Assembly (NCBI GenBank): GCA_937897365.1
Contig: CALCOP010000155.1
Coordinates: forward strand, 1-34,906
DNA length: 34,906 nt
Reading direction: 5' to 3'
Source: an uncultured euryarchaeote
GTDB taxonomy: Archaea; Thermoplasmatota; Poseidoniia; Poseidoniales; Poseidoniaceae
Shown: positions 1 through 34,906 of the stretch, piece after piece
Position numbering within the stretch: position 1 is the first letter of the stretch
How the letters are laid out: every line of letters starts with the position of its first letter
Made by a program: the position numbers and the translations under genes
The notes under the pieces: generated by a model
What the model was told of the DNA's origin: nothing
Seen by the model: only the letters and a program-made list of their open reading frames with translations
Database searches by the model: none

Positions 1-2163
1 AGAGATGTGCAACACATCATCGTACACACATCGCGTGTCAACGACGCCTCAGACAATTCATGGAACACCAATGGTGCAAATCATGATGTGAGTCATAAAT
101 ATGGATACGGAGTTATTGATGCCGGAGCAGCTGTTGCAATGGCAGAAACATGGATTTCTGTTGATGAAGAGACATATGTTTCATCTGGAACTCTTAACTG
201 CTTACAATGTGATATTCCTGATAACAGTCCAAACTTTGTTTCCGTAAACACGACGGTTACTGAACCAATTCGAGTAGAAAATGTGGATGTAATCGTCGAT
301 ATTACTCATGAATTTAGAGGGGATTTAGAAATGATATTGACAAGTCCTGATGGCACACGTAGTATTCTCAGCGAAAAGCATAGTGACGAAGGTCAAGATT
401 TCAGTAACTGGCGTTTTTCGACTGTTCACCACTGGGATGAGGACAGTCGCGGAGAATGGACGCTGACCGTCGAAGATCAGGGGAACAATGATGTTGGCTC
501 CCTTGACTCTTGGGAATTGATTGTCTATGGGACTGAAATCAATGTTGATACAGACGGTGATAATTTAACAAACTCCAACGAAACGGATATTTACGGAACC
601 GATCCTGAAGACTATGACACTGATGATGACACAATAAGCGATGGCGATGAAGTCCTCGTTTTTGGTACCAACCCGCTTCTCAGTGACACCGATGGTGATG
701 GATTGTCAGATGGAGTTGAAATCAATGTCAACGGAACTGACCCGTTGGACAACGATACAGATGGTGATTTGTTACTCGATGGAGAAGAGGTCTTACTCTA
801 TGGTACAAATCCATTGATACCCGACCCAGATGCGGATATCGACAATTTCTACTGGTTCGAGGATTGTAACGATACAAATGCGCAAATCTACCCCGGTGCT
901 GAAGAAATTTTGAATGGAGTGGATGACAACTGTGATGGACATTGGGATGAGAGTTTCAATGAAACTGATTCCGATGAGGATGGACTTTCAGATTTTGCAG
1001 AGTTCCATATCTATGGGACCAACCTCTCCCTCTCTGACACCGATGGAGATTTCCTAAGTGATGGAGATGAAATACTGATTCTCTTAACCGACCCTCTTGT
1101 CAAAGATAATGATTCTGATATGGACGGTTATTATTGGTTTGAGGACTGTAATGATACGAATGCCAGTATTGCTCCAAATATCGAAGAATTGCTGGACGGT
1201 ATCGATAACAATTGTGATGGCCTTATCGATGAAATTTTCAACGGAACCGATACAGACGAGGACGGTTTACTCGACCTTGAGGAATTTCTCGAAATTGGAA
1301 CAGATCCGTTTGATGCAGACACTGATGATGATGGTTTGACCGATGGAATAGAAGTATTATCCACCTTTACCAATCCATTTGTCCCTGACCTTGATGAAGA
1401 TCAAGATGGTTTTCGTTGGTTCTTGGATTGTAACGACAACGATTCAACTCAATCTCCGAACGCTGTAGAAATTTGGAACGGATTGGACGACGATTGCGAT
1501 AATTCAATCGATGAAGATGTTGAACGTGCAAGCCTGATAACGCCGATGCCGTTGTTGGCAGAAGTTAACCTCAACGCCACCAATGATTCACTTGAACTAT
1601 CTGTTTCACTCAACCTTGATTCTGATTCTATTGAGCGACTCAATATCACAGTCCAGTGGTATCGAAATCAGACCATGGTCGCTCAAGGACAAACGTTTTC
1701 TGAACAACCCCATAATTGCCAGCAACCCCTCAATGATTTTTCAATCGAGCTCTGCAATCTCAACGGAACCGTCGGGCCTTACGAGATCAGAGCAGTCGTG
1801 TTCGATGATGTAGGTTTCATTGAAGTAAAATGGTCAGTAACATACACTGTTTGGCAACCACCCGTTGTTGAACAAGATGAGGAAACAATCATCCAATCCA
1901 ATGAAAACGAGGAAGGCGTCGCTCTTCCTGAGAATCTACTGGTATGGGTCTTAGCAGGAATTGTCGTCATTCTAAGTGGAATCTTGGTCATGACTCGTCG
2001 ACAAAATGCACGTCCAATACAGCCAAACCGGCCAAAACAAGCCCCTGCAACATTTATTCCTTCACAGAAATATTCGAATGTACCGTCAGCACCTGACTTT
2101 TCCAAAATGGGAGAATATGTACCGCCCTCAAATAACGAATGGGACACGAACCGATGGAAGTAG
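1..2163 (+). CDS. 5'-truncated kexin/furin-like S8 serine protease: end of catalytic domain, P (proprotein convertase) domain, Ca-binding DxDxDG repeats, MopE-like Cys motifs, C-terminal TM anchor
   Basis: Frame is open from base 1 (RDVQHIIV, cf. furin RDMQH). HKYGYGVIDA motif; P-domain signature (HEFRGDLEMILTSPDGT...HHWDEDSRGEWTL); many DTDGDGLSDGxE repeats; three DCND...P...E..NG.DD.CD units; hydrophobic LLVWVLAGIVVILSGILVM followed by RR. Confidence 0.85.
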   Translation, partial: RDVQHIIVHTSRVNDASDNSWNTNGANHDVSHKYGYGVIDAGAAVAMAETWISVDEETYVSSGTLNCLQCDIPDNSPNFVSVNTTVTEPIRVENVDVIVDITHEFRGDLEMILTSPDGTRSILSEKHSDEGQDFSNWRFSTVHHWDEDSRGEWTLTVEDQGNNDVGSLDSWELIVYGTEINVDTDGDNLTNSNETDIYGTDPEDYDTDDDTISDGDEVLVFGTNPLLSDTDGDGLSDGVEINVNGTDPLDNDTDGDLLLDGEEVLLYGTNPLIPDPDADIDNFYWFEDCNDTNAQIYPGAEEILNGVDDNCDGHWDESFNETDSDEDGLSDFAEFHIYGTNLSLSDTDGDFLSDGDEILILLTDPLVKDNDSDMDGYYWFEDCNDTNASIAPNIEELLDGIDNNCDGLIDEIFNGTDTDEDGLLDLEEFLEIGTDPFDADTDDDGLTDGIEVLSTFTNPFVPDLDEDQDGFRWFLDCNDNDSTQSPNAVEIWNGLDDDCDNSIDEDVERASLITPMPLLAEVNLNATNDSLELSVSLNLDSDSIERLNITVQWYRNQTMVAQGQTFSEQPHNCQQPLNDFSIELCNLNGTVGPYEIRAVVFDDVGFIEVKWSVTYTVWQPPVVEQDEETIIQSNENEEGVALPENLLVWVLAGIVVILSGILVMTRRQNARPIQPNRPKQAPATFIPSQKYSNVPSAPDFSKMGEYVPPSNNEWDTNRWK
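541..1520 (+). repeat. Intragenic protein repeats: DxDxDGLxDGxE (thrombospondin type-3-like) alternating with three WFxDCND...DxxCD modules
   Basis: Directly visible in the translation; coordinates approximate. Confidence 0.8.
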
Positions 2164-4332
2164 TTACAATCGATTGGAAATAATACTCCAACCTACCAAT
2201 CGGCCCTCTTCAGCGTCTGCAAGAAGATTCAGTTGATGGTGTTCATCGTTTTCGTCCCAAGAACGAGAGATGTCCATGGTTACCGCTCCGTCTCCTCCAT
2301 CGCCAATTTGTGAAAGAAGTGAACCAATGTCATTGCCGGGGACTGCGATTAAGTAACCAACTTGGACATCGTCTTGATACTCACCAGAGGATGTAAAAAA
2401 GCGGTCATTTCCAAACAAGACATTGTAGCGAGATGAATCAGAAAATCGTGATTCAAGTTTGGTGATATTGAGGGTTTTTGGAATTGAATCACGGTTGTAC
2501 GAAGTTGAATCCAAATCTCCTCTTTTATCATAAACGCAATTGTCTTCATTTGGCGTCCCAGTCAAATTAAATTGCACCCATCCTGCTTGTTCGTCCGCCG
2601 CCACCCATGAGAGATTCCATTGTGAAGATGTTGAGGAAATTTGCGTTGTTGTTCCGCGCCAAATGTAACCGTTTTCTTCCAAAGCACGAGATGCTCCCGG
2701 AGCAATAGAATTTGGCCAGTGGTCAAAGCACGAAAGAGCGTCTTCAAAGGTATGCTGGCGAAGTGTCGAATCGTCTGGCATGTGAAGGTCATATTCGCCC
2801 CATGTTTCTAATTCACTGCTTGAAGGACCCAAGAGATTCGCTTGGGGTTTAGAATCATAGGAAAGGCCAAGGTCGAGTTGTTTTTCTCCACGTTGAAGAG
2901 TGAGTTTGGAAAACGTATGGCGTAACTCTAATTCCCCTTCTGGCAATACATAGTCGTTGAGTAATTGCGAGGTAGGAGAACAGCCGGATTGACTCGTCTG
3001 TGATTCAGAAATTAACACGTCAACTGTTTGTTTCGCGGCCCAAGGATTACCCTCTTCAACCCACAGATTCATGGTAGCTGAGCCCAAACAATACGCCTCG
3101 ATATCATGATGGGTAGCAACGATTTTCCAAACCATCTCACCACCAAACTCATCATTTCCAATAACGCGCCAATCCCAGCCAAGGTTACTGCCTGTAGCGC
3201 CATTATCGATTAAATCATTTGCGAAAAGGTGCTGCAGTTCTACCGGTTGCATCATTAACGCAAGACCGGGTGCAAGGGTCTCAAGTCCACCGAGTAGGCC
3301 GCCTACACCATAACTCATGGTTGTTCCATGGTATTTACCAATTGGAGAAGGCAAGTCAAATCCCCAATCCAACTGCGTTGCTTTCGTATCCTGGTTTCGT
3401 AACTCTGTATATGTTGTTGAGGTCAAGTCTGCTGTTCCTGAACCTGTAATGGCTCCGAACTCACAAACAGTGCCAAGTGAAAGATGTCGATTGACTCGGA
3501 AGGGGTCAAGGGAATTGGTATTTACAGTTTCAACTGATAACCATTCAGCGCCCATACCACCGACAATGCGAACCGCTCCTCGTCGGTCATTTGACCCTTC
3601 ATTGACTAATTCACTCGTACCACCTTCAGTGATAGAAAGCCCACCTATTCCACCAAAATCAATTGAAATCTTACAGATGTCGTCCTCAGTTTCTAATTGA
3701 TCCATAACCAATTCAACAAAACCCTCTGTAGCGATAAAGGTCGCTAAACCATCATTATCGCCATTGATTTCGTATTGCATACTGTCGCCATAACGTAACG
3801 ATTCAGCAGTAAAAGAATCGAGCTGGTTGCCAAGATAGTAATATCCGCCGGCGCCAAGGATGATGAGGGTGAGAAGTACTGCAGCAACCTGGGGTCTGCG
3901 AACAATATCAAGAAGCGTTGCTGGCCCATCGCTCACCGACTTTTTCTTTTCTTTCGGTTGGGTTTTCTTAGAGACCTTTGCAGGCTCTAAATCCATGATT
4001 TCGGCATCGAGAATCTCAGCATCAAGGACTTTGGATTCAGTTGGAGATTTTTGTTGCTCGACAATTTCAACGGTTTCAGAAGGCGTTATCGTTTCTTCAT
4101 CCTCGAGGGAAAGAACGATTTCCGATTTCGATTCCAGAACTGGTGTTTTCTCAGGCTCGGAGTCTGAGAGGAGGGTTTCTTCTTCGGGCAATCCAACCTC
4201 TTTATTTGTAAGGCCCGATTCAAGAAGACGTTCAACAAGATCTGACTTCTTGCCGGAGGTTGGTAAATCGTTGAGGATGCAAAGCGCTTTGAGTTTCGCA
4301 ACCGTCAAAGTCGATGTTTGCTCACCCGACAT
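2164..4332 (-). CDS. SAP-domain membrane protein (N-terminal SAP, acidic linker, single TM, large Cys-containing ectodomain)
   Basis: LTVAKLKALCILNDLPTSGKKSDLVERL matches the SAP consensus; TM AAVLLTLIILGAGGYYYL; 722 aa. Confidence 0.75.
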   Translation of the reverse strand: MSGEQTSTLTVAKLKALCILNDLPTSGKKSDLVERLLESGLTNKEVGLPEEETLLSDSEPEKTPVLESKSEIVLSLEDEETITPSETVEIVEQQKSPTESKVLDAEILDAEIMDLEPAKVSKKTQPKEKKKSVSDGPATLLDIVRRPQVAAVLLTLIILGAGGYYYLGNQLDSFTAESLRYGDSMQYEINGDNDGLATFIATEGFVELVMDQLETEDDICKISIDFGGIGGLSITEGGTSELVNEGSNDRRGAVRIVGGMGAEWLSVETVNTNSLDPFRVNRHLSLGTVCEFGAITGSGTADLTSTTYTELRNQDTKATQLDWGFDLPSPIGKYHGTTMSYGVGGLLGGLETLAPGLALMMQPVELQHLFANDLIDNGATGSNLGWDWRVIGNDEFGGEMVWKIVATHHDIEAYCLGSATMNLWVEEGNPWAAKQTVDVLISESQTSQSGCSPTSQLLNDYVLPEGELELRHTFSKLTLQRGEKQLDLGLSYDSKPQANLLGPSSSELETWGEYDLHMPDDSTLRQHTFEDALSCFDHWPNSIAPGASRALEENGYIWRGTTTQISSTSSQWNLSWVAADEQAGWVQFNLTGTPNEDNCVYDKRGDLDSTSYNRDSIPKTLNITKLESRFSDSSRYNVLFGNDRFFTSSGEYQDDVQVGYLIAVPGNDIGSLLSQIGDGGDGAVTMDISRSWDENDEHHQLNLLADAEEGRLVGWSIISNRL

Positions 4333-4429
4333 TCCAAACCCTCATACATGCCTGTCGGCATCCCCTTTCAAGTATGACCCTCCATGCATGCTCCAAAGTG
4401 CAGGTTTTTACAACTCTTGAGACAGGGGA

Positions 4430-5488
4430 TTAGCCCTCATACGGAACATATGAACCTTCAGAGTTTTGCACATAAACGGTCTGCTCATAACTACCATCTG
4501 GTAATTTTTTGTAGAAATATCCGCCTTCAGCCGGTTCAAATGTTGCTTCAGAAGTTGGAGGTGATGGTGCAGTGACCGTATCCATTTCCTGTGACGGTTG
4601 TTCAACAGTAGTTTGCTGTTGTTCGGGAGGAGTGGATGGGGCTGGAGGGCCTGTTGGACCTGGTGCGGGGGGCCCGGTTGGACCAGGTGCAGGAGGACCT
4701 GTTGGACCAGGTGCGGGAGGGCCGCTTGGACCGGCTGCAACCCGAGCATCGGTAAGTGATGCCAAGACCTTCTGTTCAGTAGATTCATGTCCATTTTCAA
4801 GAATCTGTTTTACATGAGCCCCATGTTTTTGTGCCCCTATAAAGGCAAAAGCAGAGAGTGAGAGACAGATTAAACCGAATATTCCACCAATGACTTGGTT
4901 AGGCCAAACCTTGCCTTTAACTGTCATGTCGTTGTTGAATGTACCGTCAACCTCGCCGCTGGTTTCATTATAGTACTGGATGATTATACAATACTGACCC
5001 GGATCGACTGAGAACTTGAAGGTGTACTCCTCGCCTTCAATCAAGTCACCTATCGTTTGATACTGGTATGCGTGATTCCCTCCAAGTCTGGCTTCTTCTG
5101 TGAATATACCAAGATTCTGCTGACAGTTATTCATCTTGATAACATATGCGTTTATACTCGTGTTGGAATATGTTGGAGGGTTTACAGCAGTAACGTCGAG
5201 ATGGAGAGGTACATCAAACAAATCATCACCAGCCAGTGAAGGCCCCCACACAAGACCAATGTCCTTTTCTGTCGAATCTGTGAAATCATCGTAATCGGCA
5301 CTGAAAGGCATTGGGAAGAGGGCGAAAGTAAACATCAAAACAGCAATACCAAGCCATAGAAATACATTCCAGCGTGACTTTTTTAATTCATCTTTTCGCT
5401 GGTCAAGCGTCATCGGTTCTTCGGCTTCTTCTTGAGAAGAATCTATGGAATTTTCTTCCTCGTCCGCCACTACACCCGTATCGGTCAT
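4430..5488 (-). CDS. Hypothetical two-TM membrane protein with Pro/Gly-rich cytoplasmic tail
   Basis: 352-aa ORF; TM segments WNVFLWLGIAVLMFTFALF and IGGIFGLICLSLSAFAFIG; GPTGPPAP repeats. Confidence 0.75.
   Translation of the reverse strand: MTDTGVVADEEENSIDSSQEEAEEPMTLDQRKDELKKSRWNVFLWLGIAVLMFTFALFPMPFSADYDDFTDSTEKDIGLVWGPSLAGDDLFDVPLHLDVTAVNPPTYSNTSINAYVIKMNNCQQNLGIFTEEARLGGNHAYQYQTIGDLIEGEEYTFKFSVDPGQYCIIIQYYNETSGEVDGTFNNDMTVKGKVWPNQVIGGIFGLICLSLSAFAFIGAQKHGAHVKQILENGHESTEQKVLASLTDARVAAGPSGPPAPGPTGPPAPGPTGPPAPGPTGPPAPSTPPEQQQTTVEQPSQEMDTVTAPSPPTSEATFEPAEGGYFYKKLPDGSYEQTVYVQNSEGSYVPYEG
4640..4735 (-). repeat. Four tandem 24-nt units encoding GP(S/T)GPPAP
   Basis: GPSGPPAP-GPTGPPAP-GPTGPPAP-GPTGPPAP in the translation; third codon positions diverge between units. 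Confidence 0.85.
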
Positions 5489-5499
5489 GTTAACCCCGA

Positions 5500-5519
5500 T
5501 TTCAAGCGAGCACTTGAAA
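5500..5519. promoter_or_regulatory. Putative bidirectional promoter core / inverted repeat TTTCAAG-N6-CTTGAAA between divergent genes
   Basis: TTGAA centre at 5516 is 27 nt from ATG 5543 (+) and 28 nt from ATG 5488 (-). Confidence 0.5.
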
Positions 5520-5542
5520 GGCGCGACGGTTTCTCGACGAGC

Positions 5543-6784
5543 ATGGAGGAGTCTGGGATGAATCGCGACGAGGGGGCCGACAAAGTTGTCGACCTCCGCT
5601 TAGCAATTCTCTCTCGAGGACCACGCCTTTACAGCACAAGGAGGTTGGTTGAAGAGGCAAAGAAAAGGGGACTCAGCCCCTATGTTGCCGATCCAATGAA
5701 GTTCTCACTCTTCGTTGCTGACGGTCGCATCGACATACTTCATAACGGCGAACCGTTCAGTTATGATGCGGTTATTCCCCGAATTGGACATTCAATCACG
5801 AAACATGGGGTAGCGGTCTTGAGGCACCTTGAACAATTGGGCATTTGGACTGCAAATACCGGGGCTGGTATTCTGAAAAGTCGGGACAAACTCCATGCAT
5901 CACAGATTTTAGCAAGAAATCGTATACCTGTTCCGCGAACGACGTATGTTCGTGACATCATCGATGTTGAAACGGCTGTGGATTTTGTCGGAGGATTGCC
6001 AGTTGTGATTAAAGTCACACAGGGCACTCAAGGTCAAGGCGTGTTTTTACGACATACAATACGTGAGGCTCGTAACCTTGTTCAAGGATTGTTACTTACA
6101 GGTCGTTCAATTTTAATTCAAGAGTACATTGCTGAGTCACACGGAAAGGATATTCGGGCCTTGGTGGTTGGAGACAGAGTTGTTGCAAGCATGCGTAGGC
6201 GTGCACGTGGCCGAGAATTTCGCAGCAACTACCACTTGAATGGAACTGTTGAAAACGTTGATCTGCCAAAAGAATTTGAAGAGGCGGCATGTCGTGCTGC
6301 ACGTGTTCTCGGCCTGCATGTTGCCGGAGTAGACCTACTTGAATCGACCAATGGACCCTTGGTTTTGGAAGTCAATTCCTCTCCTGGACTTGAAGGAATT
6401 GAGAAAGCAAGTGGAGTCAATGTTGCTGGAGAAATTATCGACTATGTGACCAGTGAAACCGCTTTCTCTGAAGTTGACCTTGACCAGTTACTTCGAACCG
6501 TGCCCGGAGCAGGCGTACTTTCCCTGCAGATTCGAAACCATCCTGTGTTGGTCGGACAACCTCTTGCGAGATTATTCAAACCAAATGTCGAAATCCCCGT
6601 TTTCGCACTGTCACGTGACAACAGCTTACTGTGGAACCCCAGTGATGAACTGCAATTACGTTACGAAGATGTTCTCATCTGTTATGGTGAACTCACTGAA
6701 TTGAGAAGTTCCCTACGCCAGGCAATGCTTGAAGTCCCTCAGCAAGCGTTTGATATCCCTTCATCCGAAGAAACGAATGCTTGA
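5543..6784 (+). CDS. rimK: RimK-family ATP-grasp alpha-L-glutamate ligase with C-terminal RCK_C/TrkA-C-like extension
   Basis: LYSTRRLVEEA, DAVIPRIG, SRDKL, GTQGQGV, QEYI, DIRALVVG, EFRSNYH and LEVNSSPGLEGIE motifs. Extra ~110 aa (HPVLVGQPL...PSDELQLRYEDVL). Start 5543 (alternative 5558) chosen because the track start at 5432 overlaps the divergent gene. Confidence 0.85.
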   Translation: MEESGMNRDEGADKVVDLRLAILSRGPRLYSTRRLVEEAKKRGLSPYVADPMKFSLFVADGRIDILHNGEPFSYDAVIPRIGHSITKHGVAVLRHLEQLGIWTANTGAGILKSRDKLHASQILARNRIPVPRTTYVRDIIDVETAVDFVGGLPVVIKVTQGTQGQGVFLRHTIREARNLVQGLLLTGRSILIQEYIAESHGKDIRALVVGDRVVASMRRRARGREFRSNYHLNGTVENVDLPKEFEEAACRAARVLGLHVAGVDLLESTNGPLVLEVNSSPGLEGIEKASGVNVAGEIIDYVTSETAFSEVDLDQLLRTVPGAGVLSLQIRNHPVLVGQPLARLFKPNVEIPVFALSRDNSLLWNPSDELQLRYEDVLICYGELTELRSSLRQAMLEVPQQAFDIPSSEETNA

Positions 6785-6834
6785 CTCGGCGATGGAAAAA
6801 AGGGGTATTACTCGAATCCTCAAACGATAGAACG

Positions 6835-7019
6835 CGCGGTGGTTTGATATGGTAGTCCGTCTTCTTCCCTCTTGCTCTACGGAGCACGGGATGCACACTC
6901 GCCCTAGGCGGGAGGCGGTGAACGCCAATGAATATGCGGAGAAGAGAGGAGCGAAATCGCAAGGCTTTGAGGCCAAGCCAAATGCGGCTTAACAACGCCT
7001 CAGTGGCGCTTCCACCGCG
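6835..7019 (+). ncRNA. Candidate structured RNA (unknown class) upstream of xerA
   Basis: Terminal helix CGCGGTGG (6835-6842)/CCACCGCG (7012-7019), a cUACGg tetraloop hairpin and at least four further stems; about 57% GC by hand count over 6841-7020. Strand inferred from the UNCG loop. Confidence 0.45.
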
Positions 7020-7029
7020 TTTGACACAC

Positions 7030-8022
7030 ATGCAAAATCTGCCCTGGTTTGAATGCTATATGCAGACCTTAAAAGCTGAAAATAAATCACAAAATACTCA
7101 GAAATCTTATGCCAGCGGACTTCGTGCTTTGATTGAGACTACGCTACCGAATGAAAATGTCCTTTCCGAAAGAGATTATCAAGAAATGACGGTCTTCGAA
7201 CTCGCAGAAAGAATGGAACCACTCAACGGCAGAATTGATCGATGGACGCACGGACTTTCCGATCTCCGTCCTACGACATATAACGCTCGCCTCGCAGCCG
7301 CACGTCATTTATTGAAATGGTTGGGGCATAGGTGGCCAGACCATTTGGTTCGGGCACGAACTGGAAAGCGACTTCCCCGAACTTTGAATCGAAGAGAAAT
7401 GACAATGGTTTTGGAAGCTTCTGCGAAAAGTGAAGACCCCGTTGCATCAATCGTGGTTACTATGATGCTCGACACGGGTTTGCGTGTGAGTGAAGTTTGT
7501 AATCTCAACCGAAATGACATCGACCTCGAGGATGGCTCTGCTCGTGTCTACGGCGGCAAGGGTGACAAGGATCGATTGGTACTCTTTACTCGGCGAACGC
7601 TTGAGCGAATCCATGCATGGATTCCCATTCGCGATGCTCGCGTGCGAGATGATGATTTTGCTTTCCTTTTGAATTCCGCTGGAAGACGCCTCCAACCTCG
7701 TGGAGTCCAACGATTGATGGACTCACTTGCCCAAGATGCTGGCCTTCCAAAAGGCAAATTGACACCTCACGTTTTGCGTCACAATTTTGCTACGGGACTC
7801 TTGGAAAGAGGAGCGGACTTAGTGACCATTCAACGACTACTCGGCCATTCGAGCATAGCAACGACGCGAGTATATCTTGAGATATCAGACCAAACATTGC
7901 GTGAAGTCTATCACCGAGCTCAAGCAACTCGCGAAACGCTTGAATCGGCTGCAGCACGTCCAGAAGATGAGCAGGAACTCATTGATACGACACCTTCAAC
8001 CAGTTCCATTGGAATCGAGTGA
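7030..8022 (+). CDS. xerA: XerA/XerC-D family tyrosine recombinase
   Basis: Catalytic R-K-H-R-H-Y set: TGLRVSE, GKGDKDR, HVLRHNFAT, LGHSS, TRVY. N-terminal SAM-like domain (KSQNTQKSY). Start at ATG 7030 preferred; the ORF is open from 6928. Confidence 0.85.
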   Translation: MQNLPWFECYMQTLKAENKSQNTQKSYASGLRALIETTLPNENVLSERDYQEMTVFELAERMEPLNGRIDRWTHGLSDLRPTTYNARLAAARHLLKWLGHRWPDHLVRARTGKRLPRTLNRREMTMVLEASAKSEDPVASIVVTMMLDTGLRVSEVCNLNRNDIDLEDGSARVYGGKGDKDRLVLFTRRTLERIHAWIPIRDARVRDDDFAFLLNSAGRRLQPRGVQRLMDSLAQDAGLPKGKLTPHVLRHNFATGLLERGADLVTIQRLLGHSSIATTRVYLEISDQTLREVYHRAQATRETLESAAARPEDEQELIDTTPSTSSIGIE

Positions 8023-8023
8023 G

Positions 8024-8206
8024 TCACTTTCGCTTTTTTTTCTGCTTTTTTATTGTTGCAGGGCCCGTCCATTCACGATGAGGGACGATTTCTTGACCGT
8101 TGTGGCCTTCAATTGGACAAAATTTTCCCGAGCGGCAACGCGAGCACTTCTCTTTTGAAGGCATCTCGACCGTTTTTCGTAAACGACCATACTTACGCCT
8201 TGGCAT
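8024..8206 (-). CDS. Small (60 aa) highly basic protein with putative Zn site (CxxC-x5-C-x4-H)
   Basis: MPRRKYGRLRK...KCSRCRSGKFCPIEGH...KKQKKKRK; a TTCAA element is centred 27 nt upstream of ATG 8206. Confidence 0.6.
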   Translation of the reverse strand: MPRRKYGRLRKTVEMPSKEKCSRCRSGKFCPIEGHNGQEIVPHREWTGPATIKKQKKKRK

Positions 8207-8247
8207 ATACTTCGATTCGAAAGAGGGTCTTTGAACAATTCGCGAAA

Positions 8248-8799
8248 TCACTTCTTCGCTTTCTTGAACCAAGACATTTTCGAAATGGGCATAGACTTTG
8301 ACGGACCAATTTTTCTGGTTTCCTTGGAATCTTCCTTCTTAGATTTCGCATCTTTGGATTTACTTGCTAAATTTTTCGCCTTTTCAGCAACCTTTTTTGC
8401 AGTTGTCTTGGCTTTGGTTGCGGCTGCTTTCGCCTTAGCAGGTGCCTCTTTCGCAGCTGATTTCGACTTGGAAGTCGCTTTTTTAGCTGCCGTCTTTGAA
8501 GTTGCGGCCGCTTTCTTAGCCGCACTTACAGATTTCTTAGCAGTAGATTTGGTTGCGCTTTTCGCCTTGGATGCAGCTTTTTTTGCTACGCCCGACGCTT
8601 TATCCGCGGCCTTCGCTGCAGCGCTAACTTTCTTAGCAACCGCTGCACTAAGACCTGCATCTTGGAGTTTTTTTGAACCGGCAGAAGCGACTTTGGAAAC
8701 AGTATCAATTTTAGCACTGATCAATTTTTTTGCAGTTGCAGCCCCAATTCCTGGGAGTGCAGTTAACTTTTCAATTTTTGAATTACCCTTTGCAGACAT
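8248..8799 (-). CDS. Helix-hairpin-helix protein with long Lys/Ala-rich histone-H1/Hc1-like tail
   Basis: LTALPGIGAATAKKL HhH motif followed by ~110 aa of KKAA/AKK repeats; GGTGA Shine-Dalgarno before ATG 8799. Confidence 0.75.
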   Translation of the reverse strand: MSAKGNSKIEKLTALPGIGAATAKKLISAKIDTVSKVASAGSKKLQDAGLSAAVAKKVSAAAKAADKASGVAKKAASKAKSATKSTAKKSVSAAKKAAATSKTAAKKATSKSKSAAKEAPAKAKAAATKAKTTAKKVAEKAKNLASKSKDAKSKKEDSKETRKIGPSKSMPISKMSWFKKAKK

Positions 8800-8900
8800 A
8801 GGCTCACCGGTCACTCCATGAGGATGGAACACATCAATTCTTCTCTTCACTCATTTTGAGAAAGGGTTGACTTGATGAAGTTTAAACCAACCCGTAAGAC

Positions 8901-9767
8901 ATGGGCAACCAAAGGTATGGTGAAAGCATACTTGTCGTTTATGCCCAAGTAGGAAAAGCAAAAGCCAACCACCGGGTTGAAAACGATACTCATTTCCTAC
9001 GAGCCAAATCCTTTCGTTTACCGAGTAAAGTCGTGTATCTCGGGGATGTAGCAACCAATACTTTGGCCTACCTTGAACATCCTGAAACACCCTTTTTTTC
9101 AAAACCACCGCAATTCAACGAACAAAAATGGGCGTTTCAAACGCAGAGTGGAGGCCTTCACGTATCCATTTCTTCAGATTCCTATTGGGGTTTAGGATTG
9201 TTTAATTCTGGCTACTTGAACCGAATCGAACTCAAAGGCACTCCTTTAGAGTACAGTCGATTGTTGTTCGATCTTTCCGCATCTTTAGGACATAAACCAT
9301 GGGAATTCACCCACCTTTCTTCTGCAGAAAGGTACCTTGCCAAACATGATGAAAAGGTGTCTATTCAGTCAAATGAACAAACTTGGAAAGATGCATTAGA
9401 GACCGCAAGATCAATGTTTGGAGAGCAGATGTTCATGGTTCAAGAAAAAGCAACGGCGGTTCAAAAACGCATAGAAAAAGCTGCTGAATCCGATAATTGG
9501 AACAAGGTACATGCACAAATTTCTCTCGAGAATGGACTCTTTGACCTCGATATCGCAAAAGGTGCCCTCGCTGATGGGAATGCCCCCAGTTTCGAACGTG
9601 CTTTGGCTCGAGCTGAAGCGTATTTCATTGAAGCAGACCCTGACAATGAAAATGAAAACGGGAGAGATGGATTTTATGACTCGCCACAGGGAAAAATCCT
9701 CGACCAAAAGGAGGATACTGGGGAAGTTATGTTGGTAGATTTAACTTCAAACAGCGAAGAAGAGTAG
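8901..9767 (+). CDS. Hypothetical protein with helical C-terminal half and acidic tail
   Basis: 288-aa ORF filling the gap; CTTGAT element 27 nt upstream; no family recognised. Confidence 0.7.
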   Translation: MGNQRYGESILVVYAQVGKAKANHRVENDTHFLRAKSFRLPSKVVYLGDVATNTLAYLEHPETPFFSKPPQFNEQKWAFQTQSGGLHVSISSDSYWGLGLFNSGYLNRIELKGTPLEYSRLLFDLSASLGHKPWEFTHLSSAERYLAKHDEKVSIQSNEQTWKDALETARSMFGEQMFMVQEKATAVQKRIEKAAESDNWNKVHAQISLENGLFDLDIAKGALADGNAPSFERALARAEAYFIEADPDNENENGRDGFYDSPQGKILDQKEDTGEVMLVDLTSNSEEE

Positions 9768-9822
9768 AATTTTGGCCGCGTCGCGTTGATAAAGGGGTGG
9801 CAACTCGCACAGTTTGTTCCAC

Positions 9823-10014
9823 ATGGCTTCGAAGAAGAAATCCGACGGTAGCGGTATTCAACAGGCTGCAGGTCTTATTCGATATTTCGACGAAGAATCT
9901 GAAGACGCCTGGAAAATTACTCCATTCCAAGTTTATGCCGCATGTATCGGCGTTGGGACTTTTTTCTATCTTGTCAACCAAGGCGTTATTTCATGGATTC
10001 TTGGCCTGTTTTGA
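9823..10014 (+). CDS. secG: Preprotein translocase subunit Sec61beta (archaeal SecG)
   Basis: AGLIRYFDEE...KITP signature followed by one TM helix. Confidence 0.9.
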   Translation: MASKKKSDGSGIQQAAGLIRYFDEESEDAWKITPFQVYAACIGVGTFFYLVNQGVISWILGLF

Positions 10015-10022
10015 AGTAAACT

Positions 10023-10379
10023 TCAAATTGGCTGAATCATGATAATTCGGTTTTCTTTCTGTGCCATGCATTGTGCAACTTTCATCGCAGTTCGCATGTC
10101 CGTCGTGCCACCGATTATTTTCTGGCCTTCAGCGTCGTGAAGAATGAGTTTGTGTGTAAGGTTGTAAAGAACACCTTCTTCGATTCTCTCAAAAACCCAG
10201 TGTTCATTTTCAATTCGAACCATAGCAGGAATTTCGACCAAAGGACCCATTTCAGATCCAATAACTTGCGTACGGGATTTTAATCCTTGAAGGTCTCGAA
10301 CTGGACTCCAGTTTCGCCGACGTATTGGTGCATGTATTCGTTTCTTTTTCTCAACGCCTTCTCTAAATGCTCTGCTCAT
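10023..10379 (-). CDS. Hypothetical protein with basic N-terminus
   Basis: 118-aa ATG ORF filling the gap; no family recognised. Confidence 0.65.
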   Translation of the reverse strand: MSRAFREGVEKKKRIHAPIRRRNWSPVRDLQGLKSRTQVIGSEMGPLVEIPAMVRIENEHWVFERIEEGVLYNLTHKLILHDAEGQKIIGGTTDMRTAMKVAQCMAQKENRIIMIQPI

Positions 10380-10393
10380 GAGGGTCCCATCCC

Positions 10394-10413
10394 TTGAAGT
10401 CGCTCGACTTCAA
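10394..10413. promoter_or_regulatory. Perfect 9-2-9 inverted repeat TTGAAGTCG-CT-CGACTTCAA, candidate operator
   Basis: Exact reverse-complement arms, 15-34 nt upstream of the ATG at 10379. Confidence 0.5.
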
Positions 10414-10584
10414 ACCGAAGCGAACTTGAACCGCTAATAAGAATCGCGACGCGAACAATGGCGTAAAAGGCGTTTTGAAGAATCATTTGGCGATGTCACA
10501 ATGACTCTGTCTAAAGATTTAGCAAATTTTACAATCGGTGGTTTCATCAAATGGTGACGATTCGATAATCCGGAGACGGGCAAG

Positions 10585-10968
10585 ATGAGCGACATTCCAG
10601 AAGGGCAATATTACACCAAAGAACACGAATGGCTACGCGTAGAAGGTGATGTAGTCGTCATTGGAATCACGGACCACGCTCAACATGCGTTAACCGATAT
10701 TGTCTACATCGAACTCCCTGGTGAAGGCGAGATTCTTGGCGATATGGATGAGTTTGCTATCGTCGAATCCGTCAAATCTGCTTCACCGATTTTTGCACCA
10801 TTCGCTGGAGAAATTACTGCTGTTAACGAAGCATTAGAAGATACTCCAGAACTCATGAATTCCGATCCTTATGGAGAAGGATGGATTGTAAAGATGGTTC
10901 TCGAAGACCCAAGTGCCGTTTCGTCTTTGATGGATGCAGCCGGTTACAAAGCTGAGATTGGCGAGTGA
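10585..10968 (+). CDS. gcvH: Glycine cleavage system H protein (lipoyl carrier)
   Basis: YTKEHEW, IGITDHAQ, lipoyl-Lys motif VESVKSAS, NSDPYGEGW. Confidence 0.95.
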   Translation: MSDIPEGQYYTKEHEWLRVEGDVVVIGITDHAQHALTDIVYIELPGEGEILGDMDEFAIVESVKSASPIFAPFAGEITAVNEALEDTPELMNSDPYGEGWIVKMVLEDPSAVSSLMDAAGYKAEIGE

Positions 10969-11510
10969 ATGGCGTGTCTGAGCGCAGATGGAGCCTCTAT
11001 GTTGACGGCTCTTGCCTCGGAAATCAAAATGTCGATGAAAATACGCCCGCCGCATGGGCCGTTGTTGTTGTCACCGGAGACAACGGTTTAGGAAAAGGAA
11101 GTGGAGAACTCTATGAAGAGTTCTCAGACATGGTCGTGACTGATGAAACTCACGAACATTTCATCGGTGCTGAAGTTGGCTCAAATAATACTGCAGAACT
11201 ATCGGGGTTTGCGGCAGCTTTGCGCTGGCTCCTTGTTGAAGGCAGTGATGAGCACGCAGTCATACGTGCCGATTCTCAATATGCGGGTAATTTAGCATCT
11301 GGTGCATGGAAAGCAAAAGCAAATCGCGAACTGGTCGCCCATGTTCAATCGTTATGGGATACAGTATCCAAACTTCGCCCTCTCAGTTGGGAGCATGTGC
11401 GAGCGCACAGGGGGCATCGTTGGAATGAGCGAGCAGACCATCTTGCGCTTCGTAAAGCCCAAGGAGAACTTCCAGTGCCACTCACTTTTTGGAAACCTGG
11501 TCAGCGTTAA
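10965..11510 (+). CDS. rnhA: Ribonuclease HI
   Basis: YVDGSC, NNTAEL, RADSQY and HVRAHRGHRWNERADHLA give the D-E-D-D/H set; GTGA overlap with the gcvH stop. Confidence 0.9.
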   Translation: MNGVSERRWSLYVDGSCLGNQNVDENTPAAWAVVVVTGDNGLGKGSGELYEEFSDMVVTDETHEHFIGAEVGSNNTAELSGFAAALRWLLVEGSDEHAVIRADSQYAGNLASGAWKAKANRELVAHVQSLWDTVSKLRPLSWEHVRAHRGHRWNERADHLALRKAQGELPVPLTFWKPGQR

Positions 11511-12373
11511 TCCTGAGCAAGACGGTCTTTCAACCACGCTGAAAATGACTCCGAAAGGTCGCTGCGACGGAGAGCATGATCAACTTGGGCCTGTAGCCAA
11601 GGCAAGGGTTTTCCTGAATCATACCACTGAAATTGAGCGAGCTCTACGCCAAGTAGACCGTCGTTCTCCATCCAGTGTTTTTGAACTGCGATTGACTGAA
11701 GTTCACCGTATGCCTCAACACTGTATTTTTGCAGTAATGCTCGACAATCAGAGGTGAACAAATATCGCCCGCACAGAACGAGATTGGAGGGCGCTTCTTC
11801 GATCGTTGGTTTCTCTACAATTTCAAGGATTCTTTCACCATCTTGGCGCACCACTCCATAATCGGAGACATCTTCAGGCATTACCTTCAGTAAGCCAACA
11901 CATGGCAAACCATTTTTATTGAAGTTTTCAACCAATTTTAAACTCGCAGTCGAAGGAGAAAACGAATCAGGTGAAGTATGTTTGTCGAGTAAAATATTAT
12001 CTCCAAGGAGAACTAAAAAAGGCCCGCTGATATCGGATAAAGCACACTCAATTGCATTTCCAAGACCGAGCGGTTCTTGTTGAATGTGAACATGAACTTC
12101 GATATCAGCAAAAGGTGAAAGAAGTTGTGAATCAATATCGGGACGTTTCGATTGTAGCCAAGCATTGTCGCCAAGTAAACCTGTCAAATCTTTTCGTGGA
12201 GAAGAAATAATATGAATTCGGCGAACACCTGCTGCAACTGCTTCGCGAGCAAGATGGTGGAGAGCAGGTATATCGACAAGCGGTAGGGCCTCTTTGGGAA
12301 CTGATGCGCTGGTTGGTAACATCCGAGTTCCAAGCCCACCCGCCACTAATAACGCGTCTTCAACCGCCGCCAT
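11507..12373 (-). CDS. galU: UTP-glucose-1-phosphate uridylyltransferase-like nucleotidyltransferase
   Basis: AGGLGTRMLP...PKEALP, QQEPLGLGNAI, LLGDN, YGVV, IVEKP, GRYLF, YDSG. Start at ATG 12373. Confidence 0.8.
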   Translation of the reverse strand: MAAVEDALLVAGGLGTRMLPTSASVPKEALPLVDIPALHHLAREAVAAGVRRIHIISSPRKDLTGLLGDNAWLQSKRPDIDSQLLSPFADIEVHVHIQQEPLGLGNAIECALSDISGPFLVLLGDNILLDKHTSPDSFSPSTASLKLVENFNKNGLPCVGLLKVMPEDVSDYGVVRQDGERILEIVEKPTIEEAPSNLVLCGRYLFTSDCRALLQKYSVEAYGELQSIAVQKHWMENDGLLGVELAQFQWYDSGKPLPWLQAQVDHALRRSDLSESFSAWLKDRLAQD

Positions 12374-12397
12374 GAGACTTGCTGGAGGGGCGTAGGC

Positions 12398-12404
12398 TTT
12401 CAAG
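12398..12404. promoter_or_regulatory. Putative shared bidirectional promoter core TTTCAAG
   Basis: Centre 12401 is 26 nt from ATG 12427 (+) and 28 nt from ATG 12373 (-). Confidence 0.5.
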
Positions 12405-12426
12405 CGTCGCCCACCTGCGTAGCACT

Positions 12427-12849
12427 ATGGGCAGAACTCACGAATGGCGTTGGTTCGCTGTTGCAGGAGTTCTTCTCGTGGCTCAATCCTTCGTTGATAT
12501 TACCCCTGAAGGCCCATGGAACTCACGATCGTTCTCGAGAGGGATGGTCGGCTTAGCTGGATTGTTATGCCTCTATATGGCGTGGTTTCGATGGGCGTTC
12601 GATAGAAAAGGAGTTGCTCCGACAACAAATTTGTGGAAAGAGCCTGAAGAGACATGGAGTACAGTGTTGGTGTTTGGGCTAAGTTGCTTACTCTTCGTCA
12701 AAATAATCGTTTGGTTGGATTATTCAAGATTCTTTCCTGAACCAGCCGGTATGATTGTCACATTGATTGGAAGTTTAGTGGTGCTCAATGCCCTGTATGT
12801 TGGCCTTATTACAGTAGGACCACTTGCGTCTTCATCTGAAGAAGAATGA
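12427..12849 (+). CDS. Hypothetical four-TM membrane protein
   Basis: Four hydrophobic segments; ATG 12427. Confidence 0.7.
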   Translation: MGRTHEWRWFAVAGVLLVAQSFVDITPEGPWNSRSFSRGMVGLAGLLCLYMAWFRWAFDRKGVAPTTNLWKEPEETWSTVLVFGLSCLLFVKIIVWLDYSRFFPEPAGMIVTLIGSLVVLNALYVGLITVGPLASSSEEE

Positions 12850-12850
12850 T

Positions 12851-14335
12851 TCAATCATTGGATTGTCCAGAATCATTGTCAAGAAGAGCACGTGCATCTT
12901 CAACTGATGGCATGGGGCCGGAATCATCCATGTCACTCTTAAGAACAGGAGATTGCTGTGGCAAAGTCGGTTGCTCACCTTCGCCGTTAAACCATGCTCG
13001 CCACAGAACACAGCGCTCGGGCTTACGGTGAGCAAATGCTTCCCAAAAGGGCTCGAGTGAGCAATGTTCCTCTTTGAAATTTTGAAGCCTTGAAGCAAAG
13101 TGTTCGGGGGATACCTCTTCTAATCGCATCAATAATTCGCGCATGCGTGTCCGGACAACTTCATCTCCATCCTGCCACAATGTCGTAAGTAAGCCGTGAT
13201 TATCGCCTGGAAATTGTTCGAGATAAAATCGCAGAAACGGCACCATGTTTCGACGAACAACAGGAAGAGGATGCTTGGACAATGTCATCATTGTATTGAC
13301 CCAGAGATCTACATCAAGGAACCGTAAATCGCCAACAGTCGAACTCGCTGCTGCCAAAACCCCTTCATCGTCGTCATCTAACATATCATTGAGGAATGGA
13401 ACTGCATCCCATTCAAGACGCCGAAACATTCGTGTGAGAATATCAGCCATTCCGCGTTTAATGAGAATTTCTTCACGTGCGTGGAGTCTTTTCGCAAGTC
13501 TGAGTCCCGTATCTCGATTAAACTCTATTGCTTTAGCAAGACAAAGCGTAACTCGTAGTGCAACTTCCTCGTCTGGGTCTGATGCACGGCGAAGAAGAAC
13601 GGCTTCAAGACCGAGAGGTCCAACCAGATTTGGGCGATGCAAAAGGAGGCGTATCCATTCCATCAACAGAAGCCTGCGTTGCGAACCACTGTTTTCGAGT
13701 TGCTCTATCATCCAACAAGCAGCCTTCACCCCAGCATCATGAACAACTACACCTGTATGGCGTGGGATGACTGCTTGAGGATTCCACTCCAACTGATGTG
13801 GCCCCACTTCAGGTTGGGTATGCCAAGTTCCGGGCCGTTCAGCCAGTGCAATCGATTCTACCAAGTGGTATCCTTGATGAACAGGTTGACCTTGAGGTAC
13901 GGTTGACAAGCCGTTGATGAGTGCAACAGCGAGCCACCACCGATCCGTATTTGGTGCGGATTTGTCAAATGCCTGTGCCAACCAATCAGTTGCAACATTG
14001 AAAAGAAGGCGTTCTGCTACTTTGCCGACGCGCCGATGGAGCCATTTTTGATGTACCTCAAATGGATCATCACTCAAATTCATTCGGTGAGGTACGATTA
14101 AGTCGACAACCGTGTTAAGATTCGATTCAAACATTGCCCTGTCAACTTGTAAGATACCATGACCTTGCTCAATAAGAGATTGAGGAGAGAGAGGCTGTAT
14201 CGGGGGAAAGTCGGGATCCGTCATTGGAGGCTGGGGGAGTGGCCATGAAAGCGTGCCGCGTTCCAATGCTTCAACCATGCCAGTGGCAACAGCCTCAAAC
14301 ACTCTATCTGACAGTTTCGTTCGTTCTCTACCCAT
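12851..14335 (-). CDS. HEAT/ARM-repeat protein
   Basis: Repeated L..D.D..VR-type motifs (SDPDEEVAL, DDDDEGVLAAA, HPLPVVRR, QDGDEVVRTR); ATG 14335, 33 nt downstream of tfb. Confidence 0.7.
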   Translation of the reverse strand: MGRERTKLSDRVFEAVATGMVEALERGTLSWPLPQPPMTDPDFPPIQPLSPQSLIEQGHGILQVDRAMFESNLNTVVDLIVPHRMNLSDDPFEVHQKWLHRRVGKVAERLLFNVATDWLAQAFDKSAPNTDRWWLAVALINGLSTVPQGQPVHQGYHLVESIALAERPGTWHTQPEVGPHQLEWNPQAVIPRHTGVVVHDAGVKAACWMIEQLENSGSQRRLLLMEWIRLLLHRPNLVGPLGLEAVLLRRASDPDEEVALRVTLCLAKAIEFNRDTGLRLAKRLHAREEILIKRGMADILTRMFRRLEWDAVPFLNDMLDDDDEGVLAAASSTVGDLRFLDVDLWVNTMMTLSKHPLPVVRRNMVPFLRFYLEQFPGDNHGLLTTLWQDGDEVVRTRMRELLMRLEEVSPEHFASRLQNFKEEHCSLEPFWEAFAHRKPERCVLWRAWFNGEGEQPTLPQQSPVLKSDMDDSGPMPSVEDARALLDNDSGQSND

Positions 14336-14368
14336 GGTGAGACCTCGAGGTTTCAACTGGCGAGTTCA

Positions 14369-15295
14369 TCAAATATCCAATTCAATATTGAGGTTTTGAA
14401 TGAGTTCCTTGTATCGGTTTCGAATGGTGACTTCAGTCACTCCTGCGACTTCAGCAACCTCGCGTTGTGTTCGGCGCTTACCACACAAAACCGATGCGAT
14501 GTAAATAATCGAGGCTGCGATACCGGTTGGGCCTCGACCACTCGTCAATTCTTTCTCCTGCGCCGCCTTAATTAATTCGTAAGCCTTTGCTTCAACTTCA
14601 GCGTCAAGTCCGAGACCGGAACAGAATCTGGAAATATAATCTTCAGGTCCAGTCGGCATAATTTTCATCTTCAATTCTCTGACCATAAATCGGTATGTTC
14701 GTCCGATTTCCTTACGACCAGTTCGAGAAGCCTGTCCAATTTCATCGAGTGTTCGAGGAACACCACATTGACGGCAGGCTGCATAAAGCGATGCTGCCGC
14801 AACACCTTCGATAGAGCGTCCACGAATGAGACGCTTGTCAACCGCTTTCTTGTAATTGACAGCAGCTGCTTCACGAACGGACTTTGGCAACTCCAAGCGA
14901 CTCGCCATACGGTCAAGTTCTGCTAAAGCCATTGCCAGGTTTCGCTCTGTAGCATTCGAGACTCGACTTCGCTTCTGCCACTTACGCATTCGATAAAATT
15001 GAGATCGGTAGCGTGAGTTGATGGTTTTTCCAGAGTAATCTTTGTTTTGCCAGTCAATATCTGTTGAGAGACCTTTGTCGTGAAGCATAACGGTCATTGG
15101 CGCTCCTGTTCGTGCACGTTGGTCGCCTTGCTCAGGAGAGAAAACACGCCATTCTGCGCCTTGATCGATAACATTGTCTTCTAAGACCAATCCACAGTCA
15201 TCACAAATGACTTCACCGCGAGTTTCGTCACGGGTTAAATTTCGACTGCCGCAGTCACTGCATTTTACGATATCTTCTACTTGTTGTTCATCCAT
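14369..15295 (-). CDS. tfb: Transcription initiation factor IIB (TFB)
   Basis: Zn ribbon CSDC...CDDC, B-reader EWRVF...RTGAP, two cyclin repeats (RGRSIEG; GRGPTG...[23 protein letters not shown]). Confidence 0.97.
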
Positions 15296-15517
15296 ATATA
15301 TTCCTCATTTTATCCCATGCCGAGCGCTATTGCTCTATTTTATAGGGAACCTTATTATAGTCCGATAAGGGACACTATTTAAACTCAATGGAGAATATGC
15401 TTAAAGTTGTGGACACAGAAACGGTGCTTTTTTACCCGAAATTACTCTTTTACACCAATGCGTTGTTCCCGAACCCGTTATGAACACTGAGCGCTTGAAA
15501 GGAATTGAGGGGGAGGC

Positions 15518-17506
15518 ATGAGGGAAAACTGGCCGCCGGCAAAAATCTCTCTCAACCCTGAGAAAAGAGTATTATTCCTCACAAAAGATCTCAACTTAAT
15601 CAAACAACAATTGTATCATGGATTAAATCTAAGGATGGAAGATTTGACTGTTGACGACTTATTGGATGATATCAATACCGACGTCATGACTCCAGCATGG
15701 GTTTGTTTCGACCACGACCCCTCGGAAATCGCAAAAAACGCTTATGCTGGCTTAATGCATAACGGCATCCGTGTGTTCAATGAAAATGCGCTCAAAAACG
15801 GAAACTTCGAAGTCATCGTATCGGGGCAACGAAAAGGGACGGGTTCTTCGAGAGAAACTGCACCACAGTGTGAGAGATGGGCTGGAATTAACATTGTTAT
15901 CGCTGCGTCATTTGCTCCAATTCATGGGCAGAACAACATTAACCTCGGCCAGTTAATGGGTGACCACGCTATGCTCGAACGATTACAAAATGGCGAGAGT
16001 ATTGATTTAGAAGAATTTACCTCACGATACGATGAAGTGACTCAAATCATTTTGCAAAAGGGGGGGTTGTTTCCTTTTGCTAAAGCACTCAAAAAAGGGA
16101 ATGTTGAATTGCCTGCGATCAAAACTCCCTCACGTCCAATGACAATGGCTGAGAAAATTATCGCTCGCAATCTTGTCGGGCAGAAACAAGGACAGTGCGT
16201 CAAACCTCACGATCCCGTTATCGCTCAAGTGCAAGGCGGGTATTCTCACGAGTTTACGACTGCTCAAGTTCACACATTCCTCAAAGAGGAATATGGTGAA
16301 GATTATACTTTACCAAACCCGAGCAAATTCGCTGTTTTTGAAGATCATTTACTCTATGCACACCACAACCCAAAATTTGTCAAGCACATGGATAAAGTTC
16401 AGACGCTCCGTGATCTACAAGTCGCCTTTCAAAAGCACACTTCTGTTCGAGATTATTCGGCGAAAAATGGTGTTTCACCAGGTATTTGCCATCAAGTTGC
16501 ACGAGAAGAATTTATTGAAGTTGGAGATTTTATTCAAGCGACAGATTCTCACACATGCATGGGTGGAGCAACAAATGCGCTCACATGGGGAGTTGGTGCG
16601 ACTGAATATGCGAACCTCATCAGCGCTGGATTTACTTTTGTCAAAGTCCCGGAATCTATTCGGTTTGAACTCATAGGCGAACTCGCGCATGGATGTACAG
16701 CAAAAGACGTCATTTTGTTTATTCTCGCAGACCACGCAAGGAAGGAATTGACACTCAATCGTAGCATGGAATTTGGTGGCGTGGGGATGGCAAGTCTATC
16801 AGTGGACGAACGAGCAACTCTGTGTAATATGGCAACTGAGTGTTCCGGTCGTACTGGAATTTGCGAAGCGGATGATTTGTTGTTTGAATGGATTATGAAA
16901 GCTCAGCCACATTTAGATCTTGAAACCCAAAAGTCACTCTCGGTTCATCCCGATGAAGGTGCTCAATACCACGGCGGCGTGCACATCATTGACATGTCAC
17001 TTATTCAGCCAATGGTCGCACATCCAGGCAACCCGAACAAAGGAATTCCAAGTGACCCTACCAACGGTGCGAACATCTCAGATATTGGAAGTGTCGCTAT
17101 TGACATCGCATATGGTGGCTCATGCACTGCTGGAAAGGAAGACGACGTTTCCTATTATGCAGTGGTTTGCCAAGCAGCAGAAGATGCTGGTTTAGTCGTT
17201 AAAGACGGCGTGGAATTTTTCATCCAATACGGATCTGGTATTGTGAAGGATTTGGCTGTCCGAAAAGGTTGGCACGACTTGTTTAAGCGCGTTGGTGTCA
17301 AACTCATCGATCCAGGGTGTGGTGCTTGTATTGGGGCAGGTCCCGGCGTATCGATTACTCCTGACCAAGTCACTGTTTCTGCTATCAATCGTAATTTCCA
17401 AGGTAGGTCCGGCCCAGGTAAACTTTACCTGGCAAGTCCGTTAACCGTGGCAGCTTCTGCATTCACCGGAACAATTTCATCGTGGCACGCTGATTTGTTT
17501 AATTAA
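15518..17506 (+). CDS. Aconitase-family Fe-S hydro-lyase, single chain with swivel (LeuD-like) domain N-terminal to LeuC-like domains
   Basis: N-terminal DDINTD and GTGSSRETA; then MTMAEKII, GICHQ, DSHT, GSCT, GCGACIG, NRNFQGRSG and YLASP. Confidence 0.85.
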   Translation: MRENWPPAKISLNPEKRVLFLTKDLNLIKQQLYHGLNLRMEDLTVDDLLDDINTDVMTPAWVCFDHDPSEIAKNAYAGLMHNGIRVFNENALKNGNFEVIVSGQRKGTGSSRETAPQCERWAGINIVIAASFAPIHGQNNINLGQLMGDHAMLERLQNGESIDLEEFTSRYDEVTQIILQKGGLFPFAKALKKGNVELPAIKTPSRPMTMAEKIIARNLVGQKQGQCVKPHDPVIAQVQGGYSHEFTTAQVHTFLKEEYGEDYTLPNPSKFAVFEDHLLYAHHNPKFVKHMDKVQTLRDLQVAFQKHTSVRDYSAKNGVSPGICHQVAREEFIEVGDFIQATDSHTCMGGATNALTWGVGATEYANLISAGFTFVKVPESIRFELIGELAHGCTAKDVILFILADHARKELTLNRSMEFGGVGMASLSVDERATLCNMATECSGRTGICEADDLLFEWIMKAQPHLDLETQKSLSVHPDEGAQYHGGVHIIDMSLIQPMVAHPGNPNKGIPSDPTNGANISDIGSVAIDIAYGGSCTAGKEDDVSYYAVVCQAAEDAGLVVKDGVEFFIQYGSGIVKDLAVRKGWHDLFKRVGVKLIDPGCGACIGAGPGVSITPDQVTVSAINRNFQGRSGPGKLYLASPLTVAASAFTGTISSWHADLFN

Positions 17507-17650
17507 AACGAAAAGTTTGACCACCGTTCAAAAAGCGAACGAACGATGACATTTGTCTTAGACATTTAAGAACCGTCGGTTTTGGTGGTTGCATACCACA
17601 TAGGCCCGATGTCATTCGGACAGAGGAGGACCTTTGCTGGAGGAATACCC

Positions 17651-19744
17651 ATGTCTGGCATCGCTCAAAAACTCGCCTCAAATCAAAAACAAGTTGCTAT
17701 CTCAGAGTTTTTTGAAAAGAATAAGCATTTTCTCGGATTTGATTCTCTTGCGCGTTCGCTTATTACAGCAGTAAAGGAAGCTGTCGACAATGCTTTAGAT
17801 GCATGCGAGGAAGCACGCATTTTACCTACAATCAAGATTCAAATTACGAAACTTGACACGAAAAAAGATATCATTCGCCTCGTTGTTGAAGATAATGGTC
17901 CAGGAATTCCTCAAAAAAGTATTGAGAAAGTATTCGGTCAACTTTTGTTCGGTTCTCGATTCCACGCTATACGACAATCACGTGGACAGCAGGGAATCGG
18001 TATCACCGGTGTGGTGATGTATTGTCAATTGACAACAGGGCGTACAACGCATGTCCGTTCAAAGATTGCAACAGAACCAACGGCTGCCTATGTCGACATC
18101 GGCCTTGACACCCGCAAAAATAAAGCTACAAAAGCCAATGCAGGACGAGAAATTTGGTACCACGAAGACGGAACTGGAAAGGAGCACGGTACAGAGATTA
18201 CCGCTGAAATGAAGGCGAAATATCAGAAAGGTCGGCAAAGTGTTTGGCAATATCTGCGAATGACAAGCATCGTTAATCCACATGCTGAGATTACTTTTGT
18301 CGACCCGGAGGGTGAAACACATCATTGGACTCGGGTCACTGAACGACTACCGACAAAGGTCGAAAGCATCAAACCCCATCCACATGGTATTGAACTGGGT
18401 CAACTTCAGAGAATGGTTGCAGAATCGAAAGACCTGAATCTCAACCATTTCTTACTCAATAATTTCTCAGGCGTCACCAACCGTGCTCGAAAAGAATTGT
18501 GTCAAGCGGCAGAGCTTGAAGGAACGCGAAAAATGAAGACGATTAAAGGCGATGATGTACGCGCCCTGTTGGAGGCTTTTCAGGGAGAACGGCACTTCAA
18601 TGCATTACCAGTTAAATTACTGAAACCACCAACAAACTGTCTCTCACCGATTGAAGAAATGTTGATCAAAAAAGGACTATCGAAAACTATCGACTCGCGA
18701 TTCGCTACCACTCTTACCCGCGTCCCTAGTGTAACACAAGGAAACCCGTTTCAAGTCGAAGTCGGATTAATCTTTGGAGGGACTATGGCGAGCGACAAAC
18801 CAGTCGAAATTCTTCGTTTTGCAAATCGAGTACCGTTGATGTATCAGCAGGGAGGTTGTTTACTCACGAAAGCGATTGAGAGTGTTGATTGGCGACAATA
18901 TGGATTGGAACAAGCAGGTGGAAAGGGCGTACCGAAAGGTCCAGCAGCAATTCTTGTACACTTAGCAAGCACCAACGTTCAGTTTACTTCTGAAGCAAAA
19001 GAAGCGTTGGCAGACAATGCCGAGGTGATGGAAGAAGCAAGAAAGGCAATGCTTGAGATGGGGCGCGGTTTAAGGAAACACTTAGAGAAGAAGAAGAAAA
19101 TGGCAAAAACCAAAGAAAAGTTTGAGCTCATCAATGATATTCTTCCAGCAATTGCTGAAAAATCCGCTCAAATTCTTGAACGTCCAATCCCCGAACTTTC
19201 TGGTTCTATTACCAAAATTATGTCCGCCGTTATTTCAGAATCAACAACTGAATGGAACAAAGAAACCAAACAAACCGATGTGGAAATTGTCTTGTTCAAT
19301 TACACGAGTCGTGTCCGGGCCTATACAATTCTTGCAACATGGCCTGAAAAATCTGGAGCCACCATGGAGAATAATGAAACTGGAGGGCGGAAGGAAGCAC
19401 TCGGAGTTTGGGCGTGGAAACTCGACTCTTTACAGCCAGGAGAGAAGACCACAATTTCCTACAGTTTAGGAGGGTTAGAACGCGGTGACTGGACGGATAC
19501 TGAAATCCTGTTTCGAGGTTCTCAAGACGTCATCGGTGCAACTAAAATGGATGAGAAATTCCTCCAAGAAATACGTCGTCAAGAGCAAATCATGGATGAA
19601 AACGGTGCTACAACCCCGCAAGAGACAAAGAACGAGGAAGCTGCGGAACCCCCGGAAAAGAAAGCTGAGTCTGTTGAAGAGAAAATTGAACCTACAGTAG
19701 CACCTCCAGAAGGCCAACGAACATTATTCGGAGGTGATGTCTGA
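17651..19744 (+). CDS. top6B: DNA topoisomerase VI subunit B
   Basis: ISEFFEKNKHFLGF, GHKL motifs (KEAVDNALDA, EDNGPGI, SRGQQGIG), RFANRVPL, FTSEAKEA; ATG 17651 after GGAGG. Confidence 0.96.
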   Translation: MSGIAQKLASNQKQVAISEFFEKNKHFLGFDSLARSLITAVKEAVDNALDACEEARILPTIKIQITKLDTKKDIIRLVVEDNGPGIPQKSIEKVFGQLLFGSRFHAIRQSRGQQGIGITGVVMYCQLTTGRTTHVRSKIATEPTAAYVDIGLDTRKNKATKANAGREIWYHEDGTGKEHGTEITAEMKAKYQKGRQSVWQYLRMTSIVNPHAEITFVDPEGETHHWTRVTERLPTKVESIKPHPHGIELGQLQRMVAESKDLNLNHFLLNNFSGVTNRARKELCQAAELEGTRKMKTIKGDDVRALLEAFQGERHFNALPVKLLKPPTNCLSPIEEMLIKKGLSKTIDSRFATTLTRVPSVTQGNPFQVEVGLIFGGTMASDKPVEILRFANRVPLMYQQGGCLLTKAIESVDWRQYGLEQAGGKGVPKGPAAILVHLASTNVQFTSEAKEALADNAEVMEEARKAMLEMGRGLRKHLEKKKKMAKTKEKFELINDILPAIAEKSAQILERPIPELSGSITKIMSAVISESTTEWNKETKQTDVEIVLFNYTSRVRAYTILATWPEKSGATMENNETGGRKEALGVWAWKLDSLQPGEKTTISYSLGGLERGDWTDTEILFRGSQDVIGATKMDEKFLQEIRRQEQIMDENGATTPQETKNEEAAEPPEKKAESVEEKIEPTVAPPEGQRTLFGGDV

Positions 19745-20841
19745 TGTCGAGAATGCGAACCCCAGAAGAAACGAAAACAGCAATGCATGAAGTTGTAGAA
19801 GAAATGTATGACCGTATTGTAAAGGGGGAACCTCCAACGATGACTCTACCTGTTCGAACAAAGAACAACATCGGTTTTGACAAGAAACTGGGCGTTTACA
19901 AATACGGTAAAAAGAAATCAGTTCGAGATGCGACGAGTCTTGGTTCTGCGAAACAATTGCTTCGTGCCTTGCATGTTGTAGAGTTTATTGAAGAGATGCT
20001 CGATGCAGGAAAATCCTCGACGTTAAGAGAAATGTACTATATTTCAGAAGCTTGGGGAATGGGTAAATTTGGTAGCCAAAATGAATCAAATAACCTTGCC
20101 GAAGATTTAGAAATTGTAACGAAATGTCTGCGTGAAGATTTCAAGTTACGTCCAGAAGAAGACGGAGCTCGTATGATAGGAAACCTCACCTTACGAGAGA
20201 GAAACCGTCGTGGAGAGTGGATGCGAATCAATGCACGAGACGATGTTGGAGATTCTGGATATGGTGTGCCATACAATGTGGAGTTAGAGAAAATTGAATT
20301 GCTTGAGCACGACATTGATTTCATCATGGCCATCGAGACCGGTGGTATGTTTGACCGCTTGATAGAAAACGGATTTGATGAGGCGTATCGATGCGGCCTC
20401 CTCCACCTCAAGGGCCAACCGGCACGTTCAACCCGCAGAATAATGAAAAGAATGAGTGAGGAATGGGATTTGCCTGTTGTCGTTTTCCTTGACGGCGACC
20501 CCTGGTCGTTCAGAATTTTCGCCTCAATAGCTTATGGAGCCATAAAAACGGCTCACATTTCAGAATATTTAGCGACACCATCTGCAACGTATCTCGGTAT
20601 TACCGCAGACGATATTGTCGCATATGATTTACCAAGTGATGACTTATCGAAAAAGGATATTGAAGCACTGAACGCCGAGTTATCTGACCCAAGATTTGCT
20701 GACAGTTGGTGGCAAGAGCAGATTAACATGATGCTTGAACTCAACAAAAAAGCTGAACAGCAATCCCTGGCAAAATACGGATTGGATTTCGTAACTGAAA
20801 CATATCTACCTGAAAAATTAGCTGAACTCGGATTGGCTTGA
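19744..20841 (+). CDS. top6A: DNA topoisomerase VI subunit A
   Basis: STLREMYY (catalytic Tyr), TOPRIM AIETGG and DGDPW, KAEQQSL; 1-nt overlap with the top6B stop, GGAGGTGA SD. Confidence 0.96.
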   Translation: MSRMRTPEETKTAMHEVVEEMYDRIVKGEPPTMTLPVRTKNNIGFDKKLGVYKYGKKKSVRDATSLGSAKQLLRALHVVEFIEEMLDAGKSSTLREMYYISEAWGMGKFGSQNESNNLAEDLEIVTKCLREDFKLRPEEDGARMIGNLTLRERNRRGEWMRINARDDVGDSGYGVPYNVELEKIELLEHDIDFIMAIETGGMFDRLIENGFDEAYRCGLLHLKGQPARSTRRIMKRMSEEWDLPVVVFLDGDPWSFRIFASIAYGAIKTAHISEYLATPSATYLGITADDIVAYDLPSDDLSKKDIEALNAELSDPRFADSWWQEQINMMLELNKKAEQQSLAKYGLDFVTETYLPEKLAELGLA

Positions 20842-20883
20842 CTCGCGCAAGGATTCATTGAGGATGAGGGCTGAGGGCTTACT

Positions 20884-21924
20884 ATGGCAGGAGAGGTTGC
20901 ACCACGGTCTCCTTGGGCCAAACGTTTAGCAATTGCAGGCGCACTTTTCCTCGTCTTCGGAGCGATTTTAATCAATTCGCAAAACGAAGCAATCGATTCC
21001 ATGTATGACCCAAGAGAGATGTCCCTGGCAGAACTCGGGGAGGGAAATGATCAAAACTTTGAGGTTGAAAAAGGGCAATGCTATATGGCAATCGTAAAAC
21101 AATCAAGTCCAGATGTCACCGTCAGTATAACACCCATCGTCGGTGGTTCAGATGCTGCAAGTGAACCTCTTGAACCAAAATCATGCTTCTCAGATTGGAC
21201 TCCGATGTCCAGTGATGGGACACGTTTCGTAATATTGGAACAGTGGGTGACTGAAGAAAAGAGCGAAATGACCGCCAGCAGTTCGTGTTCCGAAGATTCC
21301 TGTGAAGAATACACAGTTTGGATTACTCAAATAGAAGACACGTGGATGTTCGGTTTTTTTGAATTCCAGAATCTCGTTTTTGGCGTAGGAATCTGCTGCC
21401 TTGGCCTTGTTTTGTTGCCCTTAGCTGGACTGCTTGCTTATTCTGCGCGAAGTAACGCACTTCATGGTACAATCAAAGTTGTAGATAATGACGGGGTGTT
21501 GCTACAATCCTACGATAGCCAAGAAGATTTGATGGCTGCATTGAACGATTCGAACAGCCCGCTGTATCAGGGTGCGGCTACGAATGAACCCCAAGGCGGC
21601 ACTGAAGAGCAGGACGGCTTTGTCGACGGTTCAAGAGATGTTATGCAAGGAACCATGATGACCACAGAACAGGTCTACGGTTTCATGCGAGGGGAAATTC
21701 CCGAAACAACACAAAGGGTCGAGGACCCCTTTGCCGATTCACCCTCTCCTGTTCGGCAACCTGTCAAGAAAAAGGTCGCCAACACATCAGCTATATCTGA
21801 CTGGGACTCAGGTGGTGGAAGCGATGAACAGAACGAGCAAACTCGACCTAAAAAATCGAAACTCAAGGAAGCGAAAAAGGAAAAATCTGGAACAGATGAT
21901 TGGTCGCTTTGGGATGATATGTGA
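20884..21924 (+). CDS. Hypothetical membrane protein (two TM, acidic cytoplasmic tail)
   Basis: 346-aa ORF with N-terminal and central hydrophobic helices. Confidence 0.7.
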   Translation: MAGEVAPRSPWAKRLAIAGALFLVFGAILINSQNEAIDSMYDPREMSLAELGEGNDQNFEVEKGQCYMAIVKQSSPDVTVSITPIVGGSDAASEPLEPKSCFSDWTPMSSDGTRFVILEQWVTEEKSEMTASSSCSEDSCEEYTVWITQIEDTWMFGFFEFQNLVFGVGICCLGLVLLPLAGLLAYSARSNALHGTIKVVDNDGVLLQSYDSQEDLMAALNDSNSPLYQGAATNEPQGGTEEQDGFVDGSRDVMQGTMMTTEQVYGFMRGEIPETTQRVEDPFADSPSPVRQPVKKKVANTSAISDWDSGGGSDEQNEQTRPKKSKLKEAKKEKSGTDDWSLWDDM

Positions 21925-21933
21925 GGTTGAGAA

Positions 21934-22548
21934 ATGCGGGAAAGTTACTTTCGTTGGGGCGCTGGAATTCTCTGCTTACTGCTGTTAATTCTACCATCTG
22001 TTCTGCCACCACCAGTGATCGAAGACGGTGCTACAGAAAGTGCAATGCTCCCACCATGTGATGTTGATGAGGGACTGCCTTTCATTGAAAACGACGAGGT
22101 GACCTGCTATTGGGGGATGTCACAAGAAATTCTACCCCTGCCCGAAATTGTCGATGCTGTCGATGTGAAAGTTACAATTTCCTGGGAAAAAAGTGGCGTA
22201 TGGATAGGTATTGCAGAAGCAAGCGAAGCGAATAAATGTACGCTCCAGGATGGATATTATGAATGTGAGAAATACGCAGTAGAACTCGTGGATGGAGGGC
22301 CAAATTCAGGTAACAGTTTCACCTGGGACGCTTCAAGCGGTGATTACCGATTCGTTGCAGGTGGCGACGATACCCAAACATTGCAAGAGTTTGAAGTTGA
22401 ATGGGAATATGAAGCCTCATTTGAAATCTCTCCGGGTCTTTACTATGCCTTCGCCGTATTGCTTGGAATATATGCCAGCCTTGGAATCGCTGGTATCATG
22501 CACCTTATCTCAAAAATAGTCCCCACTGAAAAATCAAAAAACGAATGA
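21934..22548 (+). CDS. Hypothetical membrane protein (N-terminal signal/TM, Cys-paired ectodomain, C-terminal TM)
   Basis: 204-aa ORF; GAGGT SD; 9 nt from the upstream gene. Confidence 0.7.
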   Translation: MRESYFRWGAGILCLLLLILPSVLPPPVIEDGATESAMLPPCDVDEGLPFIENDEVTCYWGMSQEILPLPEIVDAVDVKVTISWEKSGVWIGIAEASEANKCTLQDGYYECEKYAVELVDGGPNSGNSFTWDASSGDYRFVAGGDDTQTLQEFEVEWEYEASFEISPGLYYAFAVLLGIYASLGIAGIMHLISKIVPTEKSKNE

Positions 22549-22572
22549 AAAAATCCTTTTCATAGGTTTTGA

Positions 22573-22590
22573 TTGAAGCGACGCCTTCAA
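22573..22590. promoter_or_regulatory. Inverted repeat TTGAAG-N6-CTTCAA upstream of the ArsR-type regulator
   Basis: Exact 6-bp arms ending about 29 nt before the TTG start at 22619. Confidence 0.4.
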
Positions 22591-22618
22591 AGAGTCCCAG
22601 CCTCTAGGTAACTTTGAG

Positions 22619-23383
22619 TTGAGCAGTGTGGAAGATATTGATACCGCCCTAACCTTGCTTCAAAACAAGTTACGTCGCCGAATTCTCGAACGGTTAGTTC
22701 GAGAGCCGCATTACCCAATGCAACTTGCGGAATTACTCGATGTAAGTCAGCAAGCAATCGTCAAACACTTGAAGGAATTAGAACGCGGTAATTTCGTTAC
22801 GAAGATGAAAGTGGCAAGTGAGAAAGGAGGCCCACCGAGAACAATCTACAGCGTTCAACAATCGCTTTCACTGCGAATTGACCTGGGACCGGACCTCTTT
22901 CTTTGTGAACAAAGACAATTGCCTGCCGGAGGCCCAATGCGGCTCTCAAATCGATTACCGAATGCAACTGAAAATGTCGTTCAATCCGTCAGTGGAAGGA
23001 AGAAAATCTCAGTAGGTGAAGGCATGGCTCATATTCAACACTTGAACAGCATTCTTGAAGATATTGATTCACAGCGCGATGCTGTAATCGCTTTACATCA
23101 ACACATCCGCAATCGAATTTCTGCTGGAGTAGATTCTGACTTCGAACATTATGAGCAGCGAACTATGGTTCACAGCCTCATTGAAGCTCCTGAACGGAAA
23201 TTAGACCTCACAAATTTAAGACGCGAATTGCAAATCGGTCAATCCGAAATGGCAAACCTACTCGATGAAGTTCGAAACCGTCTTGAGCGGCAACTCTCTG
23301 ATCGTGCAGGTCAAATCATCGCTGCTCCAAACAACTCAAATCTGCGATTCTGGCTCGGCTCACTCCCTCAAAAGAAGAAGTGA
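22619..23383 (+). CDS. ArsR-type winged-HTH transcriptional regulator with coiled-coil C-terminus
   Basis: LQNKLRRRILERL...YPMQLAELLDVSQQAIVKHLKELE...GPPRTIY. Confidence 0.85.
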   Translation: MSSVEDIDTALTLLQNKLRRRILERLVREPHYPMQLAELLDVSQQAIVKHLKELERGNFVTKMKVASEKGGPPRTIYSVQQSLSLRIDLGPDLFLCEQRQLPAGGPMRLSNRLPNATENVVQSVSGRKKISVGEGMAHIQHLNSILEDIDSQRDAVIALHQHIRNRISAGVDSDFEHYEQRTMVHSLIEAPERKLDLTNLRRELQIGQSEMANLLDEVRNRLERQLSDRAGQIIAAPNNSNLRFWLGSLPQKKK

Positions 23384-23410
23384 TTCATCTCAACGAGAGT
23401 CTCACCCTCA

Positions 23411-26400
23411 TCAGTCTTCAGCGCCGGCCAAGACCGACACGAGGGATGATTGCTCAGCCTTTCGATCCAAGACATCCTGGCGGCGTCCACGACCAACGAG
23501 GTACACAACACCGAACAGAGCGAATGTCAACAGAATTACTGCAAATGGCAGAGCTGTCTTACCAACAACCTCGCCAGCGACATCTATTATGCCACCAGTT
23601 GATTTCAGTTCATTCTCAACAGGTTTGACGTTATCACTTTCTTGAGTCTCCACGATTTCATTGGATGGGTCGACGACCACATAAACGCCGTGACTTCCCG
23701 CAGATACTGGATAGAGAAGAACCAATTCGATTTCTTTGTAATCTTCAGAATCATCTGGAGCAAGGAGTGCACCAATGACTTGACGCATGACAATGCTTTC
23801 ATCATCGCAACCGTTCTTCTTGATTTCGTTAATCGTATCAGTATCGGAAGCATCCGAGTATTCACACAACACAATTTCAATGTCGGTCGCATGGGTATTT
23901 CCATCATTCCGCAGAACAACACGAACTGGAATCGTTGTATCAACGTCTCCCGTATCATCAGAAACGCTCACTTCAGCGAGAACCAAGTTCGGAGCACGCA
24001 ATCGAAGTGTAACGATGAATTCATTCGTATCAAGGCTTTCAGCAGCCCACGATGGTGAATCATCATGGTCTCCGCCTTCGGCCATATTACCCATCTTGGA
24101 AACCACCTTCAATCCAATACTGCGTGTATCAAGTACTGCAGACGGCGCAATCTTAACGATTGCAACAACCGGGTAAGTCGTGTAAGGATCCATCATTGGC
24201 ATGAAATATCGTTCATCGGATTCAAGGTAGACACAGCGATCACTCAAGTCGGCAAAGGCTGTTGCGGGGTCGATGGCTGCATCTTCATCACCATTGACCG
24301 TATCAAGAGAAGCAACTATTTCACACGGTTCTTCCGTAGTCAAATCTGTTCCAATTTGTTTGACTAAGCGCCATTCAACAGACCATCCATCAAGTGCGCC
24401 CATTCCAGGTAACTCGTTCCAAATCAACGCTTCACCATCACGGTTAGCGGTGTGGTTGTTGAGAGTTGGCCAGTCCGGGACGTTACCGTTGTTCGTAATG
24501 TTCAACTCGAAACGCACAATACGCCCTGGCGCTGAAGTCTTGATTGCATTATCAACAGTTGAATCCATGCTGATTTGCATATCGTAGAATTCCTGAACAT
24601 AGACGGGCATGCTTTGCGTAAAGCGCAAGCGTGTGAGCCGTCCACTTGCATCTGGGTAGGATTCTTCTGAGAAGGTCTGGAAGACAACCATATAGACGCC
24701 AGCTTCGACTTGGTCCGGGATATTCATGGTGATATCGAAGATTTGGTCCGTATCACGAGATAATTCCTTGAGTGTTTCACGTGGAATGTCGATATCCCAA
24801 AGAACGTCAACACCAGCAGGGTCCGTAACTCGAGCCAAACGATAATCGAAACGATCAGGTCCGTTACCAAGGTTGGTTACTGTGGTCGACACAATGATCT
24901 GCTGACCTGGATTTACCGGGAGTACTTCTTGCCCATCGAGTGTCATCATATCGACATCGTCGATATCTGCGTCTGCAACCAATGAGTAAACATGGTTAAC
25001 ATTCGTCGACAAAATCTTAGATGCTGAAATTCGCGGGTATCCATCAAGATATGCCTTCAAGATAACTGCTGGGCCAAGGCCTGCCGATGCACCGGTTGGC
25101 GCACATACTTCGACGCCTACTTCGTAAGTGATGTATTCAGCACCTGGCGGGATTGTCCACGCTCGAGGTTCGCTGACATCCACAGAGTTGCCTCCGGGAG
25201 CATTCGAGAAGTCAAGATTCACGACCCAATTGTCAACACGCCACGCATCCATGGAAATGGTGTCTGGCTTCGCTTCCGGCGCACCGGGGGTGACGAAGAC
25301 TAAACTTCCAGAATCAAAGTTCTTGGTTACATCAATCGGATAAGTGACACATTCTCCTGGGTCAACATACTCGCTGGTATCGAAGATTTCCATAACGATG
25401 TTACCTGTCGAACGAATTGATACGAATACGCCGAGTTCAAGAACATCGTATGTGCCCTTTTCAATTGACTTAATCGGCTCACCTTCAGACCAACCTTTGA
25501 GATAAATCACGAATGCACCGGGATCCTCAGATGTAGGAACCAGCACTTCCAAATTCTTCGTAACCGACTGTCCAGGGTCCAGTTCAACACTCGTTGGGAA
25601 ATTAACAGCCCAATTGAACGGCAACAACCATTCTTGCTGTCCTTCCAAGGTGTATGGATCCCAGAAAATGAAGCGATCATTAACGTTACCAGTATTGGTA
25701 ATTGTAATGGAGAATATCGCAGTTTGACCTTGCTCGACATCGGCCATACTGTGCGATGTATCGAGGTTAATTCCGTGTACGACATCCATCAAAGTACGGG
25801 TCACCAAGTCTGATTGAATAGCGGGGTCTTTGTAGGATTTCGCCGTCACTGAAATATCTGCAATTTGGTCTGCATCTGCTTGATAGACAGACGGAGCACG
25901 CACTCGCATGTAGAAGCGAATATCCTCTCCTCCTTCAAGGAAAATAGCGGTGTCTGGCATGATTGTCGTATGGTTATCTGCGAAGAACAAGGTTGCCGTC
26001 CAGTTTTGTGGTACGCCTGAAATGTTGAGGCCAAACGTATCTGCAACGAGGTCTTTAGGACCCGGTGTCGAGTTGTTCATCGACATGTTGTAGATGGTTT
26101 GCTGTCCTGGTTCAATGACGTGATAGAATGTTTCACCATCTTGGAAATCGACATCGACTTGGCCTGTTAGAACGTGCGAATAACAAATTGTGAAGCGATT
26201 GTTATTGGCTTCTTCACTGCACTTGTTGGTGTCAGACCAAGCTATGTGGGCACCACTTCCCAAATCATTTGAGAATGCTGGAGGCATCCCAATACTCGGC
26301 TGACTTCCAGAATTCGGACCGAGTTTATTGCTCGCCCAAGAAGTAACTGCTACAGTTTCCCAAGGGTCTAATGCAGTAAGTCCAGGTCCGGTGAGGTCAG

Positions 26401-28501
26401 TCGAGTTCAAACGGGTGTAGAGAATCTCTTCATCTGCAGTAGCGTTTCCTGAATCGACCCAAGCGATGTGGACATTGTTTTGATCATCGGTGAGGAGAGC
26501 TGGGAATACAGAGTTGCCACCGTATGGGCGGTTGCCTGGAAGTCCGGAATTACCTTCTACATTCGAGATTGGAGTGTCTTGAATTTTCTTAATTGCATAG
26601 GTAGAGAGGCCTTGGTCTGCTCCATCCCATGCACCTGCTCCTTGCAATCGTAGCTTGGTGTAGAAGACTTCGTAATTCACGCCCTTTTCGAATCCATAGT
26701 TTCGACCATCCATCCAAGCAATGTGGGTGTTGCCTTGCATATCGACACCAATTGATGGGTGGAATGAATAAGCGTCATCGATGGTTACTCGAGTGTCGTT
26801 AACGACAACAAGATGGCCGTCTGCTCCTGCGCCAGTATCTTCAGCGTAAGAGCCGCCGACAATGGAGTGACCAGTTGCACCAGGAACCCATGATTGATCG
26901 TTGTTCATCTTTCCGTAGGGGTCAAGAATTGACATGTAAATTTCACGGGAATTGTTGGTCGAGATGTAGACCATTGCTTCGACAAGAAGAGCCATTGCGT
27001 TTGCACCGCCGCTTCCGGATGGGAATTCGTATGCTTGGCCACCAGCGTCGGAGCTGCGTAGAGTATTACCCGGACAGTTTCGAGTTGAGGTGGATACAAC
27101 GCTGTTTGGACATTGAACCAAGTCCATGAAGTGAGACTGAATGTTTCCTGCTCCACCGTAACCCTGTCCATAGAGGCCGACTGGAATGACACCAGCGGTA
27201 ATACAGTTGTCGTGAGCCTCTTCTATCGAAGTGAGATCATCTGCTTGCTGAGACGGGTCGCCATCTTTCGGACCTTCATCTGAAACTGGAATAACAATCT
27301 TCGTTGCGTTCGGGTTCCAGCGGTGGTCGTCTTGGGTTGGAGGGTTTCCTGGAACGTTACCATTGGAATCTTTCCATGAGAGACAAGCCCAGTTACTTCC
27401 AGGACCCCAGTCTTCGCCGGAGTATCCAGAATAGGTATTACCGTTGTAAACAGTACCTGGTAACTTGCGGATACCACCAGAATCGTCACCTGGGAATTGC
27501 CCAAGGGGTGTTGTTCGTGGGCCGGTGTTTTGGTTCTTACCAGCACAGTTACCAGAACTTGCAGCACTTGGGAGTGTGTTACCCAAACCGTAGATGGTTT
27601 CGTAAACAGTCATGTTTGCTGTTTCAAGCATTGGCTTAATTCCTTGGAAGTATCCACCTGATGCAAAGTTTCCACCATAAACGACAGTGCATATGTCCGC
27701 CCATTCAGAATACATCGAACCAGAGGTATCGACGACGAAATTCAATTCGACCTTTCCGCCACGAGTATCATCCCAAGCGATTTGAACGTAATCGTTCGCA
27801 TCTACGACGACATCGGGATGACCCTTGTGACCAATGATTGGTGTGAGGAGGGTATCGTCGAAGTTCGTAATGACGGAACCTGTGGCGATGTCTGGGACAA
27901 GCATGGTGTAATAGATTTGAGGCTGATTAAAGAAACGACCGAGTTCGTCATAGGAATCTTCCCACACAATGTGAACTCCACCCTGGCTGTCGATATCGAT
28001 CGCAGGCCAATCACGGTTTTGAGCGCGACTTGAAACGACATAATCGTCAATTGCAGAAAGTGTTCCGTCATCGGACGCCGAACCATCCATTGCCGCTGCC
28101 CACGGATTAAGTACAGTGTAGACAATTTTGTGTTGAGCAGACTTATCTGCCCAAACGATGTGGATTTTGTCGTTTTCATCGACAACCATGTCGGGATGCC
28201 AAATCTTGTGAAGTCCTGGATTCGTGATTTGTGTAGTATCAATCAATGTCTCTCCACGAGGTGAAAGCATGGAGTAGTAGAGGTGGAGGTTATTTCGAGC
28301 CCAAACCACGTGAACATTTCCTTCACTATCAGAGCCAACTGCGGTCTGCGTGTCGGCAGCGGTTCCACCGTCAACAATCTGAATCGCTTCAGTGATAACA
28401 ACGGTGTTTGCTGTGGCAGTTAGAGTTGCTAAAAACAACGTCGAGAGGACGGAAAGCAACATAATCGATACAAGGCTGACTGACTTAATTTTTTGACCCA
28501 T
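23411..28501 (-). CDS. Large cell-surface protein: signal peptide, 7-blade beta-propeller with inserted vWA/MIDAS domain, Ig-like (NEW3/CARDB-type) stalk, TM anchor
   Basis: Seven P...D..G..HI.W.D...I.Y repeats; FVVDTSGSM; repeated ITNTGN/VTNLGN/ITNNGN/LRNDGN strands; VVVDPSNEIVETQESDN (CARDB-type); C-terminal TM. Confidence 0.8.
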   Translation of the reverse strand: MGQKIKSVSLVSIMLLSVLSTLFLATLTATANTVVITEAIQIVDGGTAADTQTAVGSDSEGNVHVVWARNNLHLYYSMLSPRGETLIDTTQITNPGLHKIWHPDMVVDENDKIHIVWADKSAQHKIVYTVLNPWAAAMDGSASDDGTLSAIDDYVVSSRAQNRDWPAIDIDSQGGVHIVWEDSYDELGRFFNQPQIYYTMLVPDIATGSVITNFDDTLLTPIIGHKGHPDVVVDANDYVQIAWDDTRGGKVELNFVVDTSGSMYSEWADICTVVYGGNFASGGYFQGIKPMLETANMTVYETIYGLGNTLPSAASSGNCAGKNQNTGPRTTPLGQFPGDDSGGIRKLPGTVYNGNTYSGYSGEDWGPGSNWACLSWKDSNGNVPGNPPTQDDHRWNPNATKIVIPVSDEGPKDGDPSQQADDLTSIEEAHDNCITAGVIPVGLYGQGYGGAGNIQSHFMDLVQCPNSVVSTSTRNCPGNTLRSSDAGGQAYEFPSGSGGANAMALLVEAMVYISTNNSREIYMSILDPYGKMNNDQSWVPGATGHSIVGGSYAEDTGAGADGHLVVVNDTRVTIDDAYSFHPSIGVDMQGNTHIAWMDGRNYGFEKGVNYEVFYTKLRLQGAGAWDGADQGLSTYAIKKIQDTPISNVEGNSGLPGNRPYGGNSVFPALLTDDQNNVHIAWVDSGNATADEEILYTRLNSTDLTGPGLTALDPWETVAVTSWASNKLGPNSGSQPSIGMPPAFSNDLGSGAHIAWSDTNKCSEEANNNRFTICYSHVLTGQVDVDFQDGETFYHVIEPGQQTIYNMSMNNSTPGPKDLVADTFGLNISGVPQNWTATLFFADNHTTIMPDTAIFLEGGEDIRFYMRVRAPSVYQADADQIADISVTAKSYKDPAIQSDLVTRTLMDVVHGINLDTSHSMADVEQGQTAIFSITITNTGNVNDRFIFWDPYTLEGQQEWLLPFNWAVNFPTSVELDPGQSVTKNLEVLVPTSEDPGAFVIYLKGWSEGEPIKSIEKGTYDVLELGVFVSIRSTGNIVMEIFDTSEYVDPGECVTYPIDVTKNFDSGSLVFVTPGAPEAKPDTISMDAWRVDNWVVNLDFSNAPGGNSVDVSEPRAWTIPPGAEYITYEVGVEVCAPTGASAGLGPAVILKAYLDGYPRISASKILSTNVNHVYSLVADADIDDVDMMTLDGQEVLPVNPGQQIIVSTTVTNLGNGPDRFDYRLARVTDPAGVDVLWDIDIPRETLKELSRDTDQIFDITMNIPDQVEAGVYMVVFQTFSEESYPDASGRLTRLRFTQSMPVYVQEFYDMQISMDSTVDNAIKTSAPGRIVRFELNITNNGNVPDWPTLNNHTANRDGEALIWNELPGMGALDGWSVEWRLVKQIGTDLTTEEPCEIVASLDTVNGDEDAAIDPATAFADLSDRCVYLESDERYFMPMMDPYTTYPVVAIVKIAPSAVLDTRSIGLKVVSKMGNMAEGGDHDDSPSWAAESLDTNEFIVTLRLRAPNLVLAEVSVSDDTGDVDTTIPVRVVLRNDGNTHATDIEIVLCEYSDASDTDTINEIKKNGCDDESIVMRQVIGALLAPDDSEDYKEIELVLLYPVSAGSHGVYVVVDPSNEIVETQESDNVKPVENELKSTGGIIDVAGEVVGKTALPFAVILLTFALFGVVYLVGRGRRQDVLDRKAEQSSLVSVLAGAED

Positions 28502-28612
28502 AAATACACATCCAAGGCGAGCGTAAAGAAAAGCACAATCTCATGCTACTTAACCGCGCCTCTTACATGTCATTTTTGAAAGAGGATTTTTGAAAGGTCG
28601 AAAATGAATCTG

Positions 28613-29260
28613 TTAGGCCCATTCAGAAGGGTCAAATCCTGATCCAAAAGACATCTTTTCATCGAATTCAATCTCGTGATGTGTGGACTGATCCGGTTCG
28701 CTGTTCGTGGAAGAAGGAGTGCTCTTGCCCTCTTGTTTCGCTTTCACCCAATCATCGACGGGTCCTGGCTTTCCGATGCCTGGCCCGTGTGTGAATTTAA
28801 TTTCATGAATGATGCCGAGTTTTGCTAACCACAGTTTTCGTAGGGTGTGCATAAATTCATTTTTCGTTAATCCATCAAACCAAACAGGAAGGCTGACGTT
28901 GAATGCTTGAAGGGGTCCAACTTTTTGTTCACCCTCGTGCCCCATGTGAATGCCCCAATCAACGCTTGTTCGAATGAGTTGAAGACGAACATCATGAATC
29001 CATTCCAGCCATGCTTCTTTGTCCTCTTTCATGTGAGTAGCCATTTCTTTCTGTTGACCCTCATCCACTCGAGTCATGCTCGAAACGGCGACAAGGTCGC
29101 GACCCTTTGGAATGACAACAGCAAACATGTGCCCTTGAGGTCCTTGGGGATATCGTATCAAGAGATGCATCTCTGCGCGAGGGTCTTTTTGTTCTTTAAC
29201 CACGAGTCTTTCCTGTTGAACCCATTGTCGGATTCTGTGCATCGCATCCCTCTCTGCCAT
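28613..29260 (-). CDS. DUF2299-like conserved archaeal protein with C-terminal extension
   Basis: IRQWVQQE...DPRAEMH...VVIPKGRD...DGLTKNEFM pattern resembles DUF2299; family call from memory. Confidence 0.6.
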   Translation of the reverse strand: MAERDAMHRIRQWVQQERLVVKEQKDPRAEMHLLIRYPQGPQGHMFAVVIPKGRDLVAVSSMTRVDEGQQKEMATHMKEDKEAWLEWIHDVRLQLIRTSVDWGIHMGHEGEQKVGPLQAFNVSLPVWFDGLTKNEFMHTLRKLWLAKLGIIHEIKFTHGPGIGKPGPVDDWVKAKQEGKSTPSSTNSEPDQSTHHEIEFDEKMSFGSGFDPSEWA

Positions 29261-29336
29261 GCATATGGCAAAACCTCCTCCCGTTTCAAGCGTACTGTTG
29301 AGGCAAACTCTCGTTCTGAGGGTTTAATTGCCGACA

Positions 29337-29579
29337 TCACTCGTTTTGAGTCGTTATTGGTGTGGGCTGCGCAATCGTTGTTAATCGCGGATTGTTCGGC
29401 TGTGACACGTATACTAGAAAGCCCAAAATCCCGCAAACCACAGGTGCGAAAAGGAGGGGCATTATTTCGGCTATAAATTGTTCAAACGCTAAAAGTGAAA
29501 GTCCCATTAAGCCAAGGATATACCTGACAACATTAGTGGTTGAAAACACTTTTTTGGTTAACGACATAAATCGGTTCAT
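29337..29579 (-). CDS. Small two-TM membrane protein
   Basis: 80 aa with two hydrophobic stretches; canonical TTATAT box about 27 nt upstream of ATG 29579. Confidence 0.55.
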   Translation of the reverse strand: MNRFMSLTKKVFSTTNVVRYILGLMGLSLLAFEQFIAEIMPLLFAPVVCGILGFLVYVSQPNNPRLTTIAQPTPITTQNE

Positions 29580-29708
29580 GAGAGCAATAGTTGAACAGGG
29601 GTCATATAACGCTGTGTTTTTCAGTCAAGAACCGCGAAATTGACGCGTATGGCCATCAGTTGAGCGTTTTTCAGTGACGAATGGGGGGTGAAATCTCAAT
29701 TTGCCAAA

Positions 29709-31331
29709 TCAAAGCTTATCCATCTCGTCATGCAAAATTTTGAGGGCTCCACGTAAATTCTGACGATTGGTCTTTTTGAAACGGAATCGTCGTAAAGTTC
29801 GAGTGAAATCACACCAGTCATCCCAGAAAAGAGCCGAGGTTCTGCCACTTAACCAGAAGCATGGCAACATTGCGAAGACAAACGTTGCCTTGGCTAAATT
29901 ATGATGCAATGAAGATGCCCCATACATTGAATACCAATCAAATCCAATCAATGATTCAACAGAGGAATGATACATGTTCTCAATCCCTAATAACCCAAAT
30001 GCCATGAAAGGCCAAAACATAAGAGAACCAAACATTGCTGCAAGGAAGTGATACGATGTCCGAGCATCAACACCCTCATCAGTAGAGTCGCCAAATAGCC
30101 TGCCTACAGCGATTTGTGGCGTGAAACAATAGAAAAACAGCGGCAGGAGTGCAAGTAGAAATGGAAGCCGAACTACCTTTGATGCTGCACGAATCGGGTT
30201 GATTCGACGTAAATCGGTACCCGAAGAATTCAAATCTCGTCCATCAAGTCTTTGCTCCTGCAGTAATCCTGATGCTGCTTTGGCTGGAGTCATCACAGGA
30301 TGTGTGATTGGCGGCAATTCTGCATTATTAACAACCTGTTCATCGGTCATTGGGGGTTGTAAGTGGTTTCTAAAAGCACGTGCAGATTCGACTTCCTCTC
30401 TCCAAGAAAGCGATGGTTGCTTTCTCCTCCGCGCCTCGACATGCCCCATAAGGAGAAGGGCATTGTATTCATCCCAATCTCGCGTATTCGGCGTCATCGG
30501 GACCAACTGAAGGCGCAAGGCATCCCTAAGAGCGAAAACGTGTTCAGCTTCTGGCTCAACCCAATTGCCTTGCGATACTGCTTGGACGAGTTCTTGAGAG
30601 ATATCTTCTTGTTGTATGTGCAGTGGTGCGCCATACTCAATCCAGACGTCCGTCCTAAAATGATCACGACGACGGAAATGAAGACCTATTGGAACAAGTG
30701 CTGGAATCGGTTTATTGTTTGCTTTAGCAATGGCTGCGGCTGCAAATACAGTGCGGAACGGCCCAGTACGGAAACGTAGCATTGAGGATTCATTATGGCT
30801 GGTTCCTTCGGGGAAAAGGACACAGCCAAACCCTGCTGAAATACCAGTTGCCAACATCATCAATGAGCGCCCATTCAATCGAGTTGCTTCTTCCTCAGAA
30901 CACCCCCCCCGAAGGAGCTCTGCTTTCCGAACGACGGGTTGAACCGCTAATTTGCGAGTCCACCAGCCAAGAAGAGGGCGTGTGACTAAATCGTGACGAC
31001 CTCCCATGACGAAATTCTTAGGGTGTTTGAGAACCATTTGCAAGGGGTCAATGAGGCCATTTGTATGCCAGGCACAACACAGATTCCCTCGGTCGATTGG
31101 AAGTGTATCAACACCGGTTACTTCACTGGTCCGAAACTGAACTGCAAGAATACGACGAGCAATCCAGAAAGCGACATTCGACCATAAATAAGAGCCAGGG
31201 ACTTGGCCATCAAACGATGGGATTGGAGTGGTCAGCAATCGATCCATCTTCATATTTTTAGCGGATTTGGAAAGGACTGGCAATTCTTCTCCGTGATGGT
31301 CTACGTTGGTTTGAGGTTCTTGGTCACTCAT
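29709..31331 (-). CDS. PlsC-family (lyso)phospholipid/glycerol-phosphate acyltransferase with C-terminal TM helices
   Basis: Catalytic HxxxxD (WHTNGLID) and FPEGTS; PVVRK; ATGA overlap with the HIT gene. Confidence 0.85.
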   Translation of the reverse strand: MSDQEPQTNVDHHGEELPVLSKSAKNMKMDRLLTTPIPSFDGQVPGSYLWSNVAFWIARRILAVQFRTSEVTGVDTLPIDRGNLCCAWHTNGLIDPLQMVLKHPKNFVMGGRHDLVTRPLLGWWTRKLAVQPVVRKAELLRGGCSEEEATRLNGRSLMMLATGISAGFGCVLFPEGTSHNESSMLRFRTGPFRTVFAAAAIAKANNKPIPALVPIGLHFRRRDHFRTDVWIEYGAPLHIQQEDISQELVQAVSQGNWVEPEAEHVFALRDALRLQLVPMTPNTRDWDEYNALLLMGHVEARRRKQPSLSWREEVESARAFRNHLQPPMTDEQVVNNAELPPITHPVMTPAKAASGLLQEQRLDGRDLNSSGTDLRRINPIRAASKVVRLPFLLALLPLFFYCFTPQIAVGRLFGDSTDEGVDARTSYHFLAAMFGSLMFWPFMAFGLLGIENMYHSSVESLIGFDWYSMYGASSLHHNLAKATFVFAMLPCFWLSGRTSALFWDDWCDFTRTLRRFRFKKTNRQNLRGALKILHDEMDKL

Positions 31332-31765
31332 AGGCACACCTCTTGCAATTGAGTCGAAAGGTGCGCAAGTGATTCGTGATCTGGTTCGCTTGAAGGATTT
31401 GCCTGTGGCCACATGGCATGAAGTGTAGAGCCTCCATCTCCATGTGTTCGAGGAATCACGTGCACGTGTACATGAGGAACTTCTTGACCTGCAAGTGGCC
31501 CGTCATGAATACAAACCGTGAAATCATCGGTTTCAAACTGTTGAGAGAGGATATTTTGAACGGTTGCGACGCCTTCAAACAGCGAATTTCTCGCCTCAGT
31601 TGATAATTCGGAGAGGCGCTGAACACTTTGCTTAGGAATAACAAGTGTATGCCCTAATCGGCGTGGAAAAATATCAAGGAATGCGTACCACATTTCACCC
31701 TCAGCAACCTTGTGAGATGGAATGGAGTTTTCCAAGATACGGTCGAAGATGGTCTTCTCGGCCAT
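31328..31765 (-). CDS. HIT-family nucleotide hydrolase
   Basis: TIFDRI, AFLDIFP..GHTLVIPK, AGQEVPHVHVHVIPR. Confidence 0.93.
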   Translation of the reverse strand: MAEKTIFDRILENSIPSHKVAEGEMWYAFLDIFPRRLGHTLVIPKQSVQRLSELSTEARNSLFEGVATVQNILSQQFETDDFTVCIHDGPLAGQEVPHVHVHVIPRTHGDGGSTLHAMWPQANPSSEPDHESLAHLSTQLQEVCL

Positions 31766-31821
31766 AGCACTGCTACACGGTATCCCTTTTCAGTAGTTCA
31801 CCGGATTTTGATGAAGAGAGG

Positions 31822-33444
31822 TTATTGAGGAGGTAAAATCCAGTTTCCTGTTTTACTCTTGCGAAGAGCGAGCGTATTGACTGCTCCAGTTTGGTCTACT
31901 GTATAATGGTGCAAATGTTCTTCATCGGATTCGCTAAAGTCAGAACGATAGTGGCACCCTCGAGATTCCTTGCGAGCGAGAGCCGATTGTGCAGCGACGA
32001 GGGAAAGGCGTGCGGATGCTTGAGCACGAGCGATTTCTACAAGGTTCGTATTCGCAATTAAGGATGCTTGATCTACGTGTATTGATTCAGCAAGAACGCC
32101 CGCAGCCTCGAGTGATTCGATTGCCGATTGAAGTTCGCCTTCGCTACGATTGTATCCGAGAGCACTTTGCACTGTTTCGCGAACTTTCGTGACGACGTGC
32201 CCGATACGTACGACGCCTTCTTCAGAGGAGTCGGAAACTGCGGAATAGTCCGCTTGGGCTTCTTGTTCGGCTTCATGAGCAGCTTGTGCATTCGCAAACT
32301 TGCGGTGTTTGACCCACTCACCTGCATGTGCTCCAGCAGCAGCCCCCCCAAGTAATGCGTCGAGCATATGATTACCTGGCAAAAAATCTGCGCCATGGAA
32401 ACCAGAACACGAGGCTTCTCCAGCAGCATACAAACCTGTGAACCAACGAGACCATGTCGAGAGAATTGCACGGCCTGATTCATCGACCGTCACTCCACCA
32501 AGAGTCGTGTAAGGTCGTGCTTCAATTTCAATTGTTTGCCGAGTCATGTCGATACCTGTACGCTGTTTGATGCTACGGAATGTGGCTTTCCACCAGACAG
32601 ATGAATCACCCAAATCACGCGCATCAATGACGGGTCGAGAAGCGTTTGAGACTGCCTGACAAAGAGCATCCAATCCACCATCGCCAACTTCGATATCTGA
32701 GCCGTTTGCTTCATGTAAAGTAGCTCCATCATGGAGGAGTCCAAGAGGGAGTATCATGTTCGTATCCTTAATTCCGAGCGGCGTATGTGCAATAAATTCC
32801 ATGTTGCGCAAAGGAACTCCTGCCCGTAGGGCAAGGTCCAGCCCAAGTCCAACGGCTCCGTGGCTGAAGGCACCTGCAAACCCACCATCTGCAAGAATTA
32901 CTGCTTTTGCTTGCAAAGCAGCGATTCTACCGTTCACCAAGTCGACGACAGTGACTCCACTCACGGACTGATTGGTATGAATAAGAGAGAGGGGGAGATG
33001 GTCTCCACGACGAGTGACACCGTGTCGCATGCATTGCTCTTCAAGGACGCGTTGAATTTCACGGCCGGTCGCATCACCAGCATCCGCATTTCGAGCCATA
33101 CCATGACCAGGTGCCTTTCGAACCATGGGAATGCCGTGAGCGTCACGTCGAAAATTAACGCCCCATCGCTCAAGCAGGTCGACTTGGCGTACTGCATCAG
33201 CGGTTCGGGATGCAACAATGTCTTGGTCGTTGAGATAACAACCAGCACGGATTGCATCTTCACGATGATCACGATTATTTGATTCCAAGAGTGATGCAGC
33301 AAGTCCATCCAAGGCAAGATGCGTATCGCTGCCCAAGGCATTCACAGAAAGAACCAATGTCGAAGCCCCTTGCTTTGCAGATTCTGCTGCTGAACGAAGG
33401 GCTGCTGGCCCATCACCCAATACAATAACATCCCATGCTTCCAA
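31822..33444 (-). CDS. SdhA/FrdA/NadB-fold flavoprotein, divergent
   Basis: WDVIVLGDGPAAL, AKAVILADGG, NMEF, GLYAAGEASC..HGA, ALARKESRGCHYRSDF; TTG start uncertain. Confidence 0.85.
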   Translation of the reverse strand: MEAWDVIVLGDGPAALRSAAESAKQGASTLVLSVNALGSDTHLALDGLAASLLESNNRDHREDAIRAGCYLNDQDIVASRTADAVRQVDLLERWGVNFRRDAHGIPMVRKAPGHGMARNADAGDATGREIQRVLEEQCMRHGVTRRGDHLPLSLIHTNQSVSGVTVVDLVNGRIAALQAKAVILADGGFAGAFSHGAVGLGLDLALRAGVPLRNMEFIAHTPLGIKDTNMILPLGLLHDGATLHEANGSDIEVGDGGLDALCQAVSNASRPVIDARDLGDSSVWWKATFRSIKQRTGIDMTRQTIEIEARPYTTLGGVTVDESGRAILSTWSRWFTGLYAAGEASCSGFHGADFLPGNHMLDALLGGAAAGAHAGEWVKHRKFANAQAAHEAEQEAQADYSAVSDSSEEGVVRIGHVVTKVRETVQSALGYNRSEGELQSAIESLEAAGVLAESIHVDQASLIANTNLVEIARAQASARLSLVAAQSALARKESRGCHYRSDFSESDEEHLHHYTVDQTGAVNTLALRKSKTGNWILPPQ

Positions 33445-33560
33445 GGTCTCACATCCGGTAATTTATCGCAAGTGGCTCTCATGCATAAGCAAAGCGCTTG
33501 AATGGCCTCGCATCTTATTCGAGTTGAACATAAAAATCATTCTGAGCCCAACTGTATTGG

Positions 33561-34906
33561 TTAAATCACCAACTTTGGCAAAGGTAACTCGCCTTGTACC
33601 CTTGCAGCCTCTAACATTCGAATTCTCTGTTTTGTTTGGCTACCAGCAGCTCGCTGAATTACCGTTCGTATCACTTGCGATTCCAAGACAATCCCCTCGT
33701 CGTCTCGAAGTATAATTTGGACGTCTGCGGCGCCGCGGAAAGAGCGAGGCCAAGCTACCCCAATCCAAAGAACAACACCGCGTTCAAGGTATCTGGGCAT
33801 CCAGTCCAATGCATCTTCTTCAGTCATGTGAGAGAGAAGGACGGCCTGTTGAGGTGGTGGGCAAGCTGTCAACTCAAACCGGTGATCTCTTGTTTCTGGT
33901 TCTCCATTCGGCGTTAGAACCTCGACACGGACGTGGCGGGACTCGAAGGTTTGGTTGTTCAAGACAATGAAGAGATTACCTGAACCCTCATAGCAATTGC
34001 CTGCCAAGGCGACGTCCATTCGCCACTCCGCCTGTAGCATGGAAGGTGTTCCTGCTAAGAGGTCGTTTTGCAGTCGGTCAAGCAGTAGAAATGCTTCGGG
34101 TTGCCAACCTCTCGAGTGGGCGATAAGGCGTTGAATCGTGCGCCAATTAAAACGAGCATCTTCATCGAGTAGAAGCGATTCAAATCGTTCCTCGATGATG
34201 AACGATTTGAGTTCTTGATATGCCATGTCCGTACCCAATTCTTCCTCCATGTGGAGGTGAAGAATGTAGAGAAGGCGTTCGAGCGCTTGTTTTGTAATAT
34301 GCCCGGGAATAAGTGCTTTTCTAAACTGCTTTTGCCATGCCTCCCATTCCAAGAACAGGTCGGGGTCAAGATGGGAAACCAGCAGATCTCCCAATACACT
34401 GGCTAACTGGGTCGGGTGATGTGTTGGGGCGTGAAAAGCGATCGAAGAAAATGGATCGCCGAGTTGTCGTATGAAACCATAGGAAAAAATACCGTGGAAG
34501 GATTGAGCAATTCCCAACGTCATTGCGACCAATAAAGCAAGATTCCATGCAAGGGAATTGGGAGCAACTGCAGAAGCAAGAATAAGCAGTGTTACGGTCG
34601 ACACCGACAGCACAACGAGCACGGCATTGTTACGACGTTGGTCTCTCAGACTCTCCATAATCCGATCCATACCAGGCTGAGCACGAAGAATGTGCTTTTT
34701 GCCGACGCGTACACCGCCCTGTTCTCGGAGAGAAATCCTTGCTTGCATCGCTTGCCAAGCAGATTCTCCTGCAATGACTGTTGGACTTGCTGCGACGAGA
34801 ATAAAGGGTATAAGAATGAAAATATATCCGTTTGCAGATTCAATAATCGGGGAATGTATAACACTTACAAAAGCGAATGTAGCAAGAGCAAAACCACTCA
34901 ATGTCC
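33561..34906 (-). CDS. Hypothetical multi-TM membrane protein with large soluble C-terminal domain (5'-truncated by window edge)
   Basis: Frame open to the window end; four hydrophobic segments in the N-terminal part. Confidence 0.7.
   Translation of the reverse strand, partial: TLSGFALATFAFVSVIHSPIIESANGYIFILIPFILVAASPTVIAGESAWQAMQARISLREQGGVRVGKKHILRAQPGMDRIMESLRDQRRNNAVLVVLSVSTVTLLILASAVAPNSLAWNLALLVAMTLGIAQSFHGIFSYGFIRQLGDPFSSIAFHAPTHHPTQLASVLGDLLVSHLDPDLFLEWEAWQKQFRKALIPGHITKQALERLLYILHLHMEEELGTDMAYQELKSFIIEERFESLLLDEDARFNWRTIQRLIAHSRGWQPEAFLLLDRLQNDLLAGTPSMLQAEWRMDVALAGNCYEGSGNLFIVLNNQTFESRHVRVEVLTPNGEPETRDHRFELTACPPPQQAVLLSHMTEEDALDWMPRYLERGVVLWIGVAWPRSFRGAADVQIILRDDEGIVLESQVIRTVIQRAAGSQTKQRIRMLEAARVQGELPLPKLVI

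Follow-up and report, generated by a model that had tools for sequence, protein, structure and literature searches.

The window, i.e., the whole analyzed stretch of 34,906 nucleotides, contains a rimK gene with its stop at 6784, followed by a gene for a XerA-like tyrosine recombinase (Table 1). The top NCBIfam match of the recombinase is recomb_XerA_Arch (equivalog NF040815), at 197.8 bits, which is below the cut-off of 220, with residues 43-328 aligned over profile positions 2-263; the Pfam Phage_integrase profile is matched at 122.1 bits versus a cut-off of 27.1, and the nearest solved chains are those of XerA 5hxy (E 1.6e-38) and XerA 4a8e. It is a single-copy core gene with conserved neighbors and without the character of a mobile element. 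The sequence between rimK and the body of this gene can be divided into a promoter, a structured leader and a translated extension from 6928; this overall anatomy is well supported and very probably correct. The leader consists of hairpin 1, the single-stranded GGGAUGCA, hairpin 2, and hairpin 3 with a Shine-Dalgarno-like GGUGA, followed by the AUG at 6928.

Table 1. Features between rimK and the body of the xerA gene (positions of the window).
Feature	Positions	Strand	Basis
Conserved element CGCGGTGG at the BRE position, adjoining the 5′ side of the TATA-like box	6835..6842	+	30 same-genus loci
TATA-like box TTTGATAT, with hexamer TTGATA at 6844-6849	6843..6850	+	genome-wide hexamer spacing
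Promoter spacer, TATA-like box to predicted transcript start	6851..6872	+	sequence variable, length constrained
Predicted transcription start, T6873/G6874	6873..6874	+	inferred from promoter spacing
Hairpin 1, (U)GCUC-UACG-GAGC(A), G+C-rich with tetraloop, 5′ tip of the predicted mRNA	6873..6886	+	covariation
Single-stranded linker CGGGAUGCACA, with octamer at 6888-6895	6887..6897	+	near-invariance
Hairpin 2, CUCGCC-CUA-GGCGGG	6898..6912	+	covariation
Hairpin 3, GGCG-GUGAA-CGCC, with Shine-Dalgarno-like GGUGA at 6917-6921	6914..6926	+	pairing, invariant in genus
XerA N-terminal extension, coding, 34 codons before Met at 7030	6928..7029	+	ATG conservation, codon-position entropy
xerA-like tyrosine recombinase gene, 364 aa	6928..8022	+	NCBIfam, Pfam and solved-chain matches

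An earlier note on this DNA had read 6831-7022 as a single folded RNA of about 190 nt, ending shortly before a xerA start at 7030 and lying in a gap of about 245 nt. That distance is right for the interval from the rimK stop to ATG 7030; the start is not, and since the conserved start of xerA is at 6928, the gap between rimK and xerA is really 143 nt. Among 30 same-genus loci, 29 have the ATG at 6928 with an open frame following it, and 12 (L019-L030) have a codon other than ATG at the position of ATG 7030. Variation in 6928-7029 tracks codon positions (entropies of 0.785/0.483/1.305 by codon position in the same-genus loci), and the peptide of the extension, RKALRPSQxRL...LPPRLxH, is conserved. 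The earlier note had itself named conservation of this extension in XerA orthologs as an argument against its reading; we found the extension to be conserved, and the 3′ half of the supposed RNA is therefore coding. Judged by sequence conservation, the start of xerA is at 6928 and is corrected accordingly from 7030. One candidate structure in the coding part, the AAGCC/GGCUU hairpin at 6975-6990, is left as not established: 87.3% of its cells are paired in the genus, with variation in the outer pairs, and all five pairs form in just 20 of 62 wider sequences; one synonymous-site pair is enriched (39 of 62 versus a permutation mean of 26.9 and maximum of 40), and the other is not (28 of 62 versus 24.5).

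Positions 6835-6850 are well supported as the predicted promoter of xerA, which is of the archaeal BRE/TATA type. The upstream element reads near-invariantly C-G-[GA]-T-G-G in the 30 same-genus loci, and GAAGC or GAAGG is found at the equivalent position in other genera; the hexamers of xerA loci are preceded by GGTGG, GATGG or GAAGC. Upstream of the 1247 long ORFs of this genome, hexamers TT[GCT]A[AT]N peak with their first base at -29 (101 cases) or -30 (61 cases) relative to the ATG, compared to a background of about 18 per position, and TTGATA begins at -30/-29 in 18 of its own 52 genomic occurrences. Two further genomic copies of TGGTTTGATAT have an ATG exactly 29 nt past the first T of TTGATA. 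Of 110 distinct regions upstream of xerA, 107 contain a hexamer of the same class, with TTCAAG or TTCATA at the position of the TATA-like box in other genera. As judged by the hexamer-to-ATG spacing, leaderless mRNAs dominate this genome; the analysis yields both the promoter hexamer of the organism and its spacing. T6873/G6874 follows the first T of TTGATA by 29-30 nt, the spacing at which the ATG is found in leaderless genes, and is therefore the predicted transcription start. This promoter spacing is the ground on which the leader is predicted to be transcribed, from about 6873/6874, within the xerA mRNA. The spacer 6851-6872 has the lowest conservation in alignment A1 (same-genus loci) but is constrained in length, 96 of 107 xerA loci having 42-44 nt from hexamer to octamer.

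The real RNA element at this locus is, on comparative grounds, the ~55-nt structured 5′ leader of the xerA mRNA (6873-6927, plus strand). As expected of a cis-regulatory leader, it is positioned between the predicted transcript start and the AUG, and its stems carry compensatory base changes. In alignment A2 (30 sequences), 99.0% of the cells are paired and four pairs are compensatory, with slid controls at 31-51%. The corresponding values are 97.8% and 11 of 14 pairs in A3 (46 sequences, nine genera), and 97.1% and 12 of 14 pairs in A6 (62 sequences, two families), counts that lean towards structure because A3 and A6 were fitted to the structure model. In A6, 121 cells changed on both sides, and none of 500 shuffles came as high as the observed alignment, although such controls overstate significance because the genomes are related; the slid controls gave 31-49%. 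Unfitted MAFFT alignments show 98-99% pairing for the same hairpins; one MAFFT alignment (A4, 46 diverse core sequences), in which several hairpins are out of register, was excluded from the counts.

The hairpins differ in how they vary. In the 30 same-genus loci, the stem of hairpin 1 (6873-6877/6882-6886) is paired in 98.0% of the cells and that of hairpin 2 (6898-6903/6907-6912) in 98.3%, each with two pairs showing compensatory change, whereas the stem of hairpin 3 (6914-6917/6923-6926) is 100% paired yet invariant. Compensatory changes in A6 affect four of the five pairs of hairpin 1, which has 27 distinct stem sequences and mostly UNCG or GNRA loops, and all five modeled pairs of hairpin 2, which is 99.6% paired; hairpin 3 is missing or different in 22-24 of the 62 rows, about one third of this wider set. 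A permissive hairpin finder also returned an alternative pairing of the 5′ strand of hairpin 2 with GAGGCGG, which stems from GCG-rich repeats. The wobble pairs in A2 always place U in the 5′ arm of the stem and G in the 3′ arm; on the opposite strand they would be C-A mismatches, so the RNA strand is the plus strand, and every model match is on the strand of xer. The leader alone (6874-6945) folds into the three hairpins with z = -1.31, and 23 of 200 shuffles are as good; this energy is unremarkable, so that it is the covariation that argues for structure. The GGUGA is 11 nt before the AUG, and Shine-Dalgarno-like words in the genome peak at -11 (71 cases); the 16S rRNA 3′ end of a same-genus genome, GGAUCACCUCCU, is complementary to it. 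The GGUGA occupies stem and loop of hairpin 3, and GGAGG (6911-6915) straddles the base of hairpins 2 and 3.

The most constrained part of the leader is unpaired. The linker with its octamer is invariant in 30 of 30 loci of the genus; GGGAYGCR is present in 111 of 117 distinct xerA upstream regions, and 103 of these 111 have exactly GGGATGCA. Column entropy in the leader is 0.25-0.38, below every codon position of the adjoining coding part. We found no conserved pairing partner of the octamer in the mRNA, the best duplexes differing among 21 loci, and the sole complementarity of the octamer to 16S rRNA is a chance 6-mer. Both flanking hairpins accompany 105 of the 111 octamers at xerA versus 16 of 128 octamers elsewhere in the genome. 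The distance from octamer to start codon is 27-52 nt, typically 35-38 nt, in all measured loci except one (L102, 112 nt).

The element is tied to xerA. In a blastn search with 6785-7029, 32 of the 36 other genomes of the genus contained the block, sharply bounded at about 6830-7020; the block is immediately 5′ of xer in 30 of 30 loci, and rimK is the upstream neighbor in only 18 of the 30, so the block travels with xer. Model R1 matched 115 of 151 genomes of the family, and model R3 matched 123 of 151 genomes of the order (72 of 74 in family f1, 50 of 74 in f3, and none of two in f2); the motif was found in none of 126 genomes of the same phylum outside the order. There is one R1 match in every matched genome, and a weak second R3 match in one genome; the motif is always before xerA, with no copy away from it. 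Among 46 model matches, the aligned ATG directly opens a xer frame of 332-370 aa in 35, while four of the remaining 11 are cut by the locus end, one has no ATG, and six are weak, with a start further downstream. The genera without a model match are g11, g12 and g26, as well as family f2; a diverged linker, GGGAAUGGG, was seen by eye in three g12 loci.

What had been proposed for 6831-7022 was one closed multi-hairpin RNA with paired ends, possibly RNase P-like, a regulatory leader of xerA or a partner of the recombinase. The complementary segments of that fold are all present at their assigned positions, and the minimum-free-energy fold of 6831-7022 (-78.4 kcal/mol, z = -2.81, one of 200 shuffles as good) reproduces most of the helices; however, the minus strand folds about equally well (z = -3.25, none of 200 shuffles), so energy alone identifies neither the strand nor an RNA. 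Only the three local hairpins at 6873-6886, 6898-6912 and 6914-6926 hold in the 30 same-genus loci. The closing helix (6835-6842/7012-7019) is 77.5% paired, with no compensatory pair and three pairs broken in 12-21 of the 30 sequences; its 5′ strand is the element upstream of the TATA-like box, and its 3′ strand is fixed by Leu-Pro-Pro-Arg codons. Pairing is 60.4% for 6860-6867/6938-6945, 75.6% for 6951-6953/6958-6960 and 52.8% for 6968-6973/6997-7002, so that the failed helices as a group are 53-78% paired, each with zero to two pairs changed on both sides. By our own arithmetic, roughly 0.5 perfect 8-bp inverted repeats are expected by chance within ~250 nt. RNAalifold additionally suggested a pairing of GUGG (6839-6842) with CCAC before 7030; its one apparently covarying pair probably goes back to a single change, one of its strands is promoter sequence, and it was rejected.

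The words AGUCCG and CGGCU could mimic helix P4 of archaeal RNase P RNA; the former is located in the variable promoter spacer and the latter in coding sequence. The same genome carries a canonical RNaseP_arch RNA, of which a genome normally has one, on another contig (C187:2707-3003, 227.6 bits, model positions 1-288) and an Archaea_SRP RNA on another contig (128.5 bits); the P4 idea is excluded, and an identity with either RNA is therefore rejected. The search of the whole window against Rfam 15 (4227 families) gave no match at gathering score; at E ≤10, the only match in 6700-7150 was a chance one to sn2903 in the coding region (16 bits versus 50), and no tRNA or tmRNA was detected in the window. 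In place of the single closed domain, for which support is lacking, the locus has the promoter at its 5′ end (16 nt of the supposed RNA), the leader in the middle and coding sequence at the 3′ end (102 nt). Although every helix can be drawn and the single-sequence fold is favorable, we consider a 190-nt RNA extremely improbable, given the poorly kept long-range helices; no support was found for a free-standing RNA of this length or for its partnership with the recombinase. The proposal of a cis-regulatory leader of xerA survives for the ~55 nt of 6873-6927 and falls for the 190 nt. The case illustrates how promoter, genuine leader and coding sequence, read together, can pass for one convincing fold of 190 nt.

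In some bacterial single-recombinase Xer systems, dif adjoins the recombinase gene. The dif site has two inverted arms of roughly 11 bp and a spacer of roughly 6 bp, and in Thermococcales it does not adjoin xerA, according to PMC2958812. The xerA upstream region resembles dif in being conserved non-coding sequence beside a Xer gene, and TTTGATAT loosely resembles the GGATAT given for a P. abyssi dif arm in the Methods of PMC2958812. However, the box has no second inverted arm and behaves as the general TATA-like hexamer of the genome; the inverted repeats present in 6780-7035 all have arms separated by 72-169 nt, unlike dif. A crude genome scan modeled on P. abyssi (ATAA-N6-TTAT, at least 9 of 11 arm positions complementary) returned no site in this genome, which is 86% complete.

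The best explanation of these data, to which we assign a probability of roughly 60%, is a promoter with a structured leader that acts in cis on xerA through a factor reading the octamer. The leader would be a control element specific to xerA, in which hairpins 1 and 2 hold out the octamer as the recognition site of a trans-acting factor, most likely a protein. Bound beside the ribosome-binding hairpin, such a factor may set the level of XerA translation or the lifetime of the mRNA, and hairpin 1 could additionally shield the 5′ end. The factor-binding step taken separately is tentative, with somewhat less than even odds. Self-recognition through a basic N-terminal tail was an evident possibility for XerA, but the tail, basic in this genus, is acidic or neutral in other genera with the motif. 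The segment before LPxRL has a net charge of -5 to +1 in all loci of family f3 and of at most +2 in all examined loci except L102 (+6, where the script may have mispicked the start); conservation of the RNA motif is not matched by that of a basic tail, so XerA self-binding is unsupported.

The same leader could be passive, its hairpins only blocking 5′-to-3′ decay and fixing a low level of translation, with the Shine-Dalgarno region held in and between hairpins 2 and 3 and no trans factor. Hairpin 1 at the predicted 5′ end, the highly stable UNCG and GNRA tetraloops, and the position of GGAGG and GGUGA in the hairpins are all consistent with this possibility, which we nevertheless regard as rather unlikely, because it explains neither a near-invariant unpaired octamer across two families whose flanking stems change freely, nor why this one gene has a leader in a mostly leaderless genome. 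The invariance of the octamer by itself fits RNA recognition and DNA recognition equally. If the octamer, at about +15 to +22, served as a double-stranded operator bound by a transcription factor or by XerA itself, with the hairpins secondary, an invariant sequence and a fixed distance from the hexamer would indeed be expected. What separates the two is the stems: they keep complementarity and not sequence, which a DNA site does not need, and their strand-specific U-G wobbles and RNA-type tetraloops point to RNA. Since, in addition, an 11-6-11 dif-type inverted repeat is absent from 6780-7035, and the octamer is unlike the P. abyssi dif arms given in the Methods of PMC2958812, the DNA-level explanation is very unlikely.

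About equally improbable is a separate small RNA of ~45-55 nt, produced also or only from this promoter and acting in trans, possibly with the recombinase. An RNA with two very stable hairpins around a conserved single strand would be long-lived, and the motif is as conserved as many small RNAs; against this, the motif keeps its short distance to the xerA start on the same strand, has one copy per genome with none away from xerA, and is followed by no terminator-like feature, T-run included, between hairpin 2 and the AUG. Finally, the conserved leader adjoins a ribosome-binding site, and the octamer GGGAUGCA contains an AUG ~18 nt from the predicted 5′ end, as might suggest a small-molecule riboswitch or a regulatory upstream AUG opening a short reading frame. 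Either is hardly credible. The leader is present in a single copy, at the recombinase gene only, without a match to Rfam riboswitches, and RNAalifold and a duplex scan revealed no junction, pseudoknot or conserved long-range pairing. The frames opened by the octamer AUG conserve neither phase nor length (of 109 sequences, 38, 37 and 34 have it in frames 0, 1 and 2 of xerA, respectively, with lengths of 4 to 382 codons), and four loci read GGGACGCA, without any AUG; the upstream reading frame was therefore rejected.

A bolder version of the factor-read leader, which is a long shot, would make it an RNA operator by which the cell or XerA ties production of the chromosome-dimer resolvase to chromosome state or the cell cycle; bolder still, a cleaved-off leader (hairpin 1, octamer and hairpin 2) might stay with XerA as an RNA cofactor. 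Either, if true, would be the first instance of RNA control over a Xer system and among very few lineage-wide cis-regulatory RNAs in archaea, where, to our knowledge, few conserved cis-regulatory RNA structures have been described. The leader matches no Rfam 15 family, and a full-text literature search returned no described cis-regulatory RNA of a Xer recombinase gene; as far as we found, such an element is apparently undescribed for Xer genes. It is small and sharply defined, most members of an uncultured marine archaeal order have about one copy of it, and it offers a compact, testable RNA (two hairpins and an octamer) for the study of how the chromosome-dimer-resolving enzyme is controlled in archaea.

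Several known systems bear comparison. Structured RNAs linked to recombinases are known from mobile elements, namely the bridge RNA of IS110 and the omega RNA of IS200/605, and, as there, a recombinase gene here has a structured RNA next to it or within its leader. Guide or bridge RNAs have variable loops complementary to DNA targets and belong to mobile enzymes of the DEDD or TnpB type; however, xerA encodes a tyrosine recombinase and is non-mobile and single-copy, with conserved synteny, and its leader is far shorter, with closed tetraloops and no variable guide-like loops, so that the features of a guide or bridge RNA were not found. Small leader riboswitches, such as those for preQ1 and fluoride, are similar in size (~45-55 nt here) and in being beside the Shine-Dalgarno region. 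The xerA leader differs in serving a single gene in a single copy, with two plain tetraloop hairpins and no sign of a ligand pocket; neither several linked genes nor a ligand-binding core was found. In bacteria, 5′-terminal hairpins such as that of the ompA leader stabilize mRNAs, and a stable hairpin is likewise located at the predicted first nucleotides of the xerA transcript; in the latter, however, an invariant octamer and another covarying hairpin follow it, in an archaeon with mostly leaderless mRNAs. Structured 5′ leaders that are autoregulatory or bound by factors are known for mRNAs, for example those of ribosomal proteins. The gene here is different, a chromosome-dimer-resolving tyrosine recombinase, and the leader is unlike any of the 4227 Rfam families; what it has in common with these systems is a short hairpin leader with a conserved single strand beside the ribosome-binding site, at one gene throughout an order.

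The block upstream of xerA was found by blastn (query 6785-7029) as a single copy in the genome of the window, and, at E <= 1.6e-9, in 32 of 36 further genomes from this genus; completeness is 65-86% in the four that gave no match. The boundaries of these matches are sharp, at approximately 6830-7020, and the same query matched nothing in the two remaining families of this order. The block lies directly 5' of the xer gene in all 30 fetched genus loci; its upstream neighbor is rimK in 18 of them and another gene in 12. Because it always adjoins xer while the upstream gene varies, the block belongs to xer. Within this one genus, xerA keeps its promoter and leader both where the upstream gene is rimK-like (loci L001-L018) and where it ends in ...WWNG..W.PYGKN (L019-L030).

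The earlier note had read 6831-7022, between the rimK-like and Xer recombinase genes, as a single RNA domain of ~190 nt, closed by pairing of its ends. Each complementary segment that it named exists where it placed it; however, the single domain does not hold, since its long-range helices are each 53-78% paired in an unfitted MAFFT alignment of 30 genus loci, its 3' half is coding and its 5' end is a promoter. The proposed closing helix was rejected: its 3' strand, CCACCGCG, consists of codons for Leu-Pro-Pro-Arg, and its 5' strand, CGCGGTGG, is a conserved element abutting the promoter box. The minimum free energy fold of the plus strand (-78.4 kcal/mol, z = -2.81) recovers most of the listed segments and is equalled by 1 of 200 shuffles. 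The folding energy is thus better than that of nearly all shuffles, but it says little for the element, because the opposite strand folds equally well (z = -3.25). Rfam searches at the gathering score returned no match in the whole window, and around the element, at E up to 10, solely a chance snoRNA match inside coding sequence, so that none of the known families suggested (RNase P, SRP, riboswitches) is relevant; a tRNA search of the window was also negative. An RNase P-like reading is out, because the canonical RNase P RNA of this genome (227.6 bits) sits on another contig; the SRP RNA (128.5 bits) is likewise on a separate contig.

The 3' half encodes a conserved N-terminal extension of XerA starting at ATG 6928, an outcome that the earlier note itself had listed as a refutation of its model. 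This ATG is kept in 29/30 genus loci, and the codon at the position of ATG 7030 is CTT, CTC, ATC, TTG or similar in 12/30 (L019-L030). The peptide read from ATG 6928 contains a conserved ..RKALRPSQxRL....LPPRLxH.., of which the LPxRL portion is present throughout the order, and column entropy at codon positions 1/2/3 (0.785/0.483/1.305) follows the coding pattern, which identifies the extension as coding sequence. It is extra to the usual XerA family core, since, in the 364-aa protein, the NCBIfam XerA profile aligns only from residue 43 onward. The exception, L027, has ATT as its xerA start codon and one base deleted just after it, with the leader hairpins intact; an ATG in the same frame, eight codons later, could replace the lost start. 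In the genus, a small hairpin inside the extension (6975-6990) has some pairing at synonymous sites; of 62 wider sequences, only 20 form it completely.

Three other features of the neighborhood were recorded. The rimK-like ORF (5432-6784) has a listed TTG start, with RimK domains beginning only at residue 55, and its true start probably lies further downstream. Just downstream of xerA, on the minus strand (8248-8850), a 200-aa ORF has a helix-hairpin-helix-like start (LTALPGIGAATAKKL...) and then a long low-complexity tail, rich in Lys, Ala and Ser, that recalls histone H1-like DNA-binding tails. A 352-aa ORF on the minus strand (4430-5488) includes a hydrophobic segment and, at its C terminus, a run of PAPGPTGP repeats, which suggests a proline-rich repeat protein.

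What covaries in the leader is local. The three hairpins that the earlier note had also listed are borne out (Table), the last being invariant within the genus although not universal outside it, and RNAalifold on the genus alignment retained all three, plus weak extras only.

Table. Features of the xerA promoter and leader; pairing values are from the unfitted MAFFT alignment of 30 genus loci
Feature	Position	Strand	Remark
Conserved element CGCGGTGG	6835-6842	+	immediately 5' of TATA-like box
xer TATA-like box TTTGATAT	6843-6850	+	fits genome-wide hexamer pattern
Hairpin 1, (U)GCUC-UACG-GAGC(A)	6873-6886	+	98.0% paired, 2 compensatory pairs (genus)
Single-stranded linker CGGGAUGCACA	6887-6897	+	between hairpins 1 and 2
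Hairpin 2, CUCGCC-CUA-GGCGGG	6898-6912	+	98.3% paired, 2 compensatory pairs (genus)
Hairpin 3, GGCG-GUGAA-CGCC	6914-6926	+	100% paired (genus)

In the alignment of the genus leaders alone (A2), 99.0% of cells pair, compared to 31-51% with slid partners, and every wobble pair is U-G with its U in the 5' arm; read from the opposite strand, these would be C-A mismatches. Leader column entropy (0.25-0.38) is below that of all three codon positions in the adjacent coding sequence. Wider alignments gave 97.8% pairing with compensatory changes in 11/14 pairs (A3, 46 sequences of nine genera), and 97.1% with 12/14 pairs, 121 cells changed on both sides and 0/500 shuffles as high (A6, 62 sequences of two families); it should be noted that both were fitted to the structure and lean towards it, and that the genomes are related rather than independent samples. 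Hairpin 1 occurs with 27 different stem sequences, its loops being mostly UNCG or GNRA.

Across 1247 long ORFs in the genome of the window, 101 hexamers of the type TT[GCT]A[AT]N begin at -29 and 61 at -30 relative to the ATG, over a background of ~18 per position; TTGATA alone begins at one of these two positions in 18 of its 52 occurrences. This peak is the pattern of a TATA-like box ahead of leaderless mRNAs, which seem to dominate in this genome (162 cases at the two positions combined), with a second class of genes carrying Shine-Dalgarno (SD)-like words (GGTGA, GGAGG, GAGGT) starting at -13 to -9. At two further genomic copies of TGGTTTGATAT, the first T of TTGATA is followed at exactly 29 nt by an ATG. 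With a spacing of 29-30 nt from the xer box, the transcript is predicted to begin at T6873/G6874, the bases with which hairpin 1 opens. A TATA-like hexamer is present in 107/110 distinct xerA upstream regions of two families (TTGATA 54, TTCAAG 18, TTCATA 13, others), and in 96 of these 107 it lies 42-44 nt before the octamer, a near-invariant unpaired 8-mer between hairpins 1 and 2 (6888-6895). Equivalents of CGCGGTGG in other genera are GAAGC or GAAGG. In the xer loci of family f3 (L103-L135), the promoter GAGAAGCATTCAAG/T, ~45-30 nt before hairpin 1, is near-identical across many genera, a conservation far above generic BRE/TATA needs.

The covariance model R1, built on the leader, matches exactly once per genome in 115/151 genomes of the family, covering 9/12 genera and 37/38 high-quality genomes. 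In 35 of the 46 matches examined, an xer frame of 332-370 aa opens directly at the aligned ATG; four others are cut by the locus end, one is without an ATG at that column, and six weak ones have the xer start further downstream. The broadened model, R3, places the motif in 123/151 genomes of the order (f1, 72/74; f3, 50/74; f2, 0/2) and in none of 126 genomes of the phylum outside it; the E-values of both models are rough. A borderline R3 match in genome G040 (E 0.0027), away from its xer locus, is probably spurious. The motif is, among the genomes searched, restricted to one order of archaea. By eye, genera without a model match and the second family show a promoter, a hairpin, (A/U)GGGAUGCA(C/G/A), a hairpin, a purine-rich stretch and the start codon, the octamer being present in 27/31 second-family loci and the other four having one-base or GGGAAUGGG variants. 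It is replaced by GGGAAUGGG in L125, L129 and L131 (genus g12, f3) and by GGGAUGGGAC in L106 (f2), with hairpin-like palindromes still adjacent; because such loci escape the models, the lack of a match in genera g11, g12 and g26 and in f2 may reflect divergence rather than loss. GGGAYGCR occurs in 111/117 distinct xerA upstream sequences, exactly as GGGATGCA in 103 of the 111, and both flanking hairpins accompany 105/111 xerA octamers, compared to 16/128 octamers of the window's genome (xerA copy included) under the same permissive test.

The start codon lies 27-52 nt downstream of the octamer. GGUGA, within the last stem pair and loop of hairpin 3, begins 11 nt upstream of the AUG, the commonest position of SD-like words in the genome (71 cases), and is complementary to the 3' end of 16S rRNA (GGAUCACCUCCU) from a genome of the same genus; a 16S search of the window's own draft (86% complete) found none. 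Another SD-like word, GGAGG at 6911-6915, runs from the foot of hairpin 2 into that of hairpin 3. From these sequence features we infer that the leader controls xerA in cis. Since the stems change freely while the adjacent unpaired sequence stays fixed, a trans factor would read the octamer sequence-specifically; most simply it would be a protein that influences the initiation of translation or the decay of the mRNA, and the 5'-terminal hairpin would shield the mRNA end. Self-binding by the basic N-terminal tail of XerA is not supported, as genera that retain the RNA do not conserve this tail, and an upstream reading frame from the AUG within the octamer was rejected, that frame not being conserved. 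The octamer has no conserved intramolecular partner and no meaningful complementarity to 16S rRNA.

The main rival is a passive leader that sets mRNA stability and a fixed low translation rate and nothing more, which would leave the octamer unexplained. Alternatively, the octamer may be recognized as DNA; however, covarying RNA-type hairpins would not then be needed, and no dif-like inverted repeat is present at the element. In Thermococcales, dif is not adjacent to xerA (PMC2958812).

The xerA leader is a member of no Rfam family, and the portions seen of the literature on XerA/dif, candidate structured RNAs with recombinases or integrases, Poseidoniales and Marine Group II transcription starts describe no xerA leader. 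We file it as a putative new cis-regulatory leader motif, which, in its predicted working, may be likened to factor-bound structured mRNA leaders.

Follow-up and report, generated by a model that had tools for sequence, protein, structure and literature searches.

A predicted propeller-headed surface protein of Marine Group II archaea with a nested vWA-fold domain and a layout resembling that of integrin alpha-I subunits

The alpha-I subunits of integrins have a seven-bladed propeller of FG-GAP blades with a nested vWA domain, followed by beta-sandwich legs, a transmembrane (TM) helix, and a short tail, the membrane-proximal motif of the alpha subunit being GFFKR. Whole-domain insertion into a propeller has a precedent in the pneumococcal enzymes NanB and NanC, which are catalytic six-bladed sialidases with an inserted domain other than a vWA. 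In PilY1, the two kinds of domain stand in tandem on the pilus, with the vWA at the N-terminal side and the propeller at the C-terminal side. An extract of PMC11331964 describes bacterial PilY1-type adhesins of the type IV pilus tip as having a vWA and a beta-propeller in one adhesin, and an extract of PMC4237329 places the integrin I domain between propeller repeats 2 and 3. Also, surface proteins of bacteria and archaea with BNR_4 (PF15892) or SBBP (PF06739) blades carry other modules, namely LamG, subtilase, lipase, cohesin/dockerin, and PGF-CTERM or T9SS tails.

The gene described here belongs to a Poseidoniales (Marine Group II, MGII) archaeon and occupies positions 23411..28501 (stop codon included) on the minus strand of the window, that is, the whole stretch of 34,906 nucleotides that was analyzed. 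These are exactly the limits given in an earlier note made from the same letters. The gene encodes 1696 residues in one open reading frame, and the product is predicted to be a type-I membrane-anchored cell-surface protein. All its parts lie on the minus strand. The chain starts with a hydrophobic, signal-peptide-like segment (aa 1-31, 28409..28501; hydrophobic windows at aa 5-31) that is presumably cleaved. The N-terminal part of the propeller (aa 34-246, 27764..28402), comprising blades 1-3 and strands A-B of blade 4, is delimited by the AF2 strands, the blade motifs, and superposition on seven-bladed propellers. After the nested domain, its C-terminal part (aa 519 to ~790, 26132..26947) starts with REIYMSIL (aa 519-526) and supplies strands C-D of blade 4 and blades 5-7, as judged from the motifs, the AF2 model, and superposition. 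A stalk of ~850 residues comes next (aa 791-1648, 23558..26131), for which the several Ig-like domains claimed previously find support in matches to beta-sandwich families of Pfam and NCBIfam: choice-of-anchor T at aa 843-992 (70.3 bits, cut-off 70), CARDB at aa 1504-1626, DUF7507, and NPCBM_assoc. One C-terminal hydrophobic segment was found, as expected from the earlier note, and would form the single TM helix (about aa 1649-1670, 23492..23557). The short cytoplasmic tail was likewise present, its length being 26 residues (R1671-D1696, 23414..23491, starting with RGRRQ) instead of ~27. From this anatomy, the stalk, the single helix, and the short tail are predicted to keep a membrane-distal head off the cell. 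According to the sequence composition, the ectodomain is long and acidic.

The seven blade strings that had been quoted as propeller repeats are all present: DSEGNVHVVW (aa 58-67, 28301..28330), DENDKIHIVW (aa 108-117, 28151..28180), DSQGGVHIVW (aa 171-180, 27962..27991), DANDYVQIAW (aa 234-243, 27773..27802), DMQGNTHIAW (aa 587-596, 26714..26743), DDQNNVHIAW (aa 672-681, 26459..26488), and DLGSGAHIAW (aa 746-755, 26237..26266). They were located by pattern search and, for the fourth, which is the last strand ahead of the insert, also in the AF2 model. Each is followed by a hydrophobic-Tyr strand, as had been proposed (LYY, IVY, IYY, REIYMSIL, VFY, ILY, and ICY). The pattern D.{3,6}[HQ][IV][VA]W occurs seven times in the protein, against 0.01 times per shuffle in 2000 shuffles. 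The AF2 model of the head (801 residues; pLDDT 86.7, pTM 0.87) has about 28 strands, and its comparison with CylK gives Z 33.8 and an rmsd of 2.5 Å over 350 residues, covering the model range 7..751 (VIA-align). Similar agreement is observed with the PLL4 lectin (Z 29.2, 314/336 residues), with the seven-bladed PLL and PHL lectins (Z 27-29, 311-318 of 336-346 residues, rmsd 2.6-3.0 Å), and with RACK1 and G-beta (Z about 27). The closed seven-bladed ring anticipated in the earlier note is thus reproduced by the model: two separate partial propellers are ruled out at this level, because the head aligns across the insert with complete, single seven-bladed propellers.

The kind of blade was approached through the relatives of the protein. 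The window protein itself has no match to BNR_4 or SBBP. Among 20 scanned relatives without the insert (phmmer), 16 match BNR_4 at E<=0.01 (14 of them above the cut-off) and 10 match SBBP; matches to Glyco_hydro_43, below its cut-off, are also seen in this group. Moreover, two divergent relatives bearing the insert match BNR_4 weakly (P0136, E 0.0029; P0143, E 0.00048). FG-GAP and integrin Pfam families gave no match at E<=1 with the full protein or at E<=10 with the head, and the earlier statement that the blades are not of the FG-GAP type therefore holds, the families matched by the insert-less relatives being BNR_4 and SBBP instead. Together with the model, this points to a head in which seven blades of the BNR_4/SBBP kind close into one beta-propeller. 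The conserved columns of the propeller correspond to the structural blade motif only.

The insert of ~270 residues that had been proposed to displace a strand of blade 4, at 27754-26950, was mapped within a few residues of those limits, to aa 247-518 (26948..27763), from the AF2 model, the vWA structural matches, and conservation. It interrupts blade 4 in the loop that joins its second strand to its third, so that the order is an HIAW-type strand, the insert, and then REIYMSIL. Folded alone by AF2, it gives a pLDDT of 88.3 and a pTM of 0.89. In an unbiased search of this model against 48,161 PDB representative chains, 86 chains reach Z>=8, and the best 50 are nearly all of the vWA fold (Z 9.5-12.1); their alignments comprise 156-195 residues and span the greater part of each target domain. 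The leading matches include BatB (Z 12.1, 162 residues), collagen VI N2 (Z 11.9, 174/187 residues), and VWF A1 (Z 11.8, 182/202 residues), along with CMG2, TRAP, TEM8, and integrins beta8, beta3, and beta6; the alphaM I domain (chain 130..325) aligns with Z 10.8. The top matches in Foldseek are also all vWA domains, among them ANTXR1, CMG2, and BatB, the best being integrin betaI with a probability of 0.98 (8vs6_B, E 7.4e-4; also 6om1_B and 2vdk_B), with marginal E-values, only two matches being at E<=1e-3. The vWA fold expected for the insert, an alpha/beta fold whose central sheet has helices on both sides (beta1-alpha1 ... beta4-alpha-beta5-alpha-beta6-alpha), is therefore borne out at the level of the model, which matches vWA domains almost exclusively, and a complete vWA-fold domain is predicted to be nested inside blade 4, after its second strand and before its third. 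Relative to the vWA of integrin alpha-I, its loops are longer by about 90 residues. The conserved cysteines number six (C271, C319, C373, C433, C464, and C476) and could form three putative disulfides, which would suit an extracellular domain.

The likeness to known vWA domains lies in the fold and is hardly visible in the sequence. Pfam finds no family at E<=10 in the insert of the window protein alone, and a comparison of the protein, the head profile A1, and the insert profile A2 with PDB sequences returned nothing relevant, its only matches being three chance ones to nsp3, with E about 1, in the stalk. Within the insert family, 7 of 39 members match Pfam VWA (PF00092) at E<=1, with a best value of 2.4e-6. 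A compact relative in genome G204 scores 23.2 bits against the cut-off of 23.8, and P0275, which is 82% identical to it, carries PF00092; a homologue search with this compact domain retrieved only four close relatives. PF00092 and PF13519 have no match in the window's own genome, an assembly that is 85.9% complete, and the same search in control genomes gave matches in 11/14 and 12/14. The alignment of 39 insert sequences (A2) contains the conserved motifs E.WGPG..WAC and NPPT..DH.WNP, which, as far as these searches show, appear peculiar to the insert family. Also, the insert is the best-conserved region among divergent relatives (36-48% vs 19-36% elsewhere).

The strings quoted in the earlier note for the insert, VELNFVVDTSGSM, EDWG, and IVIPVSDE, were found and correspond to D258/S260/S262, E363-G366, and D408. 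The DxSxS motif of a MIDAS (D258-T-S260-G-S262, 27716..27730) lies directly after beta1 of the vWA in the alignment and the AF2 model: it follows a strand at 250-257 (model residues 4-11) and precedes a helix at model residues 15-29. Its D, S, G, and S are each kept in at least 90% of the 39 sequences. E363 (27413..27415), in an xE[D/F/M]WG loop, is retained by at least 90% of the A2 sequences, with W365 and G366 invariant; it stands just ahead of the helix 365-376, where there is no conserved Thr. D408 (27278..27280), a candidate fifth MIDAS residue according to the alignment and the AF2 model, is found at the end of beta4 (KIVIPVSD), after the strand 400-407 (KIVIPVS; model residues 154-161, with D at 162); at least 90% of the A2 sequences retain it. 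For comparison, an extract of PMC4237329 includes in the alpha2-I MIDAS T221, before the helix preceding beta4, and D254, at the beta4 end. In the window protein, E363 would be the fourth MIDAS ligand in place of the Thr, as proposed from its position and its co-variation with the other residues: four divergent relatives (P0133, P0136, P0138, and P0139), which may descend from one event, have lost D258, E363, and D408 jointly. Then, the vWA domain would bear a MIDAS-type site for a divalent cation made up of D258, S260, S262, E363, and D408. Metal dependence would not be general in the family, because the MIDAS residues are missing from some paralogues.

Of the 151 Poseidoniales genomes sampled, 149 contain the insert, which occurs in all 22 genera (22/22), mostly as one copy in family f1. 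Full-length orthologues in six other Poseidoniales genomes are 46-75% identical over aa 38-1692; between families, the full-length identity is 46-56%, with the first third of the stalk included, and conservation at the start of the stalk (aa 791-1100) equals that of the head. The tail is only 8-67% identical among the relatives compared. The named homologues are labelled Poseidoniaceae, Poseidoniales, or Poseidonia, which, with the TFIIB and Topo VI genes found in the window, speaks for an archaeal origin. The order orf447, SdhA-like, acyltransferase, DUF2299, the propeller/vWA gene, ArsR, TopoVI A/B, and aconitase is kept in 5/6 loci from two families. The gene is thus a syntenic, near-universal core gene of Poseidoniales in the sample of 151 genomes. 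Its upstream neighbour on the same strand (28613..29260) encodes a DUF2299 protein (PF10061, E 9.3e-17) with neither signal peptide nor TM and adjoins it in 5/6 loci examined, an association by position alone. Downstream, in convergent orientation on the plus strand, is an ArsR/HTH_20-type regulator (22619..23383), noted for its conserved position and with no regulatory role implied. The window also contains a secreted-protease-like ORF at 1-2163. As to viral relatives, tblastn found no match in a phage collection, and none of 501 pattern matches in IMG/VR was confirmed; an ESM-Atlas feature search, which provides leads only, placed a viral cluster at the top (0.90), with several VWA-named clusters at 0.85-0.89.

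Based on this architecture, the stalked propeller head with its nested vWA and putative MIDAS probably works as a receptor for metal-dependent adhesion or ligand capture, directed toward a conserved partner. An acidic side chain of the ligand would complete the coordination of the metal, as happens in the I domains of integrins and in other adhesins of the vWA kind, and the propeller would act as a rigid platform, perhaps with a second binding surface. The partner could be particles, surface polymers of phytoplankton, or another envelope protein. A much more specific proposal would be that MGII independently evolved an integrin-like receptor whose MIDAS binds an acidic ligand residue, whose vWA C-terminal helix is coupled to the propeller, and which is the main determinant of a particle-attached lifestyle; we regard it as unlikely in this full form. 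Under such a proposal, the conserved ligand would be on phytoplankton, particles, or other cells, and regulation would be allosteric or by force, as in alpha-I integrins.

MGII archaea, which are uncultured, outnumber all other planktonic archaea in surface oceans. Published surveys of MGII genomes treat archaella, thrombospondin-like, and flotillin genes in connection with adhesion. Our literature searches retrieved no description of this protein, the supplementary tables of MGII genome papers being places where a generic name might be listed, and in Rinke et al. 2019 (PMC6461757) both 'von Willebrand' and 'integrin' are absent. The protein is near-ubiquitous in the order as sampled, its structure is predicted with confidence, and it shows a clear candidate for the binding site; therefore, it offers a concrete, testable handle on surface contact in MGII.

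Other functions should be weighed against a receptor for adhesion. A single-copy, near-universal gene syntenic with housekeeping genes is unusual for accessory adhesins, and such a gene would suit a conserved structural protein no less than an adhesin. This would be the case of an S-layer-like protein or a main surface coat of MGII cells, where the MIDAS site and the propeller contact neighbouring copies or another component of the envelope and not foreign surfaces. The distribution of the insert, the retained gene order, and the identity between families that extends into the stalk all favor it, as do the C-terminal TM anchor and the long acidic ectodomain, which are common in archaeal envelope proteins. 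However, the present analysis gives no sign of a lattice or of self-association, and a head that stands on a stalk and has a vWA nested in it is of a shape usual for receptors and adhesins, and not for known S-layer proteins. The 14 N-glycosylation sequons equal the number in shuffles (14.0 +/- 3.3); with no enrichment, they lend no support to an S-layer glycoprotein, though they are compatible with one. Overall, we consider an envelope role the strongest competitor of adhesion, though a somewhat unlikely one. A receptor for feeding, whose head would hold dissolved or particulate proteins or polysaccharides for extracellular peptidases and hydrolases, draws on the same fold evidence as adhesion and is indistinguishable from it on present evidence. 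It agrees with the sugar-binding lectins PLL and PHL, GH145 BT3686, and PL42 being among the nearest propeller folds, with the fusion of propeller-only relatives to subtilases, lipases, cohesin/dockerin, and LamG, and with the secreted-protease-like ORF of the window. Nonetheless, the conserved neighbourhood of the gene includes neither a linked hydrolase nor a linked transporter, and the conservation of the propeller is confined to the blade motif. Substrate capture appears distinctly unlikely.

Two further alternatives arise from the structural matches. The whole-head Foldseek search lists NanC, NanB, and leech sialidase L (E 7e-7 to 2e-5), and the insert-less relatives match BNR_4 and, below the cut-off, Glyco_hydro_43, which would be expected if the propeller were enzymatic, of the sialidase or glycoside-hydrolase kind, with an accessory insert, as in NanB and NanC. 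Sialidases are six-bladed, though, and the best rigid superpositions are with non-sialidase seven-bladed propellers (CylK, lectins, and WD40); moreover, no catalytic family model of Pfam or NCBIfam matches the protein, and conservation peaks in the insert and not in the propeller. An enzymatic role is very improbable. The best PDB matches of the whole head in Foldseek are in fact headpieces of alphaI integrins (5e6s_E, E 1e-8; also 9t3y_A, 3k6s_A, and 9p97_A, with alphaM, alphaX, and alphaE named), and VIA-align gives Z 25.0 with alphaM (7p2d_A) and Z 24.5 with alphaL (5e6r_A). Thus, the comparison suggested earlier with integrins places alpha-L, alpha-M, alpha-X, and alpha-E headpieces at the top for the head and betaI domains at the top for the insert. 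Together with the same order of parts (propeller, vWA, propeller, legs, TM, and short tail), this could be taken to mean a true, very divergent homologue of integrin alpha, from a common ancestor in which the I domain was already nested. Against this, the TM-score with integrin heads is only about 0.2, the similarity to integrin alpha is undetectable when the protein and its profiles are compared with PDB sequences, and no FG-GAP or integrin-alpha family is matched. The tail also has no GFFKR-like motif. Such homology is scarcely credible, and the evidence supports a convergent resemblance to integrin alpha-I subunits, built from unrelated parts, because the blades are of a type other than FG-GAP and the place of insertion is not the one described for integrins in the extract mentioned above; the caution of the earlier note in claiming no homology was well placed.

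The adhesion or ligand-capture receptor proposed here can then be placed among known systems. With the BNR_4/SBBP surface proteins it would have the blade repeat in common, as judged from its relatives, the vWA insert being absent from them. NanB and NanC resemble it in the insertion of a whole domain into a propeller, with TM-scores to the head of about 0.2, and PilY1 in the pairing of a vWA with a propeller, which is in tandem on a pilus in PilY1, whereas it is nested on a membrane-anchored stalk in the window protein. Integrin beta-I, ANTXR1/TEM8, CMG2, VWF A1/A3, collagen VI, TRAP, and BatB have in common with the insert the vWA fold and DxSxS after beta1. BatB, collagen VI N2, VWF A1, CMG2, and Plasmodium TRAP lead the PDB-wide search (Z 11.2-12.1), and the integrin beta-I domains, which have long loop insertions, are the first matches of Foldseek; unlike known vWA domains, the insert of the window protein reaches no Pfam VWA model. 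No candidate for a beta-subunit partner was found among the neighbouring genes, which encode cytoplasmic or regulatory proteins. Integrin alpha-I subunits remain the closest in layout, sharing the seven-bladed propeller with a nested vWA, the beta-sandwich legs, the TM, and the short tail. However, the window protein has blades apparently like those of BNR_4/SBBP instead of FG-GAP, an insertion within a single blade, at the strand 2-3 loop of blade 4, instead of between repeats 2 and 3, a longer insert with three putative disulfides, a candidate Glu where the integrin MIDAS has Thr, a stalk of the CARDB, DUF7507, and choice-of-anchor-T kinds instead of thigh and calf domains, and a tail that begins with RGRRQ. 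This makes it a clean case of convergence, in which an integrin-alpha-I-like head would have arisen from a different propeller family and at a different insertion point, and it bears on why the layout of a propeller with a nested vWA suits cell adhesion.

The gene at window 23411-28501 (-) is one single ORF of 1696 codons, encoding a signal-like hydrophobic N-terminal segment (aa 5-31, by hydrophobicity), a head, a stalk (aa 791-1648), a single hydrophobic helix near the C-terminus (about aa 1649-1670), and a final tail of 26 residues. The blade pattern D.{3,6}[HQ][IV][VA]W occurs seven times (aa 58, 108, 171, 234, 587, 672, and 746), compared with a mean of 0.01 occurrences in 2000 shuffles of the sequence, and every motif is followed by a hydrophobic-Tyr strand. 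After motif 4, this strand (REIYMSIL, aa 519-526) is pushed about 270 residues away by an insert at aa 247-518 (window 26948-27763), which starts with VELNFVVDTSGSM and contains EDWG and IVIPVSDE. The ORF, the repeats, the displaced strand, and the insert motifs had all been described in the earlier note and are borne out here, with positions agreeing within a few residues. Pfam and NCBIfam matches are confined to the stalk, being choice-of-anchor T (aa 843-992, 70.3 bits against a cut-off of 70), CARDB (aa 1504-1626), DUF7507, and NPCBM_assoc, and the head has no named family. Also, sequence searches of the PDB with the protein and with family profiles gave no relevant match.

The head (aa 30-830) was modeled with AlphaFold2 from a 42-sequence alignment, with a mean pLDDT of 86.7 and a pTM of 0.87. 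In rigid-body alignments, CylK superposes on this model with a Z of 33.8 (rmsd of 2.5 Å over 350 residues, model 7..751), the Photorhabdus PLL/PHL lectins with a Z of 27-29 (311-318 of 336-346 residues), and RACK1, G-beta, and other WD40 rings with a Z of about 25-27. Since these targets are complete seven-bladed propellers and the aligned model ranges cross the insert, both halves are predicted to form a single closed ring. According to the strand order of the model, the insert lies between strand 2 of blade 4 (the strand of the HIAW motif) and strand 3 (REIYMSIL). By the usual propeller convention, this loop would open on the face that also carries the blade-to-blade connections.

The insert was modeled alone (pLDDT of 88.3, pTM of 0.89) from an alignment of 39 insert sequences with 32-98% identity, all unchanged genome translations from across the order plus two from outside it. 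When this model was aligned to each of 48,161 PDB representatives, 86 chains were found at Z≥8, and we take the top 50 to be almost all vWA-fold proteins. For example, BatB (Z 12.1), collagen VI N2 (Z 11.9, 174/187 residues), VWF A1 (Z 11.8, 182/202 residues), and the αM I domain (Z 10.8) are among them, together with CMG2, TRAP, TEM8, ITIH1, integrins β8, β3, and β6, pilus-tip adhesins, Rpn10, TFIIH p44, and Sec23/24. Foldseek ranks integrin β-I domains first with a probability of 0.98, although with marginal E-values (best 7.4e-4, only two matches at ≤1e-3). Moreover, Pfam VWA is found at E≤1 in seven of the 39 aligned sequences (best 2.4e-6), where other vWA-clan models also appear, and the insert of the window itself matches no Pfam family at E≤10, VWA included. 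The structural matches and the VWA matches of family members therefore identify the insert as a predicted domain of the vWA fold, whose loops hold about 90 extra residues. It is placed in the superfamily by modeled structure and motifs, its sequence falling below every curated vWA model. Six cysteines of the insert are each kept in at least 90% of the aligned sequences, which would fit an extracellular, disulfide-bonded domain.

In a paralogue group (P0129 and five second copies from family f3, rows L037, L038, and L044-L046 of the insert alignment), a further insertion of about 330 aa is present inside the vWA, located in P0129 after the final strand and ahead of the final helix. It starts with a conserved DFE.G.LT..W, Pfam has no name for it, and it would constitute a domain within a domain within a propeller. 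In the genome of the window (85.9% complete), no match to PF00092 (VWA) or PF13519 (VWA_2) is detected, whereas control genomes match in 11/14 and 12/14 cases; the nested domain may be the sole vWA-like domain of this organism.

Regarding the candidate metal site, D258-T-S260-G-S262 directly follows strand β1 of the insert model, and D408 directly follows strand β4 (KIVIPVS). In the α2-I domain, the MIDAS residues are D151, S153, S155, T221, and D254 (PMC4237329), and the modeled DxSxS after β1 and Asp after β4 correspond to canonical MIDAS ligand places. Both the DxSxS and D408 are kept in at least 90% of the 39 insert sequences. No conserved Thr is found in this alignment at the fourth MIDAS position; a conserved xE.WG instead lies in the loop that precedes the next helix, where E363 is present in at least 90% of the sequences and W365 and G366 never vary. 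D258, E363, and D408 are all replaced in four divergent relatives (P0133, P0136, P0138, and P0139), and in P0126 the DxSxS alone is lost. The joint loss fits one functional site, although one event in evolution may account for it. Degenerate versions of the MIDAS motifs (such as PSTGS, PTDGS, and PVAIS, or IGYE and VGRY) occur in these five proteins, in P0143, and in alignment rows L039, L040, and L043. Such relatives still carry WGPG..WAC and NPPT..DH.WNP and, judging from these motifs, appear to be variants of this head that do not depend on metal.

With aa 30-830 as query, an exhaustive phmmer search gave 1191 cluster representatives at E≤1e-3. The closest database proteins, labeled Candidatus Poseidoniaceae, Poseidoniales, or Poseidonia sp., are 85-95% identical over this range, which places the organism in Marine Group II. 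Among the best 150 representatives, 15 align with the insert as well as with both propeller halves (P0122-P0130, P0133, P0136, P0138, P0139, P0143, and P0155 being examples with the insert, at 29-69% identity), whereas many others are multi-blade proteins that align with both halves and skip the insert. Of 20 insert-less relatives scanned, 16 match Pfam BNR_4 at E≤0.01 (14 of them above the family cut-off) and ten match SBBP; their fusion modules include LamG, subtilase, lipase, cohesin/dockerin, PGF-CTERM, and T9SS. The blades would therefore be of the BNR_4/SBBP surface-protein kind and not FG-GAP, the head propeller being grouped with these proteins by way of its relatives. They may also be of the same type as the 42-aa "RIVW repeat" that Adindla et al. 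2004 (PMC2447325) name in Methanosarcina surface proteins. Another multi-blade protein of the same genome (contig C13, locus L002, 577-3555 (+); 993 aa within the locus, running off its end, and 1517 aa overall) carries numerous D..D..HISY.D....LKYAT blades in tandem and lacks a vWA insert; it matches the head blades weakly (E 1.5e-5) and looks unrelated.

The insert was found in 149 of the 151 Poseidoniales genomes sampled, including 57/58 of high quality and 22/22 genera, in open frames of about 1700 aa; the two genomes with no match are 94% and 84% complete. The genome of the window has one copy, and two or three copies are frequent in genomes of family f3. Outside the order, the insert as query matched 2/237 genomes (301-genome phylum sample), and a compact relative as query matched 3/237. 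A 5.5-Mb genome from another family of the phylum (G285, locus L010, 3-1340 (-)) encodes a partial protein in which four HxxW blades are followed, where the insert would be expected, by a shorter vWA (DTSGSM ... EDWGPA ... IVIPVSDE), the contig ending inside the gene; therefore, the nested layout is not strictly confined to Poseidoniales. A genome of another family of the phylum (G204, locus L009, 21-2303 (+)) encodes a 760-aa membrane protein with a compact vWA of about 185 aa, set not in a propeller but between Ig-like, Big_7, and Y_Y_Y domains, and bearing the same motifs as the insert (DTSGSM, SESWG, and IIPISDE). This domain scores 23.2 bits against the Pfam VWA cut-off of 23.8, and a relative 82% identical to it is annotated PF00092. 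It may show what the domain looked like before it became nested, or after it was excised. No viral relatives of the head protein were found in a phage collection and IMG/VR.

The neighboring genes in the window are archaeal (TFIIB, topoisomerase VI A and B, aconitase). The order orf447, SdhA-like, acyltransferase, DUF2299, head protein, convergent ArsR-type regulator, TopoVI A, TopoVI B, aconitase is conserved in five of the six loci compared, these five being from families f1 and f3; the sixth, from family f2, matches the head-protein gene alone. Adjoining this gene in the five loci are a cytoplasmic DUF2299 protein, encoded immediately upstream in the same orientation (window 28613-29260 (-)), and the ArsR/HTH_20 regulator downstream (window 22619-23383 (+)). 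Whole-protein identity between families is 46-56%, with the highest values in the head and in the first third of the stalk, aa 791-1100 (46-66%, compared with 33-48% for the remaining stalk). Among the most divergent relatives, the insert is the region that has changed least (36-48%), and the tail is poorly conserved (8-67%). The first stalk third (window 25202-26131, including the choice-of-anchor-T-like segment) is 57-66% identical between families, on par with the head, and may pack against the propeller or have its own role. Elsewhere in the window, a partial ORF off its start (1-2163 (+)) carries a proprotein-convertase P domain, MopE-type metal-binding motifs, and bacterial TSP3 repeats, and probably encodes the C-terminal end of a secreted, subtilase-like protein of the cell surface. 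A gene for a tyrosine recombinase (Phage_integrase family, E 2.6e-35) is located at 6928-8022 (+), and no tRNA genes were found anywhere in the window.

As sequence and models portray it, the protein is a stalked, membrane-anchored head in which a vWA domain is nested in a seven-blade propeller. The vWA would bind a divalent cation at a putative MIDAS-type site, with an acidic group of the ligand completing the metal coordination, by analogy with other vWA adhesins and with the I domains of integrins. The propeller would serve as a rigid platform, and the stalk would keep the head well away from the membrane. A conserved ligand is to be expected, given that the gene belongs to the syntenic core and has a single copy. 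This same property leaves room for the main rival, in which the protein would have a structural part in the envelope and pair with another envelope protein. On present data, adhesion is indistinguishable from a role in feeding or substrate capture, and a propeller acting as an enzyme is unlikely.

No description of the head protein was found in the main texts of the literature searched. Rinke et al. 2019 (PMC6461757) treat archaella, thrombospondin, and flotillin for adhesion, and "von Willebrand" and "integrin" do not occur in that text. The component domains are already known, whereas their nested architecture, near-universal in an abundant, uncultured archaeal order, seems to be undescribed.

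Finally, the best Foldseek PDB matches of the whole head are α-I-bearing integrin α subunits, αL (5e6s_E, E 1e-8) being followed by αM, αX, and αE. However, the TM-scores against integrin heads are only about 0.2; therefore, the order of parts matches that of integrins, whereas the relative domain orientation does not. The head protein is thus like an integrin α-I subunit in layout but lacks the sequence features that define this family: FG-GAP repeats are absent, its vWA domain is inserted at another site, its leg domains are others, and it has no known β subunit. These differences make true integrin homology unlikely and argue that the likeness is convergent, in agreement with the reading of the earlier note.
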